Source: an uncultured Gammaproteobacteria bacterium
GTDB lineage: Bacteria; Patescibacteriota; Patescibacteriia; UBA1558; 2-01-FULL-52-15
Direction of reading: 5' to 3'
Assembly (NCBI GenBank): GCA_964487895.1
Contig: CAZASM010000004.1
Location: 1-55,641 of the forward strand
DNA length: 55,641 bases
Part shown: positions 1 to 55,641 of the stretch, one piece after another
Position numbering within the stretch: the first letter of the stretch is position 1
Layout: the number at the start of each line of letters is the position of its first letter
The notes under the pieces: generated by a model
Told to the model about the DNA's origin: nothing
The model's database searches: none
What the model saw: the letters and a program-made list of their open reading frames with translations, nothing else
Made by a program: the position numbers and the translations under genes

Positions 1-46
1 CTTCGACCACAAGACGTAGAAGTAGAGAGTAAAATTAGATACGTCC

Positions 47-123
47 GGGCGCATAGCTCAGTTGGTTAGAGCACCTCGTTTACACCGAGGGGGTCCTAGG
101 TTCGAATCCTTGTGCGCCCACCA
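47..123 (+). tRNA. tRNA-Val (anticodon TAC), CCA encoded
   Basis: Cloverleaf read by eye: 7-bp acceptor gggcgca/tgcgccc, D-stem gctc/gagc, anticodon stem cctcg/cgagg with loop tttacac, T-loop ttcgaat, 3' CCA. One U-U mismatch in the T stem. Confidence 0.85.
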
Positions 124-136
124 TGTTAGAATTTTT

Positions 137-164
137 AAAAAAATCACCGAGCGGTGATTTTTTA
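137..164. terminator. Rho-independent terminator hairpin (aatcaccgagcggtgatt) flanked by A and T runs
   Basis: Perfect 7-bp stem with T-run on the plus strand and A-run upstream. Could terminate the tRNA and also the convergent minus-strand gene. Confidence 0.6.
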
Positions 165-1127
165 GTTTATAAACGGCTCTATATAGGTTTGTTTCAGATT
201 AGCTTGATTCTTTTCTAACTCTCGCTGAGTTAGCTGATCCAGCATCGGTCCTATTTGCTGGGCTATTGCCGACAACAAAATATTATTATTTGGACTGAAA
301 TAGTGGCCGTTAATTTTATCCGTTAAAACAATACAACCGGTGATTTGATGGTGACTCATGATAGGACAGAGCAGCATATTTTTACTTTGATAGTCTGCCG
401 TATTAAATTTCTTTTCCCAATTTTCAGGAGTAATAATGAGAGGTTTTTTACTACTATAAACTAAACTCATCAAGGTGTCTTGATCTAATCTGATAATTTT
501 ATTTGGTGTTTTGCGATAACCTAAAGCGTATTCAATATATATTCTTCTACCTATTGGTTCAAAGCGAGCGACTAAAGCATGCTTGACACGAAATAGTTTT
601 AGTAGATCACGCAATAAATGTGTTAGTAGTTCCTCACGTGTAACTATATTACTAGGAAGTTTGCTGATGGCGAAAAGAGTTAACAATTTATCATTAGTTC
701 GGCTTAGACGCTCAGTGATAGTTCGTAACATTAACTGCTGTAAGTCTTGCGCCGCTTTTGGTTGGTCACGAAATAATTTGGCTAGTTGATAGGTTGATAT
801 TTCTAACAGCTGGGTATTTGTCTCTAAAGTTCTGCCACTGTGTTCGTGTGTGCCTCCAGCGGAGAAAAAAATACTTTCACCGACAACTTCATACGGTTTG
901 AAAGCAGCCAAAGGTTCTTGGACGCCGAGAATAGTTTTTTCAATGAGGAGTCCTCCCTGAAGTACGATATAGAGACGATCGCGTTTTTGACCTTCTCTGA
1001 AAACTAAGCGGTGAATATCATAAGTTTCGACTTTGACAAAACCGGCCAGCTGGATCAGAGCTTGCCGGCTAAGAGATTTAAATAAGGGGATCTTTTTTAA
1101 CTCAGAGATGAGCATAGGGTTAGGCAT
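162..1127 (-). CDS. Cyclic-nucleotide-binding (Crp-like cNMP) domain protein with a C-terminal GAF-like region
   Basis: The N-terminus IPLFKSLSRQALIQLAGFVKVETYDIHRLVFREGQKRDRLYIVLQGG is a typical cNMP-binding beta-roll. The 3' end overlaps pilT by 8 nt, so the two are probably co-transcribed. Confidence 0.6.
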   Translation of the reverse strand: MPNPMLISELKKIPLFKSLSRQALIQLAGFVKVETYDIHRLVFREGQKRDRLYIVLQGGLLIEKTILGVQEPLAAFKPYEVVGESIFFSAGGTHEHSGRTLETNTQLLEISTYQLAKLFRDQPKAAQDLQQLMLRTITERLSRTNDKLLTLFAISKLPSNIVTREELLTHLLRDLLKLFRVKHALVARFEPIGRRIYIEYALGYRKTPNKIIRLDQDTLMSLVYSSKKPLIITPENWEKKFNTADYQSKNMLLCPIMSHHQITGCIVLTDKINGHYFSPNNNILLSAIAQQIGPMLDQLTQRELEKNQANLKQTYIEPFIN

Positions 1128-2148
1128 CTACCGAATAGGCGATGGCAGTTGGTTCGTCGATTAGGTCGTTTTCTAATAAAACTTTCAAATGATAGTCCAT
1201 CGTCATCATGCCTTGGTCAGCTGAAGTCTGAATAATAGTTTTAATCTGAGGAATTTTATTTTCACGTACCAAGTTAGCGACAGCAGCATTGTTGACTAAG
1301 ATTTCACGCGCAGCGACACGTCCTCCGCCTTTGCGCGGCAACAGTTTCTGAGAAATAATACCGGATAATGAGACCGAAAGCTGAAGGCGAACTTGAGCTT
1401 GCTGGTGTGGCGGGAAGACATCAATGATACGATCAATTGTTTGAGAGGCATTGTGAGTGTGTAGGGTAGCAAGTACTAAATGTCCTGTCTCTGCGAGGGT
1501 GATAGTGGCAGCAATGGTTTCTAAGTCACGCATTTCTCCAACCATGATGACGTTTGGATCCTGACGTAAGACATGCTTCAGGGCGCTACCGAAGCTATTC
1601 ATGTCAGTACCGAGTTGACGCTGTTTAATAATACTTTTGCTAGGAGTATAGATGTACTCAATTGGATCTTCTAAGGTGATGATATTAGCAAAACGGTTGT
1701 CATTGATGCGTTGGACCATGGCAGCCAAGGTGGTAGATTTACCACAACCCGTTGGTCCGGTGATGAGAATTAAGCCTTGTGGCTTCGCAATCAGGTCGAA
1801 AGCAATAGGCGGTAGCTCCAACTCTTCCATCGAAGGGATAATATTAGAAATAACACGAGCCACCAAGCCCATATTATCCTTTTCAAAATGGAGATTGATA
1901 CGATAACGAGAGTAGCCTTCAAGTTCATAGGAGACATCTAGCTCGCGTTCTTTAAGAAATTTATCTTTCTGGGCGTCAGTGATAATACTTAGTACCAAAG
2001 CTTCCATGTCAGCTTTTTTCAGCACTGGTATGTCTGGAATTATTTTTAATTCACCATCAACGCGGATGATTGGAGGCTTACCGACGATCAAATGTAAGTC
2101 AGATGCTTTTTTTTGACTGGCAATCTGAAAAAGTTCATTGATGTTCAT
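1120..2148 (-). CDS. pilT: Type IV pilus retraction ATPase PilT (twitching motility)
   Basis: Walker A GPTGCGKSTT, and the PilT-like N-terminus MNINELFQIASQKKASDLHL. The track ORF extends to 2256 with a TTG start and no RBS; the ATG at 2148 gives a canonical PilT N-terminus. Confidence 0.8.
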   Translation of the reverse strand: MNINELFQIASQKKASDLHLIVGKPPIIRVDGELKIIPDIPVLKKADMEALVLSIITDAQKDKFLKERELDVSYELEGYSRYRINLHFEKDNMGLVARVISNIIPSMEELELPPIAFDLIAKPQGLILITGPTGCGKSTTLAAMVQRINDNRFANIITLEDPIEYIYTPSKSIIKQRQLGTDMNSFGSALKHVLRQDPNVIMVGEMRDLETIAATITLAETGHLVLATLHTHNASQTIDRIIDVFPPHQQAQVRLQLSVSLSGIISQKLLPRKGGGRVAAREILVNNAAVANLVRENKIPQIKTIIQTSADQGMMTMDYHLKVLLENDLIDEPTAIAYSVDA

Positions 2149-2365
2149 GGGAATATTATAACATAGGGAGTGAGTCCCGCCAACGCTGTTTGATTTCAAA
2201 ATAGGCGGGATCCCGCCAGAGGCGGTGATAGTTGGTAGTGAGTAGTTGGCAGACAAAATTCAGAATTAAAAAAGAAGAAATAAGAGATAAGGAAAAGTAG
2301 TTAGTATGATGTATTAAGTTTAAAGTAAAGACCCGAGATCGATGAACGATGTCGGGTCCGATGTT

Positions 2366-2662
2366 TTAGGAAAACTGTTGTCGTTGTGCGGCTGCGATTT
2401 GCTTGATGAGCGGATGAACCTTCTCACCGGCTTTCAGATCTTTGAGCCCCTGTTTGATGGCGCGAAAAGCTTCTTTGTCGATAATCTGCGCTTCCTTAGG
2501 GTTATAGCCGTGCTCTACGCGATGACGGCTGAGGTAGAGAAGGTGCTCCCTGATTTTGCGCTTCTGACCGCGTTTGACGTGAGCCACGATTTCATTGATG
2601 AATTCTTGCAATCCATCGAGCGTGGTTTGTGCGGCAGCGTTCTTCTCGGCCTTGGTCGGCAT
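2366..2662 (-). CDS. Hypothetical Lys-rich 98-aa protein
   Basis: RBS aggag lies 6 nt upstream of the ATG. Of the three overlapping frames here, this one has a protein-like composition. Confidence 0.5.
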   Translation of the reverse strand: MPTKAEKNAAAQTTLDGLQEFINEIVAHVKRGQKRKIREHLLYLSRHRVEHGYNPKEAQIIDKEAFRAIKQGLKDLKAGEKVHPLIKQIAAAQRQQFS

Positions 2663-2872
2663 GGGTAACTCCTATAAGGTATGAGTGATGATGAACAGCT
2701 AACGTGATACACTCTACGATAGAGTATTAAAGCTGTCAATTTAGCCCATTGGATAGTTGCTGTATCCAACGGGTTAAAGAAAATCCGCCTCGCACCATTA
2801 CAGTACGAGACGGATCCCGGCGAGAGACGCTCAGCGTCTCGAGGGACGCTGAGAGTTCCGAGGCATTTTCTG

Positions 2873-3016
2873 TTACTTGCCATGCAAGGAATTCTCGACG
2901 CAGAGATAGAGGACCACGATGCAGATGATGATTGTCACTCCATCGACAATCCAACCGTCAACATGGCGATCCAGCCAGTCTTTCCAGCCCCAGACAATCT
3001 TGGTAAACATAACCAT
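2873..3016 (-). CDS. Small hydrophobic protein, 47 aa (MVMFTKIVWGWKDWLDRHVDGWIVDGVTIIICIVVLYLCVENSLHGK), not in the ORF track
   Basis: Strong RBS gaaggagaa lies immediately upstream of the ATG, and there is a single predicted TM helix. It sits between cobA and the 98-aa gene on the same strand. Confidence 0.35.
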   Translation of the reverse strand: MVMFTKIVWGWKDWLDRHVDGWIVDGVTIIICIVVLYLCVENSLHGK

Positions 3017-3082
3017 TTCTCCTTCTGTAGGCAGCAGGTACGATAAACTATCTATAAAGCTAATCCTATTAGAAAAATTTGT

Positions 3083-3625
3083 CTAGTACTCAATTCCCTG
3101 TCTGGCTGCGACGCCTTTATAGAAGTAATGTTTTTTCAGCTTCATCTCTGTCACGAGATCGGCAGCGTCCATAATCTTCTTGGGAGCACGCCGACCGGTT
3201 AATACTAGCTCGATGTGTTCTGGTTTATCTTTCATCAGGGCTAGAACATCCGTTAGCTTCAACATTTTTAGCTTGGTAGAAGTATTGATTTCATCGAGAA
3301 TAATTAAGTCGTATTTTTTCTTAAACAAAGCTCGGGCTAATTGAAGACCACGCTCAGCTTCTGCCTTATCTTCATCGAGGATAGAGAAGCGGAAGGGCGT
3401 GCCCGGTTTGAAGCGGACTAAGCCAGTGACAAAGAAATCAACATTTTTCAATAACGGTAAACTATGACGTTCACCGTACTCAAACCCGCCTTTATCAAAG
3501 AAGATAATAGCTACTTTCTTGCCTTGTCCAGAAGCACGGAGAGCTAGGCCCAGACCGGCTGTTGTTTTGCCTTTACCATCTCCTGTGTAGACGTGGATTT
3601 GGCCTAAGGAGAATTTTTTATTCAT
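3083..3625 (-). CDS. cobA: ATP:cob(I)alamin adenosyltransferase, CobA/CobO/BtuR family
   Basis: P-loop YTGDGKGKTTAGLGLALRASGQGKKVAIIFFDKGG is typical of CobA-type corrinoid adenosyltransferases. It lies immediately downstream of the AdoCbl-dependent RNR. Confidence 0.75.
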   Translation of the reverse strand: MNKKFSLGQIHVYTGDGKGKTTAGLGLALRASGQGKKVAIIFFDKGGFEYGERHSLPLLKNVDFFVTGLVRFKPGTPFRFSILDEDKAEAERGLQLARALFKKKYDLIILDEINTSTKLKMLKLTDVLALMKDKPEHIELVLTGRRAPKKIMDAADLVTEMKLKKHYFYKGVAARQGIEY

Positions 3626-3689
3626 AAGTGATAATTAGGGGCGGGTTTAAAACCCGCCCTTATCATTAGTCGATTATATTGACAACATC

Positions 3690-6600
3690 CTAACTGCACC
3701 CCGTAGTTTCACCGCAATCCACACACAATAAGCACGAACCATTGCGTTTCATCTTCATGCTGCCACAGGCGCCACATTGGTCACCAGTGAAGCCATGCTT
3801 CTTGGCGGTATCTTTGGGATCGTGTTCGATAATTTTAGTTGCTTCACTATCAACCTTAGTTGTTGTCTGGCTGAGGTCCATTGGTAGAGTTTTCTGGGTA
3901 TCAGCTGGTTTATTTTGTACCAGATCAGTACGGTTGAGATACTCATAGCCCATCAGACGGAAGACGAAGTCAATAATCGAGGTGGCCATCTTGATATTCT
4001 CGTGTCCTTGGACCACACCAGCTGGTTCAAACTTGGTGTAGGTGAAGGTATCGACATATTCTTCTAGTGGAATACCGTATTGTAAGCCTTTAGATACAGA
4101 GATAGCGAACATATTGACCAGACTACGGTAGCTGGCACCTTCTTTGTACATATCGATGAAGATCTCACCGAGACGACCATCTGGATACTCACCAGTACGG
4201 ACATAGACTTTATGACCACCAACCAGCGCTTCTTGGACGAAGCCACGACGTTGAGTTGGTAGCTTCTCTTGAGCGCCACGACCATGACCCAGTGCTTGGT
4301 GGTACTCCTTTGGTCCGACAGTTTCATCAATGTCATCAGCAGTGGCCAGAGACATCAGGGAGTCTTCGCCAGTCATCGAGTTTAATGGTTGAGATAGTTT
4401 TGATCCGTCACGGTAGAGTGCCACTGCTTTCAACATGTGAGTCCAACTCTTCTCATGAACTTCAGCCACTTCGGCAATAGTTGCTTCGTGAGGCATATTA
4501 ATCGTCTTGGAGATAGCACCACAGAGGAATGGCTGAGTAGTGGCCATCATATTAATATGTGCTTGGTATGGGATGTAGCGAGTACCTTTGGAACCACATT
4601 TATTAGCGCAGTCAAAGATAGCGTAGTGTTCATGTTTCAAATGAGGCGCGCCTTCCATGGTCATAGTACCAAAGATGTATTCGTTGGCTTGGGCAATCTG
4701 TTCAGCGGTGAAGCCCAGCTTTTTCAAAACAGATAGGTTCGGATCTTGAATTTCTTCTGCTGTGAAGCCGAGACGAGTGAGAGCTTGCTCACCGAGAATA
4801 CTTTGGTTCATGACAAAGCTGAGATCCATCGAGGAAGCTAGAGCGCTGTCAATCTTGCTAATATCTTTTTCACTTAAACCAAGATTAGTCAAAGATTCAT
4901 CATTAATATGAGGAGCGCCTTTGAGACGACCATGGCCTAGGGCGTACTCCTCAATTTCTTTGATCTGTTCAGGGCTATAGTTCATTTTTTTCAAAGCTTT
5001 GTGCACGCTACGGTTGATAATTTTCATGTAGCCTCCGCCAGCCAACTTCTTATATTTGACGATAGCAAAATCAGGTTCAACTCCAGTAGTATCGCAGTCC
5101 ATCACCAGACCAATAGTACCGGTAGGCGCGATGAGGGTTGTCTGAGCATTACGGTAGCCATGTTGTTCGCCACTAGACACTGCTTTATCCCAAGCTTCGC
5201 GAGCAGCAGTCAAAAGATCCACAGGAGTGTATTGAGGGTCTAGTCCCATTGGTTTGACTGTTAGATTTTCATATTCTTGAGGTGTCGCATTGTAGGCAGC
5301 TCGACGGTGATTGCGCATGACACGGAGCATTGGTTCACGGTTGGCCTCAAAACGATTGAAAGCACCGAGGTGAGCAGCCATTTCAGCAGAAGTAGCATAA
5401 GATTCGCCACCCATGATAGCAGTAATAGCTCCAGCAATAGCGAGAGCTTCTTTGGAATCATAAGGAATACCCATAGTCATCAGTATGGTACCGAGGTTAG
5501 CATAGCCAAGACCAAGGGTGCGATAGAGATAGCTGTTCCAAGCGATTTGTTTGGATGGGAACTGCGCCATCAAGACGGAGATTTCTAAGGTAATAGTCCA
5601 GAGGCGAACTGAATGTTTGAAATCTTCAATTTTAAATTTGTAAGTTTCTTCATCCAAGAAGTGAGCTAGGTTAATAGATGACAGGTTACAAGCTGTATCG
5701 TCTAAGAACATGTATTCCGAGCAAGGATTTGACGCTGTGATAGGTCCATCATTAGAACAGGTGTGCCATTCGTTAACAGTATCGTGAAATTGTAAGCCTG
5801 GATCAGCACAAGACCAGGCAGCATAATTTATTTTATCCCAAAGATTACGAGCTGGTAGTGTTTTATTAACCTGATCATTAGTGCGGTTCATTAGTTTCCA
5901 GTCTCTATTCTGCGCTACAGACTGCATGAACTCATTGGTCACACGGACCGAGTTGTTAGAATTCTGTCCAGAGACTGTGGTATAGGCCTCGCCTTCGAAA
6001 TGAGTGTCATGTACTTTGTAGTTGATATGATCAATTCCTTGGTCCACGAGGCTTAAGACACGTTCAATATAGTTCACTGGTGTGCCAGCTGTGATAGCGC
6101 GTTGAATAGTTTGTTTGAGACCAATATTTTGTTTCCAATCTGTCGAAGTACCGCTGGCAGTCTTAGTTGCCTCGATAACATTTTGTAAGTGGAGAGAATT
6201 AATTTTACTACCCGCTACGAGAGAAGCTACTTTTTGTTCTTCTTTCATTTTCCAATCAATAAACTCTTCAATATCTGGGTGATCGATATCAATAACAACC
6301 ATCTTAGCCGCACGTCTAGTTGTGCCACCACTTTTCACCGCACCGGCTGCTCGATCAAAGATTTTCAAAAAAGACATCAAGCCAGAGGATTTGCCACCAC
6401 CAGAAAGACGTTCATTACCAGCGCGTAAGCTGGAAAAATTGGAGCCAGTACCAGAACCGTATTTAAACAAGCGAGCTTCACGCGTGACTAAGTCAAAGAT
6501 ACCGCCTTCATTCACCATGTCGTCTTTGATAGATTGGATGAAGCAGGCGTGTGGTTGCGGGTGAGTATAGGCGTCAGCAGATTGAGTTAGCTCACCTGAT

Positions 6601-7406
6601 GAAGGATCAACATAATAATGACCTTGAGCACCGCCAGTGATTCCGTAGGCATAGTTCAGCCCAGTGTTGAACCATTGTGGGGAGTTAGGAGCGCCAAGTT
6701 GGTGAGAGAGAGTGTAAACCATTTCATCTTCGTAGGCCTGTGCGTCCTCCTCTGAAGCGAAGTAGCCATATTTTTCACCCCAGAAGCGCCAGCAACCAGC
6801 TAGACGTCGAGAAACCTGTCTGATACTAGTTTCTGCTCCTAGTACGGGTTGACCATTGGCATCAGCGAGGTAGTTACCTTGTTCGTCTTGTTGTGGTACG
6901 CCAGCTTTACGTAGGTATTTCTGAGCAAGGATATCGGTAGCTACTTGAGACCAAGAGGCAGGGACTTCCACGTTTTTAATCTCGGCCACGATTGTGCCAT
7001 CAGAGTTACGAATGATGGAGCTACGCAGGTCGTACTTAATCTCGCTTAACGGATCAATACCTTTCTTAGTAAAGACACGTTTGATACGTAAACCTTCAGT
7101 TGTTCGCTGTACCTTGTCATTAGGTAGCTTCTTGTCTTTATAAAGAGAATAAAAACGAGCTACTTGGGGTAATTCGTTTTGTAACAAAACCCAAGCAGCG
7201 GCATTACGCACATCTTCGGTGGTAACATCTTGGCTAGTTGTGTTTTGAGACTCTAATTTGTTGATTATTTCCTGAGCAAATTTGTCAGATAAGGGATTAT
7301 CTCTCAATCCTTGAGCTGTAATAATAAACTTTAAACTGCGCTCTAGCTTCGCTCGGTCAAACTGTTCTAATTGGCCACTACGTTTTTTGATAGAAGATAA
7401 AGGCAT
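3690..7406 (-). CDS. nrdJ: Adenosylcobalamin-dependent ribonucleotide reductase, class II (NrdJ), with C-terminal Cys-rich zinc-ribbon tail
   Basis: 1238-aa single-chain RNR with class II hallmarks and a C-terminal CGACGS...CLLCVDCG motif. Adjacent cobA and an upstream NrdR operator support the call. Confidence 0.85.
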   Translation of the reverse strand: MPLSSIKKRSGQLEQFDRAKLERSLKFIITAQGLRDNPLSDKFAQEIINKLESQNTTSQDVTTEDVRNAAAWVLLQNELPQVARFYSLYKDKKLPNDKVQRTTEGLRIKRVFTKKGIDPLSEIKYDLRSSIIRNSDGTIVAEIKNVEVPASWSQVATDILAQKYLRKAGVPQQDEQGNYLADANGQPVLGAETSIRQVSRRLAGCWRFWGEKYGYFASEEDAQAYEDEMVYTLSHQLGAPNSPQWFNTGLNYAYGITGGAQGHYYVDPSSGELTQSADAYTHPQPHACFIQSIKDDMVNEGGIFDLVTREARLFKYGSGTGSNFSSLRAGNERLSGGGKSSGLMSFLKIFDRAAGAVKSGGTTRRAAKMVVIDIDHPDIEEFIDWKMKEEQKVASLVAGSKINSLHLQNVIEATKTASGTSTDWKQNIGLKQTIQRAITAGTPVNYIERVLSLVDQGIDHINYKVHDTHFEGEAYTTVSGQNSNNSVRVTNEFMQSVAQNRDWKLMNRTNDQVNKTLPARNLWDKINYAAWSCADPGLQFHDTVNEWHTCSNDGPITASNPCSEYMFLDDTACNLSSINLAHFLDEETYKFKIEDFKHSVRLWTITLEISVLMAQFPSKQIAWNSYLYRTLGLGYANLGTILMTMGIPYDSKEALAIAGAITAIMGGESYATSAEMAAHLGAFNRFEANREPMLRVMRNHRRAAYNATPQEYENLTVKPMGLDPQYTPVDLLTAAREAWDKAVSSGEQHGYRNAQTTLIAPTGTIGLVMDCDTTGVEPDFAIVKYKKLAGGGYMKIINRSVHKALKKMNYSPEQIKEIEEYALGHGRLKGAPHINDESLTNLGLSEKDISKIDSALASSMDLSFVMNQSILGEQALTRLGFTAEEIQDPNLSVLKKLGFTAEQIAQANEYIFGTMTMEGAPHLKHEHYAIFDCANKCGSKGTRYIPYQAHINMMATTQPFLCGAISKTINMPHEATIAEVAEVHEKSWTHMLKAVALYRDGSKLSQPLNSMTGEDSLMSLATADDIDETVGPKEYHQALGHGRGAQEKLPTQRRGFVQEALVGGHKVYVRTGEYPDGRLGEIFIDMYKEGASYRSLVNMFAISVSKGLQYGIPLEEYVDTFTYTKFEPAGVVQGHENIKMATSIIDFVFRLMGYEYLNRTDLVQNKPADTQKTLPMDLSQTTTKVDSEATKIIEHDPKDTAKKHGFTGDQCGACGSMKMKRNGSCLLCVDCGETTGCS

Positions 7407-7611
7407 GGGGTTTTATTAATGTTTATATTTTCCCAATAAAGGGCGATATTTTGAGCGAAAAAAAGTCACCTGCGGCCGTTATGTTTTCTGAAATGGCAGG
7501 TGAAACAGAGAGGAAGGTGAGGTAGCCCGTCTCGACTCGTTTTCAGATGCTTCGACAAGCGAAGCGATCATGACGAGTTATCGAAGACGAGGCGGACGGC
7601 TGTGGACAACA

Positions 7612-7659
7612 ACACTAGATGTAGTGTCCAAAACGATTATAGCACACTAGATGTAGTGG
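7612..7659 (-). promoter_or_regulatory. Tandem NrdR boxes (acactagatgtagtgt at 7612-7627 and acactagatgtagtgg at 7644-7659) bracketing a -10 TATAAT (7636-7641, minus strand) and -35 TTGTAC (7659-7664)
   Basis: Each box matches the published NrdR consensus acaCwAtATaTwGtgt at 14/16 positions. The two are 32 bp apart centre to centre, the usual tandem NrdR arrangement, and overlap the promoter of nrdJ. Confidence 0.75.
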
Positions 7660-7748
7660 TACAATAATTTTCAGGAATTTATGCTAACCTCAGAGATATT
7701 TTATTTTTGCGAACGTAGAAGCATTATAATGGAGAGAGGAAATTTTGT

Positions 7749-8918
7749 CTACTTTAGGATTAATTTCAATTTTTTAAGTGTATAATCCAGCTCTTTTTTG
7801 GTTGTTTGACGCCCAAAACTAAAGCGCAGGCTACTGTTAGCTAATTTTGCTGATAAACCAAGAGCTTTTAGTACATGCGATGGTTCTTGAGAAGTTTCAC
7901 TACAGGCCGAGCCAGTAGAGACAGCAATACCGGCCTTATCTAATTTATAGAGTAATGTCTCGCCTTCATGATTAGGTAAGCTAATATTGAGATTATTCGG
8001 CAATCGACGGTACAGGTCTCCATTAAGATGAGCTTGAGGATAGATTTTTTTAATTTCCGACCAGAAATAATTTCGTAAGGTAGTTAAACGTTTAGATTCG
8101 GTAGCGGCTTTGGCTTGGGCTTGTTTTAAGCTTTCTGCTAGCCCGACAATTCCAGGGATATTTTCTGTGCCTGATTTCAAACCACGCTCTTGGCCTCCAC
8201 CATGAATGATTGGTTGCAATTTTAATCCACGTTTAACATATAATAGTCCTGTGCCTTTAGGCCCGTAGAGTTTACAGCCCGAAAGTGATAACAAATCAAC
8301 GTGGAGTTTTTGAATATTCAGGGAAAGATAGTTACCAGCTTGGCAGGCGTCAGTATGGAGTAGGACAGGATTGAGGTTTTTGATCACTCTTTGTTTATTG
8401 ATAGCTCGTAAAGCTTTGCCGATATCTGCTACTGGTTGAATAGTTCCGATTTCGTTATTAGCTAACATCAAACTGATGAGAATTGTCTGTGGTTTGATTT
8501 TATTAAGTATATCTTGAGCATTAATCACTCCTTTGCTATCCGGAGAGACAATCGTAATCTGTCGACCTTGTTGTTTTAAAGCCGTAACGGTCTCTAAAAC
8601 AGCAGCATGTTCGATACTGCTGGTAATAATTTCAGCTTTAGGGTGAAGAATTTGCGCTACACCTTGAATAGCCATATTAATGCTCTCAGTGCCACCACTA
8701 GTAAAGTAGATTTCGTCGGCATTACAACCAAGAATATTAGAAATTTTTTTACGAGCGTCAGTTAGCGCCTGCTTAGCTTTTTTTCCAGGAGTATGTAGAC
8801 TGCCAGCATTAGCAAAATCAATCGTCTGATAACGATTCATGATGGTAGCGACTCCTGGGTTAAGAGGAGTCGCAGCTGAGTAATCTAGGTAGATCGTTTT
8901 CATGAGTTTTCTGACCAC
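7749..8918 (-). CDS. Cysteine desulfurase, NifS/IscS family (class V aminotransferase)
   Basis: N-terminus YLDYSAATPLNP, and overall similarity to PLP-dependent NifS-like desulfurases. Confidence 0.75.
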   Translation of the reverse strand: MVRKLMKTIYLDYSAATPLNPGVATIMNRYQTIDFANAGSLHTPGKKAKQALTDARKKISNILGCNADEIYFTSGGTESINMAIQGVAQILHPKAEIITSSIEHAAVLETVTALKQQGRQITIVSPDSKGVINAQDILNKIKPQTILISLMLANNEIGTIQPVADIGKALRAINKQRVIKNLNPVLLHTDACQAGNYLSLNIQKLHVDLLSLSGCKLYGPKGTGLLYVKRGLKLQPIIHGGGQERGLKSGTENIPGIVGLAESLKQAQAKAATESKRLTTLRNYFWSEIKKIYPQAHLNGDLYRRLPNNLNISLPNHEGETLLYKLDKAGIAVSTGSACSETSQEPSHVLKALGLSAKLANSSLRFSFGRQTTKKELDYTLKKLKLILK

Positions 8919-9299
8919 ATGGTGCGGTCGTGCTCGTTGCTGTCAGTCGGAGGTTCAAATAAGTACCAACTTGCCCCGTGTCCTTCTTGAGACAGTTTGT
9001 CCATAGTTGGACCGTACTCCGGATGATGGAGATCATCTCCGGTAGTCACGGGTATCAAGACATTACCCGAAACTACTCCTTCAGGCAAGGTTAGAGCGCC
9101 GTGAGAATCTCTCCCGCAGAGTCCTTTTTTTGGAGTTCCGTCAGGGTTGTGTTCTAGGACGATAGGAGCGAAAGGTTGAAACTTCCGCTCCTTGAAAAGA
9201 GGGTCCTGATGAAGCGCTGACTCAGGCAGATGTTCTATCTCTGGGTCATTCAGTTCGGGGTCTCTTGGTGGTGTATGTAATTCCTCTTCGAAGGTCATC
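8900..9299 (-). CDS. Hypothetical acidic 133-aa protein
   Basis: The ATG at 9299 has RBS aaaggaga 4 nt upstream. The longer track ORF (start 9430, TTG) has no RBS. His/Cys-containing but no recognised motif. Confidence 0.45.
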
Positions 9300-9460
9300 A
9301 GATCTCCTTTCTTCTTAAGTATAGTCAGCAGGGAGTTGGAAGTGTTTCTTCCACCCAGCAACTGACAGGTAGCAAATATTAAAATAAACAGAACTACCAT
9401 ATATTGTAGCTCTGTTGTTAGGAGTGTCAATCTGTTTTGCTGCGATAGGTTACTGTAATT

Positions 9461-9685
9461 CTATAGTGGAGGAAAAATTTGTTTACCCTCATCATCATAC
9501 AGGTAGATTGCTTTAGTCGGGCAACTCTCGGCTGCTGCCATGATTGTTTTATCATCATCGTGCTCTCCATCTTTCACTATAGCTAAGCCATTATCGTCTA
9601 ATGCAAAGGTTTTACCGGCGATGGCGACACATGAGGCCACGCTAACACATAGTTCTTGGTCAACTTTGATTTTCATACTAAGCAT
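9461..9685 (-). CDS. Small single-cluster ferredoxin
   Basis: 74 aa, Cys pattern C-x5-C...C-P, acidic. Its position next to korAB, cobA and nrdJ suggests an electron donor role. Confidence 0.65.
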   Translation of the reverse strand: MLSMKIKVDQELCVSVASCVAIAGKTFALDDNGLAIVKDGEHDDDKTIMAAAESCPTKAIYLYDDEGKQIFPPL

Positions 9686-9726
9686 ATTGTAGTTGAGTGT
9701 GTAAGTTTGTCAATTCCACATCCACA

Positions 9727-10260
9727 CATTTACCCCTCCTTTACAAGTAGGTCTGCCCGTCGCAGGCAGGGGCTAGGGGAGGTAAGTAATTCTTACGGAA
9801 TGAACTTGACCCTTATCTAACACCTGTTATGCTTATCCATGTACAAAAGGAGGAGCTCCGAAGGATTAGAAACGGGGCCTCTGATCCCTGTCGCGTCCGA
9901 TCATTGAGTTTCCAGCACTCAATGGCGACTAGGAGCTCCTCCATCTTCTTCGTTCATTCTATTTTTAGAGGGAAGGCCCGACACTTCAACCGCGAGCTGT
10001 CTGATCCGTTGGCAACGAAAGACGGTTTGCGGCCTTGAACGGCTGCGTCTGACAAGGCGCGCGGCCTGGGGCTTTCCCTCACTTGTTCATTTGATTACAG
10101 AACGCTGCCAAAAAAAACATGAGAAGTCGCTCACCACGGCTTCGCGGAGGTCCCCACCTCATGTGATGGTATTTCAGGGCACCATCGGCAGCGTTCACTT
10201 CTCACCGAGTAGCGGTTGAATTGCTCTGACAGCCCCCCTGTTGTCAGACGGTTTGGCTTC
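9727..10260 (+). other. High-GC non-coding structured region (candidate ncRNA or decayed foreign sequence) opening high-GC island 1
   Basis: Much higher GC than the flanks by eye. Nested perfect inverted repeats, for example ggaggagctcc...ggagctcctcc (9848-9943) enclosing cattgagt/actcaatg, and ctgcc/ggcag. No convincing ORF. Confidence 0.4.
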
Positions 10261-10360
10261 TGCTCGGTTTTTTTGATCATTACAATTTGACATTTTATAA
10301 ACCATATCCTATATTTTTGAATTGTAAGATGTCCTTTATATATTGAAGTTTAGATTTTGG

Positions 10361-10423
10361 GCTGATAGGTAGATTTAAATTATTTAAATGTAGCTATCAG
10401 CCCATAGTACTATCGGATATCCC
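10361..10423. repeat. Two perfect palindromes: gggctgatag-[25 nt]-ctatcagccc and ctatcggatatcccgatag
   Basis: Read directly; 10-bp and 7-bp perfect stems sharing ctatc. They lie between a putative promoter (ttgaca-17-tatatt, about 10289-10320) and the RBS of the island-1 gene. Confidence 0.6.
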
Positions 10424-10456
10424 GATAGACACAGGTGGCTGAAGAAGGAGGTTCGA

Positions 10457-11098
10457 TTGCTCGGTAACCCGCGGCACTTGAAGTATCCCCCCTGGTTCGA
10501 CACCTGTGTGACTCTGTTCGTGACTCTGATGGTCGCGCTCGGCTTCGGGCTCCTGATGCCCGTCAAGGCCGAAGCGGCAACGACGAAGTCTGTTTCCGGC
10601 GGTCTCCCTTTGGAGTGGTACGCAACCTGTCCCTCCAAGGCTGAGCCCCCCATGATCGGCGCGCAGTCCGCGGCAATGTTGCTGCAGGAAGTGAGGTCGG
10701 CTGACGCCACCTACGCTGCTTGCATGGCGAATTTCGGTCACTGCGTATTCTCTGCGACGAACTACGCGACGGTATCGATCACGAATCACGCCGACGGCGC
10801 CTCGATGATCATGCCAGCGATGATGACGACCACCGGCGGCAATACCAATGCCGCGGTTCTGATCAGCTACTATATCTCGACTATGCCCGACCGTTCCAAC
10901 CCGGCGGCCTATACCTCGGAGGGCGCCTCGACCGGGCGTTTCACCGGCGCCGCGTCGATGTACGCGGAGTTCGTTCCCGAGTATCGTCTTTCCAGGCCGG
11001 ATGTGGTCAAGACTCACTACTCACGACAACTGGACCGGGCGACTCGCGCGTCGCCCACCCACTCAACCAACCGGTTGATCCTGCGCAGGTTCTGCTGA
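10457..11098 (+). CDS. High-GC secreted hypothetical protein (signal peptide, Ala/Thr/Ser-rich)
   Basis: RBS aaggagg precedes a TTG start. Signal-peptide-like LFVTLMVALGFGLLMPVKAEA. The frame is uncertain because GC-rich DNA gives long ORFs in several frames. Confidence 0.4.
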   Translation: MLGNPRHLKYPPWFDTCVTLFVTLMVALGFGLLMPVKAEAATTKSVSGGLPLEWYATCPSKAEPPMIGAQSAAMLLQEVRSADATYAACMANFGHCVFSATNYATVSITNHADGASMIMPAMMTTTGGNTNAAVLISYYISTMPDRSNPAAYTSEGASTGRFTGAASMYAEFVPEYRLSRPDVVKTHYSRQLDRATRASPTHSTNRLILRRFC

Positions 11099-11154
11099 CC
11101 TGCACTTCTCGCCATCGGGACGCTTCCCGAAGTAGTTCAGTCTCGTGCTGACTA

Positions 11155-11195
11155 CGCCCCCGTTCGCTTCGGCGCTCGGGGGTTTTTTATTTTAG
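11155..11195 (+). terminator. Rho-independent terminator (gcccccgttcgcttcggcgctcgggggtttttt)
   Basis: GC-rich stem-loop followed by T-run; closes island 1. Confidence 0.6.
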
Positions 11196-11321
11196 TAATT
11201 TTTCAAGGGCAGGTCTCGACCTGCCCCTACAAATGCGAATTACATTTCCCCAATTCCTAATTTCTTAATTCATAATTCTTCATTCTTATTTTCTCACACT
11301 CGTGTTATAATAATCTCAATC

Positions 11322-13061
11322 ATGGTAAAAAAATATACGTGGAAAATCGGCGGCGAAGCAGGTTTTGGAATCAAAAGTGCCGGTCTGACGTTCAGTAAAA
11401 TTTGTACACGTGCGGGCTACGAAATTTTCGATGGTTCTGATTATCCATCGTTGATTCGTGGTGGTCATAATACCTATCAAGTAACTTTGAGTGATCAGCC
11501 GGTCTACAGCACAGAACAACAGGTTGATTTACTCGTGGCGCTGAATCAAAACACAGTAGATTTTCATTGGTCTGAGCTCAATCACGGAGCTGCTGTGATC
11601 TATGACAAGACGACAACTAAGATTCCCCGTCATGACGCTAACAAAAATATTCGTCTTTATCACGTACCTTTCAAAGATATTATTACCAAAGCGGACGGCT
11701 TCATCGTGATGCGTAATGTCGTAGCGCTGGGGGCTACTTTGGCTTTGATGAAGCTACCGTTTCGTCTACTGGAGAGTATGTTGAAAGAAACTTTTATTGA
11801 TAAACCAAAAATAATAGATATTAATGTCCGTACAGCTAAAGCCGGCTATGACTACGTGCAGAAAGAGTATCACGAAGAAGAATATAAAATTGATCTCAGT
11901 CATTTTACACCCCGTGACAAGAAGCATCAGCGTTTGGTCATTCCTGGTAATGAAGCAATTGCTCTTGGTGCTCTAGCGGCTGGCTGTAATTTCTACGCTG
12001 CTTATCCTATGACACCGTCTTCGTCCATCTTACATTATTTAGCTAGTGTAGCAGCTACTAACAAGATGATCGTCAAACACGCTGAGGATGAAATCTCGGT
12101 GATTAATATGGCACTTGGCGCTTCACATGTTGGTGCGCGAGCGATGATTGGTACCTCTGGTGGCGGCTTTTCTCTAATGGTCGAAGCTCTAGGCTTAGCT
12201 GGTATTACTGAAACGCCATTAGTTGTTGTTGAGGCGCAGCGCCCTGGTCCAGCCACAGGTTTACCAACCTGGACAGGACAAGCTGATCTACAATTTGTCT
12301 TACATGCTGCCCAAGATGAGTTTCCTCGTATTATTCTGGCACCGGGTGACACCGAAGAATGTTTCTATTTGACGGCTCAAGCTTTCAATTGGGCAGAGCA
12401 ATATCAATTGCCAGTAGTTATCTTGACTGATAAATATTTGGGCGAGGGTTATCGTAGTACAGTGGAGTTTGATTTAAAGAAAATAAAGATTAACCGCGGT
12501 AAACTATTAACTGCCAGTGCTGCTGCTCGAGCAAAAGATTTCAAAAGATTCAAAGTCACTGCAGATGGCGTCTCACCGCGCACGTTGCCAGGAATGAAAG
12601 GTGGAGAGTTCTTAGCCAATAGCGACGAGCATGATGAATATGGCTGGTCACATGAGGGCTCTGAGAATCGTATCTCTCAATATGACAAAAGAGCTCGTAA
12701 ATTACAGTTAGCAGCAGCACAGCTTGGTGGTGCAAATGTCTATGGTAATCCTAAGGCTAAGAAAACCATTATTGCTTGGGGTTCAACTAAAGGTCCAATA
12801 CTTGATGCTCTGTCTACTATGACACGAGGTAAGGAATTTAAACTCTTACACCTGAATGTCATCTGGCCTTTTCCCAAAGAAGCAGTTAGTAAGGTTTTGG
12901 CTAGTAGTAAAAAGGTTATCCTGATGGAAAATAACGGTACTGGTCAGCTGGGAAATATCATTGCTCAAGAAACTGGTTATGAGATTCGACAGAAGTTTTT
13001 GAAATATGATGGCAGGCCTTTGTTTCCGGAGGAGATTAGACAGCATTTAGCAGGTTTATAA
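11322..13061 (+). CDS. korA: 2-oxoacid:ferredoxin oxidoreductase alpha (fused alpha/gamma) subunit
   Basis: The N-terminus WKIGGEAGFGIKSAG...GSDYPSLIRGGHN resembles the two-subunit KorAB type. Confidence 0.75.
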   Translation: MVKKYTWKIGGEAGFGIKSAGLTFSKICTRAGYEIFDGSDYPSLIRGGHNTYQVTLSDQPVYSTEQQVDLLVALNQNTVDFHWSELNHGAAVIYDKTTTKIPRHDANKNIRLYHVPFKDIITKADGFIVMRNVVALGATLALMKLPFRLLESMLKETFIDKPKIIDINVRTAKAGYDYVQKEYHEEEYKIDLSHFTPRDKKHQRLVIPGNEAIALGALAAGCNFYAAYPMTPSSSILHYLASVAATNKMIVKHAEDEISVINMALGASHVGARAMIGTSGGGFSLMVEALGLAGITETPLVVVEAQRPGPATGLPTWTGQADLQFVLHAAQDEFPRIILAPGDTEECFYLTAQAFNWAEQYQLPVVILTDKYLGEGYRSTVEFDLKKIKINRGKLLTASAAARAKDFKRFKVTADGVSPRTLPGMKGGEFLANSDEHDEYGWSHEGSENRISQYDKRARKLQLAAAQLGGANVYGNPKAKKTIIAWGSTKGPILDALSTMTRGKEFKLLHLNVIWPFPKEAVSKVLASSKKVILMENNGTGQLGNIIAQETGYEIRQKFLKYDGRPLFPEEIRQHLAGL

Positions 13062-13235
13062 TGTAGCTCTTCTGCGTGCGTTTTAGTTTGATAATAATCA
13101 ATAATCAAATTACAATAACCAAACAATATTAAATATTTAAATTCAAATAATAAAACACCAATCTTGAAGACGCTTCGATATTAAAGATTAATTATTGTTT
13201 GAAATTTGATTATTGAGTATTGATTATTTCTATCT

Positions 13236-14093
13236 ATGTTACAACGCGATAAACTAAATAGTAAAAACAAACCCACCTGGTGTCCTGGCTGTGGTAATTT
13301 TGCTTTGTGGCTGTGCTTGAAACAAGCTTTGACTAATTTGGGTATTCCCGCACATAAAGTTTTGATAGTCTATGGTGTTGGATGTTCTGGTAATATGTCT
13401 AATACTTTGAAGACTTATGGCTGGCACTCATTGCACGGGCGAGCAGTACCAACAGCTATCGGTGCTAAGCTAGCTAATAAAGATCTAACGGTCATTGTGG
13501 CAGGCGGTGACGGTGATGGTTACGGTGAGGGTTTGAATCATTTCATTCATGGTCTACGTGGTAATGTTGATATTACCTATCTAGTACACGACAATCAGGT
13601 TTACGGGTTAACTACTGGGCAGAATTCACCGACAACCACGAAAGGTACTGCCTCCAAGTCCAATCCTCAAGGTGTGATTGATCAAGCCCTGAATCCAATT
13701 GCTATGGCTCTGGCTGCCGGTGGCGGATTTATTGGCCGAGGCTTTGTCGGTTATGCTGATCATCTGACCCAGCTCATCATGGATGCTATTCAGTACAAAG
13801 GTTTTTCTTTCGTTGATATTTTTCAACCTTGTGTTACTTATAACAAGGTAAATACCTACCAATATTTTTATGACCATCTGTATCTGTTGGACAGTAGTCA
13901 TCAAATTAATGACAGAATGGCTGCTTGGACTAAAGCGTGGGAGTGGTCTGAGAAGATACCTTATGGTTTAATCTACCGTGATAACACTAAGAAAGATTAT
14001 TTGTCAGAGTTAACACATTTACCATCCGGTCCTCTAGCGGGTGTCGAGATTAAACCTCGTAACGTTACTTCTTTGATGAAAGATTTCATGTAG
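13236..14093 (+). CDS. korB: 2-oxoacid:ferredoxin oxidoreductase beta subunit (TPP-binding)
   Basis: WCPGCGNFA motif and a GDG...N TPP-binding region. Confidence 0.75.
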   Translation: MLQRDKLNSKNKPTWCPGCGNFALWLCLKQALTNLGIPAHKVLIVYGVGCSGNMSNTLKTYGWHSLHGRAVPTAIGAKLANKDLTVIVAGGDGDGYGEGLNHFIHGLRGNVDITYLVHDNQVYGLTTGQNSPTTTKGTASKSNPQGVIDQALNPIAMALAAGGGFIGRGFVGYADHLTQLIMDAIQYKGFSFVDIFQPCVTYNKVNTYQYFYDHLYLLDSSHQINDRMAAWTKAWEWSEKIPYGLIYRDNTKKDYLSELTHLPSGPLAGVEIKPRNVTSLMKDFM

Positions 14094-14098
14094 AGTTT

Positions 14099-14431
14099 AT
14101 GAGGAAAAAAGCTCTAGTACAAATTCAAACAACTGGAGTGACTGTTGCGCACGAACCAACGGTTGAAGCGGTCTTGTTGCAAGGAGTATTAGGTGAAGGC
14201 ATGGAGGCTATTTGGGAGGGAGCGGTTATTATTATCACTTCACTACAAACCTTGAGTGGTGAAATAGTTCAGGAGTTTGTTGGTATCAAACAGTCAGTAA
14301 GCTTAACAATAGAAATTTCCGACCCTAGTAAATTACAAGCTTTAACAGGCCAAAACTTGACCTTTTCGTCAGAGCAGAGTATCCCTGTAATAGATAGTAT
14401 TCAATCATGGCAAACAGAATCAACAACTTAA
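14099..14431 (+). CDS. Hypothetical 110-aa protein
   Basis: ORF only; no motif. Overlaps the start of the next gene. Confidence 0.25.
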   Translation: MRKKALVQIQTTGVTVAHEPTVEAVLLQGVLGEGMEAIWEGAVIIITSLQTLSGEIVQEFVGIKQSVSLTIEISDPSKLQALTGQNLTFSSEQSIPVIDSIQSWQTESTT

Positions 14432-16215
14432 TATCGATCTCTTTCGTTTTATTGGTAGGTATCTTTATGACCTTACCAGTAGCGGTTTTAGCTCTTGATG
14501 GTAATCAATTTACTAATCCACCTGAAGTTGCCAACACGAGTCAAATTAGTTTTACGATTGACTCTACTGATCAAGATGTTTTGGCCGGACAGGTATATTT
14601 TATTATCAGTAGTCCGACTGCTCTTGAGGATCAGCCGATTGTTTTCTTGTTAAGCCTTGATGGTTCGATTGTCAAACAGATTAGCCTGAGGACCTTGTCA
14701 GTGGCGCGAAGACATTGGCAGTTGGCTTTTGATACCACGGAGGTTCCGAATGGTTCGTATCATCTTGTTGTTGGCAGGTTGAATACTAATTTCCAGCCAG
14801 AAGTTTGGTATGATGCTGGTTGGAAACAAATTTTTAATCTCACGGAAGCTAAAGTTGAGGCAACCCCGACGAAAGTTTTAGCTGTACCAACAACTACTCC
14901 GCCGACTATTTTAGAGGATTTGCCGTTTATCATTAGTACATCAAGTACTTCTACTCAGCAGGATCAAGGTGTGGTAACGAAAACAACTGGATTCGAGAAG
15001 ATTCCAGAGTCAATCATAGAAGTAACTAAGTATTGTCAGGATCAAGGCGTGGCGGATGCTACTCAATGTAGTGTTTTAGAATTAACTCAGAGATATCCAG
15101 AATGTCGGTCGGCTGGCCTTTGGCAAATAGCTGATTGCCAAAAATATTTGGGTCAAATTTATTTTGCTCAAGCTTGCGAACCAGAACATATAACTAATGT
15201 TGATCAATGTCGGCAGTATTGGCAACAAGCAGCGGGTGAATATTTAAGCTGTAGTTTGCCTCAGGCTGAGTGCTCGGAGATTTCTTCTAGGCATGTTGGT
15301 GAGCTGGTGGCACATTGGATTGTCAGCCAAAAGTCCGGCGCGGTATTATCTGAGTTGATGGATAAATTATTGACTTTTGAAACTTTGCAACAAGGCTTGT
15401 CTGCTCATGGCGTGGCAACTGACAACACGATGATTCAGCCATTAGGATTCGCTGATCACTCAGGTTTGAAACTATTCCCGGCCAAGTCAGCTATTATGGT
15501 AGAAGCCGATGGTACGCTGGTTAGTAGCTGGCCAGCAGTAATGATGTTTGATAGTGATGCTGATGGTCTAATGGATGACGCTGAGCTACGCTATGGGACC
15601 AAAAAAGATCAGGCCGATACTGATGGTGATGGCTATCTCGACGGTGATGAAGTAGAGCATAATTTTAACCCCTTGGGTTCTGGATCTTTGATTGCTTCGT
15701 TGTCAGCAGTGGATAGTTTGATTTTTTCTGGCAAGACTTGGCAACAACCATTACAAGATGGCGATCGCGATGCCCACTTGCTGATTAATGAAATCAAACC
15801 ATTTTCTAATGGTAAGGGCGTGATTATTTCTGGTCAGGCTCAAACTTTACAAACCGTCACACTATTTATCTATGGTAGTCAGATTCCGCTAGTCGCTAGC
15901 GTGAGAGCTGATGAGCAGGGAAGTTGGATTTATTATCTAGGACAGCCACTGGTTGATGGCAGATATACTATCTATGCTACTGAGCTGACGCAGGAAGGTT
16001 TAATCAGAGGAAAAAGTGCAGCTAGAACTATGTATCTAAAAAATAATCAACCTGTGACGCCATTAATTTTTGTCCAGGAACAACCAAGAGTGTTGGGTCT
16101 TGATTTCGGCACCATACCATCTTCACCGATGATTCTGAGGATTATTACTGGAGTCATTGTTGCTGGTAGTTTACTATTTTTCATTGGTTGGTTGGTCTCT
16201 CGTAAAGGACGATAG
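14407..16215 (+). CDS. Large secreted/cell-surface protein with thrombospondin-type-3-like Ca-binding repeats (DxDxDG) and C-terminal TM anchor
   Basis: N-terminal signal/TM. Repeats DSDADGLMDDAELRYGTKKDQADTDGDGYLDGDEVEHNFNP. C-terminal hydrophobic helix plus RKGR tail. Confidence 0.6.
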   Translation: MANRINNLISISFVLLVGIFMTLPVAVLALDGNQFTNPPEVANTSQISFTIDSTDQDVLAGQVYFIISSPTALEDQPIVFLLSLDGSIVKQISLRTLSVARRHWQLAFDTTEVPNGSYHLVVGRLNTNFQPEVWYDAGWKQIFNLTEAKVEATPTKVLAVPTTTPPTILEDLPFIISTSSTSTQQDQGVVTKTTGFEKIPESIIEVTKYCQDQGVADATQCSVLELTQRYPECRSAGLWQIADCQKYLGQIYFAQACEPEHITNVDQCRQYWQQAAGEYLSCSLPQAECSEISSRHVGELVAHWIVSQKSGAVLSELMDKLLTFETLQQGLSAHGVATDNTMIQPLGFADHSGLKLFPAKSAIMVEADGTLVSSWPAVMMFDSDADGLMDDAELRYGTKKDQADTDGDGYLDGDEVEHNFNPLGSGSLIASLSAVDSLIFSGKTWQQPLQDGDRDAHLLINEIKPFSNGKGVIISGQAQTLQTVTLFIYGSQIPLVASVRADEQGSWIYYLGQPLVDGRYTIYATELTQEGLIRGKSAARTMYLKNNQPVTPLIFVQEQPRVLGLDFGTIPSSPMILRIITGVIVAGSLLFFIGWLVSRKGR

Positions 16216-16240
16216 ATATCTATCGTCCAGTGTGCCCAAA

Positions 16241-16290
16241 GGGTAGGAGTTGCGCTAGCGCAACTCGACTGCGGTCCGCTAGCGGACCGC
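16241..16290. terminator. Two adjacent GC-rich palindromic hairpins (gttgcgctagcgcaac; gcggtccgctagcggaccgc)
   Basis: Perfect palindromes with a CTAG core; one member of a hairpin family seen at several gene ends in this window. Confidence 0.5.
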
Positions 16291-16419
16291 CTACTAATAA
16301 TATGATTGCCCCATTAGAGTTGCCTTGAACTTAATGAATTATCTAATGGGTTTTTATGTTATAATAATGATACTTCCATTACTCTTCTTTATTCATTCTT
16401 CACTCTTAATTTTCCACTC

Positions 16420-17391
16420 ATGCCAAACAATAAATCAGCAGAAATAATTTACGATTGTATCATCATCGGCGCTGGTCCAGCTGGCATGTCCGCTGGTGTT
16501 TATTTAGCCCGACGTCAATTAAAAACTTTAATTTTATCCAAAGATGTCGGTGGTCAAGCAGCTTGGTCTTCGGATGTCGAAAACTATTTAGGTTTTCATC
16601 TTGTTTCGGGAGCAGAATTAGCAGCCAAGTTTGTCACTCATCTCCAAGATTTTGATATTCAGCTATTGCAAGGAGCAGAAGTGAAAACTATTACTGGTCA
16701 AGCTCCAGATTTTATCATTACCACTCAAGACGCTACCTATCACACAAAGGCGGTGGTGATAGGTGCGGGCAAAATTCCACGTAAATTGAACGTCCCGGGA
16801 GAAAAAGAATTTTTGGGCAAAGGTGTGATCTATTGTGCTACTTGTGACGCGCCCTTATTCAAAGGTAAAACAGTGGCTGTGATTGGTGGCGGTAACTCAG
16901 CGCTTGATGCTGTCCTACAGTTAGATAAATTGGCCACTAAAATTTATCTGATTAACTTGATGGACTCTTTCGCTCCTACTGCTGACGCCGTGATGGTTGA
17001 TCGATTATCAAAGTCACCAAAAATTGAGGTCATTATGTCTAGTCAGACCAAAGAAATTCGTGGTTCCAAAGTAGTGGAAATGATTGTCGTGGAAAATAAG
17101 CAGACTAAAGCGCTACGCGAGATTCCAGTGCAAGGTATTTTCATCGAAATCGGTTCTGAGCCATCAGTTAGCTATCTGCCGAGTGAGATGAAGTTAAATC
17201 AGTGGAAGGAAATTATCGTTGACGAGCACAATATGACTTCAATTGAAGGTATCTTTGCTGGCGGTGATGTGACTAACGTTGCGGAAAAACAAGTGATCAT
17301 TGCGGCTGGTGAAGGTGCGAAAGCTGCGCTGGGAGCTTCACGCTTTTTAGAAACCCATCATTATATTGAAGGCTCAGCGCCACATTATTAA
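16420..17391 (+). CDS. trxB: Thioredoxin-disulfide reductase
   Basis: FAD motif IIGAGPAGMSAG and redox-active CATC. Confidence 0.8.
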   Translation: MPNNKSAEIIYDCIIIGAGPAGMSAGVYLARRQLKTLILSKDVGGQAAWSSDVENYLGFHLVSGAELAAKFVTHLQDFDIQLLQGAEVKTITGQAPDFIITTQDATYHTKAVVIGAGKIPRKLNVPGEKEFLGKGVIYCATCDAPLFKGKTVAVIGGGNSALDAVLQLDKLATKIYLINLMDSFAPTADAVMVDRLSKSPKIEVIMSSQTKEIRGSKVVEMIVVENKQTKALREIPVQGIFIEIGSEPSVSYLPSEMKLNQWKEIIVDEHNMTSIEGIFAGGDVTNVAEKQVIIAAGEGAKAALGASRFLETHHYIEGSAPHY

Positions 17392-17392
17392 T

Positions 17393-18487
17393 ATGAAAAA
17401 GATTATTATCGGTAGTGATCACGCGGGCTTTACCCTGAAAGAGCAGGTAAAGAAATGGCTAGTCCAACACGACTGGCAGGTTATTGATTTGAGTAATAAA
17501 GCAGTACAACCAGACGACGATTATCCTTTGATAGCACAGCGTGTAGCAAAAGAAGTGGCCAAGCTGTCGACTGCTCGAGGTATTTTGCTCTGCGGTAACG
17601 CTCAGGGTGTCTGTATTGTGGCCAATAAGGTCAAAGGCATTAGAGCGGCAGTTGGCTATAGTATCTATGGTGCTAGAACTTCGCGTCAAGATGATGATAG
17701 TAATATTTTATGTTTAGCTGGACGAGTGCTGACGACCGAACAAGCTCAAGATATGCTGCGTGTTTGGTTAGATACTAGTTTTTCCAAAGCAGTGCGTCAT
17801 CAGCGACGTTTGCGCGAGGTTGTGGCGATAGAAAAAAACCAAGCCAGCTCAGTGGAGATTATTCCTTCGTTGTTAGTGAAAAATATTAGCCAGTTTAAGA
17901 AACGTCTCGCTCAAGTAGAAAAGTTTTTCCCCTTAGCTCAGCTCGATGTAGCAGATGGTACTTTAGTTGCTAATGAAACTTTCTCTGATTGGAAACAAAT
18001 TCGTCGTCTGAAGACCGATGTGGTCTATGATCTACATTTGATGATACAACAACCGGAGAAATATTTAGAAAATATTACTAGTTTTAATAAAATTTATCGT
18101 GTTTTTTTTCACCTGGAGTCAGAAGTAGACGCACCGAAGTTGATTCGTTGGTTACGTCGTCACAAAATCCAAGTTGGTATTGCGCTCAACCCAACTACTC
18201 CAATAAAGAAAGTTAAATCATTATTACCATTAATTGACGCAGTGCTATTGTTAGCAGTCAAACCAGGATTTAATGGTGCTAGTTTTCAAGCGGTAACAAT
18301 CAAGCGTATCAAGGAGTTACGGAAGTTATACAAACATGCGACTATCATTATTGACGGTGGTATGAGACCGGAGACAGTCAAGAAAGTTATCAAAGCTGGA
18401 GCTCAGGCAGTTGTAGTCGGTAGCTATCTACAAAAAACGAAAGATTGGACCAAGGCTATCGCTAAATTGCGAGCAATCAAAAAATAA
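17393..18487 (+). CDS. Bifunctional ribose-5-phosphate isomerase B / ribulose-phosphate 3-epimerase fusion
   Basis: N-terminal half KIIIGSDHAGF...GILLCGNAQGVCIVANK (RpiB/LacAB). C-terminal half DVADGTLVANETF...DLHLMI...IDGGM (Rpe). The ATG at 17393 gives the RpiB-like start. Confidence 0.7.
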   Translation: MKKIIIGSDHAGFTLKEQVKKWLVQHDWQVIDLSNKAVQPDDDYPLIAQRVAKEVAKLSTARGILLCGNAQGVCIVANKVKGIRAAVGYSIYGARTSRQDDDSNILCLAGRVLTTEQAQDMLRVWLDTSFSKAVRHQRRLREVVAIEKNQASSVEIIPSLLVKNISQFKKRLAQVEKFFPLAQLDVADGTLVANETFSDWKQIRRLKTDVVYDLHLMIQQPEKYLENITSFNKIYRVFFHLESEVDAPKLIRWLRRHKIQVGIALNPTTPIKKVKSLLPLIDAVLLLAVKPGFNGASFQAVTIKRIKELRKLYKHATIIIDGGMRPETVKKVIKAGAQAVVVGSYLQKTKDWTKAIAKLRAIKK

Positions 18488-18489
18488 TC

Positions 18490-19338
18490 ATGGCCTCAGT
18501 ACAACAATTAGAATTACGAGCTAATGATTTGCGACAGGCGGTGATCTCCATGTTAGCTACTGCTGGTTCGGGACATTCAGCTGGCCCTCTAGGATTAGCT
18601 GAGCTTTTTTCTGTCTTATATTTTCAGACCTTACATCATAAGCCTAAGGTGCCAAATTGGAGTGAACGTGATCGTTTAATATTATCCGCTGGTCACCTAG
18701 TACCGATTCGTTATGCCGCCATGGCTTATGCTGGATATTTTCCCAAAGCAGAACTAAAAACTTTGCGTCAACTTAATTCTCGTCTGCAGGGTCACCCGAG
18801 CTTAATAGATTTACCAAGTATGGAAAGCTCAGCAGGACCTTTGGGTCAAGGTTTGTCGGTAGCAGTTGGTATGGCTTTGGCTGGACAGATGGATCAGAAA
18901 GATTGGCGAGTGTACTGCGTTTCGAGCGATGGCGAGTTTGATGAGGGTCAGTCGTGGGAAGCTTTGATGATGGCCGCTAAGTATCATCTAGGAAATCTGA
19001 CGGTCTTTCTCGATCGCAACCAAATTCAGATTGATGGCACGACCGAACACATTATGCCACTGGAGCCACTGACAGATAAGTTGCAATCATTTCGTTGGCA
19101 CGTCATTAATATCAACGGACATTCTATCACGGCAATACTGAATGCCATTCACGTCGCGCAGACGATCAAAAATAAACCAACAGTTATTGTTTTACATACC
19201 ACACCAGGAAAAGGTGTAGACTTCATGGAGGACAAGTATGAATGGCATGGTCAGCCACCGACGCCAGCAGAGGCGAAGATTGCTTTACAAGAGTTACGTT
19301 CGTTACGAGGAAGGATTGAGCTCTCAGATCATGATTAG
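18490..19338 (+). CDS. Transketolase, N-terminal (TPP-binding) subunit
   Basis: GHSAGPLG and GHP...D motifs; split transketolase. Confidence 0.8.
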   Translation: MASVQQLELRANDLRQAVISMLATAGSGHSAGPLGLAELFSVLYFQTLHHKPKVPNWSERDRLILSAGHLVPIRYAAMAYAGYFPKAELKTLRQLNSRLQGHPSLIDLPSMESSAGPLGQGLSVAVGMALAGQMDQKDWRVYCVSSDGEFDEGQSWEALMMAAKYHLGNLTVFLDRNQIQIDGTTEHIMPLEPLTDKLQSFRWHVININGHSITAILNAIHVAQTIKNKPTVIVLHTTPGKGVDFMEDKYEWHGQPPTPAEAKIALQELRSLRGRIELSDHD

Positions 19339-19425
19339 AAATAATAGACTCATCGAATAATTGATTCATTGGACGTACCGTCGCAGTAAGCAATTATTCA
19401 ATTAATCTATTAATCAATTACTTTA

Positions 19426-20412
19426 ATGTTAGTAAAAAATTATCTTAAACCAAAAAAGTTAAAAAGCGACAGCACCCGCGCGGGATTTGGCAAGGGGTTG
19501 GTTGAAGTTGCCAAAAATGACAAACGAGTCGTGGCGCTGACAGCAGATTTAACTGAGTCCACAAAGTTATTAGAGTTTCAACGACAATTTCCTGAAAGAT
19601 TTTTTGAAGTTGGAGTAGCTGAGCAGAACCTCGCAGGTGTAGCGGCAGGCCTTGCTCTCAGTGGTAAAATTCCTTTCATGACTTCGTACGCGGTATTTTC
19701 ACCAGGGAGGAATTGGGATCAGATCCGTGTCAGTATCGCTTACAATCAGGCAAATGTAAAAATTGTTGGCTCTCATGCAGGACTGAATGTCGGGCCAGAT
19801 GGCGCTACTCACCAAGCTTTGGAAGATATCGCTTTGATGCGCGTTTTACCACATATGACAGTAGTAGTCCCAGCTGATACAGAGCAAGCTCGACAAGCAA
19901 CTATAGCCATTGCTAACTATCGTGGGCCAGTCTATCTACGGTTAACACGCTCTAATACACCAATTTTTATTAGTGCTAAAAGTAATTTCAAAATTGGTCA
20001 GGCACAAGTTTTGCAATCTGGCAGTGATGTGACCTTGATAGCTTGTGGGCCACTAGTTTATCAAACCTTGTTGGCAGCTGAAGAGTTAAAAAAACAAGGC
20101 ATCTCAGCCACAGTTATTAACTGTCACACGATCAAGCCACTGGATGTGAAGACCATCATAGCAGAAGTGAAAAAAACTGGTGCTGTAGTGACAATTGAAG
20201 AGCACCAGCGAGTAGGAGGTTTGGGTTCTGTTATTGCTGAAACATTAGCAGCTCGTTACCCAGTACCTCAGGAGTTTGTAGCAGTAGAGGATACTTTCGG
20301 AGAGTCGGGGCAGGCGGAGGAGTTGTTGGAGAAGTATGGATTGACGATAGAGCATATTATAGAAGTGACGGTGAAAGTTATTAATCGAAAGAAAATAAGT
20401 TCTAAGCTCTAA
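19426..20412 (+). CDS. Transketolase, C-terminal subunit
   Basis: STRAGFGKGLVEVAK...ALTADL, typical of TktC. Confidence 0.8.
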   Translation: MLVKNYLKPKKLKSDSTRAGFGKGLVEVAKNDKRVVALTADLTESTKLLEFQRQFPERFFEVGVAEQNLAGVAAGLALSGKIPFMTSYAVFSPGRNWDQIRVSIAYNQANVKIVGSHAGLNVGPDGATHQALEDIALMRVLPHMTVVVPADTEQARQATIAIANYRGPVYLRLTRSNTPIFISAKSNFKIGQAQVLQSGSDVTLIACGPLVYQTLLAAEELKKQGISATVINCHTIKPLDVKTIIAEVKKTGAVVTIEEHQRVGGLGSVIAETLAARYPVPQEFVAVEDTFGESGQAEELLEKYGLTIEHIIEVTVKVINRKKISSKL

Positions 20413-20528
20413 GTTCTAAATCCTAAACAAATTCAAAATAGAGTTGATTAGTTGATTGGACTAGACTGCCGCGCCCTGCTGGGCTCGCAGAAGCCAAATG
20501 GTGAGTGAGGCTTTGAATTTACATACTC

Positions 20529-20557
20529 TTACACCTTTACCTCAAAAGTAGTATAAT
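20529..20557 (+). promoter_or_regulatory. Sigma70-like promoter ttacac-17-tataat
   Basis: Read directly; about 27 nt upstream of the 20584 start. Confidence 0.5.
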
Positions 20558-20583
20558 ATAGTCACTTAATATTTATCAACAAT

Positions 20584-21639
20584 ATGCCAACCAAAAGAAA
20601 AACAAAGTCCAAGGTTGCTGTCAGTCTGCCGGCAACCCCTCCGCACAAACAAATGCATTTAGATATTCGCGACCAAATCATCACTGTGGTCTTAATGATC
20701 TCAGTTTTTCTTTTGGGTTTAGTTTTCACTGATCAGATGTCTCGAGCGATGGCGTCGGTGATGCTGACAAGCTATGGACGACAGACTAGTATTGGCTCAG
20801 AGTTTAATAAAGATTTACCAAAATATACAGCAGTGGTCACGGGCGAATTTACTGGTAATAGTAATCACACAGATTTATCTTTATTTACTCCTGTTGCTAA
20901 TGTTTTTGAATATCAATTATTTGTTGTACCATCGAGCTCTCCTGAGTATTTAGTTGATATCAATAGCTATGGTTGTAGTCATAAGATTCGTCCGGAGTCT
21001 TTATACGGTAATGAGGTTGTAGCAACCTGTATTTCTACCGCTGCAGCGCCTTTAATCCCTAACCCTGGTGATAAGGCTGTGTTGAGATATTGGTATGTTT
21101 CAGGAGCTCCAGCATATAGTGGTTTAAGCCCCGCTAGCCTTTGTGGTAATAGAGTATATGATCCAGGCGAACAGTGTGACGATGGTGTTTGGAATGGCCA
21201 AGCAGGCCATTGTAATAGGGCTTGTGACGGTACAACACCGGGGAATGGTCAAGCGTTTTGTGGTGATGGTATAGTAAGTGGCCCAGAGGTTTGTGATGAG
21301 GGTGATCTTAACGGACAACCAGGACACTGTAATTATAGTTGTAGCAGTGCCTATACTCCTCCGGCTCCAACTACGAACTGTCCTACAAATTTTACACCTC
21401 AGGTCGGCAAATGTTTTAGTACTTGGTCTAGTACGGGAGAATTAGGTTGTCTTACCCAGTGCACATCCATTATTAGTCAGTATCCTAATTCTAATTATAC
21501 CTGTTCTCAGTTATCGGATAATCGTTACCACTGTATAGGTAATGATTCAAATGCAACTACTACCGTAGCTACTCCTCCTGCGACGACTTCCAAAGTCCAG
21601 CCGGTTAAAAGAGCACCAGTAGCTGCCCCTGCTCAGTAA
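20584..21639 (+). CDS. Membrane-anchored secreted protein with Myxococcus-type cysteine-rich repeats
   Basis: N-terminal TM. Repeats CGNRVYDPGEQCDDGVWNGQAGHCNRAC and CGDGIVSGPEVCDEGDLNGQPGHCNYSC. Confidence 0.55.
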   Translation: MPTKRKTKSKVAVSLPATPPHKQMHLDIRDQIITVVLMISVFLLGLVFTDQMSRAMASVMLTSYGRQTSIGSEFNKDLPKYTAVVTGEFTGNSNHTDLSLFTPVANVFEYQLFVVPSSSPEYLVDINSYGCSHKIRPESLYGNEVVATCISTAAAPLIPNPGDKAVLRYWYVSGAPAYSGLSPASLCGNRVYDPGEQCDDGVWNGQAGHCNRACDGTTPGNGQAFCGDGIVSGPEVCDEGDLNGQPGHCNYSCSSAYTPPAPTTNCPTNFTPQVGKCFSTWSSTGELGCLTQCTSIISQYPNSNYTCSQLSDNRYHCIGNDSNATTTVATPPATTSKVQPVKRAPVAAPAQ

Positions 21640-21653
21640 CTAGAAATTAAAAA

Positions 21654-21684
21654 ATGACTTCCAACCGGAGGTCATTTTTTTGTC
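21654..21684 (+). terminator. Rho-independent terminator
   Basis: Hairpin atgacttccaaccggaggtcat followed by a run of seven Ts. Confidence 0.6.
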
Positions 21685-21752
21685 TCAGGGATATGGTATA
21701 ATTATAGCCAGAAATACTATATGAAAATTATAGATCGAAAGGGGGTGGATTT

Positions 21753-21965
21753 ATGAAAATATTACACATAATTGCCTTTATCTTATTGGTTGTAGGAGGT
21801 TTGAATTGGTTGTTAGTAGCTTTTGATTTCAACCTAGTTGAAACTATTTTAGGAATTGCTTCTATGCCAACGAAGGTGGTTTACGTTCTAGTTGGTTTAT
21901 CAGCTATCTATTTGCTCTTGACCCACAAGTCAACCTGCAAAGCTTGCGGAGCTAAAACAATGTAA
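21753..21965 (+). CDS. DUF378-family small membrane protein
   Basis: MKILHIIAFILLVVGGLNWLLVAFDFNLVETILG matches the DUF378 signature; RBS aaagggggtgg. Confidence 0.65.
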   Translation: MKILHIIAFILLVVGGLNWLLVAFDFNLVETILGIASMPTKVVYVLVGLSAIYLLLTHKSTCKACGAKTM

Positions 21966-21973
21966 GACAATAT

Positions 21974-22006
21974 AAAAATCTGCCAGTAAAGAGGCAGATT
22001 TTTATA
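21974..22006. terminator. Bidirectional terminator (atctgcc-agtaaagag-ggcagat) with flanking A/T runs
   Basis: Read directly. Confidence 0.6.
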
Positions 22007-22140
22007 TTGTTTAAAACACTAACCTTTTGCGAGGTCGGCATCAAGCGGACGAAGCAATCTAGTTTATTGCCCAGTACAGACTAGATCGCTTCGCCGAATG
22101 AGTACACTCAGACTCGCGAAAGGAAGAATAAACTTAGTGT

Positions 22141-22884
22141 TTATTTAATAACAACAGTAGTATTCAAATCCGCCCAGTTATACAGTCGTTCCATATTAGC
22201 ATAGCTGACGTTGACACAGCCATGACTCATGGGCTGTCCAAACTTATTGTGCCAGAAAGCTCCGTGGATATAGTAGCCGTATTTCTTCTGGACAAATAGT
22301 AAGTTCCATTTGGTGTTGGGGTAGTTATAGTTTGCGCCACGATAGTTGACAGTTGGACGTTTTTTTAAAATTGTGAAGGTGCCTGTGGGGGTAGGAGTGT
22401 ATTTTAAGCCGGAAGAAATTTTGAAAGAATCCAGAGTCGTACTAGCGAAGGAGTATTCTAAGGTTTGAGTTTTCAGATCAACGCGAATAGTTTTAGCTAC
22501 CGTCTCCAGACTTGCTGAGAGAGGACTGTGGCTACTGGTAACCTCTTCTCCATCTTTGAACCCATCACCATCAGTGTCAGGATTTTTGACATTAGTACCA
22601 AGCTTCATTTCCCAGTCATCAGGCAATCCGTCTTTGTCAGTATCCAAATCTTTAGCTAGTTTACGCTCACCGACAAGGGGAGAGTAATTATTTTTCACTT
22701 CTTCCCCATCTAGATAGCTATCGCCATCGGTATCTGCTAGCACAGGATCAGTCCCGTAGATGGAGAGTTCTTGTTCGTCGGTCAATCCGTCATTGTCTTG
22801 GTCTACTGATTCGGCATGAGATATCTGGACAGACAAGATGACAGAGAAAAGTACTAAAAAAATAAGCACTCGATAATATTTCAT
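22141..22884 (-). CDS. L,D-transpeptidase (YkuD) with N-terminal thrombospondin-type-3-like Ca-binding repeats
   Basis: Signal peptide. Repeats DQDNDGLTDEQE, DTDGDSYLDGEE, DTDKDGLPDDWE, DTDGDGFKDGEE. Catalytic HGCVNVSYANMERLYNW. Confidence 0.7.
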   Translation of the reverse strand: MKYYRVLIFLVLFSVILSVQISHAESVDQDNDGLTDEQELSIYGTDPVLADTDGDSYLDGEEVKNNYSPLVGERKLAKDLDTDKDGLPDDWEMKLGTNVKNPDTDGDGFKDGEEVTSSHSPLSASLETVAKTIRVDLKTQTLEYSFASTTLDSFKISSGLKYTPTPTGTFTILKKRPTVNYRGANYNYPNTKWNLLFVQKKYGYYIHGAFWHNKFGQPMSHGCVNVSYANMERLYNWADLNTTVVIK

Positions 22885-22924
22885 GCTCTAAGTATAACAT
22901 AAAGTTGTAACTGCGGTTGATCTT

Positions 22925-24076
22925 CTATTTTTTTGAAGTTTTGCCAAATACGTAGGCCGCCAGTGCGCTAGCAATTGGAACAGCTAAGACTAGAGCCATA
23001 CTTCCGACAAGCGCGCGAATAATTTCTTCTGCTATTATTTCGCTGTTAATAATTGCCCAAACCGGTTGGCTAGAATTGAGTGTGAACAGTAAAAATAATG
23101 GAAATGAAGCTCCGACATAAGCTAAGGCCAAAGTATTAACCAATGAAGCAATGTGCTCACGTCCGAGCTTCAAACCTCTACGATATAAATCCCAACCTGT
23201 GAGCGTCTGGTTTACCTCTTTTAACTCGGCAATGGCGGTCGTCTGCGCTATTGTTATATCATCAAGAACACCAAGAGCTCCGATGATCATACCGCCTAAT
23301 AATAAACCACTAAGATTAATTGTTTGTTCTGAGTTCAGTTGGAGCATAGCTGCTTCTTCTGACCCGAGACCAGCTAATCTTGTTAGGCTGACAAATATGG
23401 TAGCAATAACGGCTGCCAAGATGACAGAGATAAAAGTAGCCAGCGCAGCTATGGTAGTTTTTTTATTCCAGCCATGCCCAAGATAGAACATCGGTATGAT
23501 GAGCGCGCAGACTCCTACCAAACTGATCAGCAAAGGATTGCCGCCGTTGAGTATAGCTGGAGCGATGAATCTTATTAAAGTGAACAGACTGATAGCCAGA
23601 GCTAAGAGTGATAAAAATCCTTTCCAGCGACTAAGTAGTATTACAGCTAGTAAAAAAATCACAGTCACAAGCCCCAACATAGGGAGTCTATTATAGTCGG
23701 TGATAAAGTAGTCAACAGACTCGTTATCAACGGTTTTCAAAATAACCACCTTATCCCCGATTTTTGTTTTTGGTTGATTGACAATTTGAATATCAACTCT
23801 TTCAGTAACTACTACAGTATCTTCACTGGCTTGTGGAGGTGTTAAACGGATAGTAATATTTCTAATTTCAACATCATTACCGCAAGCGTTTATTTCTTTT
23901 TGATATTGGATATTTTCTACTGTACCACGGAGGTATGTTTGTATACCAGTATAGATAGGTGGATTCTCCTGAGCTTGTAGAGGCAAAGCAAGAGTTAGGC
24001 AAAGTATTAAAATAGAGACAATTCTTTTCATAATAAACTTATAGTTATTTGCTTTCCAAATAGATTTAAAAAGCAT
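22925..24076 (-). CDS. YibE/F-like polytopic membrane protein with an N-terminal extracytoplasmic domain
   Basis: Signal peptide, a soluble domain of about 100 aa, then six or more TM helices. Confidence 0.4.
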   Translation of the reverse strand: MLFKSIWKANNYKFIMKRIVSILILCLTLALPLQAQENPPIYTGIQTYLRGTVENIQYQKEINACGNDVEIRNITIRLTPPQASEDTVVVTERVDIQIVNQPKTKIGDKVVILKTVDNESVDYFITDYNRLPMLGLVTVIFLLAVILLSRWKGFLSLLALAISLFTLIRFIAPAILNGGNPLLISLVGVCALIIPMFYLGHGWNKKTTIAALATFISVILAAVIATIFVSLTRLAGLGSEEAAMLQLNSEQTINLSGLLLGGMIIGALGVLDDITIAQTTAIAELKEVNQTLTGWDLYRRGLKLGREHIASLVNTLALAYVGASFPLFLLFTLNSSQPVWAIINSEIIAEEIIRALVGSMALVLAVPIASALAAYVFGKTSKK

Positions 24077-24117
24077 AGTAGAATTACAATACTAGTATAG
24101 AATCCAATGGCGTTAAA

Positions 24118-24888
24118 CTACTCTAAAAATAATAGGGACGCCATGATTAGTACGCCAAAGACGATAGCTAGGACTTGAGCTAGTGTATCTCTGAGACGAG
24201 TGTGCTCTTTCAACTCTGGTAAGAGATCGCTACCAGCGATGTAGATGAAGCCACCGGCGGTGATGGGGAGAAGATAGGCGACTAATGATTCATGATTACC
24301 GATAAAAATAAAAGGAATGAGTGCGCCTACTATAGCCGTTAGAGCAGAGAGGAAATTCCACAGTAGAGCTTGTCCTCGTCGCATGCCAGTGTGCAGGAGG
24401 ATGGCGTAATTACCAAACTCCTGCGGTATTTCATGAGCAATGACAGCTATGGTGGTGGCAATTCCAGTGGTTGGATTAATCAAGAAAGAAGCGGCGATTA
24501 GTAGTCCGTCGATAAAATTATGTAAGGCATCCCCAAAAATAATAGTATAGGCGTAGGGTTCGATACCTTTAGCTTCTTGGTGATGAGGATGCTGCGGCTC
24601 ATCGACTTCATGACTGTGACGCCATTGCAGAATCTTTTCTAAACTAAAAAACAATAATATTCCGCCGACAATCCCGTAGGCTACTTGTAGTTTAGGGCTA
24701 TCGTTGTAAGCCTCTGGCAATAAATGGATAAAGGTGTCACCAAAGAGTGCACCAACAGACATATAGACCAAAAATAAAACTACTCGTTTCATAGCTTTAC
24801 CTTTGAAACGGATTGTCAGCACTCCGACCAGTGAAATTAAACTCACTACGAGAGTAGCTAAGATACTAGAACTAAAAGCATTCAGCAT
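24118..24888 (-). CDS. ZIP-family divalent metal (zinc) transporter
   Basis: HNFIDG and HEIPQEFGNYAILLH motifs. Confidence 0.75.
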   Translation of the reverse strand: MLNAFSSSILATLVVSLISLVGVLTIRFKGKAMKRVVLFLVYMSVGALFGDTFIHLLPEAYNDSPKLQVAYGIVGGILLFFSLEKILQWRHSHEVDEPQHPHHQEAKGIEPYAYTIIFGDALHNFIDGLLIAASFLINPTTGIATTIAVIAHEIPQEFGNYAILLHTGMRRGQALLWNFLSALTAIVGALIPFIFIGNHESLVAYLLPITAGGFIYIAGSDLLPELKEHTRLRDTLAQVLAIVFGVLIMASLLFLE

Positions 24889-24989
24889 AGCTTATATCGT
24901 ACTGGAGGTTTTTGGTCGTGTCAATTCGTGACTCTATTTGCTGCGGATTATTTTTTTAGTATTTTGCTACCTACTAGTGATAATTATCA

Positions 24990-25040
24990 ACTATCAAAAA
25001 AAGGCGCTCCACCCTAGCCCAGAGATTGGGTTGATGGAGC
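24990..25040 (-). terminator. Terminator hairpin ggcgctcca...tggagcgcc followed by T-run on minus strand
   Basis: Read directly; downstream of the minus-strand gene cluster ending at 25059. Confidence 0.55.
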
Positions 25041-25058
25041 GCCAGACAGAGTTGAGTC

Positions 25059-25295
25059 TCAGACGTGGTCGTTTCTGATTCGTCGACTGATGTCAGTTGG
25101 CCGTGTAGGTAGCCGCTTGACCCAGAAGTACATGAGCAGGAGAAAGCCAACAACGAGCAGATAGCCGATAGCGCCGAAGAGCTGGTTGCCAGAGACGAAG
25201 CAGACACCAGCTACCAGTACCACTAGCGAAGCTGTAACCAGCCAGGCACCAAAAGCATCGCTCATCGTTGCTTTTGGCTTTTCTTTTGTAGTCAC
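25059..25295 (-). CDS. Small two-TM membrane protein (about 79 aa from a GTG start)
   Basis: RBS gaggagg 5 nt upstream of the GTG at 25295. Hydrophobic helices. GC is locally elevated. Confidence 0.4.
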   Translation of the reverse strand: MTTKEKPKATMSDAFGAWLVTASLVVLVAGVCFVSGNQLFGAIGYLLVVGFLLLMYFWVKRLPTRPTDISRRIRNDHV

Positions 25296-25375
25296 AGAAA
25301 CCTCCTCGAGTGAGATAATGTTGTACGAATTATACTTTGCTAGCCTAGACCTTTGCTTGTGTCGCGTCAAGTAGG

Positions 25376-25744
25376 TTACTCAGCTCGTATTAGATTACCT
25401 TCAGAGTCTAACTCAACGAAATGGTGAGCAGTACCGTTGCGATAGTTTTGGCATTGATTTTCAGGTTGATCGTCTGCATCGGTACGTGGATTATGAGCAA
25501 CGTCTACTACCCAATCATCAATCACGCGTTCACTGAGACAAGGGCCAGAAGAAAAATCTTCACCGAGTGCCAACTTTTGTTGGAAAATATTTTTTGCTTG
25601 AGCGATTGCTAAATCACGTTCCGCTGTCTGACCTTTGGGGATAGCGCCAAGTCCTGTCGTTGCGTCCACGGTGCTGTTAATATTTTTTTGCACCTGACAG
25701 CCTGTGAGTAGCAGTATTAGAATGATGAGAGATAGTTTATTCAT
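25376..25744 (-). CDS. Lipoprotein (lipobox LTGC), function unknown
   Basis: MNKLSLIILILLLTGCQ signal/lipobox. Confidence 0.55.
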   Translation of the reverse strand: MNKLSLIILILLLTGCQVQKNINSTVDATTGLGAIPKGQTAERDLAIAQAKNIFQQKLALGEDFSSGPCLSERVIDDWVVDVAHNPRTDADDQPENQCQNYRNGTAHHFVELDSEGNLIRAE

Positions 25745-25753
25745 CTGACACTA

Positions 25754-26068
25754 TTATCCCAGCACTTGGATAAAGATTATCACAGCAGTGATGATGAAGA
25801 GCCAACCAAGAGTCAAAGCTAATAATTTGAGCGCTTCAGATTTTTTGCCATCGAGATATAGCATGATTGGTTGACCGATTATCAACGTACCTTCAATAGC
25901 TGCTGACAAAACAAAAAGTAAGAGGAAGGTAGTTGGTGCTAGGAAGGTATCTTCTTTTGGTATTAATGGCATGACATTAAACATCGACCAAGCTATCACG
26001 AGGATATAGAGCGAGCCAGCGACGGCATTCACCAAGGCCTGAAGTGGTAACGATTTTAGTTGTTTCAT
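25754..26068 (-). CDS. Small three-TM membrane protein
   Basis: Hydrophobicity pattern only. Confidence 0.45.
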   Translation of the reverse strand: MKQLKSLPLQALVNAVAGSLYILVIAWSMFNVMPLIPKEDTFLAPTTFLLLFVLSAAIEGTLIIGQPIMLYLDGKKSEALKLLALTLGWLFIITAVIIFIQVLG

Positions 26069-26153
26069 ACGAGTTTTGGTTAAATGTTACAGTTTTAGTA
26101 TAACATAAAACTTCAGTGTTCAACTGAAGTTTGCTGGCGTAGAGATTAAACGC

Positions 26154-26489
26154 TTATTTCTCTATTGTCGACGGTGAATTACGGTCAATCGTTGAGTCTG
26201 GTGTCGGGGTTGAAAGTCGTATGCGACGTTTTTGATATAACGGATAGAAGTACAGGTAGAGTCCAGTTAGCATCATGGAACCAAGTACTATAACAAAGAT
26301 TAAACTTAACTGATTGTGGACATAGCGGAGCATACCAAGATCAAGATTTAAAACCTGACTAAATTTAGGATATTTCATTGCTAATCCAGTTACGCCCATT
26401 ATCAATATCAAGGTAGATACCGCAAGTAAAATAATTCGGTGTATTTTTCTAGAATAGATATATAATGTTTTACTAATCATAGGTTTCAA
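26154..26489 (-). CDS. Two-TM membrane protein, possibly PepSY-associated TM-helix-like
   Basis: SRKIHRIILLAVSTLILIMGVTGLAM resembles the PepSY_TM helix signature (HRWLGL...G...LTG). Overlaps the upstream cytochrome-b5 gene by 4 nt. Confidence 0.35.
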   Translation of the reverse strand: MKPMISKTLYIYSRKIHRIILLAVSTLILIMGVTGLAMKYPKFSQVLNLDLGMLRYVHNQLSLIFVIVLGSMMLTGLYLYFYPLYQKRRIRLSTPTPDSTIDRNSPSTIEK

Positions 26490-27418
26490 TCGTCATCGTC
26501 ATCATCGCCCCGTTGGGTTGTCACAGGAGCAGGGGCTTGCTCAACGTTTTGTATTTGTTGTGTCGTTACGTTGCTATTTAATACTCCTATGCGGTAATTG
26601 TCTAATATTGAATAGGCGTTGGTCGAATGTGACCCACTACCACCACGCGTCTGAAAGGCCTGTGTCGCCTCTTGGCCACAGTACGGAATAATCCGATTGG
26701 CTCCACCGGGGTGTAGGTTCAAATAACCAGTGACAGCATATACTGTATTGGAGATAATCAACCAACAATTCCCTGCTGTCGAATGCGAGGAGACAGTAGC
26801 TACAGTTAGTGTGGTGCCAGCTGTTGGATTAGTTGTTGCTGGGAGTTGCTGAGAAGGAGTTGTGGGTGTGGGAGTTGTGACAGTAGTTTTATTGATAATC
26901 GCTGATTGTGAAATTGGTTGGCCAATAGGACCAACGAGAAGTTTCGCTAGATCCTCCTGTGCAAAGACTGAATGTGACCCACTACCACCACGCGTCTGAA
27001 AGGCCTGTGTCGCATCTTGACCACAGTACGGAATAATCCTACTGGCTCCACCTGGATGCAGGTTTAAATAACCTGACACATCGTAGACAAAACCGCCAAT
27101 AGTAATCCAGCAGTCCTTCGAAACATTATGGGTTGCAACTAGGACGCTATTTAAAGTCTCGGTTGGCTGTGTCTGGTCGGCTGGAAGTTTTTGTGATGGG
27201 TCTATTTGGGCGACGATTCCTTGGTTAGCAATCGCAGTGGACTGCAACTGATACTGCTGACCGTACCACCACGTAAGATTGAGTATGATCAGAATACTCA
27301 AAAAGCCAATAATAAATTCATTTTTCATAGAAGTAGATAATATAGTATCAAATATAGGACGCAGAGAAAGGTAAATAATTACTAGCCATTGTTTAAGTTG
27401 AAATCGGGAATCAAACAA
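26486..27418 (-). CDS. Membrane-anchored protein with two tandem cytochrome b5-like heme-binding domains and poly-Asp C-terminus
   Basis: Two copies of VYDVSGYLNLHPGGASRIIPYCGQDATQAFQTRGGSGSHS (the HPGG...DAT..F...HS cyt-b5 signature). N-terminal TM. Tail RGDDDDDD. Confidence 0.65.
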   Translation of the reverse strand: MFDSRFQLKQWLVIIYLSLRPIFDTILSTSMKNEFIIGFLSILIILNLTWWYGQQYQLQSTAIANQGIVAQIDPSQKLPADQTQPTETLNSVLVATHNVSKDCWITIGGFVYDVSGYLNLHPGGASRIIPYCGQDATQAFQTRGGSGSHSVFAQEDLAKLLVGPIGQPISQSAIINKTTVTTPTPTTPSQQLPATTNPTAGTTLTVATVSSHSTAGNCWLIISNTVYAVTGYLNLHPGGANRIIPYCGQEATQAFQTRGGSGSHSTNAYSILDNYRIGVLNSNVTTQQIQNVEQAPAPVTTQRGDDDDDD

Positions 27419-27530
27419 TTTTAGTATAACACAACCACAGAGGGGTGAAGCAAAAAAGATTGACAGGGTCTGTATTTAATGGTATTTTCATTGAAGTTTT
27501 TCCTATAAAACTGCCAGGAATCAGAATCGA

Positions 27531-27605
27531 GTCCCCGTAGTTCAATGGATAGAATAGAAGCCTTCTAAGCTTTAGATCCAAGTTCGATTCTTGGCGGGGA
27601 CACCA
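27531..27605 (+). tRNA. tRNA-Arg (anticodon TCT), CCA encoded
   Basis: Acceptor gtccccg/cggggac, anticodon loop cttctaa, T arm ccaag-ttcgatt-cttgg. Confidence 0.85.
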
Positions 27606-27692
27606 GTCTTAATTAATTGATTAATAGAATAATAGAGTAATTGACATAGTGATAGCTGATATTAAAAATGGGGTGATTATTAAATATTCTTT

Positions 27693-28055
27693 ATGCATCA
27701 CTCTCAACACAATGCTTATAAGCTAAGCTATCAACTATCAAATGTTATTTGGTCTGTCATAGGCAACTGGAAGTCATTTGAGAAGCAAACAATTGGCAAC
27801 CAGTTAATGAGATCAACTGATTCTATATCAAGCAATATAGCTGAAGGCTGGGCTCGCTATTATAAAAAGGATAAGATACTATTTTATAACTACGCGCGTT
27901 CTTCGTTGGCAGAGACTCAAGATTGGATTAGTAAGGCTATCAATAGAAGATTAATCACTATTGATAAACAAAGAGAAATTGAGAATATCTTAGAAAGTTT
28001 ACCTAAGGAGCTCAATGGTTTGATCAAAGGAACAAAAGAAAATTTAAAATTTTAA
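27693..28055 (+). CDS. Four-helix-bundle protein of the 23S rRNA intervening-sequence protein family
   Basis: QLMRSTDSISSNIAEGWARY...YARSSLAETQDW matches the family signature (QLxRSxxSIxxNIAEG, ARGSxxE). Confidence 0.7.
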   Translation: MHHSQHNAYKLSYQLSNVIWSVIGNWKSFEKQTIGNQLMRSTDSISSNIAEGWARYYKKDKILFYNYARSSLAETQDWISKAINRRLITIDKQREIENILESLPKELNGLIKGTKENLKF

Positions 28056-28122
28056 ATAAATAAAAAAGACCCCTTCCATCAATTAATCAATTATTCAATT
28101 AGTCAGTTAATAATCTACCTAT

Positions 28123-28197
28123 GGCGGCTATAGTTCAATGGTAGAACACTGGTTTGTGGTACCAGTTACGAGGGTTCAATTCCCTCTAGCCGCCCCA
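28123..28197 (+). tRNA. tRNA-His (anticodon GTG) with encoded G-1 and CCA
   Basis: Extra 5' G pairing with discriminator C. Anticodon loop ttgtggt. T arm gaggg-ttcaatt-ccctc. Confidence 0.85.
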
Positions 28198-28264
28198 CGG
28201 AAACATTTCTCTCACGAGAAGTGTTTTTGTTTTTCTCTGAATCACGATATACTATAGTCACTTT

Positions 28265-29161
28265 ATGTATACATCCTTTGGTTTAATCGCTGCGTTCATC
28301 GCTTTTCTCTGCTGGGGCTTTGGCGATTTTTTTATCCATCGTTCGATACGAGCTGTTGGCAAAATGGAAGCTCTTTTTTTTATTACTGTTTTTGGCGCTG
28401 TAATTTTATTGCCGTTTATCAAAGATGAGATATTGATATTTTTATTTGAATCTCAGGCGACTCTCCTGCTTTTGACGGCCGGCATACTGAGCTTCGTCTC
28501 GGCTTATATGCAGTTTCGCGCCTTTGAAACTGGTAAGTTAGCTGCAATCGAGCCAGCTATGAGTATTGAGCTACCTGCTACCATTGCTATTGGAGTTTTA
28601 TTAATTGGCGAGCGTCTAACTCCCTGGCAATTATTGCTACTGACAGGAGTTTTCATCGGTGTTCTCGTGATGTCTATTCATCAGCATCATCAACATTGGT
28701 GGGGCAGGCATAAATCACGGAAAGTTGTTCTAGAGGCCGGTGTTATGATGGCTAGCTTCGGTGCTATTGCGATGGCTGGAACAAATATTATGACTGGCTT
28801 AGCTAGCCGTGGTTCGTCGCCACTAATGACTATTTGGTTCATTCATACATTTCTGGCTATAGTCAGCTTTATCTGGCTGTGGTCAACAGGATCGTTACCA
28901 ACATTAATGCAGGATTTTAAATCTCAGGCTAAGGTTATTATTCCGATGGCGATTTTTGATAATGCCGCTTGGATTGCTTTCAGTTTCGCTGTCTTATCTA
29001 TCCCCATTGCCTTAACGATCGGCATTACTGAGAGTTATGTAGCTTTGGCCGCTTTCTTGGGCTTACGTTTTAATCATGAGAAATTAGAGCGACACCAGAT
29101 CGTTGGTGGCTTGCTGGCAATAACTTGCAGTATAGTTTTAGCCTTAATAAGTAATAGTTAA
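28265..29161 (+). CDS. EamA/DMT-family transporter (10 TM)
   Basis: Two EamA-like halves; hydrophobicity pattern. Confidence 0.6.
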   Translation: MYTSFGLIAAFIAFLCWGFGDFFIHRSIRAVGKMEALFFITVFGAVILLPFIKDEILIFLFESQATLLLLTAGILSFVSAYMQFRAFETGKLAAIEPAMSIELPATIAIGVLLIGERLTPWQLLLLTGVFIGVLVMSIHQHHQHWWGRHKSRKVVLEAGVMMASFGAIAMAGTNIMTGLASRGSSPLMTIWFIHTFLAIVSFIWLWSTGSLPTLMQDFKSQAKVIIPMAIFDNAAWIAFSFAVLSIPIALTIGITESYVALAAFLGLRFNHEKLERHQIVGGLLAITCSIVLALISNS

Positions 29162-29162
29162 T

Positions 29163-29579
29163 ATGATGATCAAATACTCTATTATCATAGCCCGCTTAGC
29201 TCTTGCTCTTGTTTTTATCTGGTTTGGAGCTCTCAAGTTTTGGTTTATCAGTCCAGCCGATGATTTGGTTAGGGAGCTTTTGGCAGTATCGATGCCATTT
29301 ATTCCCTTTGCTCCGTTTCTTATCTTCTTAGCTGCCTACGAAGTAATTATTGGAATACTATTTTTGATCCCACGATTGGAACGTTGGGCTGTGGGCTTGC
29401 TCCTGCCACAAATGTTCGCAACTTTTGGTCCGTTGGTTTTGTTGCCATCGATAACCTGGGCTGGCTTGCTACAGCCGACACTGATTGGTCAGTACATTAT
29501 TAAGAACCTTATTATAGTTGCTTTGGCTTTGCTACTATTTGCAGTCGCTCGTCAGCAGAAATTAGACCGCAGTAGCTAG
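29163..29579 (+). CDS. DoxX-family membrane protein
   Basis: IIIARLALALVFIWFGALKFW is a DoxX-like N-terminus; four TM helices. Confidence 0.5.
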   Translation: MMIKYSIIIARLALALVFIWFGALKFWFISPADDLVRELLAVSMPFIPFAPFLIFLAAYEVIIGILFLIPRLERWAVGLLLPQMFATFGPLVLLPSITWAGLLQPTLIGQYIIKNLIIVALALLLFAVARQQKLDRSS

Positions 29580-29589
29580 TAATAAATTT

Positions 29590-29632
29590 AGTGGAAATAA
29601 AAACTACCTGACGCTTTTATCTGGTAGTTTTT
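29590..29632. terminator. Bidirectional terminator (aaaaactacctgacgcttttatctggtagttttt)
   Basis: Read directly. Confidence 0.6.
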
Positions 29633-29634
29633 AT

Positions 29635-30180
29635 TTAGATATTTTCTTCGTGCGGTATTGTCCGGGCAACATTAGCTCGTTTAATCAGTTCTTCTTGGAG
29701 ATATTCAGCTACGTGTTTATCGATAGCGGGGATAATATTTTTTGATTCATCATTAGCATCGCCTGCATCTTGGGTGCCACCAGAGAGGATGATGAGGCGA
29801 CTGAGACCGAGTAGTCGAAAAAGTAAATTACGGCGATTGTTTATATCTTCCATCTGTCGGTACGGTACTGCATCGACATGGATATCAATAATACCGGTTT
29901 TCACTTTGAGAGAATGATCATCCAGACAATAGGAGTAACCAAAGTATTGAAAGAGTGTGCCGATCAAGCCTATCAGTAGAGTTAAGGGTAACAGCAAGAG
30001 AACTCCCAGAGTGACTTGGTCAAGCATCAGCGGTGTGATGAAATCTGGCATAACTATCATGATGCGCGCAGCGATAACCAAAGCCAAAAGGAGTAGGTTC
30101 AGCACAAACCACTGTCCATGACGTAGAAAAAAGAGGATAAAAGCTCTGCCGCCGAGGCGTTTGTAAATCTCTGGTGTCAT
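29635..30180 (-). CDS. Membrane protein with bacterial PH (YdbS/YdbT-like) domain
   Basis: Two N-terminal TM helices followed by a soluble domain; resemblance to the DUF304/bPH_2 family. Confidence 0.4.
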   Translation of the reverse strand: MTPEIYKRLGGRAFILFFLRHGQWFVLNLLLLALVIAARIMIVMPDFITPLMLDQVTLGVLLLLPLTLLIGLIGTLFQYFGYSYCLDDHSLKVKTGIIDIHVDAVPYRQMEDINNRRNLLFRLLGLSRLIILSGGTQDAGDANDESKNIIPAIDKHVAEYLQEELIKRANVARTIPHEENI

Positions 30181-30320
30181 AATTTCATTGATATTTTAGC
30201 AGAATAATTCATAGATTCATAGAGTAATTGACTCATAGATTAATTGTTCAGACCGTAGGTGGTTTTTCCAATTAATCAATTATTCTATTAGTCTATTAGA
30301 CAATCTGCTATAATACCCCC

Positions 30321-30725
30321 ATGAGATTTTTCAAAGCCCGAAAAATAGATTTGACCCAAGAAGGACTAGCTAAATTTTTAGGCACCTTAGAAGCCCGTAT
30401 TTTGGAGCAGGTTTGGGAGCAATCAGGTATCAATACTAGACAGGTCTGTGATCTGCTCAATCAGGAGCAGGAGATTTCCTTCAATGCTGTACAGACAGTT
30501 TTAGGACGACTGGTTGATAAAGGTATTTTGAAGAAGAAACGTCAGGATGGTGTCTGGTGCTATCAGGCAACTTATGATCGAGCTACTTTGTACCGTTATA
30601 TTTCCAGCGATGTAGTGGAGTCGTTGTTACAAGAAAAAGATTTATTTGGCGTCGCAGCTTTTGCTCGTCTCGCGACTAAGCTTTCGGCAGAAGAGAAAGC
30701 TAATTTGAAAAAACTTTTACGATGA
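30321..30725 (+). CDS. BlaI/MecI/CopY-family winged-helix transcriptional repressor
   Basis: The N-terminus EARILEQVWEQSGINTRQVCDLL...VQTVLGRLVDKGIL is typical of the penicillinase repressor family. Confidence 0.7.
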   Translation: MRFFKARKIDLTQEGLAKFLGTLEARILEQVWEQSGINTRQVCDLLNQEQEISFNAVQTVLGRLVDKGILKKKRQDGVWCYQATYDRATLYRYISSDVVESLLQEKDLFGVAAFARLATKLSAEEKANLKKLLR

Positions 30726-31690
30726 AATCATTAGTGATTAAAAATAAAGGACAAAAAATTGTCCCGTTGGTTATCATTGTTGGTTTGTTGTCTTTACCTC
30801 TCTTGATTTGGTTATTCTTACGTCAAGAAATACAATCCGCTTTCATCTACTGCCGAGAAACAATTGTAGTTCAGTATGGTTCGCATCAGCTACTGTTTGT
30901 GAGTTTAGCGGTGCTGACCATGTGTCTGGCGATCAGTGGTATTAATTTGGTAATCTTATGGTGGAGAGAGGTAGCTCAGACGCGAGCCATACGACGCTGG
31001 GCTTCCTTGAGATTAGTTGCGAGTCATGAAGATATTACTGTGGTGAAGGCCTCTGAGCCTTTAGCTATTACCATTGGCTATGTACGGCCGACCATTATCT
31101 ATTCTACAGGCTTAATTGCATTACTCCAGGAAGAAGAGCTGGAGGCGGTGTTAGCTCATGAGATCGCCCATCAGACGCATCGTGATCCCTTACGTCGTTT
31201 AGGCCTTTATAGTTTGATGAGATTTTTTTGGTTCTGGCCGGCACTGAGTGGTTTGACCAAATACTATGTTACTCAGCAGGAAGCTAGAGCCGATAGCGTT
31301 GCTGCTCAGAGTGTCGGCAGTGCTGTGGTGGTCAGTAGTATGAAAAAAATAGTAACTACCATTGTCACGCTGCAAAGGACTAGTCTCAGTAGTTGCGCTT
31401 TCTCTTTTAGCCCCGAGCGCTTATTAGCCGCGCAGACCGGTACAGGGTACTATCATTTTCAATTTTCAATCGGTGAATTACTAGGGTCGAGCATTAGCTT
31501 GATTATTATTTTGTTCGTTGTTATGTTTGGCACCACGGCTGTTCAGGCTCAGGGAGAAGCAGTGAACCATAACCTGCTTTGTCAATATGTAGCCGAACAT
31601 AATGTGATGGTAGGTTTTAGTCCTTTATTGACACAATCCACGGATAACTTCGAACCAGCACAAGATGCTTATCTAGTTTGGCGTCCTTAG
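30722..31690 (+). CDS. BlaR1/MecR1-like M56-family membrane metallopeptidase (no C-terminal sensor domain)
   Basis: Four TM helices. Zinc motif HEIAHQTHRD within the M56 region. Translationally coupled to the repressor gene (4-nt overlap). Confidence 0.65.
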   Translation: MKSLVIKNKGQKIVPLVIIVGLLSLPLLIWLFLRQEIQSAFIYCRETIVVQYGSHQLLFVSLAVLTMCLAISGINLVILWWREVAQTRAIRRWASLRLVASHEDITVVKASEPLAITIGYVRPTIIYSTGLIALLQEEELEAVLAHEIAHQTHRDPLRRLGLYSLMRFFWFWPALSGLTKYYVTQQEARADSVAAQSVGSAVVVSSMKKIVTTIVTLQRTSLSSCAFSFSPERLLAAQTGTGYYHFQFSIGELLGSSISLIIILFVVMFGTTAVQAQGEAVNHNLLCQYVAEHNVMVGFSPLLTQSTDNFEPAQDAYLVWRP

Positions 31691-31753
31691 ATGGTTGCAA
31701 AACTACAGGCTGTAGTGTATAATTATTTTATTAATTAAATAAGTCAATAAGTC

Positions 31754-32491
31754 ATGGAACAAAGATTTATGAATAACTCTTTCATCCAAGGAGTTGTCGT
31801 CGGCGTCGTTGTCGTCGGTTTATTGGGTGGCGTTTATATGCTCGGAGCACGTAACGGTGGTGGTTTGTCATTAGGTACTGGTAACACAGTAACCAACCCG
31901 ACACCGACAGCACCTACAGGTGATCCGAACCAACCAAAGTTAGGAGAAGTAAAACCTATTAGTAAAGATGATCACATCGTTGGTAAATCCAATGCCAAGA
32001 TTGTTTTACTAGAATACTCTGATTTAGAATGTCCATACTGCAAGACTTTCCATGCAACGATGCAACAGGTTGTCGATGCCTATGGTGACAAAGTTGCTTG
32101 GGTCTATCGTCATTTCCCACTATCATTCCACGCTAACGCTCAGAAAGAAGCTGAAGCTTCAGAGTGTGTCGCTTCTCTGGGGGGTAATGATAAATTCTGG
32201 AAGTTTGTTAATGCTATCTACGAACGTACTACTGCGAACGGCACAGGATTTGCTCTGGATAAGCTAGCACCTTTAGCGAAAGAAGTAGGTGTTGATGAAG
32301 CTAAGTTTACTGATTGTTTGAATAGCGGTAAATTTGCTGACAAAGTTAAAACTGATCTAGCTGAAGGTCAGACAGCTGGTGTCACTGGCACACCTGGAAC
32401 TATCATCATCGTTGATGGTAAACCACAAAGCATCATCCCTGGTGCACTACCATTCGCTTCCATCAAAGCTACTATTGACGGTCTATTATAA
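31754..32491 (+). CDS. dsbA: DsbA-like thiol:disulfide oxidoreductase (membrane anchored)
   Basis: Active site ECPYCK; N-terminal TM. Confidence 0.7.
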   Translation: MEQRFMNNSFIQGVVVGVVVVGLLGGVYMLGARNGGGLSLGTGNTVTNPTPTAPTGDPNQPKLGEVKPISKDDHIVGKSNAKIVLLEYSDLECPYCKTFHATMQQVVDAYGDKVAWVYRHFPLSFHANAQKEAEASECVASLGGNDKFWKFVNAIYERTTANGTGFALDKLAPLAKEVGVDEAKFTDCLNSGKFADKVKTDLAEGQTAGVTGTPGTIIIVDGKPQSIIPGALPFASIKATIDGLL

Positions 32492-32497
32492 TTAACA

Positions 32498-33226
32498 ATG
32501 GAGGTTGGAGTACTCTTAGCCTTTGGCGCCGGTTTCCTGACATTTTTTGCCGGTTGTTTACTCCCAATTTTACCAGCTTATCTTAGCTATCTGGGCGGCC
32601 TCTCCGCTTCATCTCAGGATGAAGACAGGGAGAGGCCGTTTTGGTTACGCAAAGTTTTCATTAATAGTTTATTTTTTTCTTTAGGGTTTATTGTTATCTT
32701 CGTTGCTTTCGGTTTGGTAGCGACGACGATAGGCAACAATATCATCAAAGACCGTCAGCTCTGGCAACATGTTGGTGGTGTTATTCTGATAGCGTTAGGC
32801 ATTTATAATTTGGAGTTAATTCCCTGGGCACGATTATTTGGTTCGGTGCAGTTCCGACCGCCGATGGCCCGTGCTCGTACGCGTTTGGGAGCTTTTATTT
32901 TAGGATTAACTTTTGGCTTTGCTTGGACACCGTGTATCGGTCCAACACTGGGGGCTATCTTGGTGGCTGCTAGTCTGGGCACATCAAAACTTTACGGCAT
33001 AATTTTGCTCGTAGTTTTTGGGTTAGGTTTAGCTTCACCTTTTATCATTTTTGGTCTGGTGGCTGAGTCAGTACGCAATAAACTATCAATAGTTAATCGT
33101 TGGGCATTGTATATACGTTGGTTTTTCTCCCTTATCATTATCATCATAGGTGTACTAATGCTGACAGGGCATATGAGCTATATTTCTTCTTGGTTTTTGG
33201 AGCGGGCTCCGGCGATTGTAATTTAG
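32498..33226 (+). CDS. ccdA: CcdA/DsbD-like transmembrane thiol-disulfide electron transporter
   Basis: FFAGCLLPILPAY...WTPCIGP: two conserved Cys-containing TM motifs of the CcdA family. Confidence 0.7.
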   Translation: MEVGVLLAFGAGFLTFFAGCLLPILPAYLSYLGGLSASSQDEDRERPFWLRKVFINSLFFSLGFIVIFVAFGLVATTIGNNIIKDRQLWQHVGGVILIALGIYNLELIPWARLFGSVQFRPPMARARTRLGAFILGLTFGFAWTPCIGPTLGAILVAASLGTSKLYGIILLVVFGLGLASPFIIFGLVAESVRNKLSIVNRWALYIRWFFSLIIIIIGVLMLTGHMSYISSWFLERAPAIVI

Positions 33227-33254
33227 GTCAGAAAGTTGGTTCTATGTTAAAGAC

Positions 33255-33290
33255 CTCCAATCATATTGATCGGAGGTCTTTGGTTTGTGA
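33255..33290. terminator. Bidirectional terminator (aaagacctccaatcatattgatcggaggtcttt)
   Basis: Perfect 9-bp stem flanked by A and T runs. Confidence 0.6.
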
Positions 33291-33303
33291 TTTGAGATAG
33301 TAC

Positions 33304-33720
33304 TCAGATAATTCTGATAACAACGCCAAAGCGGTTGAGGTATCCTAGGTGGATGATCTGGCCGTTACTCCAGTAGAGCAAGTCACCGGCACGAGCCAGT
33401 GATCTATCATGCTGAGTGAGTTTCAGATTACTATCGGCATCCCAGATCATCTGCGGGTTGCCATAGTATTGTGGCTGAAGCAAATCGCTGGCGAAACTCC
33501 AGTTGTAACCATGAGCCATCTCATGAATCAAGAGATCTGTGCCCCTCGGATATTCACCGTACTGAGTTGGGAGCCATTCTATGGCACTGATAATGCTCAG
33601 ACAGCTGCTACGCGTCATAATGTCACTACGCATTTCAATCACCACGGTAGTCAGGAGTGCCACATAGAGAATGCCGGCCAGCAAGACCCTAGCCCACAAT
33701 TCTTTTTCATGTCTGTACAT
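33304..33720 (-). CDS. Small membrane-anchored HExxH (zinc-metallopeptidase-like) protein
   Basis: The ATG at 33720 has RBS aaaggagg. One TM helix, then the motif LLIHEMAHGYNW. Moderately elevated GC. Confidence 0.45.
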   Translation of the reverse strand: MYRHEKELWARVLLAGILYVALLTTVVIEMRSDIMTRSSCLSIISAIEWLPTQYGEYPRGTDLLIHEMAHGYNWSFASDLLQPQYYGNPQMIWDADSNLKLTQHDRSLARAGDLLYWSNGQIIHLGYLNRFGVVIRII

Positions 33721-33923
33721 GGATAGTCCTCCTTTGAGGTGAGCTGGCGAAGAGATATACTCCCTTCGACACGGCTCTATTCTCAAAGGGAGCTACCCCA
33801 CCACTGGCTGATTTGGAACAACAATGAACAGGTACTCCAACCCTAGCAGGAGGGCTTTGATTTTGCAACAGCTCTATTTGGCAGCTATATTTATCTGTCA
33901 TAGGATGAATATGTCGACAAAAA

Positions 33924-33957
33924 TAAAACTCCACTTCAACTGGTGGAGTTTTATCTT
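33924..33957. terminator. Bidirectional terminator (aaaactccacttcaactggtggagtttt)
   Basis: Read directly. Confidence 0.6.
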
Positions 33958-33962
33958 GTAGG

Positions 33963-34223
33963 TTAACGACCTTTCTTTTTCGCGGCCATTTTTTTCATTA
34001 GACCGATAGCAGCGATAGTAGCAGCTGCAGCAGCTATACCCTGAAAAATTTTCTTCTTCATCTTGGGATCAAGCTTGGTATACATTTTTTTCGCCTGAGT
34101 AGCGTGATCAATCACTTGGTCGATCATGCTATTGATATCGTTAGCGTCATCAGCTGCATTCTTGATGATTTTCTTAGTTGCCGTTGGCATATGTGTATGG
34201 TTAATGATTAGTATTTTTAGCAT
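33963..34223 (-). CDS. Small Lys-rich protein with C-terminal hydrophobic helix
   Basis: ORF only; host-like low GC. Confidence 0.35.
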   Translation of the reverse strand: MLKILIINHTHMPTATKKIIKNAADDANDINSMIDQVIDHATQAKKMYTKLDPKMKKKIFQGIAAAAATIAAIGLMKKMAAKKKGR

Positions 34224-34373
34224 AACATCAAATGTAGAAAGGCAACAGCTTTTTTGAGGTAAAAAATGTTGTAATACTTTTCGTTAATTTGAAAAAGCCC
34301 GTCAGCTATTGGCTAACGGGCTCGAGAACTTTTCGGTCATGATGACCAGGCTGTTCTCCTTACCTTGGTGAAG

Positions 34374-35237
34374 TTACTTGAGAAAGTTGATCCCCTGCTG
34401 AAACCGGAGTTCCAGCTGAGGCGATTGACCCTCCACGATGTGGTGGTTGAGTTCCAGTCGGGATCTCCAACCCAACTGGCGCTGGATAGAGAAGAGACCA
34501 CCGAAGCGATTGCTGGCATTGACCTCTTCGAACTGTGCGCCGACTGACCAAACTTCGCTGAGTTTGACGATGCCGTTGAAGTGCAACGCGGTGTTGTCAT
34601 ATTCACGACGGGCAAGTGCAAAGTTCAGTTGCAGCGGTCCGTGCGCTGTTCCGATGAAAATCGCTTCGTAGTCACGATTTCCACGCGGCTCAACCTGACC
34701 AACCAGACTTACTGTCAGGTCGGGAGCCAAGTTGAACACAATGCGTCCAGCCAGATCGAGATCACCGTCGACGTTTTTGTTCAGAACGCCCTCGCCGTTG
34801 TAAGCGGCAAGGTGCGCCGAGAAGCTCTTGTCGGTATAGCCGACCATCACGCCCTCGTCCACGAACTGAGGGTTCAGCTTGAGGAGCGGGGTCGACGGAA
34901 AGAAAACATTCCACGGCCCCGGATGATCATAGGTCGTCAGCGTCAGCAGGATGCCGGCATCGACCTTGAGCCCCGAACCCAGGACGTAATTGACGTCCAA
35001 GATCTGGGGTTTGTTACTGACGAGGTTGTACTCACCGACGAGCGTCAGGCGCTCGTTGATGACCTTCTTGCCCAGCAGCCGAGCCACGGGGATATCGAAG
35101 GCCTCGTTATCGCCGGCGATGCTGCCCGTGGTCTGGAAGTATCCCCACAGCAGGTTGGTGTTCGACTGGGCTTCGGCGGACTGACAGGTGATGCTAACGC
35201 CGAGGAAAGCCACCAGTGCGATCAGGACAGACTTCAT
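34374..35237 (-). CDS. Secreted beta-strand-rich protein (porin/outer-membrane-like or periplasmic), high GC
   Basis: Signal peptide MKSVLIALVAFLGVSITCQSAEA; alternating hydrophobic pattern; RBS aaggagg. Confidence 0.45.
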   Translation of the reverse strand: MKSVLIALVAFLGVSITCQSAEAQSNTNLLWGYFQTTGSIAGDNEAFDIPVARLLGKKVINERLTLVGEYNLVSNKPQILDVNYVLGSGLKVDAGILLTLTTYDHPGPWNVFFPSTPLLKLNPQFVDEGVMVGYTDKSFSAHLAAYNGEGVLNKNVDGDLDLAGRIVFNLAPDLTVSLVGQVEPRGNRDYEAIFIGTAHGPLQLNFALARREYDNTALHFNGIVKLSEVWSVGAQFEEVNASNRFGGLFSIQRQLGWRSRLELNHHIVEGQSPQLELRFQQGINFLK

Positions 35238-35460
35238 GAACTGCCTCCTTACGGTTGAGTTGGAATGCTATTGTATTTCGTCTACGCCGCTGAAGATCTC
35301 TAAGGGCCAAAAGGCCGAGAGCTACGATCTGGGAGATTATCAGACAGGTCCGATAATAACCACAGACAAGGTATCTCTATATTGATCCGCTAGACAGCTA
35401 AAGCTGGAGTAGATCAACCAGATCTCCATGGGTGTAGACGAAATATGATTTATAAATGTG

Positions 35461-35533
35461 CGTTACTTTTCTGAACCAACCATCATTGATGATGAGTTCG
35501 GAAGAGCGGACGATACACCGAGGTGTATCGTCC
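35461..35533 (-). repeat. Island-2 intergenic repeat, copy A (conserved arm plus variant hairpin cggacgatacac-ctcg-gtgtatcgtccg)
   Basis: Shares ttctgaaccaaYcatcWttgWtgatga...cggaagag with copy D. A hairpin occupies the same position as in copies B, C and D but has a different sequence. Confidence 0.6.
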
Positions 35534-35550
35534 GATCACTACTGTCGTGT

Positions 35551-35991
35551 TCAGGGTTCGTCAGTTGGGGTAGCTTTCACCAACCAAAGGAAGTCGTTGT
35601 GGTAGATGCCTTGTGAGTCATTGTAGTGTACGTTAGTCACAAGCACCTTTTGACCGGCACGGACATCAACAGGATGAACCGTCTTAATCGTGTATACGGT
35701 TCCTTTGGGGTCTCTTGCTTCAAAGAAGCACAGGCCAACTTCCGAAGCCTCGCTGATGATACCTGTGACGACTTCATAGGTCGCGGGCTTGGTCCAGGGA
35801 TCGGTCAGGATTTCAGTGGGTTTGTAGGGCTCCACCGGAGAGTCGACAGCGACCTGATCGCTGGCGATCGCCGTACTGCGATCGGGCCAAGGAGCGGTCG
35901 TGCCCTTGGTCTTGTCGATGTAGTAGTACAGCGCAATAACGACAACTGCCAGAAATCCAACGAACTTCCATGTACGCATAAAACGGGGCAT
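35551..35991 (-). CDS. NfeD-like short protein (N-terminal TM plus C-terminal OB-fold beta domain)
   Basis: TM helix followed by GTVYTIKTVHPVDVRAGQKVLVTNV, which resembles the NfeD C-terminal domain that usually partners SPFH proteins. Confidence 0.4.
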   Translation of the reverse strand: MPRFMRTWKFVGFLAVVVIALYYYIDKTKGTTAPWPDRSTAIASDQVAVDSPVEPYKPTEILTDPWTKPATYEVVTGIISEASEVGLCFFEARDPKGTVYTIKTVHPVDVRAGQKVLVTNVHYNDSQGIYHNDFLWLVKATPTDEP

Positions 35992-36068
35992 GGTAGAAAC
36001 CTCCTAAAAGAGTGAATAGCTATACAGTAGTGTTATATGTAAACCGCTAAGCTAGCGGTGTTTTCGAA

Positions 36069-36149
36069 GAACGAATTACACGTCTGAGACTACTAGATCA
36101 AAGTCTACTAATCTCGGATGTGTGGAGGAAGCGACGAATCGCTTCCTCC
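36069..36149 (-). repeat. Island-2 intergenic repeat, copy B (hairpin ggaggaagcg-acgaat-cgcttcctcc)
   Basis: About 85% identical to copy C over roughly 80 nt; lies immediately 3' of the stop of the 114-aa gene. Confidence 0.65.
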
Positions 36150-36154
36150 GATGA

Positions 36155-36498
36155 TTACCTCTGCTGCACCCAATGAATATGAGACGGATGAGTTGAGTGG
36201 AATTCGGACGTAACTCCGTCTCCCAACTCGATGAAAGACTGCCGAATCATTTTTTCGGCTTGGAGAAACCCTTCCGCCGCCGACGTTTCATCAGCAAATC
36301 GAAATTTCTCCAGAAAAACACCCGCCACTTCTGGTTGTTCCGTCTCGAATTCTTCGTCTCCGAAGGAGACGACCCAACCTTTTTCTTTTTCGATCATACC
36401 GTTACATGACGGTAAATCGAATCCAGGGGACCAGAGGAACAAGTCGCTTCCTCTGAGTACGCATTCGAGCCCTCTGTAACTGTTGATGCATGCGAACA
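36155..36498 (-). CDS. Acidic cytoplasmic 114-aa hypothetical protein
   Basis: Strong RBS gggaggagg 6 nt upstream of the ATG at 36498. The track ORF extends to 36700 only by reading through repeat C. Confidence 0.45.
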
Positions 36499-36617
36499 TT
36501 TTTGCCTCCTCCCACCGAAGTGGGGATGTAAGTCTGGCCGGTCTGCGCGGAATGCGTGACCGGTAGAGCCAATCCCCTTCGCTGCGGGGTAGAAAAAACT
36601 TTTTATTTGAATGTAAT

Positions 36618-36698
36618 GAACTTAGTACACATCTGAGATTATTAGAACGAAGTCTACTAATCTCGGATGTGTGGAGGAAGCGATGTTCTGCTTCCTCC
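36618..36698 (-). repeat. Island-2 intergenic repeat, copy C (hairpin ggaggaagcg-atgttctg-cttcctcc)
   Basis: See copy B; the hairpin loop differs while the stem is conserved. Confidence 0.65.
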
Positions 36699-36712
36699 AA
36701 TTTGAACCATGT

Positions 36713-37063
36713 TCAGCGTCGCAGCCAGAACAGCAAGAAAAATGTTACAGTTCCGATGAGCCAGATGATCCCACCTGATACCAGGATGAATCTTACTCGG
36801 CTGACACGTAACTTGCTACTGCAACGATCGATCAGGTCAGGCCTGATATATTGATTGCTGAAATGCACGTAGAGCAAGATGGCCAGTGTGGTTACTGACA
36901 TCCCACCCAAGTTCGAGAAACAGAGGTAAGCTATCGGCTCAAGCAGACCTCCTGGTCCGGTATAGGGGCAAATCAAAGCATCGCGGAGCATGAGACCAAA
37001 GATTAGAATCACGACAGGAATTGAAAATCCTGTCGGTACATCTAGACTTCTGCGATTGAGCAT
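36713..37063 (-). CDS. Three- to four-TM small membrane protein
   Basis: RBS ggagg; hydrophobic helices. Confidence 0.45.
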   Translation of the reverse strand: MLNRRSLDVPTGFSIPVVILIFGLMLRDALICPYTGPGGLLEPIAYLCFSNLGGMSVTTLAILLYVHFSNQYIRPDLIDRCSSKLRVSRVRFILVSGGIIWLIGTVTFFLLFWLRR

Positions 37064-37137
37064 TGAAACCTCCAGAAAACTGGTGCACAGCAGTAAGAAA
37101 GATGTATGTAAATTGTCTTAAAGACAGCTTATGAAAA

Positions 37138-37271
37138 GAACTTAGTACTCTTCTGAACCAATCATCTTGTATGATGACAAGCTCGGAAGAGTGGAGGAAG
37201 CGACGAATCGCTTCCTCCATGAGAACATTTCGGTCATGTTGACCAGGTTGTTCTCCTATACCTTGTTGAAG
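37138..37271 (-). repeat. Island-2 intergenic repeat, copy D (full-length: stop-proximal arm, ggaggaagcgacgaatcgcttcctcc hairpin, distal arm)
   Basis: Contains all modules. The stop-proximal arm ttcggtcatgWtgaccaggYtgttctcc...gaagTTA recurs as copy E (34324-34373) after the last gene. Confidence 0.65.
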
Positions 37272-39185
37272 TTACCTGCTGAATTCGGGAGACGACGGAC
37301 CGTCGGTCATCGGGGGCTCGTCACCTTCGACGCTCACTGAGGCGGCATCGGGGGTGAACGGAACCTTCCTGACTTCCGGCGCCTTGCGCTCGAGACTGTC
37401 CTTGATCAGGCCAGCCATGAGCACGTTGACGAGAGTGTTACCACCACCGTCAGCACCACCGCCAGCCACGACGTCCGGTACCAGCTTGAAACCGCTGGTG
37501 GACAGCGCGCGGGCGACTTCGATCATGGCGAAGTTGCCGGATTCCATGGAGTCGATCTTCTGCTTGATGACCTTGGCTTCGGACGTTCCGACAGCCATGA
37601 TCTTCTCGCCTTCAGCGGCGCCGACGGTCTTGAGGACCATAGCGTCAGCTTCAGCGACGAGCTTCTTGGACTCGGCTTCACCCTTGGCCTTCTCGACGGC
37701 CGCGTTGGCCTCGAAGGTCTTGATGGAAACCTGCCGTTCCGCCTTCACCACGTCGGGCTGTGTGTCCGCCATGGCCTGAGCCTGCTGCAGATCACGCCGG
37801 ACATCCTGAGCCTTCTTCTGGGAAGCATAGGTAACTTCCCGTTGTTCGGCCAGCTTCCGGTCGGTCAGCGTGGTCATGAGATCATCCGGCGGAACGATGT
37901 CACCGATGAGGGTGTCCACCGCCACGACGTTGTACTCGTTGAGCGCTTCGGAAATCTTCGTGCGAGCATCGGCTTGACGTGCTTCGCGACCGCGCAGGAA
38001 GTCGATGACATCCGACCCCTGAGCAGTGTTGCGGAAGTAGTTGCCGATGATCGGCTCCAGCACCTGTGTCACCAGGTTCAGGACGCTGCCGAAGCGTGCG
38101 ATGACCTTCGGCGCTTCCTTGCCCGGAATGTGGATGATCTGGGAGACGTCGAGGTTGAACTTGAAGCCGTCCGACGACCGAACGGTGATCGTCGACAGCT
38201 TCTCATCCAGCTTGTGTGCCTCGGTCTTGCCCGTGGCCCAGTTCAGGACCACGTTGGCGGTCGGCACGTTCTCGACCTTGTGGGTGTAGGAATTGATCGG
38301 GTACTTGCCAGGATCGAGTGTGTCGACCCAGACGCCCTTCTCCCCCCGAGTCACCAGATTGCCGTGCTTGAAGGCCTCACCGGTGACGTCCACGCCTGCC
38401 TTGCCCACGTAGGCGATGACAACGCCGACATGAGCGATAGGAACGGTGGTCATCTCTTTGATTTCCACCGTGGCGAAACGCGGGTTGATGAAGTAGCGAC
38501 CAGCGAGCATCACCTGTTCCTGGAGGCCCTTATGACCTCCATTGTCGATGAAGCTCTGGCCATCCTGGTACATGTTGTGGCCGACGATCTCGTTTCCAGC
38601 GATGTCGCCAGTTGCGAGGGGCTTGCCTTCACGCGTCGTCACGATGCCGACCATGTTGTCCTCGATCTCGAGCACATTGGTCATGACCACCGTGAAGAGT
38701 GCAGTGTTGATGCGGTAGGTGCCAGGTGGGATGATCGTGATCTGAGGACCACGCTCTCCACCGTTTTCCAAGAAAAGCCGAGCGCTCTGGAAAGAGTCGC
38801 ACTCGATTCTCTTGGCGAGCACGCGACCGCCGGACAGCGGCTTACCGTCACGCGACTCGACGACTCCGAGGCTACCCTCGGGGATTTCCAGGAACTTCAC
38901 GCGTTCCACCTCATACTGCCACGGCCAGAAGCCGAAGTGCAGTCCGGGCGCCAGCGTGTCGGCCTGGTAGCCAGCTTCGCCCTTGAGAGCGATGATGGCG
39001 CCGTCGGGCAGGGTACGGTTGCCTCCGAAGAGGACGAACTTCTTGTTCACCACGCCGAGGGAATCCTCGGGGATGATGACGACTCCGAAGAGTCGCACCC
39101 AGATCCGGTTGGTCAGGATCAGCAGGAACAGGACGATCACCCCGATTGCTACGGGGACAAAGGGTCCGAGCAGCTCTTTCACCAA
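37272..39185 (-). CDS. Flotillin-like SPFH (band 7) domain protein
   Basis: N-terminal TM, SPFH core, then a long Ala/Glu/Lys-rich coiled-coil (AEQREV...EKAKGEAESKKLVAEADAMV...) typical of bacterial flotillins. The likely start is the GTG at 39182. Confidence 0.75.
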   Translation of the reverse strand: MVKELLGPFVPVAIGVIVLFLLILTNRIWVRLFGVVIIPEDSLGVVNKKFVLFGGNRTLPDGAIIALKGEAGYQADTLAPGLHFGFWPWQYEVERVKFLEIPEGSLGVVESRDGKPLSGGRVLAKRIECDSFQSARLFLENGGERGPQITIIPPGTYRINTALFTVVMTNVLEIEDNMVGIVTTREGKPLATGDIAGNEIVGHNMYQDGQSFIDNGGHKGLQEQVMLAGRYFINPRFATVEIKEMTTVPIAHVGVVIAYVGKAGVDVTGEAFKHGNLVTRGEKGVWVDTLDPGKYPINSYTHKVENVPTANVVLNWATGKTEAHKLDEKLSTITVRSSDGFKFNLDVSQIIHIPGKEAPKVIARFGSVLNLVTQVLEPIIGNYFRNTAQGSDVIDFLRGREARQADARTKISEALNEYNVVAVDTLIGDIVPPDDLMTTLTDRKLAEQREVTYASQKKAQDVRRDLQQAQAMADTQPDVVKAERQVSIKTFEANAAVEKAKGEAESKKLVAEADAMVLKTVGAAEGEKIMAVGTSEAKVIKQKIDSMESGNFAMIEVARALSTSGFKLVPDVVAGGGADGGGNTLVNVLMAGLIKDSLERKAPEVRKVPFTPDAASVSVEGDEPPMTDGPSSPEFSR

Positions 39186-39528
39186 TTTCTCCTTTCGAGA
39201 GTGTTTTTGCCGCGCTTTGCGGCGTATTTCTGGAACTATAGGAAAATTGACTAAACTTTCTTACATTTTAACGAACCTCCTTGTGAGAGCCCGCCCTTCG
39301 GGTTTACAAAAGAATGTATTACCTTAGTACATATAATCATATTTGTCAAGAGTAGAATTGACATTTTGTGCTAATGTTAGCCATTTACATTTAAAAAGTG
39401 TTTAATATTAGCCAAAATTTGATTTTAGGCTGAAAATGTACTAAACTCATAGGAGTTAAGTATGAGTTAATAGATCCCTTTTCGCTAAAGCTTCAGGGGA
39501 TGTCGTCTATTTAATTTTAACGTGCTCC

Positions 39529-39921
39529 ATGTTTAAATTAAGCACTCGCGTACAATATGGACTTGAGGTAATGGAGGCTTTAGCTACTAAGCCTGATTTC
39601 GTCTCTTTAACTGATCTATCTGAGGAGATTCATCGCTCGGCTAATTATCTCCAGCAGATTATCAAACCATTGAAGGAAGCTGGTTTAGTGATCAGTAAAG
39701 AGGGTGTGACTGGCGGTATCAAGTTAGCTAAATCACCTAAGGCCATTACCTTGTATGATGTGTTAGTTGCTCTCGATGGTGAAGTACAACCTATCAGCTG
39801 TTTGTCAGATGATCACGCCTGTCCCACGAAGCAAACCTGTGGTCATCGGAAATATTGGAGTAAGGTGACAGATATATTAGAAGAACAATTTAAGAACACT
39901 ACTCTCATTGATTTGAAATAA
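39529..39921 (+). CDS. Rrf2-family (IscR/SufR-like) transcriptional regulator
   Basis: HTH LSTRVQYGLEVMEALA, and a C-x-C-x-C cluster (CLSDDHACPTKQTC) consistent with an Fe-S ligand region. Confidence 0.7.
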   Translation: MFKLSTRVQYGLEVMEALATKPDFVSLTDLSEEIHRSANYLQQIIKPLKEAGLVISKEGVTGGIKLAKSPKAITLYDVLVALDGEVQPISCLSDDHACPTKQTCGHRKYWSKVTDILEEQFKNTTLIDLK

Positions 39922-39922
39922 T

Positions 39923-40702
39923 ATGGCGCTAGAAATAAAGAATTTAGAATTAACCCTTCGACAAGCTCAGGGTGACAGTGTTGTGAAAAGTATTATCCAT
40001 GATTTGTCGTTGACGATTAATATGGGTGAGGTTCATGCCATCATGGGACCGAATGGTTCTGGTAAAAGTAGTTTGTCGCAAGCGCTGATTGGAAATACAA
40101 AATATGAAATTACTGCTGGTCAAGTTTTGATAGATGGTAAAAATTTACTGGAGATGAAACCTGATAGACGGTTACGTCAGGGACTATTTCTTGGTTTTCA
40201 GTATCCACGGGAGATCGAAGGTGTACGCATCTCTACTTTCCTCAAGGCGATATACGAAAATAAATGTAAAGCGGTGATGGGTGACAAGTACAAGCCTACC
40301 TTGATGATTCGTTTCACCAAAACATTAGCAGGATTGATGACTACTTTGGGCATTGATACATCCTACATGCATCGCTATCTGAATCATGGTTTCTCCGGTG
40401 GTGAGAAAAAGAAGTTAGAAATATTACAGATGCAAATGGTTGATCCGCGTTATGTGATTATGGATGAGATTGATTCTGGTTTGGATATTGATGCCGTGCG
40501 GGTTATTAGCACTGCTCTGAATAATTTTCGTTCCAAGCATACAGGACTGTTACTCATTACGCATTACGATAGGATTCTCAAACTGGTGAAGCCGGACTTT
40601 GTGCATATTATGGTTGATGGCAGGATTGTTAGGTCGGGTGGGCCGGAGTTAGCACAGCAAGTGGAAAAAGCAGGATACGAAGATTTTAAAGTAATACCGT
40701 AG
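39923..40702 (+). CDS. sufC: Fe-S cluster assembly ATPase SufC
   Basis: Walker A GPNGSGKSS and ABC signature FSGGEKKK. Confidence 0.85.
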   Translation: MALEIKNLELTLRQAQGDSVVKSIIHDLSLTINMGEVHAIMGPNGSGKSSLSQALIGNTKYEITAGQVLIDGKNLLEMKPDRRLRQGLFLGFQYPREIEGVRISTFLKAIYENKCKAVMGDKYKPTLMIRFTKTLAGLMTTLGIDTSYMHRYLNHGFSGGEKKKLEILQMQMVDPRYVIMDEIDSGLDIDAVRVISTALNNFRSKHTGLLLITHYDRILKLVKPDFVHIMVDGRIVRSGGPELAQQVEKAGYEDFKVIP

Positions 40703-40760
40703 GTACGGTAAGGGCGATTCATGAATCGCCCCAACAAAGCCGTCCGGCCCTCTTTAAACT

Positions 40761-42191
40761 ATGCAGCAATCAACAACAACCAAAGAACACATCTTCCAAG
40801 AATTAAATCGGGATATTTTTGATCATGCGGATTCGGCGGATTATATGTCTGTGGCTACAAAAGGGTTATCGGAAGCTTTGATTAACAAGATTTCAGATGA
40901 TAAGAACGAACCCGATTGGATGCGTGAGTTTCGTTTGAAAGCTTTGAAAATATTCTTGGAAAAAGATATGCCAAAGTTTGGACCTGATCTATCCAAAATT
41001 AATTTTGACGATATTATTTATTACGCGCGACCGGGAGAGATTAAAGGCACTGAGAAGTGGGAAGATGTAGCGCCGGAGATTAAGAAAACTTTTGAGCGGC
41101 TCGGCATTCCGGAAGCTGAACGTGAAGTATTGGCTGGAGTGGGAGCGCAGTATGAATCCAACACTGTTTATCATAAGTTGCAGAAAGAATGGGAAGATTT
41201 GGGAGTAATCTTCGAAGATATGGACGTGGCTCTGCAAAAACATTCTGATCTGGTGCGGGAATACTTCATGACCAAATCAGTGCCACCAGCTGATCATAAG
41301 TTTGCTGCTTTGCATGCTGCGGTTTGGTCTGGCGGAACATTCCTCTATGTGCCCAAAGGTGTAAAAGTTACTAAACCACTACAAGCCTACTTCCGGATGA
41401 ACGCCCGCAAGATGGGACAGTTCGAGCACACGTTAATAATTATTGAAGACGGTGCGGACGCTCACTATATCGAAGGCTGCAGCGCGCCGAAATATAATAG
41501 CGGCGAGATCTCTCTACACGCTGGTTGTGTGGAAGTTATCCTTAAACCTCATAGCAAATTCCGTTATAGCAGTGTCGAGAACTGGAGTCGCAATACCTAC
41601 AATTTGAATACCAAGCGTGCTATTGTCGACGAGTACGCGCACATGGAGTGGATTGGAGGCAATATGGGCTCTGGAGTGACCATGCTTTATCCCTGCAGTA
41701 TCCTACGCGGTCGTGGAGCTTCCTGTGACCATTTGGGCTTAGCTTTTGCTAACAAAGACCAAGTACAAGACACAGGCGCTAAGGTGATGCATCTGGCCTC
41801 AGATACATCGTCACGGGTTATCATGAAATCAATTAGTAAAGCCGGCGGACGATCTGTCTATCGAGGACTTTTGAAAGTCGCTAAGGGCGCCAAGAATGTC
41901 GTGACTTCAGTTAACTGTGACGCTTTAATATTAGACGACATCTCTGCTTCAGACACAATCCCGGATATGCAGATCAGTGAGAGTGACGTAACGATTGCGC
42001 ATGAAGCTTCGGTTGGTAAGGTTGGCGAAGAGCAATTGCTATATTTAATGTCTCGCGGTCTAACCCAAGAAGATGCCATGAGTATGATCGTTAATGGCTT
42101 TATCGATCCGATTGTGAAACAGTTGCCGTTGGAGTATGCGGTTGAGTTGAATCGATTGATTGAATTAGAAATGGAAGGGTCTGTTGGGTAA
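40761..42191 (+). CDS. sufB: Fe-S cluster assembly scaffold SufB
   Basis: Typical SufB length and conserved C-terminal region. Confidence 0.85.
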   Translation: MQQSTTTKEHIFQELNRDIFDHADSADYMSVATKGLSEALINKISDDKNEPDWMREFRLKALKIFLEKDMPKFGPDLSKINFDDIIYYARPGEIKGTEKWEDVAPEIKKTFERLGIPEAEREVLAGVGAQYESNTVYHKLQKEWEDLGVIFEDMDVALQKHSDLVREYFMTKSVPPADHKFAALHAAVWSGGTFLYVPKGVKVTKPLQAYFRMNARKMGQFEHTLIIIEDGADAHYIEGCSAPKYNSGEISLHAGCVEVILKPHSKFRYSSVENWSRNTYNLNTKRAIVDEYAHMEWIGGNMGSGVTMLYPCSILRGRGASCDHLGLAFANKDQVQDTGAKVMHLASDTSSRVIMKSISKAGGRSVYRGLLKVAKGAKNVVTSVNCDALILDDISASDTIPDMQISESDVTIAHEASVGKVGEEQLLYLMSRGLTQEDAMSMIVNGFIDPIVKQLPLEYAVELNRLIELEMEGSVG

Positions 42192-42271
42192 TCCATGTAC
42201 CCGTAGGGACCCGCTTCGACGAGCGAGCGAGGCGAGCAGGTCGCGACCTGTCCGTACATTTTTTATAAAAT

Positions 42272-43075
42272 ATGTCAGAAATATTTAAAACATTACAGAC
42301 CCTTCCAGTTCCAGCTAGGCAAAAGGCCTGGGCTGATGTTGATTTTGGTTCGACAGAAAAAAGATTAAACGGTGAACAAATTATAATCGATGAATTACCA
42401 GACACTATCGACTGTCAGAAGATTATCATTGAAGCAGATTCAGATATTCAATACGTCATAATACAGAACGACCCCGCTGAGCGGGGTTCATTCCGTACGC
42501 GACAATTTTATCTACAACAGAACGCTAAATTAGAACTAATTACAATTATTCTAGGAAGCGCAACGTCAGAATTAATTCAAGAGGTGTATTTGCAAGGAGC
42601 TGGCGCCGTCAGCTTGCAAAAGGTTGTAGTGATCGGCACAGGTCAACAGAAAATAAATTTGATTGCCAATAATATCCATGTAGCGCCAGATTGCCATTCC
42701 GACATCACAGTAAAGACAATTCTCTCCGGATCAGCAATTTCTGCTTTTAACGGCTTGATCAAGATTCATAATGGAGCTCAACAGACCAACGCTTATCTTC
42801 GTCACGATACCTACGTGTTATCCGAGACAGCCAAGAACATTACTATCCCTGGACTGGAGATAGATGCTAATGATGTGAAGGCTAGCCACAGCGCCAGTCA
42901 GAGTAAGCTAAAGCCTGAAGATTTGCTCTATCTGACTAGCCGCGGTTTGACGGAAACACTAGCAAGGAGTTTAATACTAGAGGGGTTTGTTAATTCCATA
43001 GTAGGAAGTATTAAGGAGAAGGTAGTAAGGGATGAGATGGTAGAGTTACTGATAAAGAAATTAAATAATCTATGA
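42272..43075 (+). CDS. sufD: SufD (short form)
   Basis: SufBD-fold C-terminus and its position in the suf operon. Confidence 0.65.
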   Translation: MSEIFKTLQTLPVPARQKAWADVDFGSTEKRLNGEQIIIDELPDTIDCQKIIIEADSDIQYVIIQNDPAERGSFRTRQFYLQQNAKLELITIILGSATSELIQEVYLQGAGAVSLQKVVVIGTGQQKINLIANNIHVAPDCHSDITVKTILSGSAISAFNGLIKIHNGAQQTNAYLRHDTYVLSETAKNITIPGLEIDANDVKASHSASQSKLKPEDLLYLTSRGLTETLARSLILEGFVNSIVGSIKEKVVRDEMVELLIKKLNNL

Positions 43076-43515
43076 ATAATTCGGAGATTATAGTAGTTGA
43101 GAAAACCATGTGTATTCTGATGGATAATCAAAGTCGTCTTCTTGCTAGCAAAGGTTACGACAAGGTTAAAAATGAGGTGTTTTATCGGTTGCTCGGTGGT
43201 AGTTTGAATTCTGGGGAAGATCCAGAGGTGGGTATTCGGAGGGAAATTAGAGAGGAGCTGAATTCAGAATTAGATGAGTTGGAAAGTTTGGCGATAGTTG
43301 ATAACCCATTTGTCTATGAGGGTCAGTCTAGACGTCAGACGATATATTTATTTAGAGGTAAATTAGCTGATAAGAATATAGAGAATAAAGATACAGTCCA
43401 CATTGTTGAAGAAAAATATAAGTTTGATGCTTATTGGATACCAGTCAAAGATGTGCTTGAAAAAAAGATTATACTATATCCACCATTTGATCAGGATAAA
43501 TTTTTGAAATGCTAG
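43072..43515 (+). CDS. NUDIX hydrolase
   Basis: NUDIX box LGGSLNSGEDPEVGIRREIREELNSEL. Confidence 0.65.
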   Translation: MNNSEIIVVEKTMCILMDNQSRLLASKGYDKVKNEVFYRLLGGSLNSGEDPEVGIRREIREELNSELDELESLAIVDNPFVYEGQSRRQTIYLFRGKLADKNIENKDTVHIVEEKYKFDAYWIPVKDVLEKKIILYPPFDQDKFLKC

Positions 43516-44726
43516 ACGTTCGTCAAGATTTTCCAATTCTAAAAAGACAAGTTAATGGCAAGCCATTGATCTATCTTGATAATGCTGCTACCACCCAGAA
43601 GCCCAATGTAGTGATTGAAGCTGAGGTTGATTATTATCGTCAGTATAATGCTAATGTTCACCGTGGCATCCATGCTTTAGCCGAAGAAGCTACTACAGCC
43701 TACGAGAATTCACGTGAGAAAGTTTGTCAGTTATTGAACGCTGTCTCCACCAAAGAAATCATCTTCACCCGCGGTACGACAGAAAGTATCAATCTGGCCG
43801 CCTATGCTTGGGCCAGACACAATCTGAAAGCAGGGGATGAGATCGTTGTGTCCATTGTTAATCACCATTCCAATATCGTGCCGTGGCAGATGATCGCCAG
43901 AGAAACTGGGGCGGTAATTAAATGGCTTGACCTTGATGGCGAATTTAGAATTAAGAATGAAGAATTAAGAAATTTTCTCAGCAGTGGGAAAGTTAAACTT
44001 GTGGCTCTGACACATGCTTCTAATACTTTAGGTTTGTTGTACGACGTCAAACCCTTGATCAAGCAAGCTCATGAAGCTGGTGCCTTGGTAATACTCGACG
44101 GTGCGCAGTCAGTACCACACAGCCAGATTGATGTGCAGGATTTGGATTGTGACTTTTTCGCTTTCTCTGGGCATAAGATGTGCGGTCCAACCGGCATCGG
44201 TGTCTTATACGCCAAGGAAAAGATTCTAGACACCATGAAACCATTTCACGGTGGCGGAGAAATGATCAAAGCAGTGACCAAAGAAGACTTTGTAACCAAC
44301 GATCTACCATGGAAGTTCGAAGCTGGTACACCAAATATGGCTGGAGTGATCGGTCTCGGCGTAGCGATTGATTATTTACAAAAAATTGGCTGGCCTGCTA
44401 TTCATCAGCACGAGCAAGAATTGACGCAGTATGCTCTGGAGCAGATGAAGCAAATTGAGAAATTACATATCATGGGTCCGACGGAGGCGGAAAACAGAAT
44501 AGGGGTTATTGCCTTCATTATTGACGGTATGCATCCACATGATATTGCCGCCGAGTTAGACAAACACGGTATCGCAGTACGTGCTGGGCATCATTGTACG
44601 CAGCCGTTGCATACACAGTTAGGTTTGAATGGTAGTACGAGAGCGAGTTTTTATATCTATAATACGAGGGAAGAGGTTGATAAGCTCATTTCAGGGATAC
44701 GAGAAGTAATTAAAATTTACACTTAA
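43509..44726 (+). CDS. sufS: Cysteine desulfurase SufS (group II)
   Basis: PLP-lysine region SGHKMCGPTGIG and the active-site loop HHCTQPL. Confidence 0.85.
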   Translation: MLDVRQDFPILKRQVNGKPLIYLDNAATTQKPNVVIEAEVDYYRQYNANVHRGIHALAEEATTAYENSREKVCQLLNAVSTKEIIFTRGTTESINLAAYAWARHNLKAGDEIVVSIVNHHSNIVPWQMIARETGAVIKWLDLDGEFRIKNEELRNFLSSGKVKLVALTHASNTLGLLYDVKPLIKQAHEAGALVILDGAQSVPHSQIDVQDLDCDFFAFSGHKMCGPTGIGVLYAKEKILDTMKPFHGGGEMIKAVTKEDFVTNDLPWKFEAGTPNMAGVIGLGVAIDYLQKIGWPAIHQHEQELTQYALEQMKQIEKLHIMGPTEAENRIGVIAFIIDGMHPHDIAAELDKHGIAVRAGHHCTQPLHTQLGLNGSTRASFYIYNTREEVDKLISGIREVIKIYT

Positions 44727-44775
44727 GCCTATCATTGCGAGCGAATTGTCACCCTGAGCTTGTCGAAGGGCGACA

Positions 44776-45237
44776 ATGAGCGAAGCAATCCGTCATAAGG
44801 ACAGATTGCTTCGCCCCGAGTACGGGACTCGCAATGACAATAATAATATGGACCCACACGCCCAACAAATAATCGAACTCTACAAACATCCTTTAAACTT
44901 CGGCAAAGATGAGACTGCCGATATTATTAAGATTGGGATGAACTTATCATGCGGAGACCAAGTGAGTATGTATATTAAATTAAGAAATAAGAAAGAAGAA
45001 TTAAGAGTAATTGAATCGATTACTTTTGAAGGTACTGGATGCTCCGTCAGTGTGGCGTCGGCATCTCTACTAACGGAAATGCTAAAAGGAAAAACTCTGG
45101 AGGAGGTTTTGAGCTGGGGAGCGAAAGAGATTGAGCAGATGTTGGGAGTGGAGATGGGACCGAGTAGGTTGAAGTGCGCTTTACTGCCGCTGGATACTAT
45201 TCAGGAGGGCATTAAGGAATTTAGAATTAAGAAATAA
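44776..45237 (+). CDS. sufU: SufU/IscU-like sulfur acceptor (start possibly at the ATG at 44845)
   Basis: Conserved Cys ligands NLSCGD, GTGCSVS and RLKCALL. The first 23 codons of the track ORF overlap a perfect 11-bp hairpin; starting at 44845 (MDPHAQQIIELYKHPLNFG) gives a canonical N-terminus. Confidence 0.75.
   Translation: MSEAIRHKDRLLRPEYGTRNDNNNMDPHAQQIIELYKHPLNFGKDETADIIKIGMNLSCGDQVSMYIKLRNKKEELRVIESITFEGTGCSVSVASASLLTEMLKGKTLEEVLSWGAKEIEQMLGVEMGPSRLKCALLPLDTIQEGIKEFRIKK
45167..45213 (+). repeat. Direct repeat copy 1 (3' end of sufU), duplicated at 45905-45950
   Basis: ggttgaagtgcgctttactgccgctggatactattcaggagggcatt versus ggttgaagtgcgctttactgccg-tggatactattcaggaaggcatt: 45/47 identical; the second copy is frameshifted. 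Confidence 0.8.
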
Positions 45238-45300
45238 GAATTAAGAAAATAGGTCAAAAGGCAAAATTCAAAAATATAATAATAAATCAAAAATACTAAT

Positions 45301-45885
45301 ATGGCGTTATCAACATATCATCAAAAGTATGCAGATCAATCTGCCGAAGAGATACAAAGAAAAGTTGAGGCAAAAAAGGAGGAGCTAATTGCCATTTTTC
45401 AAGAGACCAAGCTGCAAACAGATAGTAATCCTGTACGACTTGCGGTGCTGGGTTGTGGTGATAGACGCTTCGTTGCGCAGCATAAAATCATTTTTGAAGC
45501 AGTCATCGATAGATCAGTGGAAGTCAGCACATTTGATATCACTATTGATCACCTTCAGGGCGAGTCAAATATTTTTCAGCATGATTGTACTCTTCCTTTA
45601 CCAGATCAGCCGTATGATATTACCTATGCGCATGTGTTATTGAAGTTTATCGAACTTTCTAAACAGTTTGACCTGATAAAAAATTCTTATCATGCTTTGA
45701 AGTCCGGTGGTGTTGCTATACATTGTTTTGACACGGAGGAAATTACCGCTTCAGATACTAAGCTTATAAATGGTCAATGGGCTGTCCCATTAGAGGAATA
45801 TAAAAAACAGTTGTCTGAGTTAGATATTGAACATAAGGAAATCCCCATTAAGTATGGAATTGCTTTAGTGCTGATACGGAAGTAA
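45301..45885 (+). CDS. Small class I SAM-dependent methyltransferase-like protein
   Basis: Motif I-like LAVLGCGDRRF and a post-I-like LKSGG. Flanked by the 47-nt duplication. Confidence 0.45.
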   Translation: MALSTYHQKYADQSAEEIQRKVEAKKEELIAIFQETKLQTDSNPVRLAVLGCGDRRFVAQHKIIFEAVIDRSVEVSTFDITIDHLQGESNIFQHDCTLPLPDQPYDITYAHVLLKFIELSKQFDLIKNSYHALKSGGVAIHCFDTEEITASDTKLINGQWAVPLEEYKKQLSELDIEHKEIPIKYGIALVLIRK

Positions 45886-45904
45886 CTCAAGAGTTAGGAG
45901 AGTC

Positions 45905-45950
45905 GGTTGAAGTGCGCTTTACTGCCGTGGATACTATTCAGGAAGGCATT
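45905..45950 (+). repeat. Direct repeat copy 2 (degenerate duplicate of sufU 3' end)
   Basis: See copy 1. Confidence 0.8.
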
Positions 45951-45989
45951 TGGGAAAGTCAAAAGTAAAAAATCAAAACTGAAAACTAA

Positions 45990-46022
45990 AACTCAAAACC
46001 GGAAAAGTTTTGAGTTTTTACT
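45990..46022. terminator. Bidirectional terminator (aaaactcaaaaccggaaaagttttgagttttt)
   Basis: Perfect stem with flanking A and T runs. Confidence 0.65.
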
Positions 46023-46044
46023 TGTATATTTTACTTTTGACTTT

Positions 46045-46917
46045 TTAGTTTTGAGTTTTCCAATCTTTTAGAGCCTGTTCAACGGCTTCATGTACCTCTG
46101 TCATATGCACCCCAGCAGCTTCACGTTTGTCGGAGTTTAGTACACAGCTAGAACGGCGTGCTTTGGCTGCGGTTTTCATGAAGTCGTCTTCGTTAGCAAA
46201 AAATTTAAATTCTTTGGTGGAGATACCGGATTTTTTAATCAGTTCTACTGCTTCCTGCGTTGTAATAAATCCCGGATTGGTCATATTATAGGTTCCGAAC
46301 GGGATTTTTTTGTCAAAGCATTCATAACAAGCTCGGGCAAATTCATCTATCTGAGACAATGAGTTAGTAGCGTTTAATAAGGTGTCGTAGGTTATCCATT
46401 TGGTTAGAATATTGCGATTGTTGTCTACATTATTAAATGGCACGCGCAGTCGCCAGAGATAGCAGGTAGTGGCATCAGCTAGGATTTCCTCAGCTAGTGC
46501 TTTGGTACCAGAGTAGAAGCTACAGTTGTTATGACGGAAGTCAAAATTTGGCACATCCGTTTCTCGGAAGCCCTGACCGTCAGGACTATTACCTTCATAG
46601 ATACAGCCAGATGATACATGCCCCCACGGCAACTGCAACTCATTGCATATTTGCATGGTATGTCCGGGGAAGATGACGTTACCTTCTAATGTTTCCAACT
46701 TATGTAGTTCACAAGCATCGACATTTGGTTTGCCCGTATAGCCAGCACAGTTCACCAAGAAGTCTGGTTTGATATCAGCAATAATTTGGCGCAAAACCTC
46801 CGGCTGAGTGTAGTCTCTCTCTGAGCGTGGAATATTTTTGAAAGCGATATTATTCTGTTGAAAGAATGTTTGAAAGGCTTGGCCGACGTAGCCGCTGCCG
46901 CCTAATAATAGAATCAT
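46045..46917 (-). CDS. NAD(P)-dependent sugar-nucleotide reductase/epimerase, RmlD-like (SDR fold)
   Basis: Rossmann N-terminus MILLLGGSGYVGQAF and an overall RmlD-like layout. Confidence 0.55.
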   Translation of the reverse strand: MILLLGGSGYVGQAFQTFFQQNNIAFKNIPRSERDYTQPEVLRQIIADIKPDFLVNCAGYTGKPNVDACELHKLETLEGNVIFPGHTMQICNELQLPWGHVSSGCIYEGNSPDGQGFRETDVPNFDFRHNNCSFYSGTKALAEEILADATTCYLWRLRVPFNNVDNNRNILTKWITYDTLLNATNSLSQIDEFARACYECFDKKIPFGTYNMTNPGFITTQEAVELIKKSGISTKEFKFFANEDDFMKTAAKARRSSCVLNSDKREAAGVHMTEVHEAVEQALKDWKTQN

Positions 46918-47001
46918 AGTCTATATAATAGCCGTAAATGGGGCAACTGTAGGGGCGACTCTAGAGTCGCCCGTCCCCGTTCGTCGGCCATAAATTTAAT
47001 G

Positions 47002-47889
47002 TTAATTAATATTGCCAGCCAAGTGTTTAATAGATGTTCGTTTAGTATATCCCATTTTGTTTTTGATTTCCTCTTCAGATAATCCTTGTGTATACAGCTT
47101 CGCTAGTCGTGCTCGGCGTAAATCATTGGCTGTTAGGTTTAATCCTGCACTGTGAGCATATTTTTCAATCACTCTCTGAACGGAACGGCTAGTCATGGGT
47201 TTGGGCTTTTTCACTTCTCTACCGCCGACAGCTCGATCATGGGAGATGAAAATATAGGGGTTAGGATAGGATCCGCCTGTGGTGGAAGGGCGTAGGGTTA
47301 AATAATCTTGGATATATCCTCTGACAGATTGAGAAAGTGGTAATTCATGATGACCCTGATGATCTTCATAGCGAATTTTATTCTTTTTCACCTGTTCAAT
47401 TCTCAGATTTGCAACGACTGCCAGCTTCAACCCAGTCTCTAGCATGAGACTAATTAAAGCTTGGTCTCTTTTTTTGATAATCAGAGGAGCGCGAGAGCTC
47501 ATGACTGACCGTAGAAGTTTAGTAAGTTCTGCTGTTGTTGGCAAGGTGGGTTGAGTTGCGTCAACTTTAGTCAATTTGATGGCTTTGGTGACTCGCAGGT
47601 TAACATTATGGGTAGATAGATATTGCAAAAAGTTTCTCAGAGCAATTAGATGATAGTTAATAGTTTTTTTATCTAGTTTTGTCTGACGGCCTTTGAGAGT
47701 TTTGAGATATGTTCGGTAATTAATAATTAGTGAATCAGTAATTTGTGCTGGTGTAGTTACCTTAGACCAGCGCAAAAAACGGCGTAGGTATAGTTCATAA
47801 TTACGAACGGTTAGAGGTGAGCGTTTTTTGATAAATTCCCACTCTTCCAGAAAGCTCAGTAACAATTTTTCTAAGGTATATGATGCCAT
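47002..47889 (-). CDS. Tyrosine recombinase, XerC/XerD/phage-integrase family (divergent catalytic C-terminus)
   Basis: The N-terminal SAM-like core-binding domain (LTVRNYELYLRRFLRW) is clear. The catalytic region (LRRARLAKLY...MGYTKRTS) is degenerate relative to the canonical HxLRH...LGH...Y. Confidence 0.6.
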   Translation of the reverse strand: MASYTLEKLLLSFLEEWEFIKKRSPLTVRNYELYLRRFLRWSKVTTPAQITDSLIINYRTYLKTLKGRQTKLDKKTINYHLIALRNFLQYLSTHNVNLRVTKAIKLTKVDATQPTLPTTAELTKLLRSVMSSRAPLIIKKRDQALISLMLETGLKLAVVANLRIEQVKKNKIRYEDHQGHHELPLSQSVRGYIQDYLTLRPSTTGGSYPNPYIFISHDRAVGGREVKKPKPMTSRSVQRVIEKYAHSAGLNLTANDLRRARLAKLYTQGLSEEEIKNKMGYTKRTSIKHLAGNIN

Positions 47890-48107
47890 GGCATTATTTT
47901 ATGACACAAGACATAAATAATCAATTACTTCCCCGCACCCCTGCCTGCGGTAGACGGGGGAGAGGTGAGGTCATGTATTACATTTTAAGCTTGACAAAAG
48001 TCTATCCTAGTGGTAGTTTACGACTATATTAATTAATCAAGGACTGTCTCTGGGTCAGCCTATCGCTTATAGGTTTATTCTCGGAAACAGCCACGAAATA
48101 TACAACA

Positions 48108-48458
48108 ATGCTAAGCAAAAAAAAGAAGGATCAGATTATTGAGCAGTTTAAGACGCATAAGAACGACACCGGTTCATCCGAGGTCCAGATTGCTATCTTA
48201 ACCTCAGAGATCAAAGAATTAACTAAGCATTTGAAAGATCATCCTAAGGATTTTTCTTCTCGCCGAGGTTTGCTACGTAAAGTATCTCAACGTCGTCGAC
48301 TGCTACGATACTTAGAACGCGAAAGTGAGAAAGCCTTCGATAAAATTGTTAAAGGTTTGAAACTCAATATTTCCAAACGTGAACGTAACACAGAAATGAT
48401 GCCGGATGATGCTCTCCTCGAAGCCGCTGAAGAAGCTAGAAAAGACGCAGAACTATAA
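48108..48458 (+). CDS. rpsO: 30S ribosomal protein S15 with a 30-aa acidic C-terminal extension
   Basis: LTSEIKELTKHLKDHPKDFSSRRGLLRKVSQRRRLLRYL is canonical S15; the tail NISKRERNTEMMPDDALLEAAEEARKDAEL is extra. Confidence 0.85.
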   Translation: MLSKKKKDQIIEQFKTHKNDTGSSEVQIAILTSEIKELTKHLKDHPKDFSSRRGLLRKVSQRRRLLRYLERESEKAFDKIVKGLKLNISKRERNTEMMPDDALLEAAEEARKDAEL

Positions 48459-48463
48459 AATGT

Positions 48464-48499
48464 AATCCCGCATGTTACCAAGGTGTAATCTGCGGGATT
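48464..48499 (+). terminator. Hairpin aatcccgca...tgcgggatt (attenuator/terminator after rpsO)
   Basis: 9-bp perfect stem followed by atttct. Confidence 0.5.
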
Positions 48500-48515
48500 A
48501 TTTCTAAAATAAAAT

Positions 48516-49016
48516 ATGATCAAACACAAAGAACAAAGAGTAGGAGTCTTCGTTGACGTCCAGAACCTATATTATTCAGCTAAGAATCTTTTTCAAGCCA
48601 AAGTAAATTTTGCCAAAGTCTTAGAAGAAGCAGTGGCAGGCAGAAAGTTGGTTCGTGCTGTCGCTTATGTTATTAAAGCACCAAATTCTCTGGAAGATAA
48701 TTTTTTTCAAGCTTTGGATACCATGGGTTATGAGATTAAGTCTAAAGATTTACAAGTTTATGCTGGTGGAAATAAAAAAGGTGACTGGGATGTTGGCTTA
48801 GTCATCGATGCTATCCGCATGTCGCGTAACTTGGACGTAGTCGTTTTGGTTTATGGTGACGGTGACTATGTACCGGCGGTAGAATTTTTACAGAATAATG
48901 GTGTGATGGTTGAAGCGGTGGCTTTTCAAGAAACAACTTCATCGAAACTGATTGACCAAGTGGATGATTTCATTAATCTTTCGGCAAGTAAGAGGAAGTT
49001 TCTTATTAAATACTAG
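48516..49016 (+). CDS. NYN-domain (LabA/DUF88-like, PIN-fold) putative ribonuclease
   Basis: VGVFVDVQNLYYSA...DVGLVIDAI...VVLVYGDGDYVPAV carries the acidic residues of the NYN fold. Confidence 0.65.
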   Translation: MIKHKEQRVGVFVDVQNLYYSAKNLFQAKVNFAKVLEEAVAGRKLVRAVAYVIKAPNSLEDNFFQALDTMGYEIKSKDLQVYAGGNKKGDWDVGLVIDAIRMSRNLDVVVLVYGDGDYVPAVEFLQNNGVMVEAVAFQETTSSKLIDQVDDFINLSASKRKFLIKY

Positions 49017-49020
49017 TGCA

Positions 49021-49100
49021 GTAATTAGTAACTAGTAATTAGCAATTAGAAGCAGCCATTTGGTTGTCCCTAGTTACTAGTTACTAATTACTAATATCTG
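49021..49100. repeat. Long AT-rich inverted repeat (gtaattagtaactagtaattagc ... ctagttactagttactaattac)
   Basis: About 24-nt arms flanking a 30-nt spacer; lies in the pnp leader. Confidence 0.55.
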
Positions 49101-49240
49101 ATCGACAGACACATAGGCCCTGTATCCCTCACAAGGAAACACGAGTCTAAAGCCTGTTGGTCAGCGACCAGAGGCCGCTACGTCGTAGCGGTTGATGGTA
49201 ATAACAAACCAGCCTTTGGCTGGAGAAAGGAATCTGACCA

Positions 49241-51451
49241 ATGAACTCCAAGATACAAGAATTTAAGACCGAGATTGCTGGCAAAGAGCTGATCGTTGAG
49301 ATCGGTAAGTTTGCGCCTCAGGCCAATGCCGCCTGTACTGTTCGTTATGGCGATACAGTAGTATTAGCTACTGTCGTGACCGCTTCTCAGCCACGTGAAG
49401 GGATTGATTATTTTCCTCTGATGGTAGATTTTGAAGAGCGTCTCTATGCTGCTGGTAAGATCAAAGGCTCTCGCTTCATCAAACGTGAAGGTCGTGCTTC
49501 AGATGAAGCAGTTCTGACCGCTCGTCTAGTTGATCGTAGTATCCGTCCGTTATTTAAAGAATCAATTCGTCGTGACGTGCAGGTTGTTCTGACCGTACTC
49601 TCTGTTGATATGGTTAACGATGCTGATATTCCAGCGTTGACCGCCGCTTCAGTAGCTCTAGCTATCTCGCCGATACCATGGGCTGGTCCTCTGGCTGGTG
49701 TGCGTGTCGGTCGGATCAATGGTGAATGGGTTTTGAACGGTAGCTATGAAGCAAGAGAAAAATCTGATTTTGATTTAGTAGTAGCTGGTACTAATGACGG
49801 TGTGATTATGATTGAAGCTGGTGGTAGTCAAGTACCAGAAGATGTCTTTATTGAGGCTATTAATTTCTCCCACAAACATTTGAAGCAACAAATTGCTTTC
49901 ATCAATGATATTGTCAAAGCTGTCGGTCAAACAAAGACTGAAGAAGTTGTTGATGCGGAGGCGAAAGCACTGGAAGATATGGTAACGAAAAAAGTTACTG
50001 ACTTTTTGGCGACCAAAGATCTGACAGCGATGTTTCACCCTGATAAGTTAACCACTAAGAACGCCATGAGTGCAGCCAAGATGGAGTTAGATGCTCTGCT
50101 CAAAGCTGACAGTGAAGTTTCCAAAGACGCTCGAGCTAAGGGTGTGTCACTTTTTGACACCGCTATAGATATCGCTTCCAAGCGCTTAGTATTAGATCAC
50201 AATAAGCGTGTTGACGGTCGTGGTTTAGACGAAATTCGTTCGCTCTCAGCTGATGTCGCTGTTTTACCGCGTACTCATGGTTCTGGTTTATTCAACCGTG
50301 GTGAGACTCAAGTGCTTTCTATTGTCACATTAGGTGCACCTGGAGATGAGCAGACTCTAGATACGATGGAAGAGACCGGCAAGAAGCGCTACATGCATCA
50401 CTACAACTTCCCTGGCTTTGCCGTCGGTGAAGTTAAACCTATTCGTATGCCTTCTCGTCGTGAGATTGGTCATGGTGCTCTAGCGGAGAAAGCTTTGGAG
50501 CCAGTTTTACCAACCAAAGAGCAGTTCCCTTATACTATTCGTGTTGTGTCTGAAGTTCTCGCTTCTAATGGTTCATCCTCACAGGCTTCTATTTGTGGCT
50601 CTACCTTAGCTCTGATGGATGCTGGTGTACCAATCACAGCGCCTGTCTCTGGTATTGCTATGGGCTTAATCACCAATCCTGATAACCACGAAGATTATCG
50701 TATTCTGACAGATATCCAAGGTCTAGAAGATCACTCTGGTGATATGGATTTCAAAGTTGCTGGCACTCCAGCTGGTATTACTGCTATCCAACTAGATATT
50801 AAACTAGGATTTATTACTTTGAAAGTTGTCGAAGAAACAATTCGTAAAGCTCAAATCGCTCGCATGAAGATTTTAGATGTGATGCAAGGAGCTATCAAGA
50901 CTCCACGAGCAGAACTATCTCAGTACGCACCACGTATTATCAGTTTACGCATTGATCCAGAGAAAATTCGTGACGTCATCGGTAGCGGTGGTAAGATTAT
51001 TAATGAAATTATTGATACCTGTGGTGTAGATATTGATATCGAAGATGATGGTCTGGTGATGATCACTTCGACTAGCGCTGAAGGCGGAGAAAAAGCTCGT
51101 CAGTGGGTTATTGACCTGACACGTGAAGTAGAGATTGGTGAAGAAGTCGAAGGTCAGGTAGTGAAAATCGTGGCTGACAAAAATACTGGCGCCGAAATTG
51201 GAGCAATTGTGGAATTTGGCAAAGGACGCGATGGTATGGTCCACATCTCTGAGTTCCGCCATGAGCGCATCCGTACTGTTTCCGAGATTGTGAAGGTTGG
51301 CGACATCATCAAAGTGAAAGTTGTTGATATTGATAAAGAAAAGAATCGTATTTCCTTGTCAGTCAAAGCTCTAATTCCTCGTCCAGCGGGCATGTCTGAG
51401 GATAGCTACCCACCGACTGATCGTCCTCGTCGCCCATTCACTCGTCGTTAA
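49241..51451 (+). CDS. pnp: Polynucleotide phosphorylase (PNPase) with KH and S1 domains
   Basis: Two RNase PH-like cores with C-terminal KH and S1 domains; leader hairpin ccgctacg-tcg-tagcgg at 49174-49193. Confidence 0.9.
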   Translation: MNSKIQEFKTEIAGKELIVEIGKFAPQANAACTVRYGDTVVLATVVTASQPREGIDYFPLMVDFEERLYAAGKIKGSRFIKREGRASDEAVLTARLVDRSIRPLFKESIRRDVQVVLTVLSVDMVNDADIPALTAASVALAISPIPWAGPLAGVRVGRINGEWVLNGSYEAREKSDFDLVVAGTNDGVIMIEAGGSQVPEDVFIEAINFSHKHLKQQIAFINDIVKAVGQTKTEEVVDAEAKALEDMVTKKVTDFLATKDLTAMFHPDKLTTKNAMSAAKMELDALLKADSEVSKDARAKGVSLFDTAIDIASKRLVLDHNKRVDGRGLDEIRSLSADVAVLPRTHGSGLFNRGETQVLSIVTLGAPGDEQTLDTMEETGKKRYMHHYNFPGFAVGEVKPIRMPSRREIGHGALAEKALEPVLPTKEQFPYTIRVVSEVLASNGSSSQASICGSTLALMDAGVPITAPVSGIAMGLITNPDNHEDYRILTDIQGLEDHSGDMDFKVAGTPAGITAIQLDIKLGFITLKVVEETIRKAQIARMKILDVMQGAIKTPRAELSQYAPRIISLRIDPEKIRDVIGSGGKIINEIIDTCGVDIDIEDDGLVMITSTSAEGGEKARQWVIDLTREVEIGEEVEGQVVKIVADKNTGAEIGAIVEFGKGRDGMVHISEFRHERIRTVSEIVKVGDIIKVKVVDIDKEKNRISLSVKALIPRPAGMSEDSYPPTDRPRRPFTRR

Positions 51452-51472
51452 TTTTAGTTCGCTATATCTTCT

Positions 51473-52807
51473 ATGGTAGTACGTCGCTCCTGGGTGCTCG
51501 CAGCTGCGAGCTTGATAGCTGTGGTTTTAGTAGCCTTTGGCTACTGGCTCTGGCGACCAGTCCCACAATTGAATAGTTATCTACCGACCAATAGTCATCT
51601 GATTATTGGTTTTGGTTCTGATTATTTGCACGGTAATCTGACTGATATTGGGCAGATACCGTTGGCAAGCTCACGACAGGAGCTATTAAACTACCTCACA
51701 GATCTAAGCTCCATTGAATTTTCTGAAGTTGATGCAGCAGTGTGGGCAATAACTGATGATTTGAGCGATCAAACTTTATTGTTAAATTTAAAGCATGGTC
51801 TTGCTAAGAATCAGCAAGAAGAAATTAGATCTCGAGTCATCGGTAAACTTGCCTTAGCTTCCCAATCAGCTTGGCGGCAGGTTATGTTCGTAGGATCTGT
51901 AGTTATTATCACCTCTTCAGATAACTATCAAAGACCAGCTAAAATAAATGTGCTCGCTTCCCAATTACCCGATGCTTCAGCTTACTTATTATGGGACCGA
52001 GTATGGCCTAAAAGTCTAACAATAGCTAATTTTGATTTTTTGGGCCAACAATCAACAGGACAAGTTCAGTTTGATAACAAGAATAATCTACGTCGACTGA
52101 TTGTTCGTCTTCCATTGACAGAAAAGTCGGCGCAGAAAACTATTACCCTACCTTTAACTGATAACTTTGAACTATATTTGGACGGTCGGACAGAAGAGTT
52201 GGCTCAACTAAAAGATTTTTCTGTTTTACGACCATGGTACTCTACATTAGAGCAACATTTAGGACAAAGATATGGCTTAGCACTGGAAACAGTTTTGAAA
52301 AGCTTTGGAAATAATATTACTTTTCTCCTCAAGCAAGACTCTTGGTTGGTGCAATCTTCAACTTCCTCTCTGCAACAAGTAGCGAGTAGTATGAGTGGTT
52401 ACTTGTCGCCAATGGTTAAGCGAGGCTCGTTACCTGATGGCAGCGCATATCGAGAGCTAGTCCGCTCAGAGGGCCAATCAAGCACTACAACCATCGCTGG
52501 ACAGCCAATACTTGTCTGGACGGCTGGTCCAGACCAACTTCTATACCAGTTTGATCAACCAGAACGGTCTACTATCAGTAATGATCAGGATCTTTTAGCC
52601 TCAATAATCAGTTCAAAGGAGGCCAGAGGGTCCTGGCAAGCTTGTTTACCTCCAGAGAAGGTCGATTGGACCTCTATAGCTTGGCTCCAAAGCTCCTTAG
52701 AGCAAGGAACTAGCACAATTTTTGCTTTACCAAGTCCTTGGAAGTCCGCCGGAGTGCTGTCAGGGTATACCGAAAGCTTTCAGGAGTATGTTTTCTGTCT
52801 TTTATAG
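51473..52807 (+). CDS. Hypothetical membrane-anchored 444-aa protein
   Basis: N-terminal TM; no recognisable motif. Confidence 0.4.
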   Translation: MVVRRSWVLAAASLIAVVLVAFGYWLWRPVPQLNSYLPTNSHLIIGFGSDYLHGNLTDIGQIPLASSRQELLNYLTDLSSIEFSEVDAAVWAITDDLSDQTLLLNLKHGLAKNQQEEIRSRVIGKLALASQSAWRQVMFVGSVVIITSSDNYQRPAKINVLASQLPDASAYLLWDRVWPKSLTIANFDFLGQQSTGQVQFDNKNNLRRLIVRLPLTEKSAQKTITLPLTDNFELYLDGRTEELAQLKDFSVLRPWYSTLEQHLGQRYGLALETVLKSFGNNITFLLKQDSWLVQSSTSSLQQVASSMSGYLSPMVKRGSLPDGSAYRELVRSEGQSSTTTIAGQPILVWTAGPDQLLYQFDQPERSTISNDQDLLASIISSKEARGSWQACLPPEKVDWTSIAWLQSSLEQGTSTIFALPSPWKSAGVLSGYTESFQEYVFCLL

Positions 52808-52941
52808 AAAAATCTGACTTGTTAATAACTTTCAGCTGAAATGTGGATAAGTTGTTGACATTGTGTACAACTTTTGTCAAAGAAAATTATTATTGTCTAG
52901 AGCATCGCAGTAATGTGGCTAACTCAAGCCACATTTTATTA

Positions 52942-52970
52942 TTGACCCGAGTGCTAAAATGTGCTATAAT
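52942..52970 (+). promoter_or_regulatory. Near-consensus sigma70 promoter TTGACC-17-TATAAT
   Basis: Read directly; no annotated gene for about 440 nt downstream. Confidence 0.6.
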
Positions 52971-52977
52971 GGATGTG

Positions 52978-53300
52978 TAAGTTCATTGAGTTGATCTTAC
53001 ATCGCACATTTTTTAAACAATCATCTTCTGTTCTTGTCAATTTTGAGCTTAACCAACAGGCTCAGCGGAAACAAAAACAAAATCAAAAAAAGGCCAGTCC
53101 TCATTTATGGAGACTCAAGCCAAAGAATGGAAATGATTCAGTCCTCACAGTTGGAAGAGGAACAACAATGTCATTTGGACACAAAATGATACAAATTGAA
53201 CCCATCAGAGGTTCGAGCCGTATCTGGTTCAAGAGACAAGGGCAGACCGCCCACTTAAATTAATTTTTTTAGGGGAATAGTGTCTGCCTTTTAAATTACT
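52978..53300 (+). ncRNA. Orphan transcription unit (candidate small RNA or 31-aa peptide MSFGHKMIQIEPIRGSSRIWFKRQGQTAHLN with RBS ggaagagg)
   Basis: Strong promoter upstream. gggcagac...gtctgcctttt lies at the 3' end. 5' gttcattg can pair with 3' caattgaac. No long credible ORF. Confidence 0.3.
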
Positions 53301-53414
53301 CAAAATTTATAAATTTCTAAGCACTCTTTCTGATAAAAAGGCTAAAATGAGCCAAATTATCAGGGTGGACAAGCAAGTAAATCTATAGTAATATTGTCCT
53401 ATTAACCTATATTT

Positions 53415-53783
53415 ATGGCTTTGACACCAACATTTTTAACAGAACAGAAAGCTAAACTGGAAGCTCGTCGAGCCGAGCTAATGCGTGAATTGAACGAAGA
53501 CTCTACGCCTAATAAGAATTCTGCTGGTGACTTCGACGCCAAGTTCCCTGATTTTGGTGATAAGGAAGACGATAATGCAGCAGAAGTGGAGATTTTTGAG
53601 CGTAATCTCTCAATGGAGAAGAATTTGGAAGTATCTTTATTCAATGTAGACAAGGCCCTAAGAAAGATGGAGGACGGCACCTTTGGTATCTGCGAGAAGT
53701 GCGGTAAGGAGATTGCTCAGGATCGTCTTAATGCTTTCCCCTCTGCTACCGCCTGTATGGATTGCAAGAACAAAGGACTCTAA
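53415..53783 (+). CDS. DksA/TraR-family C4 zinc-finger protein
   Basis: C-terminal CEKCGKEI...CMDCK four-Cys finger and an N-terminal coiled coil. Confidence 0.7.
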   Translation: MALTPTFLTEQKAKLEARRAELMRELNEDSTPNKNSAGDFDAKFPDFGDKEDDNAAEVEIFERNLSMEKNLEVSLFNVDKALRKMEDGTFGICEKCGKEIAQDRLNAFPSATACMDCKNKGL

Positions 53784-54221
53784 ATGAAAGTACGGTTAGT
53801 CTGTTTGGCAATATTAGCTGTCGCAAGTAGACTGATTGGAATAGTGTTATTACAAACACCTCTGGAAACATTACAAGGTTTCGGAGGTTTTTTAGTTGTA
53901 GTGAAAAATTATAATGCAGCTTTTTCAGTTAACTGGCCCGTCTGGATTTTTTGGCCACTTGTAATTTTAATAATTAGCTATATTATTTGGCAGGCCTTTG
54001 TCCTGTGGCAGAAAAAAAATCCAGAATTTTTCATCTGGGGTTTGATTGCCATCGGAGCGATAAATAATTTGATTGATCGTCTCCAATACGGAGCAGTGAT
54101 TGACTATCTTCGTGTTGGTTGGTGGCCGGTTTTTAATCTGGCTGATAGTATGATTGTGATTGGAGTCATTTTATTGGTTTGGAAACAAATCAAAATAAAA
54201 AAACGGAGTGACAATTTTTAA
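53784..54221 (+). CDS. lspA: Lipoprotein signal peptidase (signal peptidase II)
   Basis: Conserved FNLADSMI and DYLRVGWWP motifs; four TM helices. Confidence 0.75.
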   Translation: MKVRLVCLAILAVASRLIGIVLLQTPLETLQGFGGFLVVVKNYNAAFSVNWPVWIFWPLVILIISYIIWQAFVLWQKKNPEFFIWGLIAIGAINNLIDRLQYGAVIDYLRVGWWPVFNLADSMIVIGVILLVWKQIKIKKRSDNF

Positions 54222-54224
54222 GAC

Positions 54225-54295
54225 CACCCCAGGTCTGCGACCTGCCCCTCCTTTTAAAAGGAGGGGAAAGGGGTGGTAGTCTCTCCGTTTTTTTA
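54225..54295. terminator. Nested GC-rich hairpins (ccacccc...cccctccttttaaaaggagggg...ggggtgg) followed by a T-run
   Basis: Read directly; sits between convergent genes. Confidence 0.6.
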
Positions 54296-54296
54296 T

Positions 54297-55641
54297 TTAC
54301 TGTATCGCTTCTCCGCGTGAGAAATATCCCAGATGATAACTATTGATAGTTAGTACTTGGTTGAAACTATAACCTAAACCAGTTAGAACATCGCCTGAAA
54401 TGAAAGGGTGTAAAATATCTCCCTCTAATTGATAGACTGTTGTGCTACCAGGTTCTTTCACCAGATCAGCAGTGAAATAAGCATTGAGATCTTCTTGATT
54501 GACGTAGACTACATCACTCCACTGATAGCCATAGGCGTGAAAAATTGCCTCACTTGGTAGGGGAATTTTTAATCGACGTAAGGTATCGACATAATAAACA
54601 GTTGGACTATTTGGTGTACGAATAAGAACTACCGCTGGATAAGTTTGTAGCTCTTGGTTACTGATAATTCTAATTTTTTTCCAATCATAACCATAGCTAA
54701 CAAAAGCTTCTGGTGACATGATAGCATGACGCGTTAATAAACGATTATTTTTTTGTTGTTGAATTTTGCATTGATCGGCTATTGGGGCGCAATTTTGAGC
54801 TTGGCCCATAGCTATCTTAGGGTCGTTAAATTTAAAGGAAATAGCAGCACCACCAGGACCACGGTCGGCGTAGTAGATATCTATTTTATGGACTCCTTGC
54901 GAAATAGTGATGGAGCCATTTTTTGTTTTGATACCGTGGGTGCCGCTATTATTGATAACTACCTTGTCGTCTATCAAAACCCAAGCATCATCATCTGATC
55001 CAATGGTGTAACTATATACCCCAGTGTTTGCAACGGTAATATGATTGGTCCAATGTACTCCAAAGAAGGAGTTGTGTGGATTGCCTTCTTTCGGCAAATC
55101 ATCAAGTGGATAGAAATTACTACTAAAAGCTATACTGTCATTTACACCCGAACGAACATAGTATTTTTGTGCGTACCAGTCATGAACAAAAGGTGAGTCA
55201 GTAGTTGGTTGTCCACCACGACCACTCATGTCGGGATGACTTTTGTAATAATCATAATAGTCAGCGCGCCAACTCGAACCACTGCTAACGAGACAGGCAG
55301 AATACGCCTCACAAGCTGAGCCTTGAGCAGTGTTAGAAACTAAAGCGTAGACTGTATTGGCATCAGCAGTTCTTACTAACGATAGAGCTGGTGTGTAGGC
55401 ACGACTTGGCCCTTGGGCAGGAGTAATAATTGTCTCAGAAGAAGTGAATTTTTTGGTTCTAAAGGTTAAGTTATCAATTTTTTTATTACCACCGAAGGGA
55501 TCTTTTGCCTCGACGCTTAAAATATAGGTACTGTCAGATTCTAAACCAGTAATTGTTAGGCGATGATTGTTTACTGAGAAGCCACTACTCTGCAACTTAC
55601 CTGATTTACCCCCGGTCTTACGATAGTTCAGCGTTACTTTA
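54297..55641 (-). CDS. Secreted PA14-domain protein with Fn3-like N-terminal region; 5'-partial (open to window edge)
   Basis: PA14 signature VANTGVYSYTIGSDDDAWVLIDDKVVINNSGTHG. The frame stays open upstream of 55595 to the end of the window. Confidence 0.6.
   Translation of the reverse strand, partial: KVTLNYRKTGGKSGKLQSSGFSVNNHRLTITGLESDSTYILSVEAKDPFGGNKKIDNLTFRTKKFTSSETIITPAQGPSRAYTPALSLVRTADANTVYALVSNTAQGSACEAYSACLVSSGSSWRADYYDYYKSHPDMSGRGGQPTTDSPFVHDWYAQKYYVRSGVNDSIAFSSNFYPLDDLPKEGNPHNSFFGVHWTNHITVANTGVYSYTIGSDDDAWVLIDDKVVINNSGTHGIKTKNGSITISQGVHKIDIYYADRGPGGAAISFKFNDPKIAMGQAQNCAPIADQCKIQQQKNNRLLTRHAIMSPEAFVSYGYDWKKIRIISNQELQTYPAVVLIRTPNSPTVYYVDTLRRLKIPLPSEAIFHAYGYQWSDVVYVNQEDLNAYFTADLVKEPGSTTVYQLEGDILHPFISGDVLTGLGYSFNQVLTINSYHLGYFSRGEAIQ

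What the first reader, a model, noticed from the sequence alone, without database searches (positions are those of the whole stretch)
9727..11200. High-GC island 1: about 530 nt of heavily structured GC-rich non-coding sequence followed by a promoter, two perfect palindromes and a secreted-protein gene
The region 9727-10260 has no credible ORF but many nested perfect inverted repeats, for example the 11-bp pair ggaggagctcc/ggagctcctcc enclosing cattgagt/actcaatg. It looks like a structured RNA (ribozyme, intron fragment or donor-derived ncRNA) rather than decayed coding sequence. Downstream come ttgaca-17-tatatt, then gggctgatag-25nt-ctatcagccc and ctatcggatatcccgatag (an operator-like pair), then a high-GC ORF with a signal peptide, and a strong terminator. 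The composition matches island 2, so both may come from one donor.
Basis: seen in the sequence. Interest (0 to 1): 0.6.

Follow-up and report, generated by a model that had tools for sequence, protein, structure and literature searches.

The report
New structured RNA gene in CPR bacteria
The GC-rich "non-coding" stretch is a real, previously uncatalogued ~430-nt structured RNA gene of a small clade of ultra-small (CPR/Patescibacteria) bacteria, and next to it lies a separately transcribed, fast-evolving orphan secreted-protein gene with foreign-looking codon usage.

Summary

Positions 9840-10270 (+) form a stand-alone RNA gene:
- It has its own extended -10 promoter (9806-9833).
- It has three folding modules: H 9846-9945, A 9968-10080, B 10100-10196.
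- It ends in a long hairpin plus U-run (10204-10270).
- It folds far better than shuffles on the + strand (z -8.1) than on the - strand (z -3.8).
- Its helices keep pairing through compensatory changes in syntenic relatives: 22 of 75 pairs in three lineages, and P1 of module A fully covaried in a Komeilibacteria MAG.
- No Rfam 15 family matches, here or in five homologous loci.
- Its GC (54%) equals that of the genome's tRNAs, so it is resident, not donor-derived.

The two "operator" palindromes are 5'-UTR RNA hairpins with compensatory changes. A further conserved stem buries the ribosome-binding site.

The ORF is truly coding: GC3 is 0.79 against 0.36 for neighbouring genes, and indels are in frame. 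It is an orphan with dN/dS of about 0.7 and dS five-fold below its neighbour POR, so it looks like a laterally exchanged cassette.

Function is unknown. The best guess is a trans-acting or protein-binding sRNA. It is a new RNA family of a known kind, of moderate interest.

The parts
9686..9713 (-). Promoter of the divergent ferredoxin gene (TTGACA-16-TACAAT). It marks the left limit of the RNA locus.
   Evidence: 11 of 12 consensus matches. The -35 region is conserved in L001, L016, L033 and L035, read.
9735..9784 (.). GC-rich nested hairpin (CCCCTCC..CTGCC-cgtcgca-GGCAG..GGGGAGG) lying between the two divergent promoters. It is a lineage-specific insertion and not part of the RNA gene.
   Evidence: Sequence. 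Absent from the L001 alignment. Single copy in the window.
9806..9833 (+). Promoter of the ncRNA: TTGACC-16-TATGCT with TG (extended -10). The predicted transcription start is about 9840.
   Evidence: The same TTGACC..TGnTATGCT is present in L001 at 9385-9412.
9840..10270 (+). The whole structured ncRNA gene (~430 nt): modules H, A and B plus the terminator hairpin T.
   Evidence: Fold z -8.1 on + against -3.8 on -. No Rfam match. Covariation.
9846..9945 (+). Module H: a ~100-nt hairpin domain closed by the 11-bp stem GGAGGAGCUCC/GGAGCUCCUCC.
   Evidence: I7. Homologous module in L033 with the outer stem kept 11/11 through changes. Absent from L001.
9968..10080 (+). Module A: a three-way junction made of P1 (12 bp), P2 and P3, with the conserved junction sequence GGYCCGACA.
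   Evidence: 93.8% of cells are paired, and 13 of 35 pairs carry a change on both sides, against 2-3 in the slid controls. Found in L001, L002 and L037.
10100..10196 (+). Module B: a 10-bp closing stem P4 (GAACGCUGCC/GGCAGCGUUC), an inner stem, and a C-rich anti-SD-like motif (GGUCCCCACCUCA), followed by a conserved CAGGGC.
   Evidence: P4 is 10/10, 10/10 and 12/12 paired, with 4 positions changed on both sides. B-like RNAs occur in L016/L017, L035 and L037.
10204..10270 (+). Module T: a long terminator hairpin followed by a run of seven T.
   Evidence: helices 9 and 10 are 94% paired, with 5 pairs changed on both sides.
10287..10344 (+). Promoter(s) of the ORF: TTGACA-17-TATATT, and an overlapping TTGAAT-16-TATATT. 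The AT-rich block is strongly conserved.
   Evidence: Conserved in window, L001 and L002 (73-77% identity).
10358..10428 (+).
   Evidence: I1. Compensatory changes between the window and L001 in the inner stem of hairpin 1 and in hairpin 2.
10429..10509 (+). Stem ACACAGGUG/CACCUGUGU enclosing the SD sequence, the TTG start and the first 17 codons. The SD pairs with the C-rich PPW codons.
   Evidence: I16.. The SD unpaired probability is 0.12-0.28 in 4 lineages, against a median of about 0.55 in 20 control genes.
10457..11098 (+). Orphan gene for a 213-aa secreted or membrane-anchored protein, with high GC3 and fast evolution.
11143..11190 (+). Intrinsic terminator of the ORF.
   Evidence: There is also a weak NsiR1-terminator-like alignment.

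Best explanation
The finding covers two adjacent but separate transcription units in a CPR/Patescibacteria genome related to Komeilibacteria.

**Unit 1 (9806-10270, + strand)** is a stand-alone gene for a ~430-nt highly structured non-coding RNA of a family not in Rfam.
- It is driven by its own extended -10 sigma-70-type promoter and ends at a long intrinsic terminator.
- It is built of independently folding modules (H, A, B) joined by AU-rich linkers.
- The modules are gained, lost or split into separate genes between related lineages, while the locus stays fixed just downstream of the divergent ferredoxin promoter.

The most likely mode of action is inferred, not shown. The RNA probably acts in trans as a regulatory or protein-binding RNA.
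- Module B exposes a C-rich, anti-Shine-Dalgarno-like motif (CCCCACCUCA, CCCCCCUCCA, CCUCCCUCCA). This motif could pair with GGAGG ribosome-binding sites, as C-rich Gram-positive sRNAs do.
- Modules A and H, with conserved junction sequences, probably bind a protein or ligand.

**Unit 2 (10287-11190, + strand)** is an orphan gene for a secreted protein.
- It has its own promoter and a structured 5' UTR; the two 'palindromes' are RNA hairpins.
- A conserved stem buries the ribosome-binding site, so translation is probably repressed by default.
- Its high-GC3 codon usage, low dS and high dN mark it as a laterally acquired or exchanged cassette, younger than the surrounding backbone.
For: **RNA gene**
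- Fold z is -8.1 on + against -3.8 on -.
- G-U pairs and the T-run exist only on the + strand.
- A promoter lies at 9806-9833, and a second strong promoter lies after the terminator.
- On a sequence-only MAFFT alignment of three lineages, 92.7% of cells pair against 36-43% when partners are slid. 22 pairs are changed on both sides against 0-4 slid, and 0 of 500 shuffles reach this.
- Module A in four lineages is 93.8% paired with 13 double changes. P1 is fully replaced in L037 (ACGCGGCGGUCC/GGAACCGCCGCGU).
- Module H is conserved in L033.
- No Rfam family matches at gathering score or at E<=10 in the window, or at E<=1 in five homologous loci.
- GC is 54%, like the tRNAs.

**Stand-alone, not cis-acting**
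- The downstream gene differs between lineages: the ORF in the window, L001 and L016; gene X in L002, L033 and L035; a 104-aa gene in L037.
- Complementarity between the terminator and upstream sequence is no better than with shuffled sequence.

**ORF**
- GC by codon position is 0.51/0.54/0.79, and GC3 is 0.74-0.81 in four lineages, against 0.34-0.51 for POR.
- Indels are in frame.
- The signal-peptide-like helix spans residues 12-31.
- Only 3 relatives exist among 1.84 billion representatives.
- dS is 0.47-0.69 and dN/dS 0.64-0.77, against dS 2.7-3.5 and dN/dS 0.02-0.03 for POR.
- The SD is sequestered in all four lineages.
- UTR stems keep pairing through changes.
Against: - There is no expression data. 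Transcript ends are predicted from consensus motifs only.
- Covariation rests on three or four lineages per module, and one of the alignments was fitted to the model.
- The L037 hit is weak (17 bits, E 0.06-0.14).
- Homology of the B-like RNAs in L016, L035 and L037 rests on short shared motifs, without a statistical test.
- In some lineages the C-rich motif is partly inside a predicted stem.
- A 430-nt multi-domain RNA is atypically large and ornate for a simple base-pairing sRNA.
- Predicted ncRNA-mRNA duplexes were not consistent across lineages.
- Low dS of the ORF could partly reflect selection on mRNA structure or on G/C-ending codons rather than recent transfer.
Confidence: 0.6

Rival explanations
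1. The RNA is a cis-acting leader (a riboswitch or attenuator). Module A would be an aptamer, and the long hairpin a regulated terminator controlling the genes downstream on the same strand (gene X, the secreted-protein ORF, or the POR operon).
For: - It has the same orientation as all downstream genes.
- Module A is a three-way junction with conserved junction nucleotides.
- The terminator sits 60-85 nt upstream of gene X's start in L002, L033 and L035.
- In the window a 12-nt complementarity links 9982-9993 to 10212-10223 inside the terminator (I9).
Against: - That complementarity is not conserved. In all four lineages the best pairing between upstream sequence and the terminator 5' strand is no better than with shuffled strands.
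- A near-consensus promoter follows the terminator in every lineage (TTGACA overlaps the T-run in L002, L033 and L035).
- The downstream gene differs between lineages, and the RNA is retained where gene X or POR is absent.
- No Rfam riboswitch matches.
Confidence: 0.15
2. The RNA is a highly divergent version of a housekeeping RNA (6S, RNase P, SRP or tmRNA) that the Rfam models miss in CPR bacteria.
For: - CPR RNAs are often divergent.
- The locus is conserved across the clade.
- GAGGGAAGGCCCGACA superficially resembles the RNase P CR-I motif GAGGAAAGUCCGG (own knowledge).
Against: - No hit to any such family even at E<=10 on 1.7 kb with lax filters, and none in five homologous loci.
- ARAGORN finds no tmRNA.
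- Whole modules are present or absent between close relatives: L001 lacks H, L016 has only B, and L033 lacks A and B. This is not how essential housekeeping RNAs behave.
- The architecture does not match a 6S rod or the RNase P P4 pseudoknot. No 3' partner for a P4 helix was found by reading the sequence.
Confidence: 0.07
3. The whole 9727-11200 stretch is one foreign island from a high-GC donor, and the structured part is a remnant of a mobile element, intron or ribozyme.
For: - GC is elevated relative to the 43% genome.
- The ORF has GC3 0.79, low dS and orphan status.
- Other high-GC3 genes lie in island 2.
Against: - The RNA part has the GC of local tRNAs.
- The RNA diverges as much as the backbone (59-65% identity), and its stems have covaried.
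- It is syntenic down to a Komeilibacteria MAG that lacks the ORF.
- No intron or ribozyme family matches.
- No integrase, transposase or RT gene lies within +/-10 kb in the window's relatives.
- There are no flanking repeats or extra copies.
- There is no match in the phage or plasmid collections.
Confidence: 0.07
4. The region is not a functional element at all. It would be a decayed pseudogene, chance GC-rich hairpins, or an assembly chimera.
For: - GC-rich sequence folds well by itself.
- Only a few lineages are available.
Against: - The z-score is computed against dinucleotide-preserving shuffles and is strongly strand-asymmetric.
- Compensatory changes far exceed the slid and shuffled controls.
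- The same organisation is seen in independent NCBI, JGI, ENA and Logan assemblies.
- Gene X proteins have no tblastn trace in the window.
Confidence: 0.03

Closest known systems
C-rich trans-acting sRNAs of Gram-positive bacteria (RsaE/RoxS type)
   Same: - Stand-alone gene with its own promoter and intrinsic terminator.
- C-rich, anti-SD-like motifs.
- Located among redox and central-metabolism genes (ferredoxin, cysteine desulfurase, 2-oxoacid:ferredoxin oxidoreductase).
   Different: - No Rfam RsaE hit.
- Four times larger, with extra three-way-junction and long-hairpin modules.
- The C-rich motif is not always in an unpaired loop.
- Targets are unknown.
Large ornate bacterial ncRNAs of unknown or recently found function (OLE, ROOL, GOLLD, raiA, HEARO)
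   Same: - Several hundred nucleotides with multiple conserved helices and junctions.
- Found by comparative genomics and restricted to particular lineages.
   Different: - No match to any of their Rfam models.
- Modules are dispensable between close relatives.
- No association with phage, tRNA or IscB genes.
- Only a handful of sequences are known.
Riboswitch or attenuator leaders
   Same: - A junction domain with conserved unpaired nucleotides, followed by a terminator.
- Same strand as the downstream genes.
   Different: - No conserved antiterminator.
- A promoter lies between it and the next gene.
- The downstream gene is variable.
SD-sequestering 5' UTRs (RNA thermometers and sRNA-activated mRNAs such as rpoS), for the ORF's leader
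   Same: A conserved stem pairs the SD with downstream C-rich codons in four lineages.
   Different: - No match to the ROSE, FourU or other thermometer families.
- The trigger is unknown.

Membership tests
Any Rfam 15 family (4227 covariance models, including introns, ribozymes, riboswitches, 6S, RNase P, SRP, tmRNA, OLE, ROOL, GOLLD, raiA, HEARO and RsaE) | Score at or above the family's gathering threshold | tested here: not met
   - only three tRNAs in the window.
- at E<=10 over 9600-11300, only chance hairpin or terminator hits far below threshold.
- nothing in L001, L002, L016, L033 or L035 at E<=1.
Riboswitch or transcription-attenuation leader | Mutually exclusive terminator and antiterminator pairing, conserved across homologues | tested here: not met
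   the best duplex between upstream sequence and the terminator 5' strand is no better than with a shuffled strand in the window, L001, L002 and L037 (25 to 198 of 200 shuffles do as well).
Riboswitch or transcription-attenuation leader | Same regulated gene family immediately downstream, with no intervening promoter | tested here: not met
   - The downstream gene is the ORF (window, L001, L016), gene X (L002, L033, L035) or a 104-aa gene (L037).
- A promoter matching 11 of 12 consensus positions lies at 10287-10315.
Stand-alone bacterial sRNA gene | Own promoter and own intrinsic terminator, on one strand, with no conserved ORF | tested here: met
   - Promoter at 9806-9833, conserved in L001.
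- Terminator hairpin plus T-run at 10204-10270 in all lineages.
- ORFs are at most 69 aa and not conserved.
- Expression itself could not be tested.
Conserved structured RNA | Helices maintained by compensatory substitutions beyond the controls | tested here: met
   13 of 35 and 22 of 75 pairs are changed on both sides, against 0-4 in slid controls, and 0 of 500 shuffles reach this. Caveat: only 3-4 sequences.
C-rich anti-SD sRNAs (RsaE/RoxS-like) | C-rich motifs exposed in loops that pair with SD regions of target mRNAs | tested here: inconclusive
   - A CCCC(A)CCUC(C)A motif is present in module B of the window, L001, L002, L016, L035 and L037.
- It lies in a hairpin loop in the window and L002 but is partly in a stem elsewhere.
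- Target pairing is not consistent between lineages.
Group I/II intron or self-cleaving ribozyme | Interrupted host gene or intron-encoded protein, plus a catalytic core motif | tested here: not met
   - The region is intergenic, between complete ferredoxin and ORF/POR genes.
- No RT or maturase was called within 10 kb in the relatives.
- No Rfam intron or ribozyme hit.
Horizontally acquired genomic island (applies to the ORF cassette only) | Atypical composition and codon usage | tested here: met
   GC3 is 0.79, against 0.30-0.46 for about 45 other ORFs in the window. GC3 is 0.74-0.81 in four lineages.
Horizontally acquired genomic island (applies to the ORF cassette only) | Mobility genes, tRNA or att-site flanks, and patchy distribution | tested here: not met
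   - No integrase or transposase is called nearby.
- No flanking repeats in the window.
- The ORF sits at the same locus in five lineages.
- However, dS is five-fold lower than in POR.
Diversity-generating retroelement or retron | Reverse transcriptase plus a template/variable repeat pair or msr-msd | tested here: not met
   - No long direct repeat links the RNA and the ORF (the longest are 17-19 nt at 74-76% identity).
- No RT domain appears among the called genes of the syntenic loci.
- The rest of the window was not scanned for RT.

The most novel reading that the evidence does not exclude
The locus encodes a CPR-specific class of large, ornate, multi-domain RNA. It spans about 430 nt here, and about 0.7-1 kb as two adjacent RNA genes in a Komeilibacteria MAG. 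It would work as a ribozyme or as the scaffold of a ribonucleoprotein, comparable in status to OLE, ROOL or GOLLD. These ~1-Mb genomes would retain it because it serves a core redox, Fe-S or cell-surface function linked to the flanking ferredoxin/POR genes and the translationally masked secreted protein.
Probability: 0.2. Interest if true: 0.75.

Novelty: new member of a known kind. Interest (0 to 1): 0.5.

Why it matters
[quoted passage not shown] I found no description of CPR-specific structured RNAs in two full-text literature searches.

A half-kilobase RNA locus kept at one place across a clade is therefore likely to do something important. It gives a concrete candidate for metatranscriptomic and biochemical follow-up.

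The neighbouring gene is a compact case of three things together:
- a surface or secreted protein evolving at a near-neutral rate on a saturated backbone;
- foreign codon usage maintained in several lineages;
- a conserved translation-masking leader.

This is relevant to how episymbiotic bacteria vary their surface.

Tried and rejected
- **Metagenome scan.** The single scan used a 22-base pattern from module A. It returned 14 loci, all chance matches in high-GC coding DNA. In hindsight the pattern was too strict, because L037 would not match it.
- **MAFFT alignments.** Those of module B and of module A with L037 misplace the 3' strands, so stems were checked by explicit pairing.
- **Protein of the ORF.** Pfam and NCBIfam give no hit. 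The AlphaFold model is unusable (pLDDT 35), so no fold search was run.
- **ncRNA-mRNA duplex prediction.** There are many strong GC-rich duplexes. One homologous site is shared by the window and L001 but not L002, so it is not treated as evidence.
- **Antiterminator hypothesis.** Rejected.
- **Pseudoknot 9982-9993/10212-10223.** Not conserved in L001; reduced to 6 bp in L002.
- **DGR-type template/variable repeats.** None found.
- **Phage and plasmid BLAST.** No match.
- **Literature searches.** Nothing on CPR structured RNAs at this locus.
- **RNase P, 6S, SRP and TPP resemblances.** Considered from memory and dropped, for lack of any model hit or matching architecture.
Full report
**What is there**

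The window is a 43% GC genome fragment. Its 2-oxoacid:ferredoxin oxidoreductase (POR) is closest to unnamed MAG proteins at 87% and 70% identity, then to Komeilibacteria, Falkowbacteria and Peregrinibacteria proteins at 55-61%. It is therefore a CPR/Patescibacteria bacterium from a thinly sampled clade.

The finding lies between two genes:
- a ferredoxin gene at 9461-9685 on the - strand;
- the POR alpha gene, starting at 11322 on the + strand.

**The GC-rich stretch is an RNA gene on the + strand**

- Positions 9727-10275 fold to -224.3 kcal/mol on the + strand, against -174.5 +/- 6.2 for dinucleotide shuffles (z -8.1). The reverse strand reaches only z -3.8.
- Many conserved pairs are G-U, which would be C-A on the other strand. 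The last hairpin is followed by a run of seven T on the + strand only.
- A promoter-like site with an extended -10 (TTGACC-16-TGtTATGCT, 9806-9833) precedes the structure. The same motif sits in front of the homologue in L001.
- The ferredoxin gene has its own divergent promoter at 9713-9686.
- The predicted RNA therefore runs from about 9840 to 10270.
- The stretch 9727-9838 holds only the promoters and a GC hairpin (9735-9784) that relatives lack.

**Homologues and covariation**

The RNA and the ORF are syntenic in the following loci.

| Locus | Source | Identity to window | Content at the locus |
|---|---|---|---|
| L001 (= L004, L015) | NCBI MAG and JGI contig | POR 87% | modules A, B, T; then the ORF |
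| L002 | Logan assembly; contig starts inside the RNA | POR 87% | modules A, B, T; gene X; then the ORF |
| L016 / L017 | ENA and Logan | POR 70% | only a 150-nt B-like RNA; then the ORF |
| L033 | JGI metagenome contig | ferredoxin 77% | module H, another hairpin, a terminator; then gene X |
| L035 | Logan assembly | ferredoxin 82% | two structured RNAs, each with a terminator; then gene X |
| L037 | Komeilibacteria MAG | ferredoxin 70% | about 1 kb of structured RNA; no ORF and no POR |

Whole core, on a sequence-only alignment of the window, L001 and L002:
- The consensus structure has 75 pairs, and 92.7% of cells are paired, against 36-43% when the partners are slid by 1-3 columns.
- 22 pairs are changed on both sides, against 0-4 in the slid controls, and no shuffle out of 500 reaches this.

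Module A:
- A covariance model (R1) finds the L037 copy at 17 bits, E 0.06-0.14.
- In that copy the 12-bp closing stem is entirely replaced yet still pairs.
- In four lineages, 13 of 35 pairs show double changes.

Modules B and H:
- The closing stem of module B is 10/10, 10/10 and 12/12 paired in three lineages, with four positions changed on both sides.
- The outer stem of module H is 11/11 paired in the window and in L033 despite three changes.

The number of lineages is small, and one alignment is fitted to the model. The evidence is good but not of R-scape grade.

**Not a known family**

- Rfam 15 gives nothing at gathering score in the window, and nothing relevant at E<=10 in 9600-11300.
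- It gives nothing at E<=1 in five homologous loci.
- ARAGORN finds no tmRNA.
- There is no similarity to phage or plasmid records.
- Two literature searches found no description.

**Resident, not donor-derived**

- The RNA is 54% GC, within the range of the window's three tRNA genes at 47-58%.
- Its divergence between lineages (59-65% identity) is at least that of the backbone.
- It is single-copy, with no flanking repeats.

**Modular architecture**

- The window carries H + A + B + T.
- The AU-rich linkers before A and between A and B carry a repeated GUUCAUU motif in the window and in L002.

**Cis or trans?**

- The gene downstream of the terminator differs between lineages.
- A near-consensus promoter always follows the terminator.
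- The best complementarity between the terminator's 5' strand and upstream sequence is no better than with shuffled strands in all four lineages tested.
- The 12-nt pairing seen in the window (I9) is not conserved.

I therefore favour a stand-alone RNA over a riboswitch-like leader.

**Likely mechanism (inference)**

- Module B and the B-like RNAs share a C-rich, anti-Shine-Dalgarno-like motif: CCCCACCUCA, CCCCCCUCCA, CCCACCUCA, CCCUCCU and CCUCCCUCCA.
- In the window and L002 the motif forms the loop and 3' arm of a small hairpin (GAGGU-CCC(C)-ACCUC; read from the sequences).
- This is the hallmark of C-rich trans-acting sRNAs that mask ribosome-binding sites. The family comparison here is from my own knowledge.
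- Modules A and H have conserved unpaired junction sequences (GGYCCGACA; GAAGG, UCUGAU). These suggest a protein or ligand partner.
- Duplex predictions against the neighbouring mRNA gave no consistent site.

**The neighbouring gene**

The ORF 10457-11098 is genuinely coding:
- GC by codon position is 0.51/0.54/0.79, and GC3 is 0.74-0.81 in four lineages.
- Indels between lineages are multiples of three.
- Different 5' ends still encode a basic N-terminus, a hydrophobic helix and an A-x-A-like site.

It is an orphan:
- There are two hits among 5.8 billion clusters, and three among 1.84 billion representatives with a profile.
- There is no Pfam or NCBIfam match, and the AlphaFold model is unusable.

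Its evolution is anomalous:
- Differences are spread evenly over codon positions (62/54/66).
- dN is 0.36-0.45, dS 0.47-0.69 and dN/dS 0.64-0.77.
- The adjacent POR has dS 2.7-3.5 and dN/dS 0.02-0.03.
- Blocks of about 70 nt are identical in three lineages.

The simplest reading is that the promoter-UTR-ORF cassette is younger than the backbone. That means lateral exchange or recombination among these lineages from a high-GC3 source, with weak or diversifying selection on the protein. Constraint on synonymous sites is the alternative.

Because the arrangement recurs in independent assemblies, a chimera is excluded.

**The 'operator-like' palindromes**

- Both palindromes keep pairing while changing sequence between the window and L001. 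The inner stem changes from AGAUUUAAAU/AUUUAAAUGU to GGUUUUA/UAAAACC, and the second hairpin from CUAUCGG/CCGAUAG to CAUCGG/CCGAUG.
- L002 has a different long hairpin at the same place.
- They are therefore 5'-UTR RNA hairpins.
- A further conserved stem (10429-10437 with 10501-10509; GGCGCAGGUG/CACCUGUGCC in L001) encloses the SD and the start codon.
- In all four lineages the SD is predicted to pair with C-rich codons just downstream. Its unpaired probability is 0.12-0.28, against a median of about 0.55 for 20 other genes of the window.
- Translation is probably masked by default. The trigger is unknown.

**Verdict**

The palindromes are RNA, not operators, and the locus is two units, not one island.

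The RNA is a new family of a known kind (a bacterial structured sRNA), restricted as far as can be seen to a Komeilibacteria-related clade. Interest is moderate (0.5).

The most novel reading not excluded is a CPR-specific large ornate RNA with a ribozyme or RNP role (probability about 0.2).

Noticed in passing
window 34374-39185: 'Island 2' holds two genes with GC3 0.72 and 0.78, against 0.30-0.46 elsewhere. One is a weak BBP2 porin-like secreted protein (34374-35237, -). The other is an SPFH/Band 7 protein (37272-39185, -). An outer-membrane-type porin is odd for a CPR bacterium and suggests transfer from a high-GC diderm.
   Followed up: partly
window 9735-9784: A GC-rich nested hairpin (CCCCTCC..CTGCC-cgtcgca-GGCAG..GGGGAGG) is inserted between the divergent ferredoxin and ncRNA promoters. 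It is absent from L001 and single-copy in the window.
   Followed up: partly
window 11207-11227: A perfect 9-bp hairpin, GGGCAGGTC-tc-GACCTGCCC, lies just after the ORF terminator with no T-run on either strand. It is absent from L001 and L002.
   Followed up: no
window 11240-11300; L001 9735-9830 and 10760-10890; L016 9900-9980: Each lineage has its own short AT-rich repeat upstream of the POR promoter:
- window: TTCTTAATTC-like;
- L001/L002: CTTTCAACTTACAACT, in both orientations on both sides of the ORF cassette;
- L016: ATTACGAAT.

These could be regulator sites or recombination scars of the cassette.
   Followed up: no
L033 680-1417 (-), L035 3-707 (-), L002 413-988 (+): An uncharacterised 'gene X' (191-245 aa, no Pfam or NCBIfam hit) directly follows the ncRNA terminator in three lineages. 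A conserved TTTGACAAAAAT overlaps the T-run. The gene is missing from the window, L001 and L016. The L033 and L035 proteins are 26-28% identical; the L002 ORF is not significantly similar.
   Followed up: partly
L037 5003-6000 (- strand): A Komeilibacteria MAG has about 1 kb of GC-rich structured RNA at the same locus, organised as two RNA genes with separate terminators. The first includes module A. The second carries the ACUCACAC and CCUCCCUCCA motifs. The POR genes are absent there.
   Followed up: partly
window 11040-11098; L032 15-317: The ORF's C-terminus comes in two forms...RASPTHSTNRLILRRFC (the window, and the L032 fragment P0123) and ...RASPKVIVDIT / LIDII (L001, L002, L016). The window's form is a real allele, not a frameshift artefact.
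   Followed up: partly
window 9951-9963 and 10084-10096: A repeated linker motif, GUUCAUU(C/U), precedes module A and module B in the window and in L002. It could be a processing or protein-binding site.
   Followed up: no

What the first reader, a model, noticed from the sequence alone, without database searches (positions are those of the whole stretch)
34321..39300. High-GC five-gene island (flotillin/SPFH, NfeD-like, membrane protein, small acidic protein, beta-rich secreted protein) in a low-GC streamlined genome
All five genes share one strand. Each has a strong RBS, and by eye they carry far more G/C in codon third positions than any housekeeping gene in the window, with sharp boundaries on both sides. 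The SPFH/NfeD pairing is an established functional module, but its partners here (a 116-aa TM protein, a 114-aa acidic protein and a signal-peptide beta-rich protein) are not a described operon. A porin-like beta protein is unexpected if the host is a monoderm CPR-like bacterium. The compact same-strand layout and the repeat after every gene suggest a horizontally acquired cassette set rather than an ancestral operon.
Basis: partly seen in the sequence, partly recalled or inferred. Interest (0 to 1): 0.7.

Follow-up and report, generated by a model that had tools for sequence, protein, structure and literature searches.

The report
Modular high-GC gene array in CPR
A five-gene, GC-rich operon in a small AT-rich candidate-phyla-radiation (CPR) bacterium is a real, clade-specific variable gene array: a fixed promoter/leader drives gene modules separated by conserved folded repeats, which looks like an integron but lacks every integron hallmark.

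Summary
Five minus-strand genes (34374-39185) have GC3 of 0.52-0.78 against 0.30-0.46 for the host, and their tetranucleotide profile is foreign. Both edges are sharp.

It is not an assembly chimera. The same junctions occur in independent assemblies of related genomes, including an NCBI-named Komeilibacteria MAG.

The locus lies between the Rrf2-suf operon and a small conserved gene, and it is hypervariable. Two lineages have it empty, one carries flotillin plus the beta-barrel gene only, the window adds three orphan genes, and others carry unrelated cargo.

All occupied loci with the upstream region assembled, except L115/L116, share a platform: TTGACA-17-TAnnnT promoter, leader hairpin, strong SD and an ATG-TAA start-stop.

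Genes are separated by structured repeats. Repeat A (~81 nt, two hairpins, 11 compensatory pairs) is 91-96% identical between genomes whose genes are only 72-82% identical. None of the repeats matches Rfam, canonical attC, phages or plasmids, and no integron integrase is present.

The SPFH call is right. "NfeD-like" is unsupported. The beta protein is porin-like and under purifying selection.

Best reading: an integron-like cassette array of unknown enzymology. The flotillin core appears old in this clade rather than recently acquired.

The parts
39321..39349 (-). Platform promoter: -35 TTGACA (39349-39344), 17-nt spacer, -10 TAAGGT (39326-39321)
   Evidence: Read. The same TTGACA-17-TAnnnT-ATTCTTTT arrangement occurs in L006, L008-L011, L093 and twice in L114. 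The generic scan missed it because the -10 box matches only 3 of 6 consensus positions.
39261..39316 (-). Conserved leader: ATTCTTTT, small hairpin (about 39302-39289), SD GGAGG (39280-39276), and a start-stop mini-ORF ATG-TAA (39266-39261)
   Evidence: the single match in the window. Conserved as ATGTAA or ATGTAG in L006, L093/L008 and both L114 platforms.
39186..39260 (-). 5' UTR of the first gene: hairpin CGCCGCAAAGCGCGGCA (39224-39208), then CTCTCGAAAGGAGA as the SD
   Evidence: The same hairpin-plus-SD design precedes flotillin in L093 and L114, and also the unrelated 111-aa gene of L114.
37272..39185 (-). g1: YqiK-type SPFH/flotillin, 637 aa, GC3 0.78
   Evidence: Pfam Band_7 E 1.2e-22. 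Homologues are named YqiK by JGI. The only PDB sequence relative is QmcA. It is 92% aa identical to P0002 on the 62%-GC contig L001, and 73-74% identical (72-75% depending on the alignment) to the flotillins of related CPR lineages.
37221..37274 (-). Repeat B copy 1. It starts at the stop codon (TAACTTC...AAGGTATAGGAGAAC...) and forms a nested hairpin
   Evidence: (D3, D11). Covariation across 5 copies: 3 pairs with changes on both sides and 91.5% of cells paired.
37138..37218 (-). Repeat A copy c1 (H1 type I + H2 type I + ACTAAGTTC)
   Evidence: CM R1 94.5 bits.
36713..37063 (-). g2: 116-aa hydrophobic basic protein, an orphan, GC3 0.53
   Evidence: No hit in Pfam, NCBIfam, PADLOC or PHROGs. 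Its cluster has one member.
36618..36698 (-). Repeat A copy c2 (H1 type I + H2 type IIa + ACTAAGTTCATTACA)
   Evidence: CM 94.1 bits. It is 91% identical to the L006 copy.
36503..36589 (-). Element C: a three-hairpin 5' UTR ending in the SD of g3
   Evidence: Aligned with two copies in L006. The P2 and P3 stems differ in sequence but still pair (read).
36155..36499 (-). g3: 114-aa acidic protein (pI 4.7), an orphan, GC3 0.52
   Evidence: No family hits.
36069..36149 (-). Repeat A copy c3 (H1 type I + H2 type IIb)
   Evidence: CM 99.8 bits. It is 96-97.5% identical to the single copy in L093/L008.
35551..35991 (-). g4: 146-aa protein with an N-terminal TM helix and a small five-strand beta domain, an orphan, GC3 0.60
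   Evidence: No NfeD hit and no fold match.
35458..35536 (-). Repeat A copy c4. H1 has a different sequence but the same hairpin; H2 is type I; the AAGTTC tail is missing
   Evidence: (I9, D6, D8); CM 69.7 bits. It supplies many of the compensatory pairs counted.
35274..35445 (-). 172-bp element bounded by 26-nt inverted repeats inside the g5 5' UTR (MITE-like insertion). It is absent from the 57-nt UTR of L093
   Evidence: I3; comparison.
34374..35237 (-). g5: 287-aa secreted, porin-like beta-barrel protein, GC3 0.72
   Evidence: BBP2 hit below its cutoff. The AF2 model has 16 strands at pLDDT 55. Foldseek against PDB gives 16-stranded porins, E about 1e-9 and TM about 0.6. dN/dS against L093 is 0.17. 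The family is rare: 24 representatives among 1.84e9 proteins.
34324..34376 (-). Repeat B copy 2 (after g5)
34292..34321 (-). Intrinsic terminator (10-bp GC-rich stem followed by TTTTT) that closes the operon
   Evidence: fifth fold. A decayed homologue sits at the empty site of L007.

Best explanation
The region is one operon of a Komeilibacteria-like CPR bacterium. It occupies a clade-specific, hypervariable accessory locus between the divergent Rrf2-suf operon and a small conserved gene.

A fixed 'platform' drives a string of promoterless, compositionally foreign gene modules. The platform consists of a sigma-70-type promoter, a leader hairpin, a strong SD with an ATG-TAA start-stop mini-ORF, and a second hairpin plus SD. 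A flotillin (g1) and a porin-like beta-barrel protein (g5) form an old core under purifying selection. g2, g3 and g4 are extra modules present only in this genome.

Modules are delimited by conserved folded joints: repeat A (two hairpins plus an AGTTC tail), repeat B (starting at the stop codon) and element C (a 5' UTR).

Proposed mechanism:
- The joints are the points at which modules are gained, lost and swapped between lineages. This could happen through an as yet unidentified site-specific enzyme, or by homologous recombination between the near-identical joints after DNA uptake.
- In the mRNA, the same hairpins insulate or stabilise each cistron.
- The system therefore works like an integron (common promoter plus cassette array) without being one.

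Shown: the anatomy, the conserved structure of the repeats, the variable content at a fixed site, and the conservation of the platform. Inferred: recombination at the joints, the RNA role, and the identity of the enzyme.
For: 1. Same locus, different content:
- L093/L008 carry platform, flotillin, B, A, g5, B and terminator only.
- The window adds g2, g3 and g4, each with its own repeat A.
- L006 has the same platform and repeats but unrelated genes.
- L114 (Komeilibacteria) has two platforms, one driving a 111-aa and a 178-aa gene and the other driving flotillin.
- L007 and the L083 group are empty.

2. Homology breakpoints coincide with the repeat edges (searches compared).

3. The repeat A structure is conserved: 96.4% of cells are paired, 11 pairs have compensatory changes, and 0 of 500 shuffles reach this. 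c4 and an L006 variant keep the architecture with unrelated sequence.

4. Repeat A copies are 91-96% identical between genomes whose genes are 72-82% identical. This implies sequence-specific recognition or recent exchange.

5. Repeat A is confined to the island. The covariance model with filters off finds only the four copies in 55.6 kb. It finds none in empty-site relatives, and searches of viral contigs, plasmids and phages found no copy.

6. The junction motif AGTTCATYACA recurs after hairpins at window c2, in L093/L008, and in the otherwise different leader of L115.

7. GC is heterogeneous between modules (0.48-0.60).
Against: - No recombinase or transposase lies in or next to the island. 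The only tyrosine recombinase in the window (47002-47889) is Xer-like and is also present in relatives without the island.
- No excised or circular form and no alternative junction was observed.
- Only about five lineages are available, so deletions and ordinary recombination could account for part of the variation.
- Repeats A and B are absent from platform operon 1 of L114, so they are not obligatory.
- The c4-g5 junction lacks the AGTTC motif.
- Wobble pairs slightly favour folding of the sense strand (7 G-U against 4 A-C cells), which also fits a purely RNA role.
Confidence: 0.5

Rival explanations
1. This is an ordinary inherited operon. Its intercistronic hairpins are RNA-level elements, such as REP-like 3' stabilisers, processing sites or insulators. 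Differences between genomes come from deletions and homologous replacement through the conserved host flanks, as in a 'minimal mobile element' hotspot, and the repeats play no role in mobility.
For: - The repeats lie in the 3' or 5' UTR of every cistron and fold very stably (z -5.3 to -8.8).
- Sense-strand wobble pairs outnumber antisense ones.
- No recombinase lies nearby.
- Flotillin and g5 behave as vertically inherited genes under purifying selection.
- L007 keeps a decayed terminator, which suggests plain loss.
Against: - It does not explain why unrelated cargo genes in L006 carry the same repeats.
- It does not explain why repeat A is 91-96% identical across genomes, loops included, while everything around it is 72-82% identical.
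- It does not explain why homology breakpoints sit exactly at the repeat edges.
Confidence: 0.27
2. Repeat A is a miniature selfish element that has colonised the intergenic spacers of this operon. Its two subterminal hairpins recall a cargo-less IS200/IS605-type PATE or a REP/BIME. It would be moved by an HUH (TnpA or RAYT) enzyme encoded elsewhere, and the gene modules would not be its cargo.
For: - The unit is a discrete ~81-nt two-hairpin block with sharp edges, and it is more conserved between genomes than its flanks.
- H1 and H2 types combine as a mosaic.
- GTTC occurs on both sides of c1, c2 and the L093 copy (read).
Against: - No copy lies outside the island in 55.6 kb or in 124 kb of related loci.
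- No HUH gene was seen among the ORFs that were scanned (not all window ORFs were scanned) or among the precomputed Pfam hits of syntenic relatives.
- The strict one-copy-per-gene pattern would be unexplained.
Confidence: 0.13
3. It is a canonical integron, or a CALIN (a cluster of attC sites lacking an integrase).
For: A common promoter drives a same-strand array of promoterless genes, each followed by a structured repeat. Content varies among relatives.
Against: - No RYYYAAC...GTTRRRY pair with complementary boxes occurs anywhere in the window on either strand.
- The repeats form two or three separate hairpins rather than one R/L-box stem.
- The closing stems are not conserved.
- The only tyrosine recombinase scores 25 bits against a 265-bit cutoff for the integron-integrase model.
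Confidence: 0.04
4. It is an assembly chimera or contamination from a high-GC organism.
For: Only the abrupt change in composition.
Against: - The same host-island junctions appear in independent assemblies from other samples (L008-L011, L093, L006, L114).
- A Logan contig is 100% identical to the window.
- The AT-rich platform and the repeats are interleaved with the GC-rich genes.
Confidence: 0.01

Closest known systems
Integrons and CALINs (IntI, attI, Pc, attC cassette arrays)
   Same: One fixed promoter platform drives a same-strand array of mostly promoterless, compositionally heterogeneous genes. Each gene is followed by a structured repeat of 55-140 nt. Gene content differs between close relatives at a fixed chromosomal site. 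A short ORF in the platform recalls ORF-11 of attI1 (from my own knowledge).
   Different: There is no IntI. There are no R''/R' core sites. The repeats fold into two or three independent hairpins instead of one R/L-box stem. The first gene (flotillin) is conserved across lineages instead of being the most recent cassette. The host is a CPR bacterium.
REP/BIME elements with RAYT, and IS200/IS605-derived PATEs
   Same: They are short extragenic palindromic units placed after genes, with conserved hairpins and short conserved flanking motifs. They may also stabilise the upstream mRNA.
   Different: Repeat A is confined to one operon rather than spread over the genome. No HUH or RAYT gene was seen. 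The units are larger and composite.
pdif modules / Xer-exploiting elements (IMEX)
   Same: H1 is a perfect 11-6-11 palindrome (TGGAGGAAGCG-ATTCGT-CGCTTCCTCCA), which is the geometry of a Xer/dif core site. The only recombinase nearby is Xer-like. Modules carry single genes.
   Different: The H1 sequence is replaced by unrelated hairpins in c4 and in L006. This argues for a structural role rather than a protein-binding role. The host dif site is unknown, and the modules are not in alternating orientation.
Neisseria minimal mobile elements and intergenic mosaic repeats (NIME, Correia)
   Same: A hotspot between conserved genes has strain-specific content that could be exchanged by transformation and homologous recombination. 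Mosaic intergenic repeats are present.
   Different: There is no sequence relationship. Here the repeats punctuate a single operon, and a conserved expression platform is present.
SPFH-NfeD operons (YqiJ-YqiK, YuaF-FloT)
   Same: g1 is a YqiK-type SPFH protein. g4 has the general layout of a short NfeD: a TM helix followed by a small beta domain.
   Different: g4 has no NfeD signature. It is absent from the minimal island of L093, so it is not the conserved partner. The conserved partner is the porin-like g5.

Membership tests
Integron | An integron integrase (IntI, a tyrosine recombinase with the IntI-specific insertion) adjacent to the array | tested here: not met
   No recombinase lies next to the array. 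The only tyrosine recombinase in the window (47002-47889) scores 25.5 bits against a 265-bit cutoff for TIGR02249. It matches Xer models best, and it is also present in relatives that lack the island. The rest of the genome could not be examined.
Integron | attC sites with R'' (RYYYAAC) and R' (GTTRRRY) boxes that pair, plus L boxes | tested here: not met
   A pattern scan of both strands of the whole window for complementary R''/R' boxes 45-160 nt apart gave no hit. The folds show separate hairpins and no conserved closing stem. IntegronFinder's covariance model was not available.
Integron | A common promoter upstream of a variable array of promoterless cassettes | tested here: met
   The TTGACA-17-TAnnnT promoter and leader are conserved in window, L006, L008-11, L093, L114. 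Content differs downstream.
SPFH / Band 7 (flotillin, YqiK type) | An SPFH domain above the Pfam gathering score, plus an N-terminal membrane anchor | tested here: met
   PF01145 scores 81.2 bits against a 23.6-bit cutoff. The N-terminus is hydrophobic. JGI names the homologues YqiK.
NfeD | The NfeD C-terminal OB-fold domain (PF01957) next to an SPFH gene | tested here: not met
   g4 has no Pfam or NCBIfam hit at E <= 0.1 or 0.01. The single-sequence AF2 model (pLDDT 53) shows a TM helix and five strands but has no PDB fold match at E < 1. The fold test itself is inconclusive because the model is poor.
Outer-membrane general porin | A 16-stranded transmembrane beta-barrel with a signal peptide | tested here: inconclusive
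   The model has 16 strands, but at pLDDT 55 and from a 3-sequence alignment. Foldseek finds OmpU, OmpT, OmpF and Rhodobacter porins at E 1e-9 to 1e-6 and TM about 0.6. The Pfam BBP2 hit scores 16.7 bits, below its 26.2-bit cutoff. There is no C-terminal aromatic residue.
REP/BIME | Many copies dispersed in extragenic regions across the genome, together with a RAYT gene | tested here: not met
   The covariance model with filters off finds copies only in the island within 55.6 kb. No HUH gene was seen among the ORFs scanned with Pfam or NCBIfam (not all window ORFs were scanned) or among the precomputed Pfam hits of syntenic relatives. The whole genome was not available.
Any Rfam RNA family (ribozymes, riboswitches, leaders) | A match to a curated covariance model | tested here: not met
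   At gathering thresholds only three tRNAs were found. The E-value scan of 33800-39600 gave only chance-level hits at E > 0.6.
CPR / Patescibacteria host (Komeilibacteria-like) | Close homology and synteny with a genome classified in that group | tested here: met
   The Rrf2 protein is 68% identical to that of an NCBI 'Candidatus Komeilibacteria' MAG. That contig shares the gene order Rrf2-SufCBDS-NifU-RmlD-Xer-NYN-PNPase and carries the platform. No marker-gene phylogeny was run.

The most novel reading that the evidence does not exclude
Komeilibacteria-like CPR bacteria may possess a previously undescribed gene-cassette system. It would have a conserved promoter, leader and start-stop platform, plus structured ~80-nt joints (hairpin, hairpin, AGTTC core). 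The joints would be recognised by a recombinase or HUH enzyme unrelated to IntI. The system would capture and shuffle GC-rich genes from neighbouring or host bacteria. Among the captured genes is a porin-like barrel that a cell without an outer membrane keeps under selection, possibly for use on its diderm host.
Probability: 0.25. Interest if true: 0.85.

Novelty: new variant of a known kind. Interest (0 to 1): 0.62.

Why it matters
CPR bacteria have tiny genomes and are thought to have few routes for gaining accessory functions. A dedicated, promoter-equipped locus that swaps membrane and surface genes would be such a route. It would also be an integron analogue built from different parts.

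The folded repeats A, B and C and the start-stop leader are new, testable RNA or DNA elements.

Two further points are of evolutionary and cell-biological interest:
- The genes have kept GC3 near 0.8 for a long time in a 42%-GC genome.
- A selected porin-like protein sits in a presumed monoderm episymbiont.

Tried and rejected
- Exact-protein look-ups of g1, g5 and SufB found no record.
- Repeat A core patterns in viral contigs gave only chance coding matches or lone terminator-like hairpins. Repeat B and element C patterns gave nothing there.
- The metagenome scan returned 71 loci. All are chance matches that lack hairpin 1.
- Rfam gave nothing at gathering or E-value thresholds.
- blastn of the g2-g4 block against plasmids and phages gave no match.
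- PADLOC and PHROGs gave nothing for the five window proteins.
- Canonical attC is rejected.
- A small ORF reading through repeat A or repeat B (MEEAIRRFLH..., MTEMFSW...) is rejected. Start codons and reading frames are not conserved between copies, whereas the pairing is.
- 'Very recent transfer from an L001-like donor' was considered because of the 92% aa identity. It is rejected because dS between the window and L001 flotillins is 0.84, as large as between CPR lineages.

Full report

Yes. In 1-kb windows the GC fraction rises from about 0.40-0.44 to 0.50-0.60 between 34.0 and 39.5 kb.

Five ORFs on the minus strand fill the interval:
- g1: 37272-39185, 637 aa
- g2: 36713-37063, 116 aa
- g3: 36155-36499, 114 aa
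- g4: 35551-35991, 146 aa
- g5: 34374-35237, 287 aa

Their GC3 values are 0.78, 0.53, 0.52, 0.60 and 0.72. Forty-nine of the other 52 ORFs scored lie between 0.30 and 0.46. The exceptions are 10457-11098 (0.785; its antisense ORF scores 0.52), 33304-33786 (0.55) and 25059-25370 (0.56).

The tetranucleotide profiles agree. Host 5-kb windows correlate 0.84-0.95 with the host profile and island windows 0.11-0.56. The island as a whole correlates -0.12 with the host and +0.69 with a 62%-GC contig that carries the closest flotillin.

Each gene has GGAGG, AGGAGG or AAGGAG 5-9 nt before its start codon.

The repeats are real:
- GGAGGAAGCG-N6-CGCTTCCTCC occurs three times, against none in 100 shuffles.
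- A 35-nt nested palindrome occurs twice, against none in 100 shuffles.
- The repeat finder groups them into an ~84-nt family after g1, g2 and g3, a diverged copy after g4, and a ~57-nt family after g1 and g5.

**2. Anatomy of the transcription unit** (read on the minus strand)

- -35 box TTGACA (39349-39344), a 17-nt spacer, and -10 box TAAGGT.
- Leader ATTCTTTT, then a small hairpin.
- SD GGAGG (39280-39276), followed 9 nt later by ATG-TAA (39266-39261), a start-stop mini-ORF.
- Hairpin CGCCGCAAAGCGCGGCA, then CTCTCGAAAGGAGA.
- g1.
- Repeat B (37274-37221, beginning at the stop codon) and repeat A c1 (37218-37138).
- g2, then A c2 (36698-36618).
- Element C (36589-36503, three hairpins ending in the SD).
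- g3, then A c3 (36149-36069).
- g4, then A c4 (35536-35458).
- A 172-bp unit bounded by inverted repeats (35445-35274).
- g5, then repeat B (34376-34324).
- A 10-bp GC-rich hairpin followed by TTTTT (34321-34292).

The intergenic segments fold far better than shuffled sequence (z from -5.3 to -8.8).

**3. The repeats are structured and unknown**

Repeat A consists of four parts:
- H1, a 9-12-bp perfect stem.
- H2, an outer stem of 6-7 bp, an internal loop and an inner stem.
- A short spacer.
- AAGTTC.

On six copies from three genomes, 96.4% of cells pair and 11 of 28 pairs show changes on both sides. No shuffle out of 500 reaches this, and the slid controls fall to 34-53%. Copy c4 and a variant in L006 keep the two-hairpin architecture with unrelated stem sequences.

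Repeat B has three compensatory pairs across five copies. For example, the outer stem is GAGAAC/GTTCTC in one copy and GAGAGC/GCTCTC in another.

Element C keeps three hairpins, with different sequences in P2 and P3.

Searches for a known identity all failed:
- Nothing matches Rfam at gathering or permissive thresholds.
- There is no canonical attC box pair anywhere in the window.
- There is no blastn match in plasmids or phages.

A calibrated covariance model of repeat A, run with filters off, finds only the four island copies in the 55.6-kb window. In related loci it finds one copy each in L008, L093 and L006. It finds none in relatives without the island, and none among viral hairpin look-alikes.

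Public scans found repeat A only in two MAG contigs that proved syntenic with the window. The 71 metagenome hits are chance matches.

**4. Comparative genomics: a hypervariable locus, not a chimera**

Contigs from other assemblies share the host flanks DsbA-DsbD_TM on one side and Rrf2-SufC-SufB on the other.

| Locus | Content |
|---|---|
| L093 (JGI), L008-L011 | platform, flotillin, B, A, g5 homologue, B, terminator, then the conserved 75-aa gene |
| Window | the same, plus g2, g3 and g4, each with a repeat A, between flotillin and g5 |
| L006 | the platform, then a 78-aa TM protein, a 240-aa lipoprotein-like protein, a B-like start with variant hairpins, element C, a 112-aa protein, repeat A, element C and a further gene; none is related to the window's cargo |
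| L114 (NCBI-named Candidatus Komeilibacteria MAG) | syntenic from Rrf2 to PNPase; two platform copies, one driving a 111-aa and a 178-aa gene and one driving flotillin |
| L115/L116 (Rrf2 92% identical to the window) | another leader and another N-terminally anchored gene |
| L007 and the L083-L092 group | no island; the 75-aa gene lies next to Rrf2, and L007 keeps a decayed copy of the island terminator |

The 112-aa protein of L006 matches PADLOC Unk_01, a CARF-associated small protein.

A Logan contig is 100% identical to window 34789-36114. Chimeric assembly is therefore excluded, and the host is CPR-like. The 'uncultured Gammaproteobacteria' label on two TPA MAGs is probably wrong.

**5. 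Where do the breakpoints fall?**

blastn between arrays shows that homology starts and stops at the repeat edges.
- c3 matches the L008/L093 copy at 97.5% over 80 nt, with unrelated genes on both sides.
- c2 plus element C match L006 over 169 nt, starting at the first base of H1.

Repeat A copies are 91-96% identical between genomes. The surrounding genes are only 72-82% identical at the nucleotide level.

A short motif follows H2 in most copies: ACTAAGTTC, TTCGTTC, ATAGTTC or AAAAGTTC. The 11-mer AGTTCATYACA occurs at window c2, in L093/L008, and after a hairpin in the otherwise different L115 leader. It occurs nowhere else in the window.

The H1 and H2 types combine as a mosaic (c1 I+I, c2 I+IIa, c3 I+IIb, c4 II+I).

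These features point to exchange at or within the joints. They do not reveal the enzyme.

**6. The proteins**

- **g1** is an SPFH protein of the YqiK type.
- **g4** is not detectably NfeD. It has no family hit, and its single-sequence model (pLDDT 53) shows a TM helix plus five strands without any fold match.
- **g5** belongs to a very rare family. Only 3 proteins turned up in the word-indexed search and 24 representatives among 1.84 billion proteins. Some of the latter are ~600-aa proteins that carry the domain at the C-terminus. The low-confidence g5 model (pLDDT 55) has 16 strands and matches general porins.
- **g2 and g3** are orphans.

**7. Age and origin**

The window flotillin is 92% aa and 84.5% nt identical to a gene on L001. 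L001 is a 62%-GC contig without any of the repeats. The window flotillin is only 72-75% aa identical to the flotillins of L093 and L114, depending on the alignment used.

Even so, the CPR flotillins plus L001 form one clade in an NJ tree without bootstrap support.

Divergence estimates:

| Comparison | dS | dN/dS |
|---|---|---|
| g1, window vs L001 | 0.84 | 0.07 |
| g1, window vs L093 | 0.88 | 0.26 |
| g5, window vs L093 | 0.76 | 0.17 |

Neighbouring host genes show dS of 0.47-2.3.

The flotillin/g5 core is therefore old and under purifying selection. It is not a recent arrival. It nevertheless keeps GC3 of 0.72-0.82 in every lineage. I cannot decide between three explanations:
- maintenance of GC by selection;
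- maintenance of GC by biased gene conversion at a recombination hotspot;
- repeated allelic replacement from GC-rich partners.

**8. Interpretation**

The best-supported reading is a clade-specific accessory locus in which a fixed expression platform drives modular, compositionally foreign genes delimited by conserved folded joints. Functionally this is integron-like. Membership in the integron family fails on both defining features that I could test, the integrase and the attC sites.

The rivals are:
- a purely RNA-level role for the hairpins, with content change through ordinary recombination;
- a selfish two-hairpin mini-element.

Neither rival explains as well why unrelated cargo in different genomes carries nearly identical joints. 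Neither is excluded, because no recombinase, excised form or alternative junction was seen.

**9. Verdict**

NfeD is unsupported, and the core is ancestral to the clade rather than newly acquired.

I rate the finding as a new variant of a known kind (a cassette array), with moderate to high interest.

Noticed in passing
window 9812-10275 (+): A GC-rich, highly structured non-coding stretch of about 440 nt (MFE -189 kcal/mol, z -7.5). It has a promoter-like TTGACC-N16-TATGCT upstream and ends in a long hairpin plus a U-run. It has no Rfam match and is not a tmRNA. Its first domain closes with GGAGGAGCTCC/GGAGCTCCTCC followed by ...TTCGTTCATTC, which recalls H1 and the junction motif of repeat A. 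It is a candidate novel ncRNA.
   Followed up: partly
window 10290-11200 (+): A second GC-rich gene (10457-11098, 213 aa, GC3 0.785, no family hit, exact sequence not in the protein collection). It has its own TTGACA-17-TATATT promoter, a hairpin-rich leader and a terminator. It may be another foreign-composition module at a different locus.
   Followed up: partly
window 35274-35445: A 172-bp unit bounded by 26-nt inverted repeats (85% complementary) inside the 5' UTR of g5. The orthologous UTR in L093 is only 57 nt long. It looks like a MITE insertion.
   Followed up: no
window 33304-33786 (-); L093 4717-5370, L007 7341-7997, L083 7414-8073: A second variable slot lies between the 75/86-aa gene and DsbD_TM. 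Relatives carry a conserved GC-rich (GC3 about 0.7) 217-219-aa secreted 'GPNANAKIL' protein there. The window instead has an unrelated 160-aa ORF (GC3 0.55).
   Followed up: partly
L114 1760-1849 and 3180-3267 (-): The Komeilibacteria MAG has two tandem copies of the promoter, leader and start-stop platform. Each heads its own GC-rich operon, so the platform itself is a repeated module.
   Followed up: yes
L006 236-574 (-): A cargo gene in a related array matches PADLOC Unk_01 ('small protein sometimes fused to CARF', E 3.5e-19) and two PHROGs of unknown function. A cargo gene in L114 matches phrog_24725. This hints at defence- or phage-related cargo.
   Followed up: no
L005/L008 and L006 (records CAYYYA010000031.1, CAZIOU010000019.1): Two TPA MAGs labelled 'uncultured Gammaproteobacteria bacterium' are syntenic with the window and with a Komeilibacteria MAG. 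The label is probably a misclassification.
   Followed up: partly
window 39317-39332 and 39436-39451: An inverted repeat (TATTACCTTAGTACAT / ATGTACTAAACTCATA) links the island promoter's -10 region to the conserved sequence upstream of the divergent Rrf2 gene. It may be a shared operator, in which case the Fe-S regulator would control the island.
   Followed up: no
L001 2095-3936: A 62%-GC contig of an unrelated organism carries a flotillin that groups inside the CPR flotillin clade (93% aa to the window over the trimmed tree alignment, dS 0.84). This raises the possibility of gene flow from a CPR bacterium to a GC-rich, possibly host, bacterium rather than the reverse.
   Followed up: partly
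L115 160-290 (-): A lineage whose Rrf2 is 92% identical to the window's has a different leader: TTGACA-17-TATAAT, the hairpin AGGCTAAAGTTAGCCT, then AGTTCATTACAT. It has no start-stop, and the first gene is a different N-terminally anchored one (identity not determined).
   Followed up: partly

What the first reader, a model, noticed from the sequence alone, without database searches (positions are those of the whole stretch)
35461..37271. Structured intergenic repeat family placed immediately 3' of every island gene, with compensatory hairpin variation (attC-like or REP-like)
Five related elements follow the five stop codons, at 34324-34373, 35461-35533, 36069-36149, 36618-36698 and 37138-37271. 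They are modular: a stop-proximal arm that starts at the TAA, a perfect hairpin, and a distal arm with its own imperfect palindrome. Copies B, C and D carry ggaggaagcg-loop-cgcttcctcc with different loops. Copy A has a different but equally perfect hairpin, cggacgatacac-ctcg-gtgtatcgtccg, in the same place. Structure conserved while sequence varies implies selection on an RNA or DNA secondary structure. Being downstream of each ORF in a same-orientation array is the signature of integron attC sites or of REP/BIME-like elements. No intI is nearby, so this would be a CALIN-like array or a novel terminator/stabiliser family. The ATGGAGGAAGCG in the hairpin also creates spurious MEEA..RFLH ORF starts in the track.
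Basis: seen in the sequence. Interest (0 to 1): 0.7.

Follow-up and report, generated by a model that had tools for sequence, protein, structure and literature searches.

The report
Modular hairpin repeats punctuating a foreign operon
Every gene of a horizontally acquired five-gene operon is followed by copies of a small family of hairpin-forming repeats whose stems are kept by compensatory mutations; they are not integron attC sites, and most likely act as structured gene punctuation that also served as joints for gaining or losing genes.

Summary
All five island genes lie on the minus strand, and each is followed by repeats built from three hairpin modules. X is a 35-nt bipartite hairpin that starts at the stop codon. 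H is a perfect 28-nt hairpin. Y is a 41-44-nt imperfect hairpin with an invariant C.A mismatch. Folding z-scores are -4 to -7.6. Twelve H/Y pairs and three X pairs show two-sided compensatory changes.

The family is found only in this island and in syntenic islands of related genomes. It is absent from the other 50 kb of the contig and from Rfam.

Relatives show three states: no island, a two-gene core (flotillin-[X H Y]-porin-[X]-terminator), and here three extra orphan genes, each with its own H-Y. One H-Y copy is 100% identical over 72 nt to the copy in a lineage whose genes are only 72-80% identical. So H-Y is a discrete exchanged module.

attC membership fails: no R''/R' boxes, no single bipartite hairpin, no IntI. 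GTAG/CGTC REP membership also fails.

Best reading (about 0.4): BIME-like intercistronic stem-loops that act on the mRNA and double as recombination joints. A non-canonical cassette-recombination system is not excluded (about 0.17).

The parts
39183..39364 (-). Promoter-like region and about 150-nt leader of the island operon. It carries a TTGACA-type -35 box, two small hairpins and a conserved SD+ATG+stop mini-ORF.
   Evidence: This is the only sigma-70-like site on the gene strand in 33800-39600. The region is homologous in the L147/L151/L153 islands and absent from island-less L144.
37272..39182 (-). Flotillin/SPFH (YqiK-like) gene, core gene 1; GC3 0.78.
   Evidence: Pfam Band_7, 1.2e-22. 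GC3. The gene is a mosaic whose centre is about 85% identical in DNA to the gene of a 61% GC genome.
37221..37274 (-). Element E, module X. It comprises the stop codon, the conserved linker TAACTTCAACAAGGTATAGGAG, and a 35-nt bipartite hairpin (7 bp GAGAACA/TGTTCTC, 4x4 internal loop, 5 bp, 3-nt loop).
   Evidence: Model R2 scores it 78 bits.
37192..37219 (-). Element E, module H1: a perfect 28-nt palindrome, TGGAGGAAGCG-ATTCGT-CGCTTCCTCCA.
37133..37191 (-). Element E, module Y1 (44-nt imperfect hairpin, 37148-37191) plus the 3' tail TACTAAGTTCTTTTC.
36713..37063 (-). 116-aa predicted membrane protein with a GGAGG ribosome-binding site and no Pfam family; extra gene unit 1.
   Evidence: A Logan unitig is 100% identical across 36263-37500.
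36611..36712 (-). Element D: 13-nt linker, H1' (36672-36699, one loop-closing A.C), Y2 (36628-36671), and tail TACTAAGTTCATTACAT.
   Evidence: Model R1 scores it 94 bits.
36155..36499 (-). 114-aa orphan protein; extra gene unit 2.
   Evidence: No relative among 1.84 billion representative proteins. No Pfam family.
36062..36154 (-). Element C: 5-nt linker, H1 (36123-36150), Y2 (36079-36122), and tail TAATTCGTTCTTCG. The H1+Y2 part is 100% identical over 72 nt to the flotillin-porin spacer of the L147 lineage.
35551..35991 (-). 146-aa orphan protein with an N-terminal TM helix and a beta-rich domain; extra gene unit 3.
   Evidence: No relative among 5.8 billion protein clusters. The AF2 model has low confidence, pLDDT 53.
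35446..35550 (-). Element A: 16-nt linker, H2 (35507-35534, CGGACGATACAC-CTCG-GTGTATCGTCCG), Y1' (35466-35506, 41 nt), and tail TAACGCACATTTATAAAT.
   Evidence: (I11). Model R1 scores it 80 bits.
35274..35445 (-). 172-nt segment bounded by 26-nt inverted repeats and flanked by TA. It lies between element A and the porin start. It is either MITE-like or a structured 5' UTR, and it is not part of the repeat family.
   Evidence: (I4). RNA fold z = -6.3. It is absent from the L147-lineage spacer.
34374..35237 (-). Porin-like beta-barrel gene with a signal peptide, core gene 2; GC3 0.72.
   Evidence: Weak Pfam BBP2 match, E = 0.0046. 80% DNA identity to the L058/L147 homologue.
34324..34376 (-). 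Element F: stop codon, conserved linker and the X hairpin (34324-34358).
   Evidence: (D3). Model R2 scores it 79 bits.
34290..34321 (-). Conventional intrinsic terminator (10-11-bp GC-rich stem followed by TTTTT) that ends the operon.
   Evidence: Fold. It is conserved in L146 and L153 and degenerate in island-less L144.

Best explanation
The elements are copies of a lineage-restricted family of modular palindromic intercistronic repeats. The modules are X, H, Y and a short 3' tail. They punctuate a horizontally acquired operon that has one promoter region and one terminator. They are not integron attC sites.

Most likely they are transcribed within the polycistronic mRNA and fold into tandem stem-loops directly after each stop codon. 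H, a perfect 11-12-bp stem without a U-tract, would act as a barrier to 3'-exonucleases; PNPase is encoded on the same contig. Y is a duplex of about 20 bp with an invariant C.A mismatch. It would serve as a processing site (RNase III-type) or a protein-binding site that separates the cistrons. Each foreign gene would thereby get an insulated, stabilised transcript end.

At the DNA level, the directly repeated H-Y modules of about 75-100 bp are the joints at which gene units were gained or lost. This produced the two-gene and five-gene versions of the island.

Shown: existence, module anatomy, stem covariation, position at stop codons, restriction to the island, the array polymorphism, and the exchange of H-Y as a discrete unit. 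Inferred: the RNA-level role and the recombination route.
For: - Anatomy and folding.
- Covariation: H+Y has 12 two-sided pairs, 93% of cells paired, 0/500 shuffles as good. X has 3 two-sided pairs and one sense-strand G.U intermediate.
- No U-tract terminators between the genes. The only promoter-like site on the gene strand lies upstream of the flotillin gene, and the single real terminator follows F.
- PNPase is present on the contig.
- Island specificity: models R1 and R2 find no further copy in the other 50 kb of the window or in 77-94 kb of related and unrelated loci.
- Array states: no island in L144/L145; the two-gene core in L147-L153; the five-gene version here.
- H1+Y2 of copy C is 100% identical over 72 nt to the L147-lineage spacer, while the flanking genes are 72-80% identical and the flanks are unrelated.
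- Mixed gene origins: GC3 is 0.78, 0.53, 0.52, 0.60 and 0.72 for the island genes, against 0.33-0.45 for host genes.
- Position and modular make-up match what is described for REP/BIME-type repeats: downstream of ORFs, between unidirectional genes, plausibly acting as RNA (PMC3733652).
Against: - There are no expression data.
- Mismatch types show no strand bias: 8 sense G.T against 12 sense C.A, or 8 against 7 without the invariant position. Selection on the sense RNA alone should favour G.U, so a DNA-level or two-strand role is equally compatible.
- 100% identity of a 72-nt non-coding module across lineages that differ by 20-28% suggests sequence-specific recognition or recent mobility. That is more than a generic stabiliser needs.
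- REP-type families are normally dispersed genome-wide. This one is seen only inside the island.
- RNase III cleavage of Y is pure inference.
Confidence: 0.4

Rival explanations
1. Non-canonical, integron-like gene-cassette array. H-Y (with X, or with the flanking AAC...GTTC motifs) is a structure-specific recombination site. A recombinase encoded elsewhere inserts circular gene+site units into the flotillin-porin spacer, giving n+1 sites for n captured genes.
For: - There are n+1 H-Y copies for n extra genes. The genes are co-oriented, apparently promoterless, and each has its own SD. Two of the three are orphans.
- GC3 is heterogeneous across the island genes.
- The elements start at or near the stop codon: TGAAC or GTAAC overlaps the stop, and GTTC lies 5-6 nt after Y in E, D, C and L147.
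- An identical H-Y module occurs in two unrelated contexts.
- Structure is conserved through sequence change, as in attC.
- CALINs without intI are common and rich in orphan cassettes (PMC4889954).
- Logan contigs of the L147 lineage end exactly at the X|H boundary (L150) and 17 nt after Y (L149). This may reflect alternative junctions in those samples.
Against: - No R''/R' consensus, no single R-UCS-L hairpin and no extrahelical bases.
- No IntI on the 55.6-kb contig. The Xer-like gene is syntenic in the island-less relative.
- The two-gene state can equally arise from the five-gene state by ordinary recombination between direct H-Y repeats.
- Only two occupied array states are known.
- Copy A lacks the GTTC motif.
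Confidence: 0.17
2. Non-autonomous mobile element (MITE, REPIN or IS200/IS605-derived hairpin element). It inserted repeatedly downstream of genes and has no function of its own for the host.
For: - H-Y is a discrete unit of about 76-80 nt with sharp ends, found identical in unrelated contexts.
- Y resembles a REPIN: two inverted arms of about 20 nt with a conserved mismatch.
- A (G/T)TAC or TCAC tetranucleotide abuts the foot of Y on the + strand.
- The modular mosaic resembles BIME and BOX elements.
Against: - No copy outside the island in 50 kb of host DNA or in relatives' host DNA.
- No transposase or RAYT on the contig.
- No terminal inverted repeats or target duplications at the H-Y ends.
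- No GTAG/CGTC tag (PMC3733652).
- Perfectly compensated stems (H1 versus H2) argue for long-term selection, not decay.
- Absent from 185,579 species genomes (H1 pattern) apart from the same lineage.
Confidence: 0.15
3. Double-stranded site-specific recombination sites. H is a 28-bp perfect palindrome, readable as 11+6+11 (dif/pdif geometry) or 12+4+12 (geometry of resolvase site I). X-H-Y resembles a three-subsite res-like region. The host Xer or an unseen serine recombinase would shuffle the modules, as with pdif modules on Acinetobacter plasmids.
For: - The geometry of H.
- E, C and L147 share an identical central region, ATTCGT.
- A Xer-type recombinase is encoded 8 kb away.
- The lack of strand bias in mismatches is compatible with a DNA-level role.
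Against: - There is no sequence resemblance to known dif cores (my own knowledge; not tested).
- H1 and H2 differ at 5 of 12 arm positions with perfect compensation. That is expected for a hairpin, not for a protein-read half-site.
- The geometry is also what any 11-12-bp stem with a 4-6-nt loop gives.
- The Xer gene is present in the island-less relative.
Confidence: 0.07
4. Ordinary transcription terminators or attenuators after each gene.
For: Stable GC-rich hairpins lie directly after the stop codons.
Against: X, H and Y are not followed by a T-run; only the hairpin at 34290-34321 is. Plain terminators would not explain near-identical complex modules after unrelated genes, or the invariant mismatch.
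Confidence: 0.05

Closest known systems
Integron attC sites / CALIN (clusters of attC sites lacking an integron-integrase)
   Same: One structured repeat sits after each co-oriented gene that lacks its own promoter. The repeat begins at or overlaps the stop codon. Structure is conserved through sequence change. Orphan genes of mixed composition are present. There is no integrase nearby. The number of gene units varies between relatives.
   Different: No RYYYAAC/GTTRRRY boxes. The elements form two or three independent tandem hairpins rather than one R-UCS-L-VTS hairpin. There are no extrahelical bases. No IntI is present anywhere on the contig. The core two-gene operon with its element is stably inherited in two lineages.
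REP / BIME / REPIN elements (also the neisserial NIME and pneumococcal BOX mosaic repeats)
   Same: Imperfect palindromes combined as a mosaic of modules. They lie downstream of ORFs between unidirectional genes and are plausibly transcribed. Proposed roles include mRNA stabilisation and acting as recombination substrates.
   Different: No GTAG/CGTC tag. Not dispersed: 5 copies in 5 kb of foreign DNA and none in 50 kb of host DNA. No RAYT was seen. The modules are longer and more elaborate: the bipartite X, and the 44-nt Y with an invariant mismatch.
Intercistronic RNase III processing hairpins of phage T7 early mRNA and comparable operon-internal stabiliser stem-loops (my own knowledge)
   Same: Related hairpins are repeated between consecutive cistrons of one transcript. 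A duplex of about 20 bp with an internal mismatch lies next to a hairpin that would remain at the 3' end of the upstream message.
   Different: No experimental evidence here. The T7 sites are single hairpins, not H+Y pairs. Those sites are not known to be exchanged between genomes as discrete modules.
pdif modules (Xer-dependent gene modules on Acinetobacter plasmids)
   Same: Genes are bracketed by 28-bp sites with 11-6-11 geometry, in arrays that differ between relatives.
   Different: H is a perfect palindrome with no similarity to the dif consensus. The sites are accompanied by Y and X. The setting is chromosomal. No evidence of Xer involvement.

Membership tests
Integron attC site | R'' and R' boxes (RYYYAAC ... 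GTTRRRY) with conserved AAC/GTT triplets, complementary to each other (PMC5027507) | tested here: not met
   A scanner allowing 1 mismatch per box and requiring at least 5/7 complementarity recovers the dfrA1 (95-nt) and aadA1 (60-nt) attC sites in the class 1 integron control L154. It gives no such site spanning any island gene end. Only loose AAC...GTTC motifs flank E and D.
Integron attC site | A single imperfect hairpin in which R''-L'' pairs with L'-R', with an unpaired central spacer, extrahelical bases and a variable terminal structure | tested here: not met
   ssDNA folds of both strands give two or three separate tandem hairpins (X, H, Y). The ends of an element can pair over at most 5 bp. 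X alone mimics an R-UCS-L layout (7 bp, 4x4 loop, 5 bp), but it is 35 nt long, has no extrahelical bases, and occurs only after two of the genes.
Integron attC site | Significant hit to the IntegronFinder attC covariance model | not testable with these tools
   The model and its seed alignment are not available here. Rfam has no attC family, and Rfam gave no hit in 33000-40000.
Complete integron / CALIN | IntI nearby (complete integron), or at least 2 bona fide attC sites within 4 kb without IntI (CALIN) (PMC4889954) | tested here: not met
   The only tyrosine recombinase, 47002..47889, scores 25.5 bits on TIGR02249 (cut-off 265) and is best matched by Xer models. No other recombinase was found among the ORFs of 120 aa or more submitted to Pfam/NCBIfam; the remaining such ORFs are syntenic housekeeping genes annotated in relative L144. 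CALIN status requires attC sites, and that requirement fails above.
Integron cassette array (behaviour) | Gene+site units that differ in number or order between related genomes, with the same site type in different contexts | tested here: inconclusive
   Two-gene versus five-gene arrays, and an identical H1+Y2 module in two contexts. However, deletion between direct repeats explains the same data.
REP / REPIN (RAYT-associated) | 20-40-bp palindrome with an unpaired GTAG or CGTC tag at one end (PMC3733652) | tested here: not met
   The bases abutting the foot of Y on the + strand are GTAC, GTAC, TTAC, TTAC and TCAC. H has no tag.
REP / BIME | High copy number, dispersed through the extragenic space of the genome | tested here: not met
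   Models R1 and R2 (filters off) find copies only in the island. They find none in the other 50 kb of the contig or in relatives' host DNA. The rest of the genome could not be examined.
REP / BIME | Located downstream of ORFs between unidirectional or convergent genes; mosaic of palindromic units with other motifs | tested here: met
REP / REPIN | A cognate RAYT (Y1 HUH transposase) in the genome | not testable with these tools
   None on the 55.6-kb contig. The remainder of the genome is not available.
Intrinsic (rho-independent) terminator | GC-rich hairpin followed directly by a U/T-run | tested here: not met
   X, H and Y lack a T-run. Only 34290-34321 meets the definition.
Xer/dif-type site (pdif module) | 28-bp site with two 11-bp recombinase-binding arms around a 6-bp centre, similar to the dif consensus and recombined by Xer | tested here: inconclusive
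   H meets the geometry. Similarity to a dif consensus and Xer activity were not tested. The compensated arm changes between H1 and H2 argue for a hairpin.

The most novel reading that the evidence does not exclude
H-Y (about 76-100 nt; two adjacent hairpins, one perfect and one with an invariant mismatch) is the recombination site of an IntI-independent gene-cassette platform that has not been described before. It would capture orphan genes into the intercistronic spacer of an expressed operon in a small, probably CPR-like genome, using a recombinase encoded elsewhere. That would be functionally an integron analogue with an unrelated site architecture.
Probability: 0.15. Interest if true: 0.85.

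Novelty: new variant of a known kind. Interest (0 to 1): 0.5.

Why it matters
If these are mRNA punctuation modules, they show how a small genome can make foreign genes from several donors expressible. Each gene would receive the same portable transcript-end and processing structure, a natural counterpart of the insulators used in synthetic operons. If instead they are recombination sites, this would be a second, structurally unrelated solution to gene-cassette capture. It would bear on the open question of how cassettes acquire their sites. Either way, the locus is compact and testable: few copies, clear covariation, and three natural array states.

Tried and rejected
1. Rfam, in both gathering and permissive modes: only chance miRNA-like scores on the hairpins.
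All but one are unrelated terminator-like hairpins. Only L058 carries the true element.
3. Metagenome-contig scan with the Y/H junction: 19 hits, all of them coding LGRVEEA motifs.
4. Viral-contig scans with H1, Y2 and Y1 arms: nothing, or chance coding hits. PLSDB plasmids: no match.
5. attI-like idea. The TACTAAGG upstream of the flotillin gene resembles the element tail. It is the -10 region of the promoter and is not conserved in L147, so the idea was rejected.
6. Small-ORF idea. A 31-codon ORF runs through E, but its frame is not conserved in D, so the idea was rejected (direct reading).
7. Flotillin homologues at about 75-92% identity in other genomes (L140-L143) carry no element. The element therefore does not travel with the flotillin gene in general.
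8. Strand test by wobble versus C.A counts: no bias, uninformative.
9. Function of the orphan genes: no homologues were found for the 146-aa and 114-aa proteins; the 116-aa protein was checked only against Pfam and by exact-sequence look-up. The PDB gave nothing and the AF2 model has low confidence, so no fold search was made.
10. A proxy attC covariance model from published alignments: the supplementary files are not held. A rule-based scanner with positive controls was used instead.
11. Exact look-ups of the porin and the 114-aa protein: not on record.
Full report
**Setting.** The window is a complete 55,641-bp NCBI contig of about 43% GC. Between 34290 and about 39360 lies a stretch of 50-60% GC. 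It holds five genes, all on the minus strand:
- a flotillin/SPFH gene (39182..37272; Pfam Band_7, 1.2e-22);
- a 116-aa membrane protein (37063..36713);
- a 114-aa protein (36499..36155);
- a 146-aa membrane-anchored protein (35991..35551);
- a porin-like beta-barrel protein (35237..34374; weak BBP2 match).

Their GC3 values are 0.78, 0.53, 0.52, 0.60 and 0.72, against 0.33-0.45 for the flanking host genes. The intergenic elements have 0.40-0.47 GC. The 146-aa and 114-aa proteins have no relative in 5.8 billion protein clusters and 1.84 billion representative proteins respectively.

**The observation.** They are built from three hairpin modules.
- X is present only after the flotillin gene (E) and the porin gene (F). 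It begins at the stop codon with a conserved single-stranded linker (TAAC..CAAGGTA(T)AGGAG). A 35-nt bipartite hairpin follows: 7 bp GAGAACA/TGTTCTC, a 4x4 internal loop, 5 bp, and a 3-nt loop.
- H is a perfect 28-nt palindrome. H1 occurs in E and C, H1' with one loop-closing A.C in D, and H2 in A.
- Y is a 41-44-nt imperfect hairpin in two variants. Y1 occurs in E and A, Y2 in D and C. Both share the foot CNCNTCCGA(R)...TCAGANGNG and an invariant C.A mismatch at the seventh pair.

A short tail follows Y: TACTAAGTTC in E and D, TAATTCGTTC in C, TAACGCAC in A. F is X alone, followed by an ordinary hairpin+TTTTT terminator at 34321..34290.

The H1 and X patterns have zero expected chance matches. 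All elements fold much better than shuffled sequence on either strand, z = -4.0 to -7.6.

**Covariation.** In an alignment of the five distinct H+Y copies (four here, one from a related genome), 93% of cells are paired. Twelve of 29 pairs carry changes on both sides. No shuffle out of 500 reaches the observed values, and sliding the partners drops pairing to 35-55%. H2 is clearly homologous to H1 (GGA.GA..C shared) and differs by five fully compensated pairs. In five X copies, three pairs changed on both sides and one copy shows the G.U intermediate. Selection on hairpin structure is therefore well supported.

The type of mismatch shows no strand bias: 8 G.T against 12 C.A on the sense strand, or 8 against 7 without the invariant position. 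The data therefore do not say whether sense RNA, antisense RNA or single-stranded DNA is the selected form.

**Distribution.**
- Covariance models of H+Y (R1) and X (R2), run without filters, find no further copy in the other 50 kb of the contig or in 77-94 kb of related and unrelated loci.
- Rfam has nothing.
- The H1 pattern, searched in one genome from each of 185,579 species, gave many unrelated terminator-like hairpins and one true copy, contig CAYYYA010000031.1 (L058/L147).
- Metagenome, viral and plasmid searches gave only chance hits.

**Comparative anatomy of the locus.** Relatives share the host genes BlaI-BlaR1-DsbA-CcdA on one side and Rrf2-SufCBDS on the other.
- L144/L145 have no flotillin-porin island at all. 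They retain a degenerate remnant of the island's terminator.
- L147-L153 (several samples) carry promoter-leader-flotillin-[X H1 Y2]-porin-[X]-terminator.
- L146 has porin-[X]-terminator.

The window thus has the same core operon with three extra gene units between flotillin and porin. That gives four H-Y copies where the sister lineage has one. Two independent Logan unitigs from SRR8893623 are 100% identical to 34789-36114 and 36263-37500, so the array is not a binning or assembly artefact.

The H1+Y2 of copy C (after the 114-aa gene) is 100% identical over 72 nt to the sister lineage's flotillin-porin spacer. Yet the flotillin and porin genes of the two lineages are only 72-80% identical and the flanks of the two copies are unrelated. 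The positional orthologue (E) instead carries Y1. H-Y is therefore a discrete module that has been exchanged or moved recently relative to the divergence of the genes.

**Is it attC?** Published definitions require four things (PMC5027507; PMC4889954):
- complementary R''/R' boxes (RYYYAAC/GTTRRRY);
- a single hairpin with an unpaired central spacer, extrahelical bases and a variable terminal structure;
- for a complete integron, an IntI;
- for a CALIN, at least two attC sites within 4 kb.

A rule-based scanner recovered both attC sites (dfrA1, aadA1) of a class 1 integron control on both strands. It found nothing spanning any island gene end. The elements fold as separate tandem hairpins, not as one bipartite stem. 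The sole tyrosine recombinase on the contig (47002..47889) scores 25.5 bits on the integron-integrase model (cut-off 265) and best matches Xer models. Its orthologue sits at the same place in the island-less relative. No transposase or RAYT is present. attC membership therefore fails on every feature that could be tested. The IntegronFinder model itself could not be run.

**Is it REP/BIME?** Position (after ORFs, between unidirectional genes) and mosaic make-up fit. The defining GTAG/CGTC tag is absent, and so is a dispersed high copy number in the DNA available (PMC3733652). The hairpins are not intrinsic terminators, because none has a T-run.

**How it most likely works.** On the gene strand, the only promoter-like region lies upstream of the flotillin gene and the only real terminator lies after F. 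The five genes are therefore probably one transcript, and the elements are intercistronic RNA. My preferred model (confidence about 0.4) has three steps.
1. H acts as a 3'-exonuclease barrier.
2. Y, a duplex of about 20 bp with an invariant mismatch, acts as a processing or protein-binding site. Each foreign cistron thereby receives a standard, stabilised end, in the way REP/BIME elements and phage T7 RNase III sites do.
3. The directly repeated H-Y modules serve as the DNA joints at which gene units are gained or lost.

The RNA role is inference. The n+1 pattern, the orphan genes of mixed composition, the stop-codon-proximal AAC and post-Y GTTC motifs, and the exchanged module keep an integron-like, IntI-independent cassette mechanism alive (about 0.15-0.17). 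A MITE-like element (0.15), a dsDNA Xer/res-like site (0.07; H has 11-6-11 / 12-4-12 geometry) and plain terminators (0.05) are weaker.

**Verdict.** The attC/CALIN interpretation is not supported, and the 'REP-like or novel stabiliser' alternative is partly supported. I file the family as a new variant of structured intergenic mosaic repeats. It is unusual in being confined to a horizontally acquired operon and in marking every gene junction. Interest is moderate (0.5). It would be high if the modules prove to be recombination sites.

Noticed in passing
window 35274-35445: A 172-nt segment with 26-nt terminal inverted repeats (TATTTCGTCTAC...), flanked by TA on both sides, lies between element A and the porin start. 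It folds into a multibranch structure (RNA z = -6.3). It is absent from the sister lineage's spacer, has no other copy in the window and no Rfam hit. It is either a MITE-like insertion or a structured 5' UTR.
   Followed up: partly
window ~39255-39290 (minus strand) and L147 ~1600-1640: The leader upstream of the flotillin gene contains a conserved strong SD followed by ATG and an immediate stop (AAGGAGGTTCGTTAAAATGTAA here; ...ACAAATGTAG in L147). This is a start-stop mini-ORF, flanked by two small conserved hairpins.
   Followed up: no
window 37272-39182 versus L140 2095-3936 and L147 1747-3657: The flotillin gene is a mosaic. Its central 1.5 kb or so is about 85% identical in DNA (92% in protein) to the gene of a 61% GC genome that has no element. 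It is only 62-80% identical to the sister island's gene. The leader, the C-terminal tail and the 3' element are closer to the sister island. This points to allele replacement by recombination inside the coding region.
   Followed up: partly
L147 ~3350-3650 versus L153 ~2820-3120: Two otherwise 100% identical islands differ only in the roughly 250 nt that encode the flotillin C-terminal tail, just upstream of the stop codon and X (70-89% identity). This is a local hot spot of variation next to the element.
   Followed up: no
window 33227-39528; L144 10730-12208; L146 1131-3206; L153 815-5461: The interval between CcdA and the Rrf2-suf operon is a variable region in this lineage, with different sets of genes. 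It includes further high-GC3 (0.70-0.72) 217/218-aa secreted proteins that do not carry the repeats.
   Followed up: partly
L150 end (2253) and L149 end (3438): Logan contigs from two samples stop exactly at the X|H boundary and 17 nt after Y respectively. This could reflect assembly-graph branches, that is, alternative neighbours at the module boundaries in those populations. It could equally be a drop in coverage.
   Followed up: no
whole window; L058 record title: The host gene content looks CPR/Patescibacteria-like: split transketolase, an RpiB-Rpe fusion, 2-oxoacid:ferredoxin oxidoreductase, YkuD with TSP3 repeats, a type IV pilus ATPase, a Suf system and a single Xer. Yet the related contig is titled 'Gammaproteobacteria'. 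A porin-like gene in such a host would be notable.
   Followed up: partly
window 10397-11151: A local GC peak (0.54) contains overlapping ORFs on both strands (206, 213 and 143 aa) with no Pfam family. No RNA family was detected there.
   Followed up: no

What the first reader, a model, noticed from the sequence alone, without database searches (positions are those of the whole stretch)
45167..45950. Methyltransferase-like gene inserted into the sufU 3' end, flanked by a 47-nt direct duplication
The last 47 nt of sufU (45167-45213) recur at 45905-45950 with one base deleted and one substitution, right after the 194-aa SAM-MTase-like ORF. The arrangement looks like a single-gene insertion of about 690 bp that rebuilt an intact sufU C-terminus and left a frameshifted relic copy. 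Insertions with long flanking duplications are typical of site-specific cassette insertion or homing events, not transposase-mediated target-site duplications (which are under 15 bp). The cargo is a tiny MTase of unknown target, sitting between Fe-S assembly genes and a sugar-nucleotide reductase.
Basis: seen in the sequence. Interest (0 to 1): 0.6.

Follow-up and report, generated by a model that had tools for sequence, protein, structure and literature searches.

The report
Old methyltransferase insertion behind sufU
A small methyltransferase gene was inserted long ago just behind the iron-sulfur gene sufU in a group of uncultured ultra-small (CPR) bacteria, leaving the original end of sufU as a dead copy downstream; the event is real and well documented by relatives that lack it, but it looks like ordinary host recombination at a hotspot, not a new kind of mobile element.

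Summary
The repeat is real: 45162-45219 recurs at 45900-45956 with one base missing, and shuffles give no chance matches. Relatives settle what it is. Two close relatives and two outgroups have sufU (…ESQK*) running into a long terminator hairpin and the convergent rmlD-like gene, with no methyltransferase. The window's second copy is colinear with that empty site, so it is the original sufU tail. The insertion is old, because three other lineages share it. In about 40 other CPR genomes the same 194-aa methyltransferase sits elsewhere.

- The duplication probably covers about 100 nt (sufU tail plus left hairpin arm), which puts the gene at the hairpin tip.
- The new sufU C-terminus (FRIKK*) comes from a 28-nt AAG-rich patch also present in sufS.
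- The repeat looks fresh only because its 5' half was overwritten from the working copy. It matches the window's own sufU at 27/28 positions and the orthologous relics at 13/28.

Other relatives carry different cargo at the same spot, also flanked by long duplications. No cargo encodes a recombinase, transposase or homing enzyme. Host recombination or repair at a hairpin hotspot, followed by allele shuffling, fits best. Interest is modest.

The parts
43944..43971 (+). AAG-rich 28-mer inside sufS (encodes ..FRIKNEELR..). It is a paralogue, and possibly the template, of the patch that now forms the sufU C-terminus.
   Evidence: Exact pattern match. 94% over 32 nt to 45217-45248. The same copy lies in sufS of L051, and in the sufU tail of L004.
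44848..45237 (+). Working sufU (129 aa from the ATG at 44848). The longer ORF call from 44776 starts inside a palindromic mini-element.
   Evidence: Pfam NifU_N, E = 1e-24. TIGR01994 SufU scores 83.9 bits, below its 92.5 cutoff. Relatives start at MDPHAQQ.
45162..45219 (+). Upstream repeat copy: sufU codons ..SRLKCALLPLDTIQEGIKE.
45220..45249 (+). AAG-rich patch that supplies the new C-terminus F-R-I-K-K-stop. It is absent from the empty-site allele, which reads S-Q-K-stop here.
   Evidence: Alignment to the empty site diverges right after ..GAA.
45250..45300 (+). sufU-methyltransferase spacer, read as a diverged copy of the left arm of the terminator hairpin. No promoter-like site was found in it.
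   Evidence: It is the best non-self match in the whole window to the empty-site left arm: score 33 against 26 for the next best, over 7410 windows. Shuffle p is about 0.002. It matches the region downstream of sufU in L062 at 40/43. Promoter scan.
45301..45885 (+). 194-aa class I SAM-dependent methyltransferase of an uncharacterised family seen so far in CPR genomes. This is the inserted cargo.
   Evidence: 266 homologues, nearly all 193-195 aa. AlphaFold model pLDDT 91. Foldseek probability 1.0 to small class I methyltransferases. Pfam Methyltransf_11 only at 17.4 bits, below its 21.2 cutoff.
45886..45899 (+). Junction after the methyltransferase stop codon. It is unique to this genome; L001, L004 and L043 share a different junction.
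45900..45927 (+). 5' part of the relic, overwritten by gene conversion from the window's own sufU.
   Evidence: 27/28 identical to 45162-45189, against 13/28 to the orthologous relics of L004, L001 and L043.
45928..45968 (+). 3' part of the relic: the original sufU tail ..DTIQEGIWESQK with the old stop at 45966-45968. It is out of frame with the 5' part because of the 1-nt gap.
   Evidence: 26/27 identical to the L004 relic. Colinear with the empty-site sufU tail of L051 and L055.
45955..46051 (.). Long imperfect hairpin (45-nt arms built of AAAAC-type heptads). It is the shared terminator of the convergent genes, and the old sufU stop and the rmlD stop both lie inside it.
   Evidence: Inverted repeat I1. 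Fold of -47 kcal/mol, z = -3.1. Terminator-like hit. Only about four differences from L051 across the terminator hairpin in the alignment.
46045..46917 (-). Convergent RmlD-like NAD(P)-dependent reductase; the right-hand flank of the site.
   Evidence: Pfam RmlD_sub_bind, E = 1e-21. TIGR01214 scores far below its cutoff. It is syntenic in all relatives.
47002..47889 (-). Xer-like tyrosine recombinase. This is context only: it is present next to occupied and empty sites alike, and no role is shown.
   Evidence: Pfam Phage_integrase. Below every NCBIfam Xer or integron cutoff. Present in the empty loci L051, L058 and L060.

Best explanation
This is an old structural polymorphism, not an active mobile cassette.

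Shown:
- In the ancestral arrangement of this CPR clade, sufU (…GI[KR]ESQK*) runs straight into a long hairpin that terminates both sufU and the convergent rmlD-like gene.
- In one allele a roughly 0.6-kb gene for a conserved CPR class I SAM methyltransferase lies between two copies of the sufU tail.
- The downstream copy is the original tail plus terminator and is now non-coding.
- The upstream copy is the working 3' end of sufU.
- The insert has no mobility gene.

Inferred:
- The duplicated unit is about 100 nt (the last 17-25 sufU codons plus the left hairpin arm), so the gene sits at the former hairpin tip.
- The most likely origin is host break repair or template switching at the hairpin. 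A break or stalled fork at the tip was followed by copying of the methyltransferase DNA, and synthesis then resumed about 100 nt upstream on the intact template, which duplicated that stretch.
- With the terminator now behind it and no promoter-like site or hairpin in the spacer, the methyltransferase is probably read through from the suf operon.

Later events:
- A 28-nt AAG-rich patch, also present in sufS, changed the working tail to …EFRIKK*.
- Alleles (empty, methyltransferase, other cargo) were shuffled among lineages by homologous recombination.
- In this genome the 5' half of the relic was overwritten by gene conversion from the working copy, which makes the repeat look long and fresh.
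For: Empty sites and orientation of the event:
- L051 and L055 (close relatives) and L058 and L060 (outgroups) have sufU, hairpin and rmlD with no methyltransferase.
- The relic plus hairpin in the window is colinear with them.
- Window, L004/L007, L001-L003 and L043 share the occupied structure.
- The methyltransferase lies elsewhere in about 40 other CPR genomes, with no shared neighbours.

Extent of the duplication:
- The spacer is the top non-self match to the hairpin's left arm in the whole window (shuffles).
- The spacer is orthologous to the region downstream of sufU in L062.

Later changes:
- Gene conversion of the relic: 27/28 to own sufU versus 13/28 to orthologous relics, while the 3' part is 26/27 to the L004 relic.
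- Mosaic identity along the methyltransferase: the 5' half is 90-96% identical to L001, the 3' half 88-90% to L004.
- The AAG-rich patch recurs in sufS.

Hotspot and lack of mobility genes:
- Other cargo at the same site also carries long flanking duplications (L052; L056).
- No recombinase, transposase or homing domain is found in any cargo.

Expression context: hairpin stability and no promoter-like site in the spacer.
Against: - The mechanism is inferred from end products only.
- The left-arm homology rests on A-rich, low-complexity sequence. The score is 33, and L004 and L001 spacers taken alone are not significant.
- The presence/absence pattern does not follow the rmlD and xer similarity groups, so the order of events cannot be read from a tree.
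- L062 carries the 'occupied-type' sufU tail and spacer without the methyltransferase. This fits either a later deletion or an independent allele. The latter would favour recombination between two alleles over in-situ duplication.
- The 5' part of the L052 relic resembles L004-type sufU more than its own sufU, which also hints at a donor allele.
- All relatives are metagenome contigs.
Confidence: 0.45

Rival explanations
1. Campbell-type 'insertion-duplication'. A circular or looped DNA carrying the methyltransferase plus a sufU-tail segment from a different allele integrated by one RecA crossover inside the sufU tail. The homologous segment was thereby duplicated. The working tail and spacer are donor-derived, and the right part of the relic is recipient-derived.
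For: - The anatomy is exactly that of insertion-duplication: an intact upstream copy and a 5'-truncated downstream copy.
- The working tail and spacer are of the L062 (H2) allele type, while the relic and hairpin are of the L051 (H1) type.
- The 5' part of the L052 relic is closer to L004-type sufU than to its own.
- Frequent homologous exchange among these lineages is visible.
Against: - It needs a prior donor with sufU tail, spacer and methyltransferase contiguous and no relic. None was found.
- The homology available for the crossover is only about 40-100 nt.
- It does not by itself explain why the gene sits at the hairpin tip.
- Natural transformation delivers linear single strands, not circles (general knowledge, not tested here).
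Confidence: 0.25
2. Decayed or satellite integrative element. The sufU 3' end or the hairpin is an attachment site. Cargo units carrying a partial copy of it are integrated by a tyrosine recombinase supplied in trans, for example the Xer-like gene 1 kb away. This would resemble islands at the 3' ends of tRNA genes or prophages at icd.
For: - Partial copies of the target gene flank the insert.
- The same place holds three or four different cargoes in relatives.
- A tyrosine recombinase gene is always 1 kb away.
- That gene is unusually divergent between lineages.
Against: - No integrase lies within any cargo.
- The recombinase is equally present at empty sites and in the outgroup.
- It scores below every Xer and integron cutoff.
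- Duplication length and boundaries differ between cargoes.
- No recombinase lies near the methyltransferase in about 40 other genomes, and those loci have no comparable flanking repeats.
- There are no viral or element contigs with the gene or with the sufU tail.
- There is no third tail copy in the window.
Confidence: 0.12
3. The methyltransferase is ancestral at this position. The empty loci are deletions, and the relic arose from a local tandem duplication unrelated to any insertion.
For: - Recombination between the two repeat copies would delete the gene and precisely restore an ..ESQK* sufU.
- The empty loci L051 and L055 group with the occupied window and L004 by rmlD and xer similarity.
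- L062, the nearest relative of L004, lacks the gene.
Against: - Both outgroups (L058, L060) are empty and have the ancestral hairpin.
- All more distant homologues of the methyltransferase lie in unrelated contexts.
- Secondary loss in some lineages is likely, but that does not make the gene ancestral.
Confidence: 0.08
4. Chance similarity or an assembly artefact.
For: The window is a metagenome-assembled contig, and the region is A-rich.
Against: - No matches appear in shuffles, and BLAST gives E = 3e-19.
- The same architecture appears in independent assemblies from ENA, NCBI and Logan samples.
Confidence: 0.01

Closest known systems
Prophages and islands integrated into the 3' end of a gene that carry a substitute 3' end (e14 and phage 21 in E. 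coli icd; islands at tRNA 3' ends, e.g. tycheposons, bioRxiv 10.1101/2020.12.28.424599)
   Same: The target gene stays intact with a new 3' end, and a dead partial copy of the original 3' end is left on the far side of the insert. Repeated use of one site gives remnants and nested partial copies. The tycheposon paper describes elements flanked by partial tRNAs and degenerate remnants. The icd example is from my own knowledge.
   Different: There is no integrase in the insert or in any alternative cargo. The duplications have no fixed core or length. The new 3' end here comes from a diverged copy of the hairpin arm plus a patch also found in sufS, not from element DNA. The cargo is a single ordinary gene.
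Insertion-duplication (Campbell-type single-crossover integration), as used for mutagenesis in naturally transformable bacteria (own knowledge)
   Same: Heterologous DNA is flanked by a direct duplication of a contiguous target segment. If the segment includes the gene's 3' end, the gene stays intact and a 5'-truncated copy lies downstream.
   Different: This would be a natural event with very short homology (about 40-100 nt). No circular donor is known. The position at the hairpin tip is not predicted by this mechanism.
Horizontal-transfer hotspots between conserved core genes that lack mobile-element genes and turn over by homologous recombination in the flanks (own knowledge of comparative-genomics literature)
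   Same: One intergenic spot between syntenic core genes (sufU, rmlD-like) holds different cargo in different lineages. Mosaic identity shows flank-mediated exchange.
   Different: Here each cargo is bracketed by a long duplication of the target itself, and the spot is a long terminator hairpin.
Homology-facilitated illegitimate recombination during natural transformation (reviewed in e.g. PMC8116780 and PMC3410848, found)
   Same: Foreign DNA is added next to a homologous anchor without any element-encoded enzyme.
   Different: As I recall it, this process normally replaces or deletes recipient DNA and does not duplicate it. I did not read the listed papers for this point.

Membership tests
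Transposon / insertion sequence | Transposase gene or terminal inverted repeats at the insert ends | tested here: not met
   The insert holds one ORF with only a weak methyltransferase hit. No inverted repeats were found at its ends.
Transposon / insertion sequence | Short target-site duplication (about 2-15 bp) | tested here: not met
   The duplication is at least 52 nt in the window, and probably about 100 nt.
Integrase-mediated integrative element at a gene 3' end | Partial copies of the target gene at both ends of the insert | tested here: met
Integrase-mediated integrative element at a gene 3' end | Integrase or recombinase encoded within the element | tested here: not met
   The nearby Xer-like gene lies outside the repeats and is also present at empty sites.
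Integrase-mediated integrative element at a gene 3' end | Constant crossover core shared by all elements using the site | tested here: inconclusive
   Relic left boundaries differ between the window, L004/L001/L043, L052 and L056. Decay and gene conversion blur them.
Integrase-mediated integrative element at a gene 3' end | Excised circular form or attP | not testable with these tools
   This needs raw reads. Viral-contig scans for the gene and for the sufU tail found nothing.
Integron gene cassette | Divergently placed IntI-type integrase next to attI, with an array of cassettes | tested here: not met
   The recombinase is co-oriented with rmlD, 1 kb from the site, and scores 25.5 bits against a 265 cutoff for the integron-integrase model. 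Each locus has a single insert.
Integron gene cassette | attC hairpin with RYYYAAC / GTTRRRY core sites, recurring at each cassette | tested here: not met
   By inspection, the hairpin arms are AAAAC/GTTTT heptads without these cores. The hairpin sequence has no other copy in the window.
Homing endonuclease gene / intron / intein | Endonuclease domain or intron/intein structure in the insert | tested here: not met
   There are no such Pfam, NCBIfam or PHROG hits and no Rfam family at the locus.
Campbell-type insertion-duplication | Direct duplication of one contiguous target segment around the foreign DNA, with the upstream copy joined to the intact gene and the downstream copy 5'-truncated | tested here: met
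Campbell-type insertion-duplication | Circular donor carrying the homologous segment | not testable with these tools
   No donor was found. L062 shows only that the working-tail allele exists without the methyltransferase.
Class I SAM-dependent methyltransferase | Rossmann-like methyltransferase fold | tested here: met
   Model pLDDT 91.4, pTM 0.88. Foldseek probability 1.0 with TM about 0.6 to 3dtn, DhpI, BelI, CysG, TehB and CmoA at 12-18% identity.
Class I SAM-dependent methyltransferase | Glycine-rich motif I and acidic residues that bind SAM | tested here: inconclusive
   G51, G53, D54, D79 and D95 are invariant in 18 homologues. The motif reads LGCGD, not GxGxG. Assigning these residues to SAM contacts is inference.
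Class I SAM-dependent methyltransferase | Match to a curated family above its threshold | tested here: not met
   Methyltransf_11 scores 17.4 bits against a 21.2 cutoff. Only 7 of 18 homologues match weakly. No NCBIfam hit. The best PDB sequence hit has E = 0.005.
SufU (Fe-S sulfur-transfer protein) | NifU_N domain, suf operon context, curated SufU model | tested here: inconclusive
   NifU_N scores 87.5 bits, above its cutoff, and the gene follows sufCBD-sufS. TIGR01994 scores 83.9 bits against a 92.5 cutoff, probably because of the inserted loop.

The most novel reading that the evidence does not exclude
The long heptad hairpin between sufU and rmlD could be a dedicated capture site. The adjacent, fast-diverging Xer-like tyrosine recombinase would insert promoterless single genes there, under suf-operon read-through. 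That would be an integron-like gene-capture device in CPR bacteria that duplicates its target.
Probability: 0.05. Interest if true: 0.8.

Novelty: new member of a known kind. Interest (0 to 1): 0.33.

Why it matters
This is a clean, fully bracketed case of gene gain in uncultured CPR bacteria. Empty, occupied and alternatively occupied alleles are all available. It shows that these reduced genomes exchange and convert short DNA tracts across lineages that are only about 80% identical. It also shows that a terminator hairpin between convergent core genes can act as a landing pad that puts a promoterless gene under operon control without damaging either neighbour.

It flags a well-conserved, uncharacterised 194-aa methyltransferase family that is patchily distributed in CPR genomes and moves between contexts. 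It does not reveal a new mobility mechanism.

Tried and rejected
1. General mobility signature of the methyltransferase. I compared 500-nt flanks in 49 loci. Only the sufU-linked clade has this duplication. L008 is a tandem gene pair, L012 and L015 share a 19-27-nt leader with the next gene (NUDIX), and L024 is flanked by two tRNAs. There are no conserved neighbours.
2. Metagenome scan with the rmlD-like protein to find more empty sites. It returned only an unrelated high-GC rml operon (L050).
3. Viral contigs. They hold neither the methyltransferase nor the sufU tail.
4. dif/terminus idea (Xer-exploiting elements). GC skew stays positive across nearly the whole window, with no switch, and there is no third tail copy.
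5. 'Methyltransferase remnant' in the 55-nt tip of the L062, L056 and L061 allele. It looked plausible by eye but is not significant (p about 0.6-0.7) and has no match elsewhere. I dropped it.
6. Flanking duplication around the NUDIX insertion in the same operon. None was found.
7. Defence-system and phage libraries for the methyltransferase. PADLOC gave nothing, and PHROGs gave only a weak tRNA-methyltransferase hit at E = 1e-4.
8. Rfam. Nothing at the locus.
10. Source names for the window's proteins. None are on record.
Full report
**1.

The window encodes Rrf2, sufC, sufB, sufD, a NUDIX gene, sufS and sufU. These are followed by a 194-aa ORF, a convergent RmlD-like gene and a Xer-like tyrosine recombinase.

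The segment 45162-45219 near the end of sufU recurs at 45900-45956, just after the 194-aa ORF, with one base missing after 45927. BLAST gives 94% over 52 nt, E = 3e-19. A 24-mer from the repeat has two matches in the window and none in 100 shuffles.

- The repeat stops 24 nt before the sufU stop.
- It begins at 45162.
- sufU most likely starts at 44848. Relatives begin with MDPHAQQ, and the longer ORF starts inside a palindromic mini-element.

**2. Relatives show which copy is the original**

The 194-aa protein has 266 homologues, nearly all 193-195 aa. Those with source names are labelled as CPR/Patescibacteria groups.

Only the closest ones (86-87% identity, plus a partial one at 83%) lie behind sufU. 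These are L001-L003, L004/L005/L007 and L043, and all have the relic too. In about 40 other species-level genomes the gene lies elsewhere, with no shared neighbours.

A search with SufU found close homologues ending in …GIRESQK, the peptide encoded by the relic. Their contigs L051 and L055 have sufS, sufU, then 75 nt, then the convergent rmlD-like gene and the xer-like gene, with no methyltransferase. The outgroups L058 and L060 (Komeilibacteria) have the same arrangement.

The window's relic and the hairpin behind it align base for base with this empty site. So the empty state is ancestral, the methyltransferase is an insertion, and the downstream copy is the displaced original sufU tail.

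**3. Finer anatomy**

- *The hairpin.* In the empty allele the last sufU codons are already part of the left arm of a long imperfect hairpin. Its 45-nt arms are AAAAC-type heptads, and it also covers the rmlD stop.
- *The left junction.* In the window the working copy matches the empty allele up to …GGCATTAAGGAA and then diverges.
- *The AAG-rich patch.* The next 28-33 nt (TTTAGAATTAAGAAATAAGAATTAAGAA…) are AAG-rich. An exact counterpart lies inside sufS (43944-43971) and a 3-mismatch copy in the sufU loop. The patch supplies the new end F-R-I-K-K-stop.
- *The spacer.* The remaining spacer (45250-45300) is the best non-self match in the whole window to the left hairpin arm of the empty allele: score 33 against 26 for the next best, over 7410 windows. 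Shuffles reach that score in 0.2-0.8% of trials. It matches the region downstream of sufU in L062 at 40/43.

From this I infer that the duplicated unit was about 100 nt, made of the sufU tail plus the left arm, and that the gene sits at the former hairpin tip. The upstream copy has no right arm and no promoter-like site. The methyltransferase is therefore probably transcribed by read-through from the suf operon and terminated by the retained hairpin. This is inference.

**4. Why the repeat looks fresh here**

The 5' 28 nt of the window's relic match the window's own sufU at 27/28, including window-specific bases. They match the orthologous relics of L004, L001 and L043 at only 13/28. The 3' 27 nt match the L004 relic at 26/27, including its odd TGG codon.

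The relic is therefore chimeric. An old 3' part is joined to a 5' part overwritten by gene conversion from the working copy, with one base lost at the joint. L004, L001 and L043 share a different post-gene junction.

**5. A recombining hotspot**

Sliding identity shows a mosaic:
- The 5' half of the methyltransferase is 90-96% identical to L001 but 70-78% to L004.
- The 3' half is 88-90% identical to L004.

By rmlD and xer similarity, the empty loci L051 and L055 group with the occupied window and L004, while the occupied L001 and L043 stand apart. L062, the nearest relative of L004, has the working-type tail and spacer but no methyltransferase and no relic.

Other relatives hold other cargo at the same place:
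- L052 holds a 768-aa M12-like protease flanked by a duplication of about 150 nt, covering the tail and the whole hairpin.
- L056 holds three unknown genes flanked by 200 nt or more, including a relic of the rmlD 3' end.
- L061 holds an 80-aa ORF.

None of these cargoes encodes a recombinase.

**6. Mechanism**

*Shown:* there is no transposase, integrase or homing enzyme in the insert. The long duplications differ in length between cargoes. The site is a strong hairpin. Short-tract homologous exchange is frequent.

*Inferred, best fit (about 0.45):* a break or stalled fork at the hairpin tip was repaired by copying the methyltransferase DNA. Synthesis then resumed about 100 nt upstream on an intact template, which duplicated that stretch.

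*Rivals:*
- Single-crossover integration of DNA carrying a sufU tail from another allele (0.25). This is favoured by the existence of the L062-type allele and by the allele-like 5' part of the L052 relic.
- A decayed att-based element served in trans by the Xer-like enzyme (0.12).
- The gene being ancestral (0.08).
- An artefact (0.01).

**7. The cargo**

The protein is a class I SAM-dependent methyltransferase by fold. The model has pLDDT 91. Foldseek gives probability 1.0 to small methyltransferases such as MM_2633, DhpI, BelI, CysG, TehB and CmoA, at 12-18% identity.

It belongs to no curated family. There is no defence-system hit and only a weak phage tRNA-methyltransferase hit.

Invariant residues include an N-terminal S-x-YH-xx-Y motif, LGCGD, D79, D95-C96-T97 and several histidines. 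Its target is unknown. Adjacency to NUDIX in L012 and a methyltransferase-NUDIX fusion (P0080) hint at a nucleotide-like substrate. This is a lead only.

**8. Comparison and verdict**

The anatomy matches elements that integrate into a gene's 3' end and leave a partial copy. Examples are e14 and phage 21 at icd (from my own knowledge) and tRNA-targeting islands. It also matches laboratory insertion-duplication. It fails the defining tests for transposons, integrase-bearing elements, integron cassettes and homing elements (see the membership table).

It is best filed as a well-resolved example of recombination-driven gene gain at a hotspot between core genes. Novelty is low to moderate: a new member of a known kind.

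**Caveats**
- All relatives are metagenome contigs.
- The arm homologies are in A-rich sequence.
- Because alleles are shuffled by recombination, the order of events cannot be read from a tree.

Noticed in passing
window 43072-43515: A 147-aa NUDIX gene sits between sufD and sufS and overlaps both (ATGA at its start, ATGCTAG at its end). It is present in the window and L052 but absent in L001, L004, L051 and L056. No flanking duplication was found. Elsewhere the methyltransferase family is adjacent to NUDIX (L012) or fused to it (P0080). Other relatives have other single genes wedged into the suf operon: a 281-aa ORF in L001 and L056, a 144-aa ORF in L051, and a glyoxalase-family gene in L052.
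   Followed up: partly
window 44727-44848 and 39954-39977: A GC-rich palindromic mini-element of about 120 nt lies between sufS and sufU. It is shared with L001 and absent in L004. A 24-nt stretch of it recurs, inverted and identical, inside sufC, where it encodes an in-frame LRQAQGDS insertion. Similar short GC-rich inserts sit in the L004 spacer, the L043 relic, the L052 sufU tail and the L056 relics. This is reminiscent of in-frame palindromic elements such as those of Rickettsia.
   Followed up: partly
window 43944-43971, 44980-45007, 45220-45247 (also about 39940-39953, 11261-11291, 2257-2285): An AAG-rich 28-33-nt repeat (…EFRIKNEELR… when read in frame) occurs inside sufS, in the variable loop of sufU and as the new sufU tail. 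In sufC and in the L056 relic the GC-rich mini-element is inserted at the same point of this repeat (GAATTTAGAATTAA^).
   Followed up: partly
window 45301-45885 versus L001 and L004: The methyltransferase gene is a mosaic. Its first 230 nt or so are 90-96% identical to L001, while the flanks are about 78% identical. Its last 180 nt or so are closest to L004. This is evidence of recent short-tract recombination between diverged CPR lineages.
   Followed up: yes
window 47002-47889: The Xer-like recombinase gene keeps its position in all relatives but falls into at least three groups that are barely alignable at DNA level (about 45-50% nt identity). The neighbouring rmlD is 70-89% identical between relatives. 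This suggests replacement or very fast evolution.
   Followed up: partly
L008 4001-5310; L012 3970-4617; L015 3978-4616: L008 carries two tandem copies of the methyltransferase (72% and 70% identical to the window protein) with a repeated upstream region. In L012 and L015 the same 19-27-nt A/T-rich leader precedes both the methyltransferase and the next gene (a NUDIX gene in L012).
   Followed up: partly
window 46045-46917; L050: The RmlD-like gene is 61% identical at protein level to the rmlD of a high-GC, non-CPR rmlD-rmlB-rmlA operon. In the CPR clade it stands alone next to the recombinase. It may be an old horizontal acquisition.
   Followed up: no
window 34000-40000: GC content rises to about 0.51, against about 0.41-0.45 elsewhere, with long overlapping ORFs on both strands (for example 37272-39185 on the minus strand and 37842-39254 on the plus strand). 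Rfam found no rRNA there.
   Followed up: no
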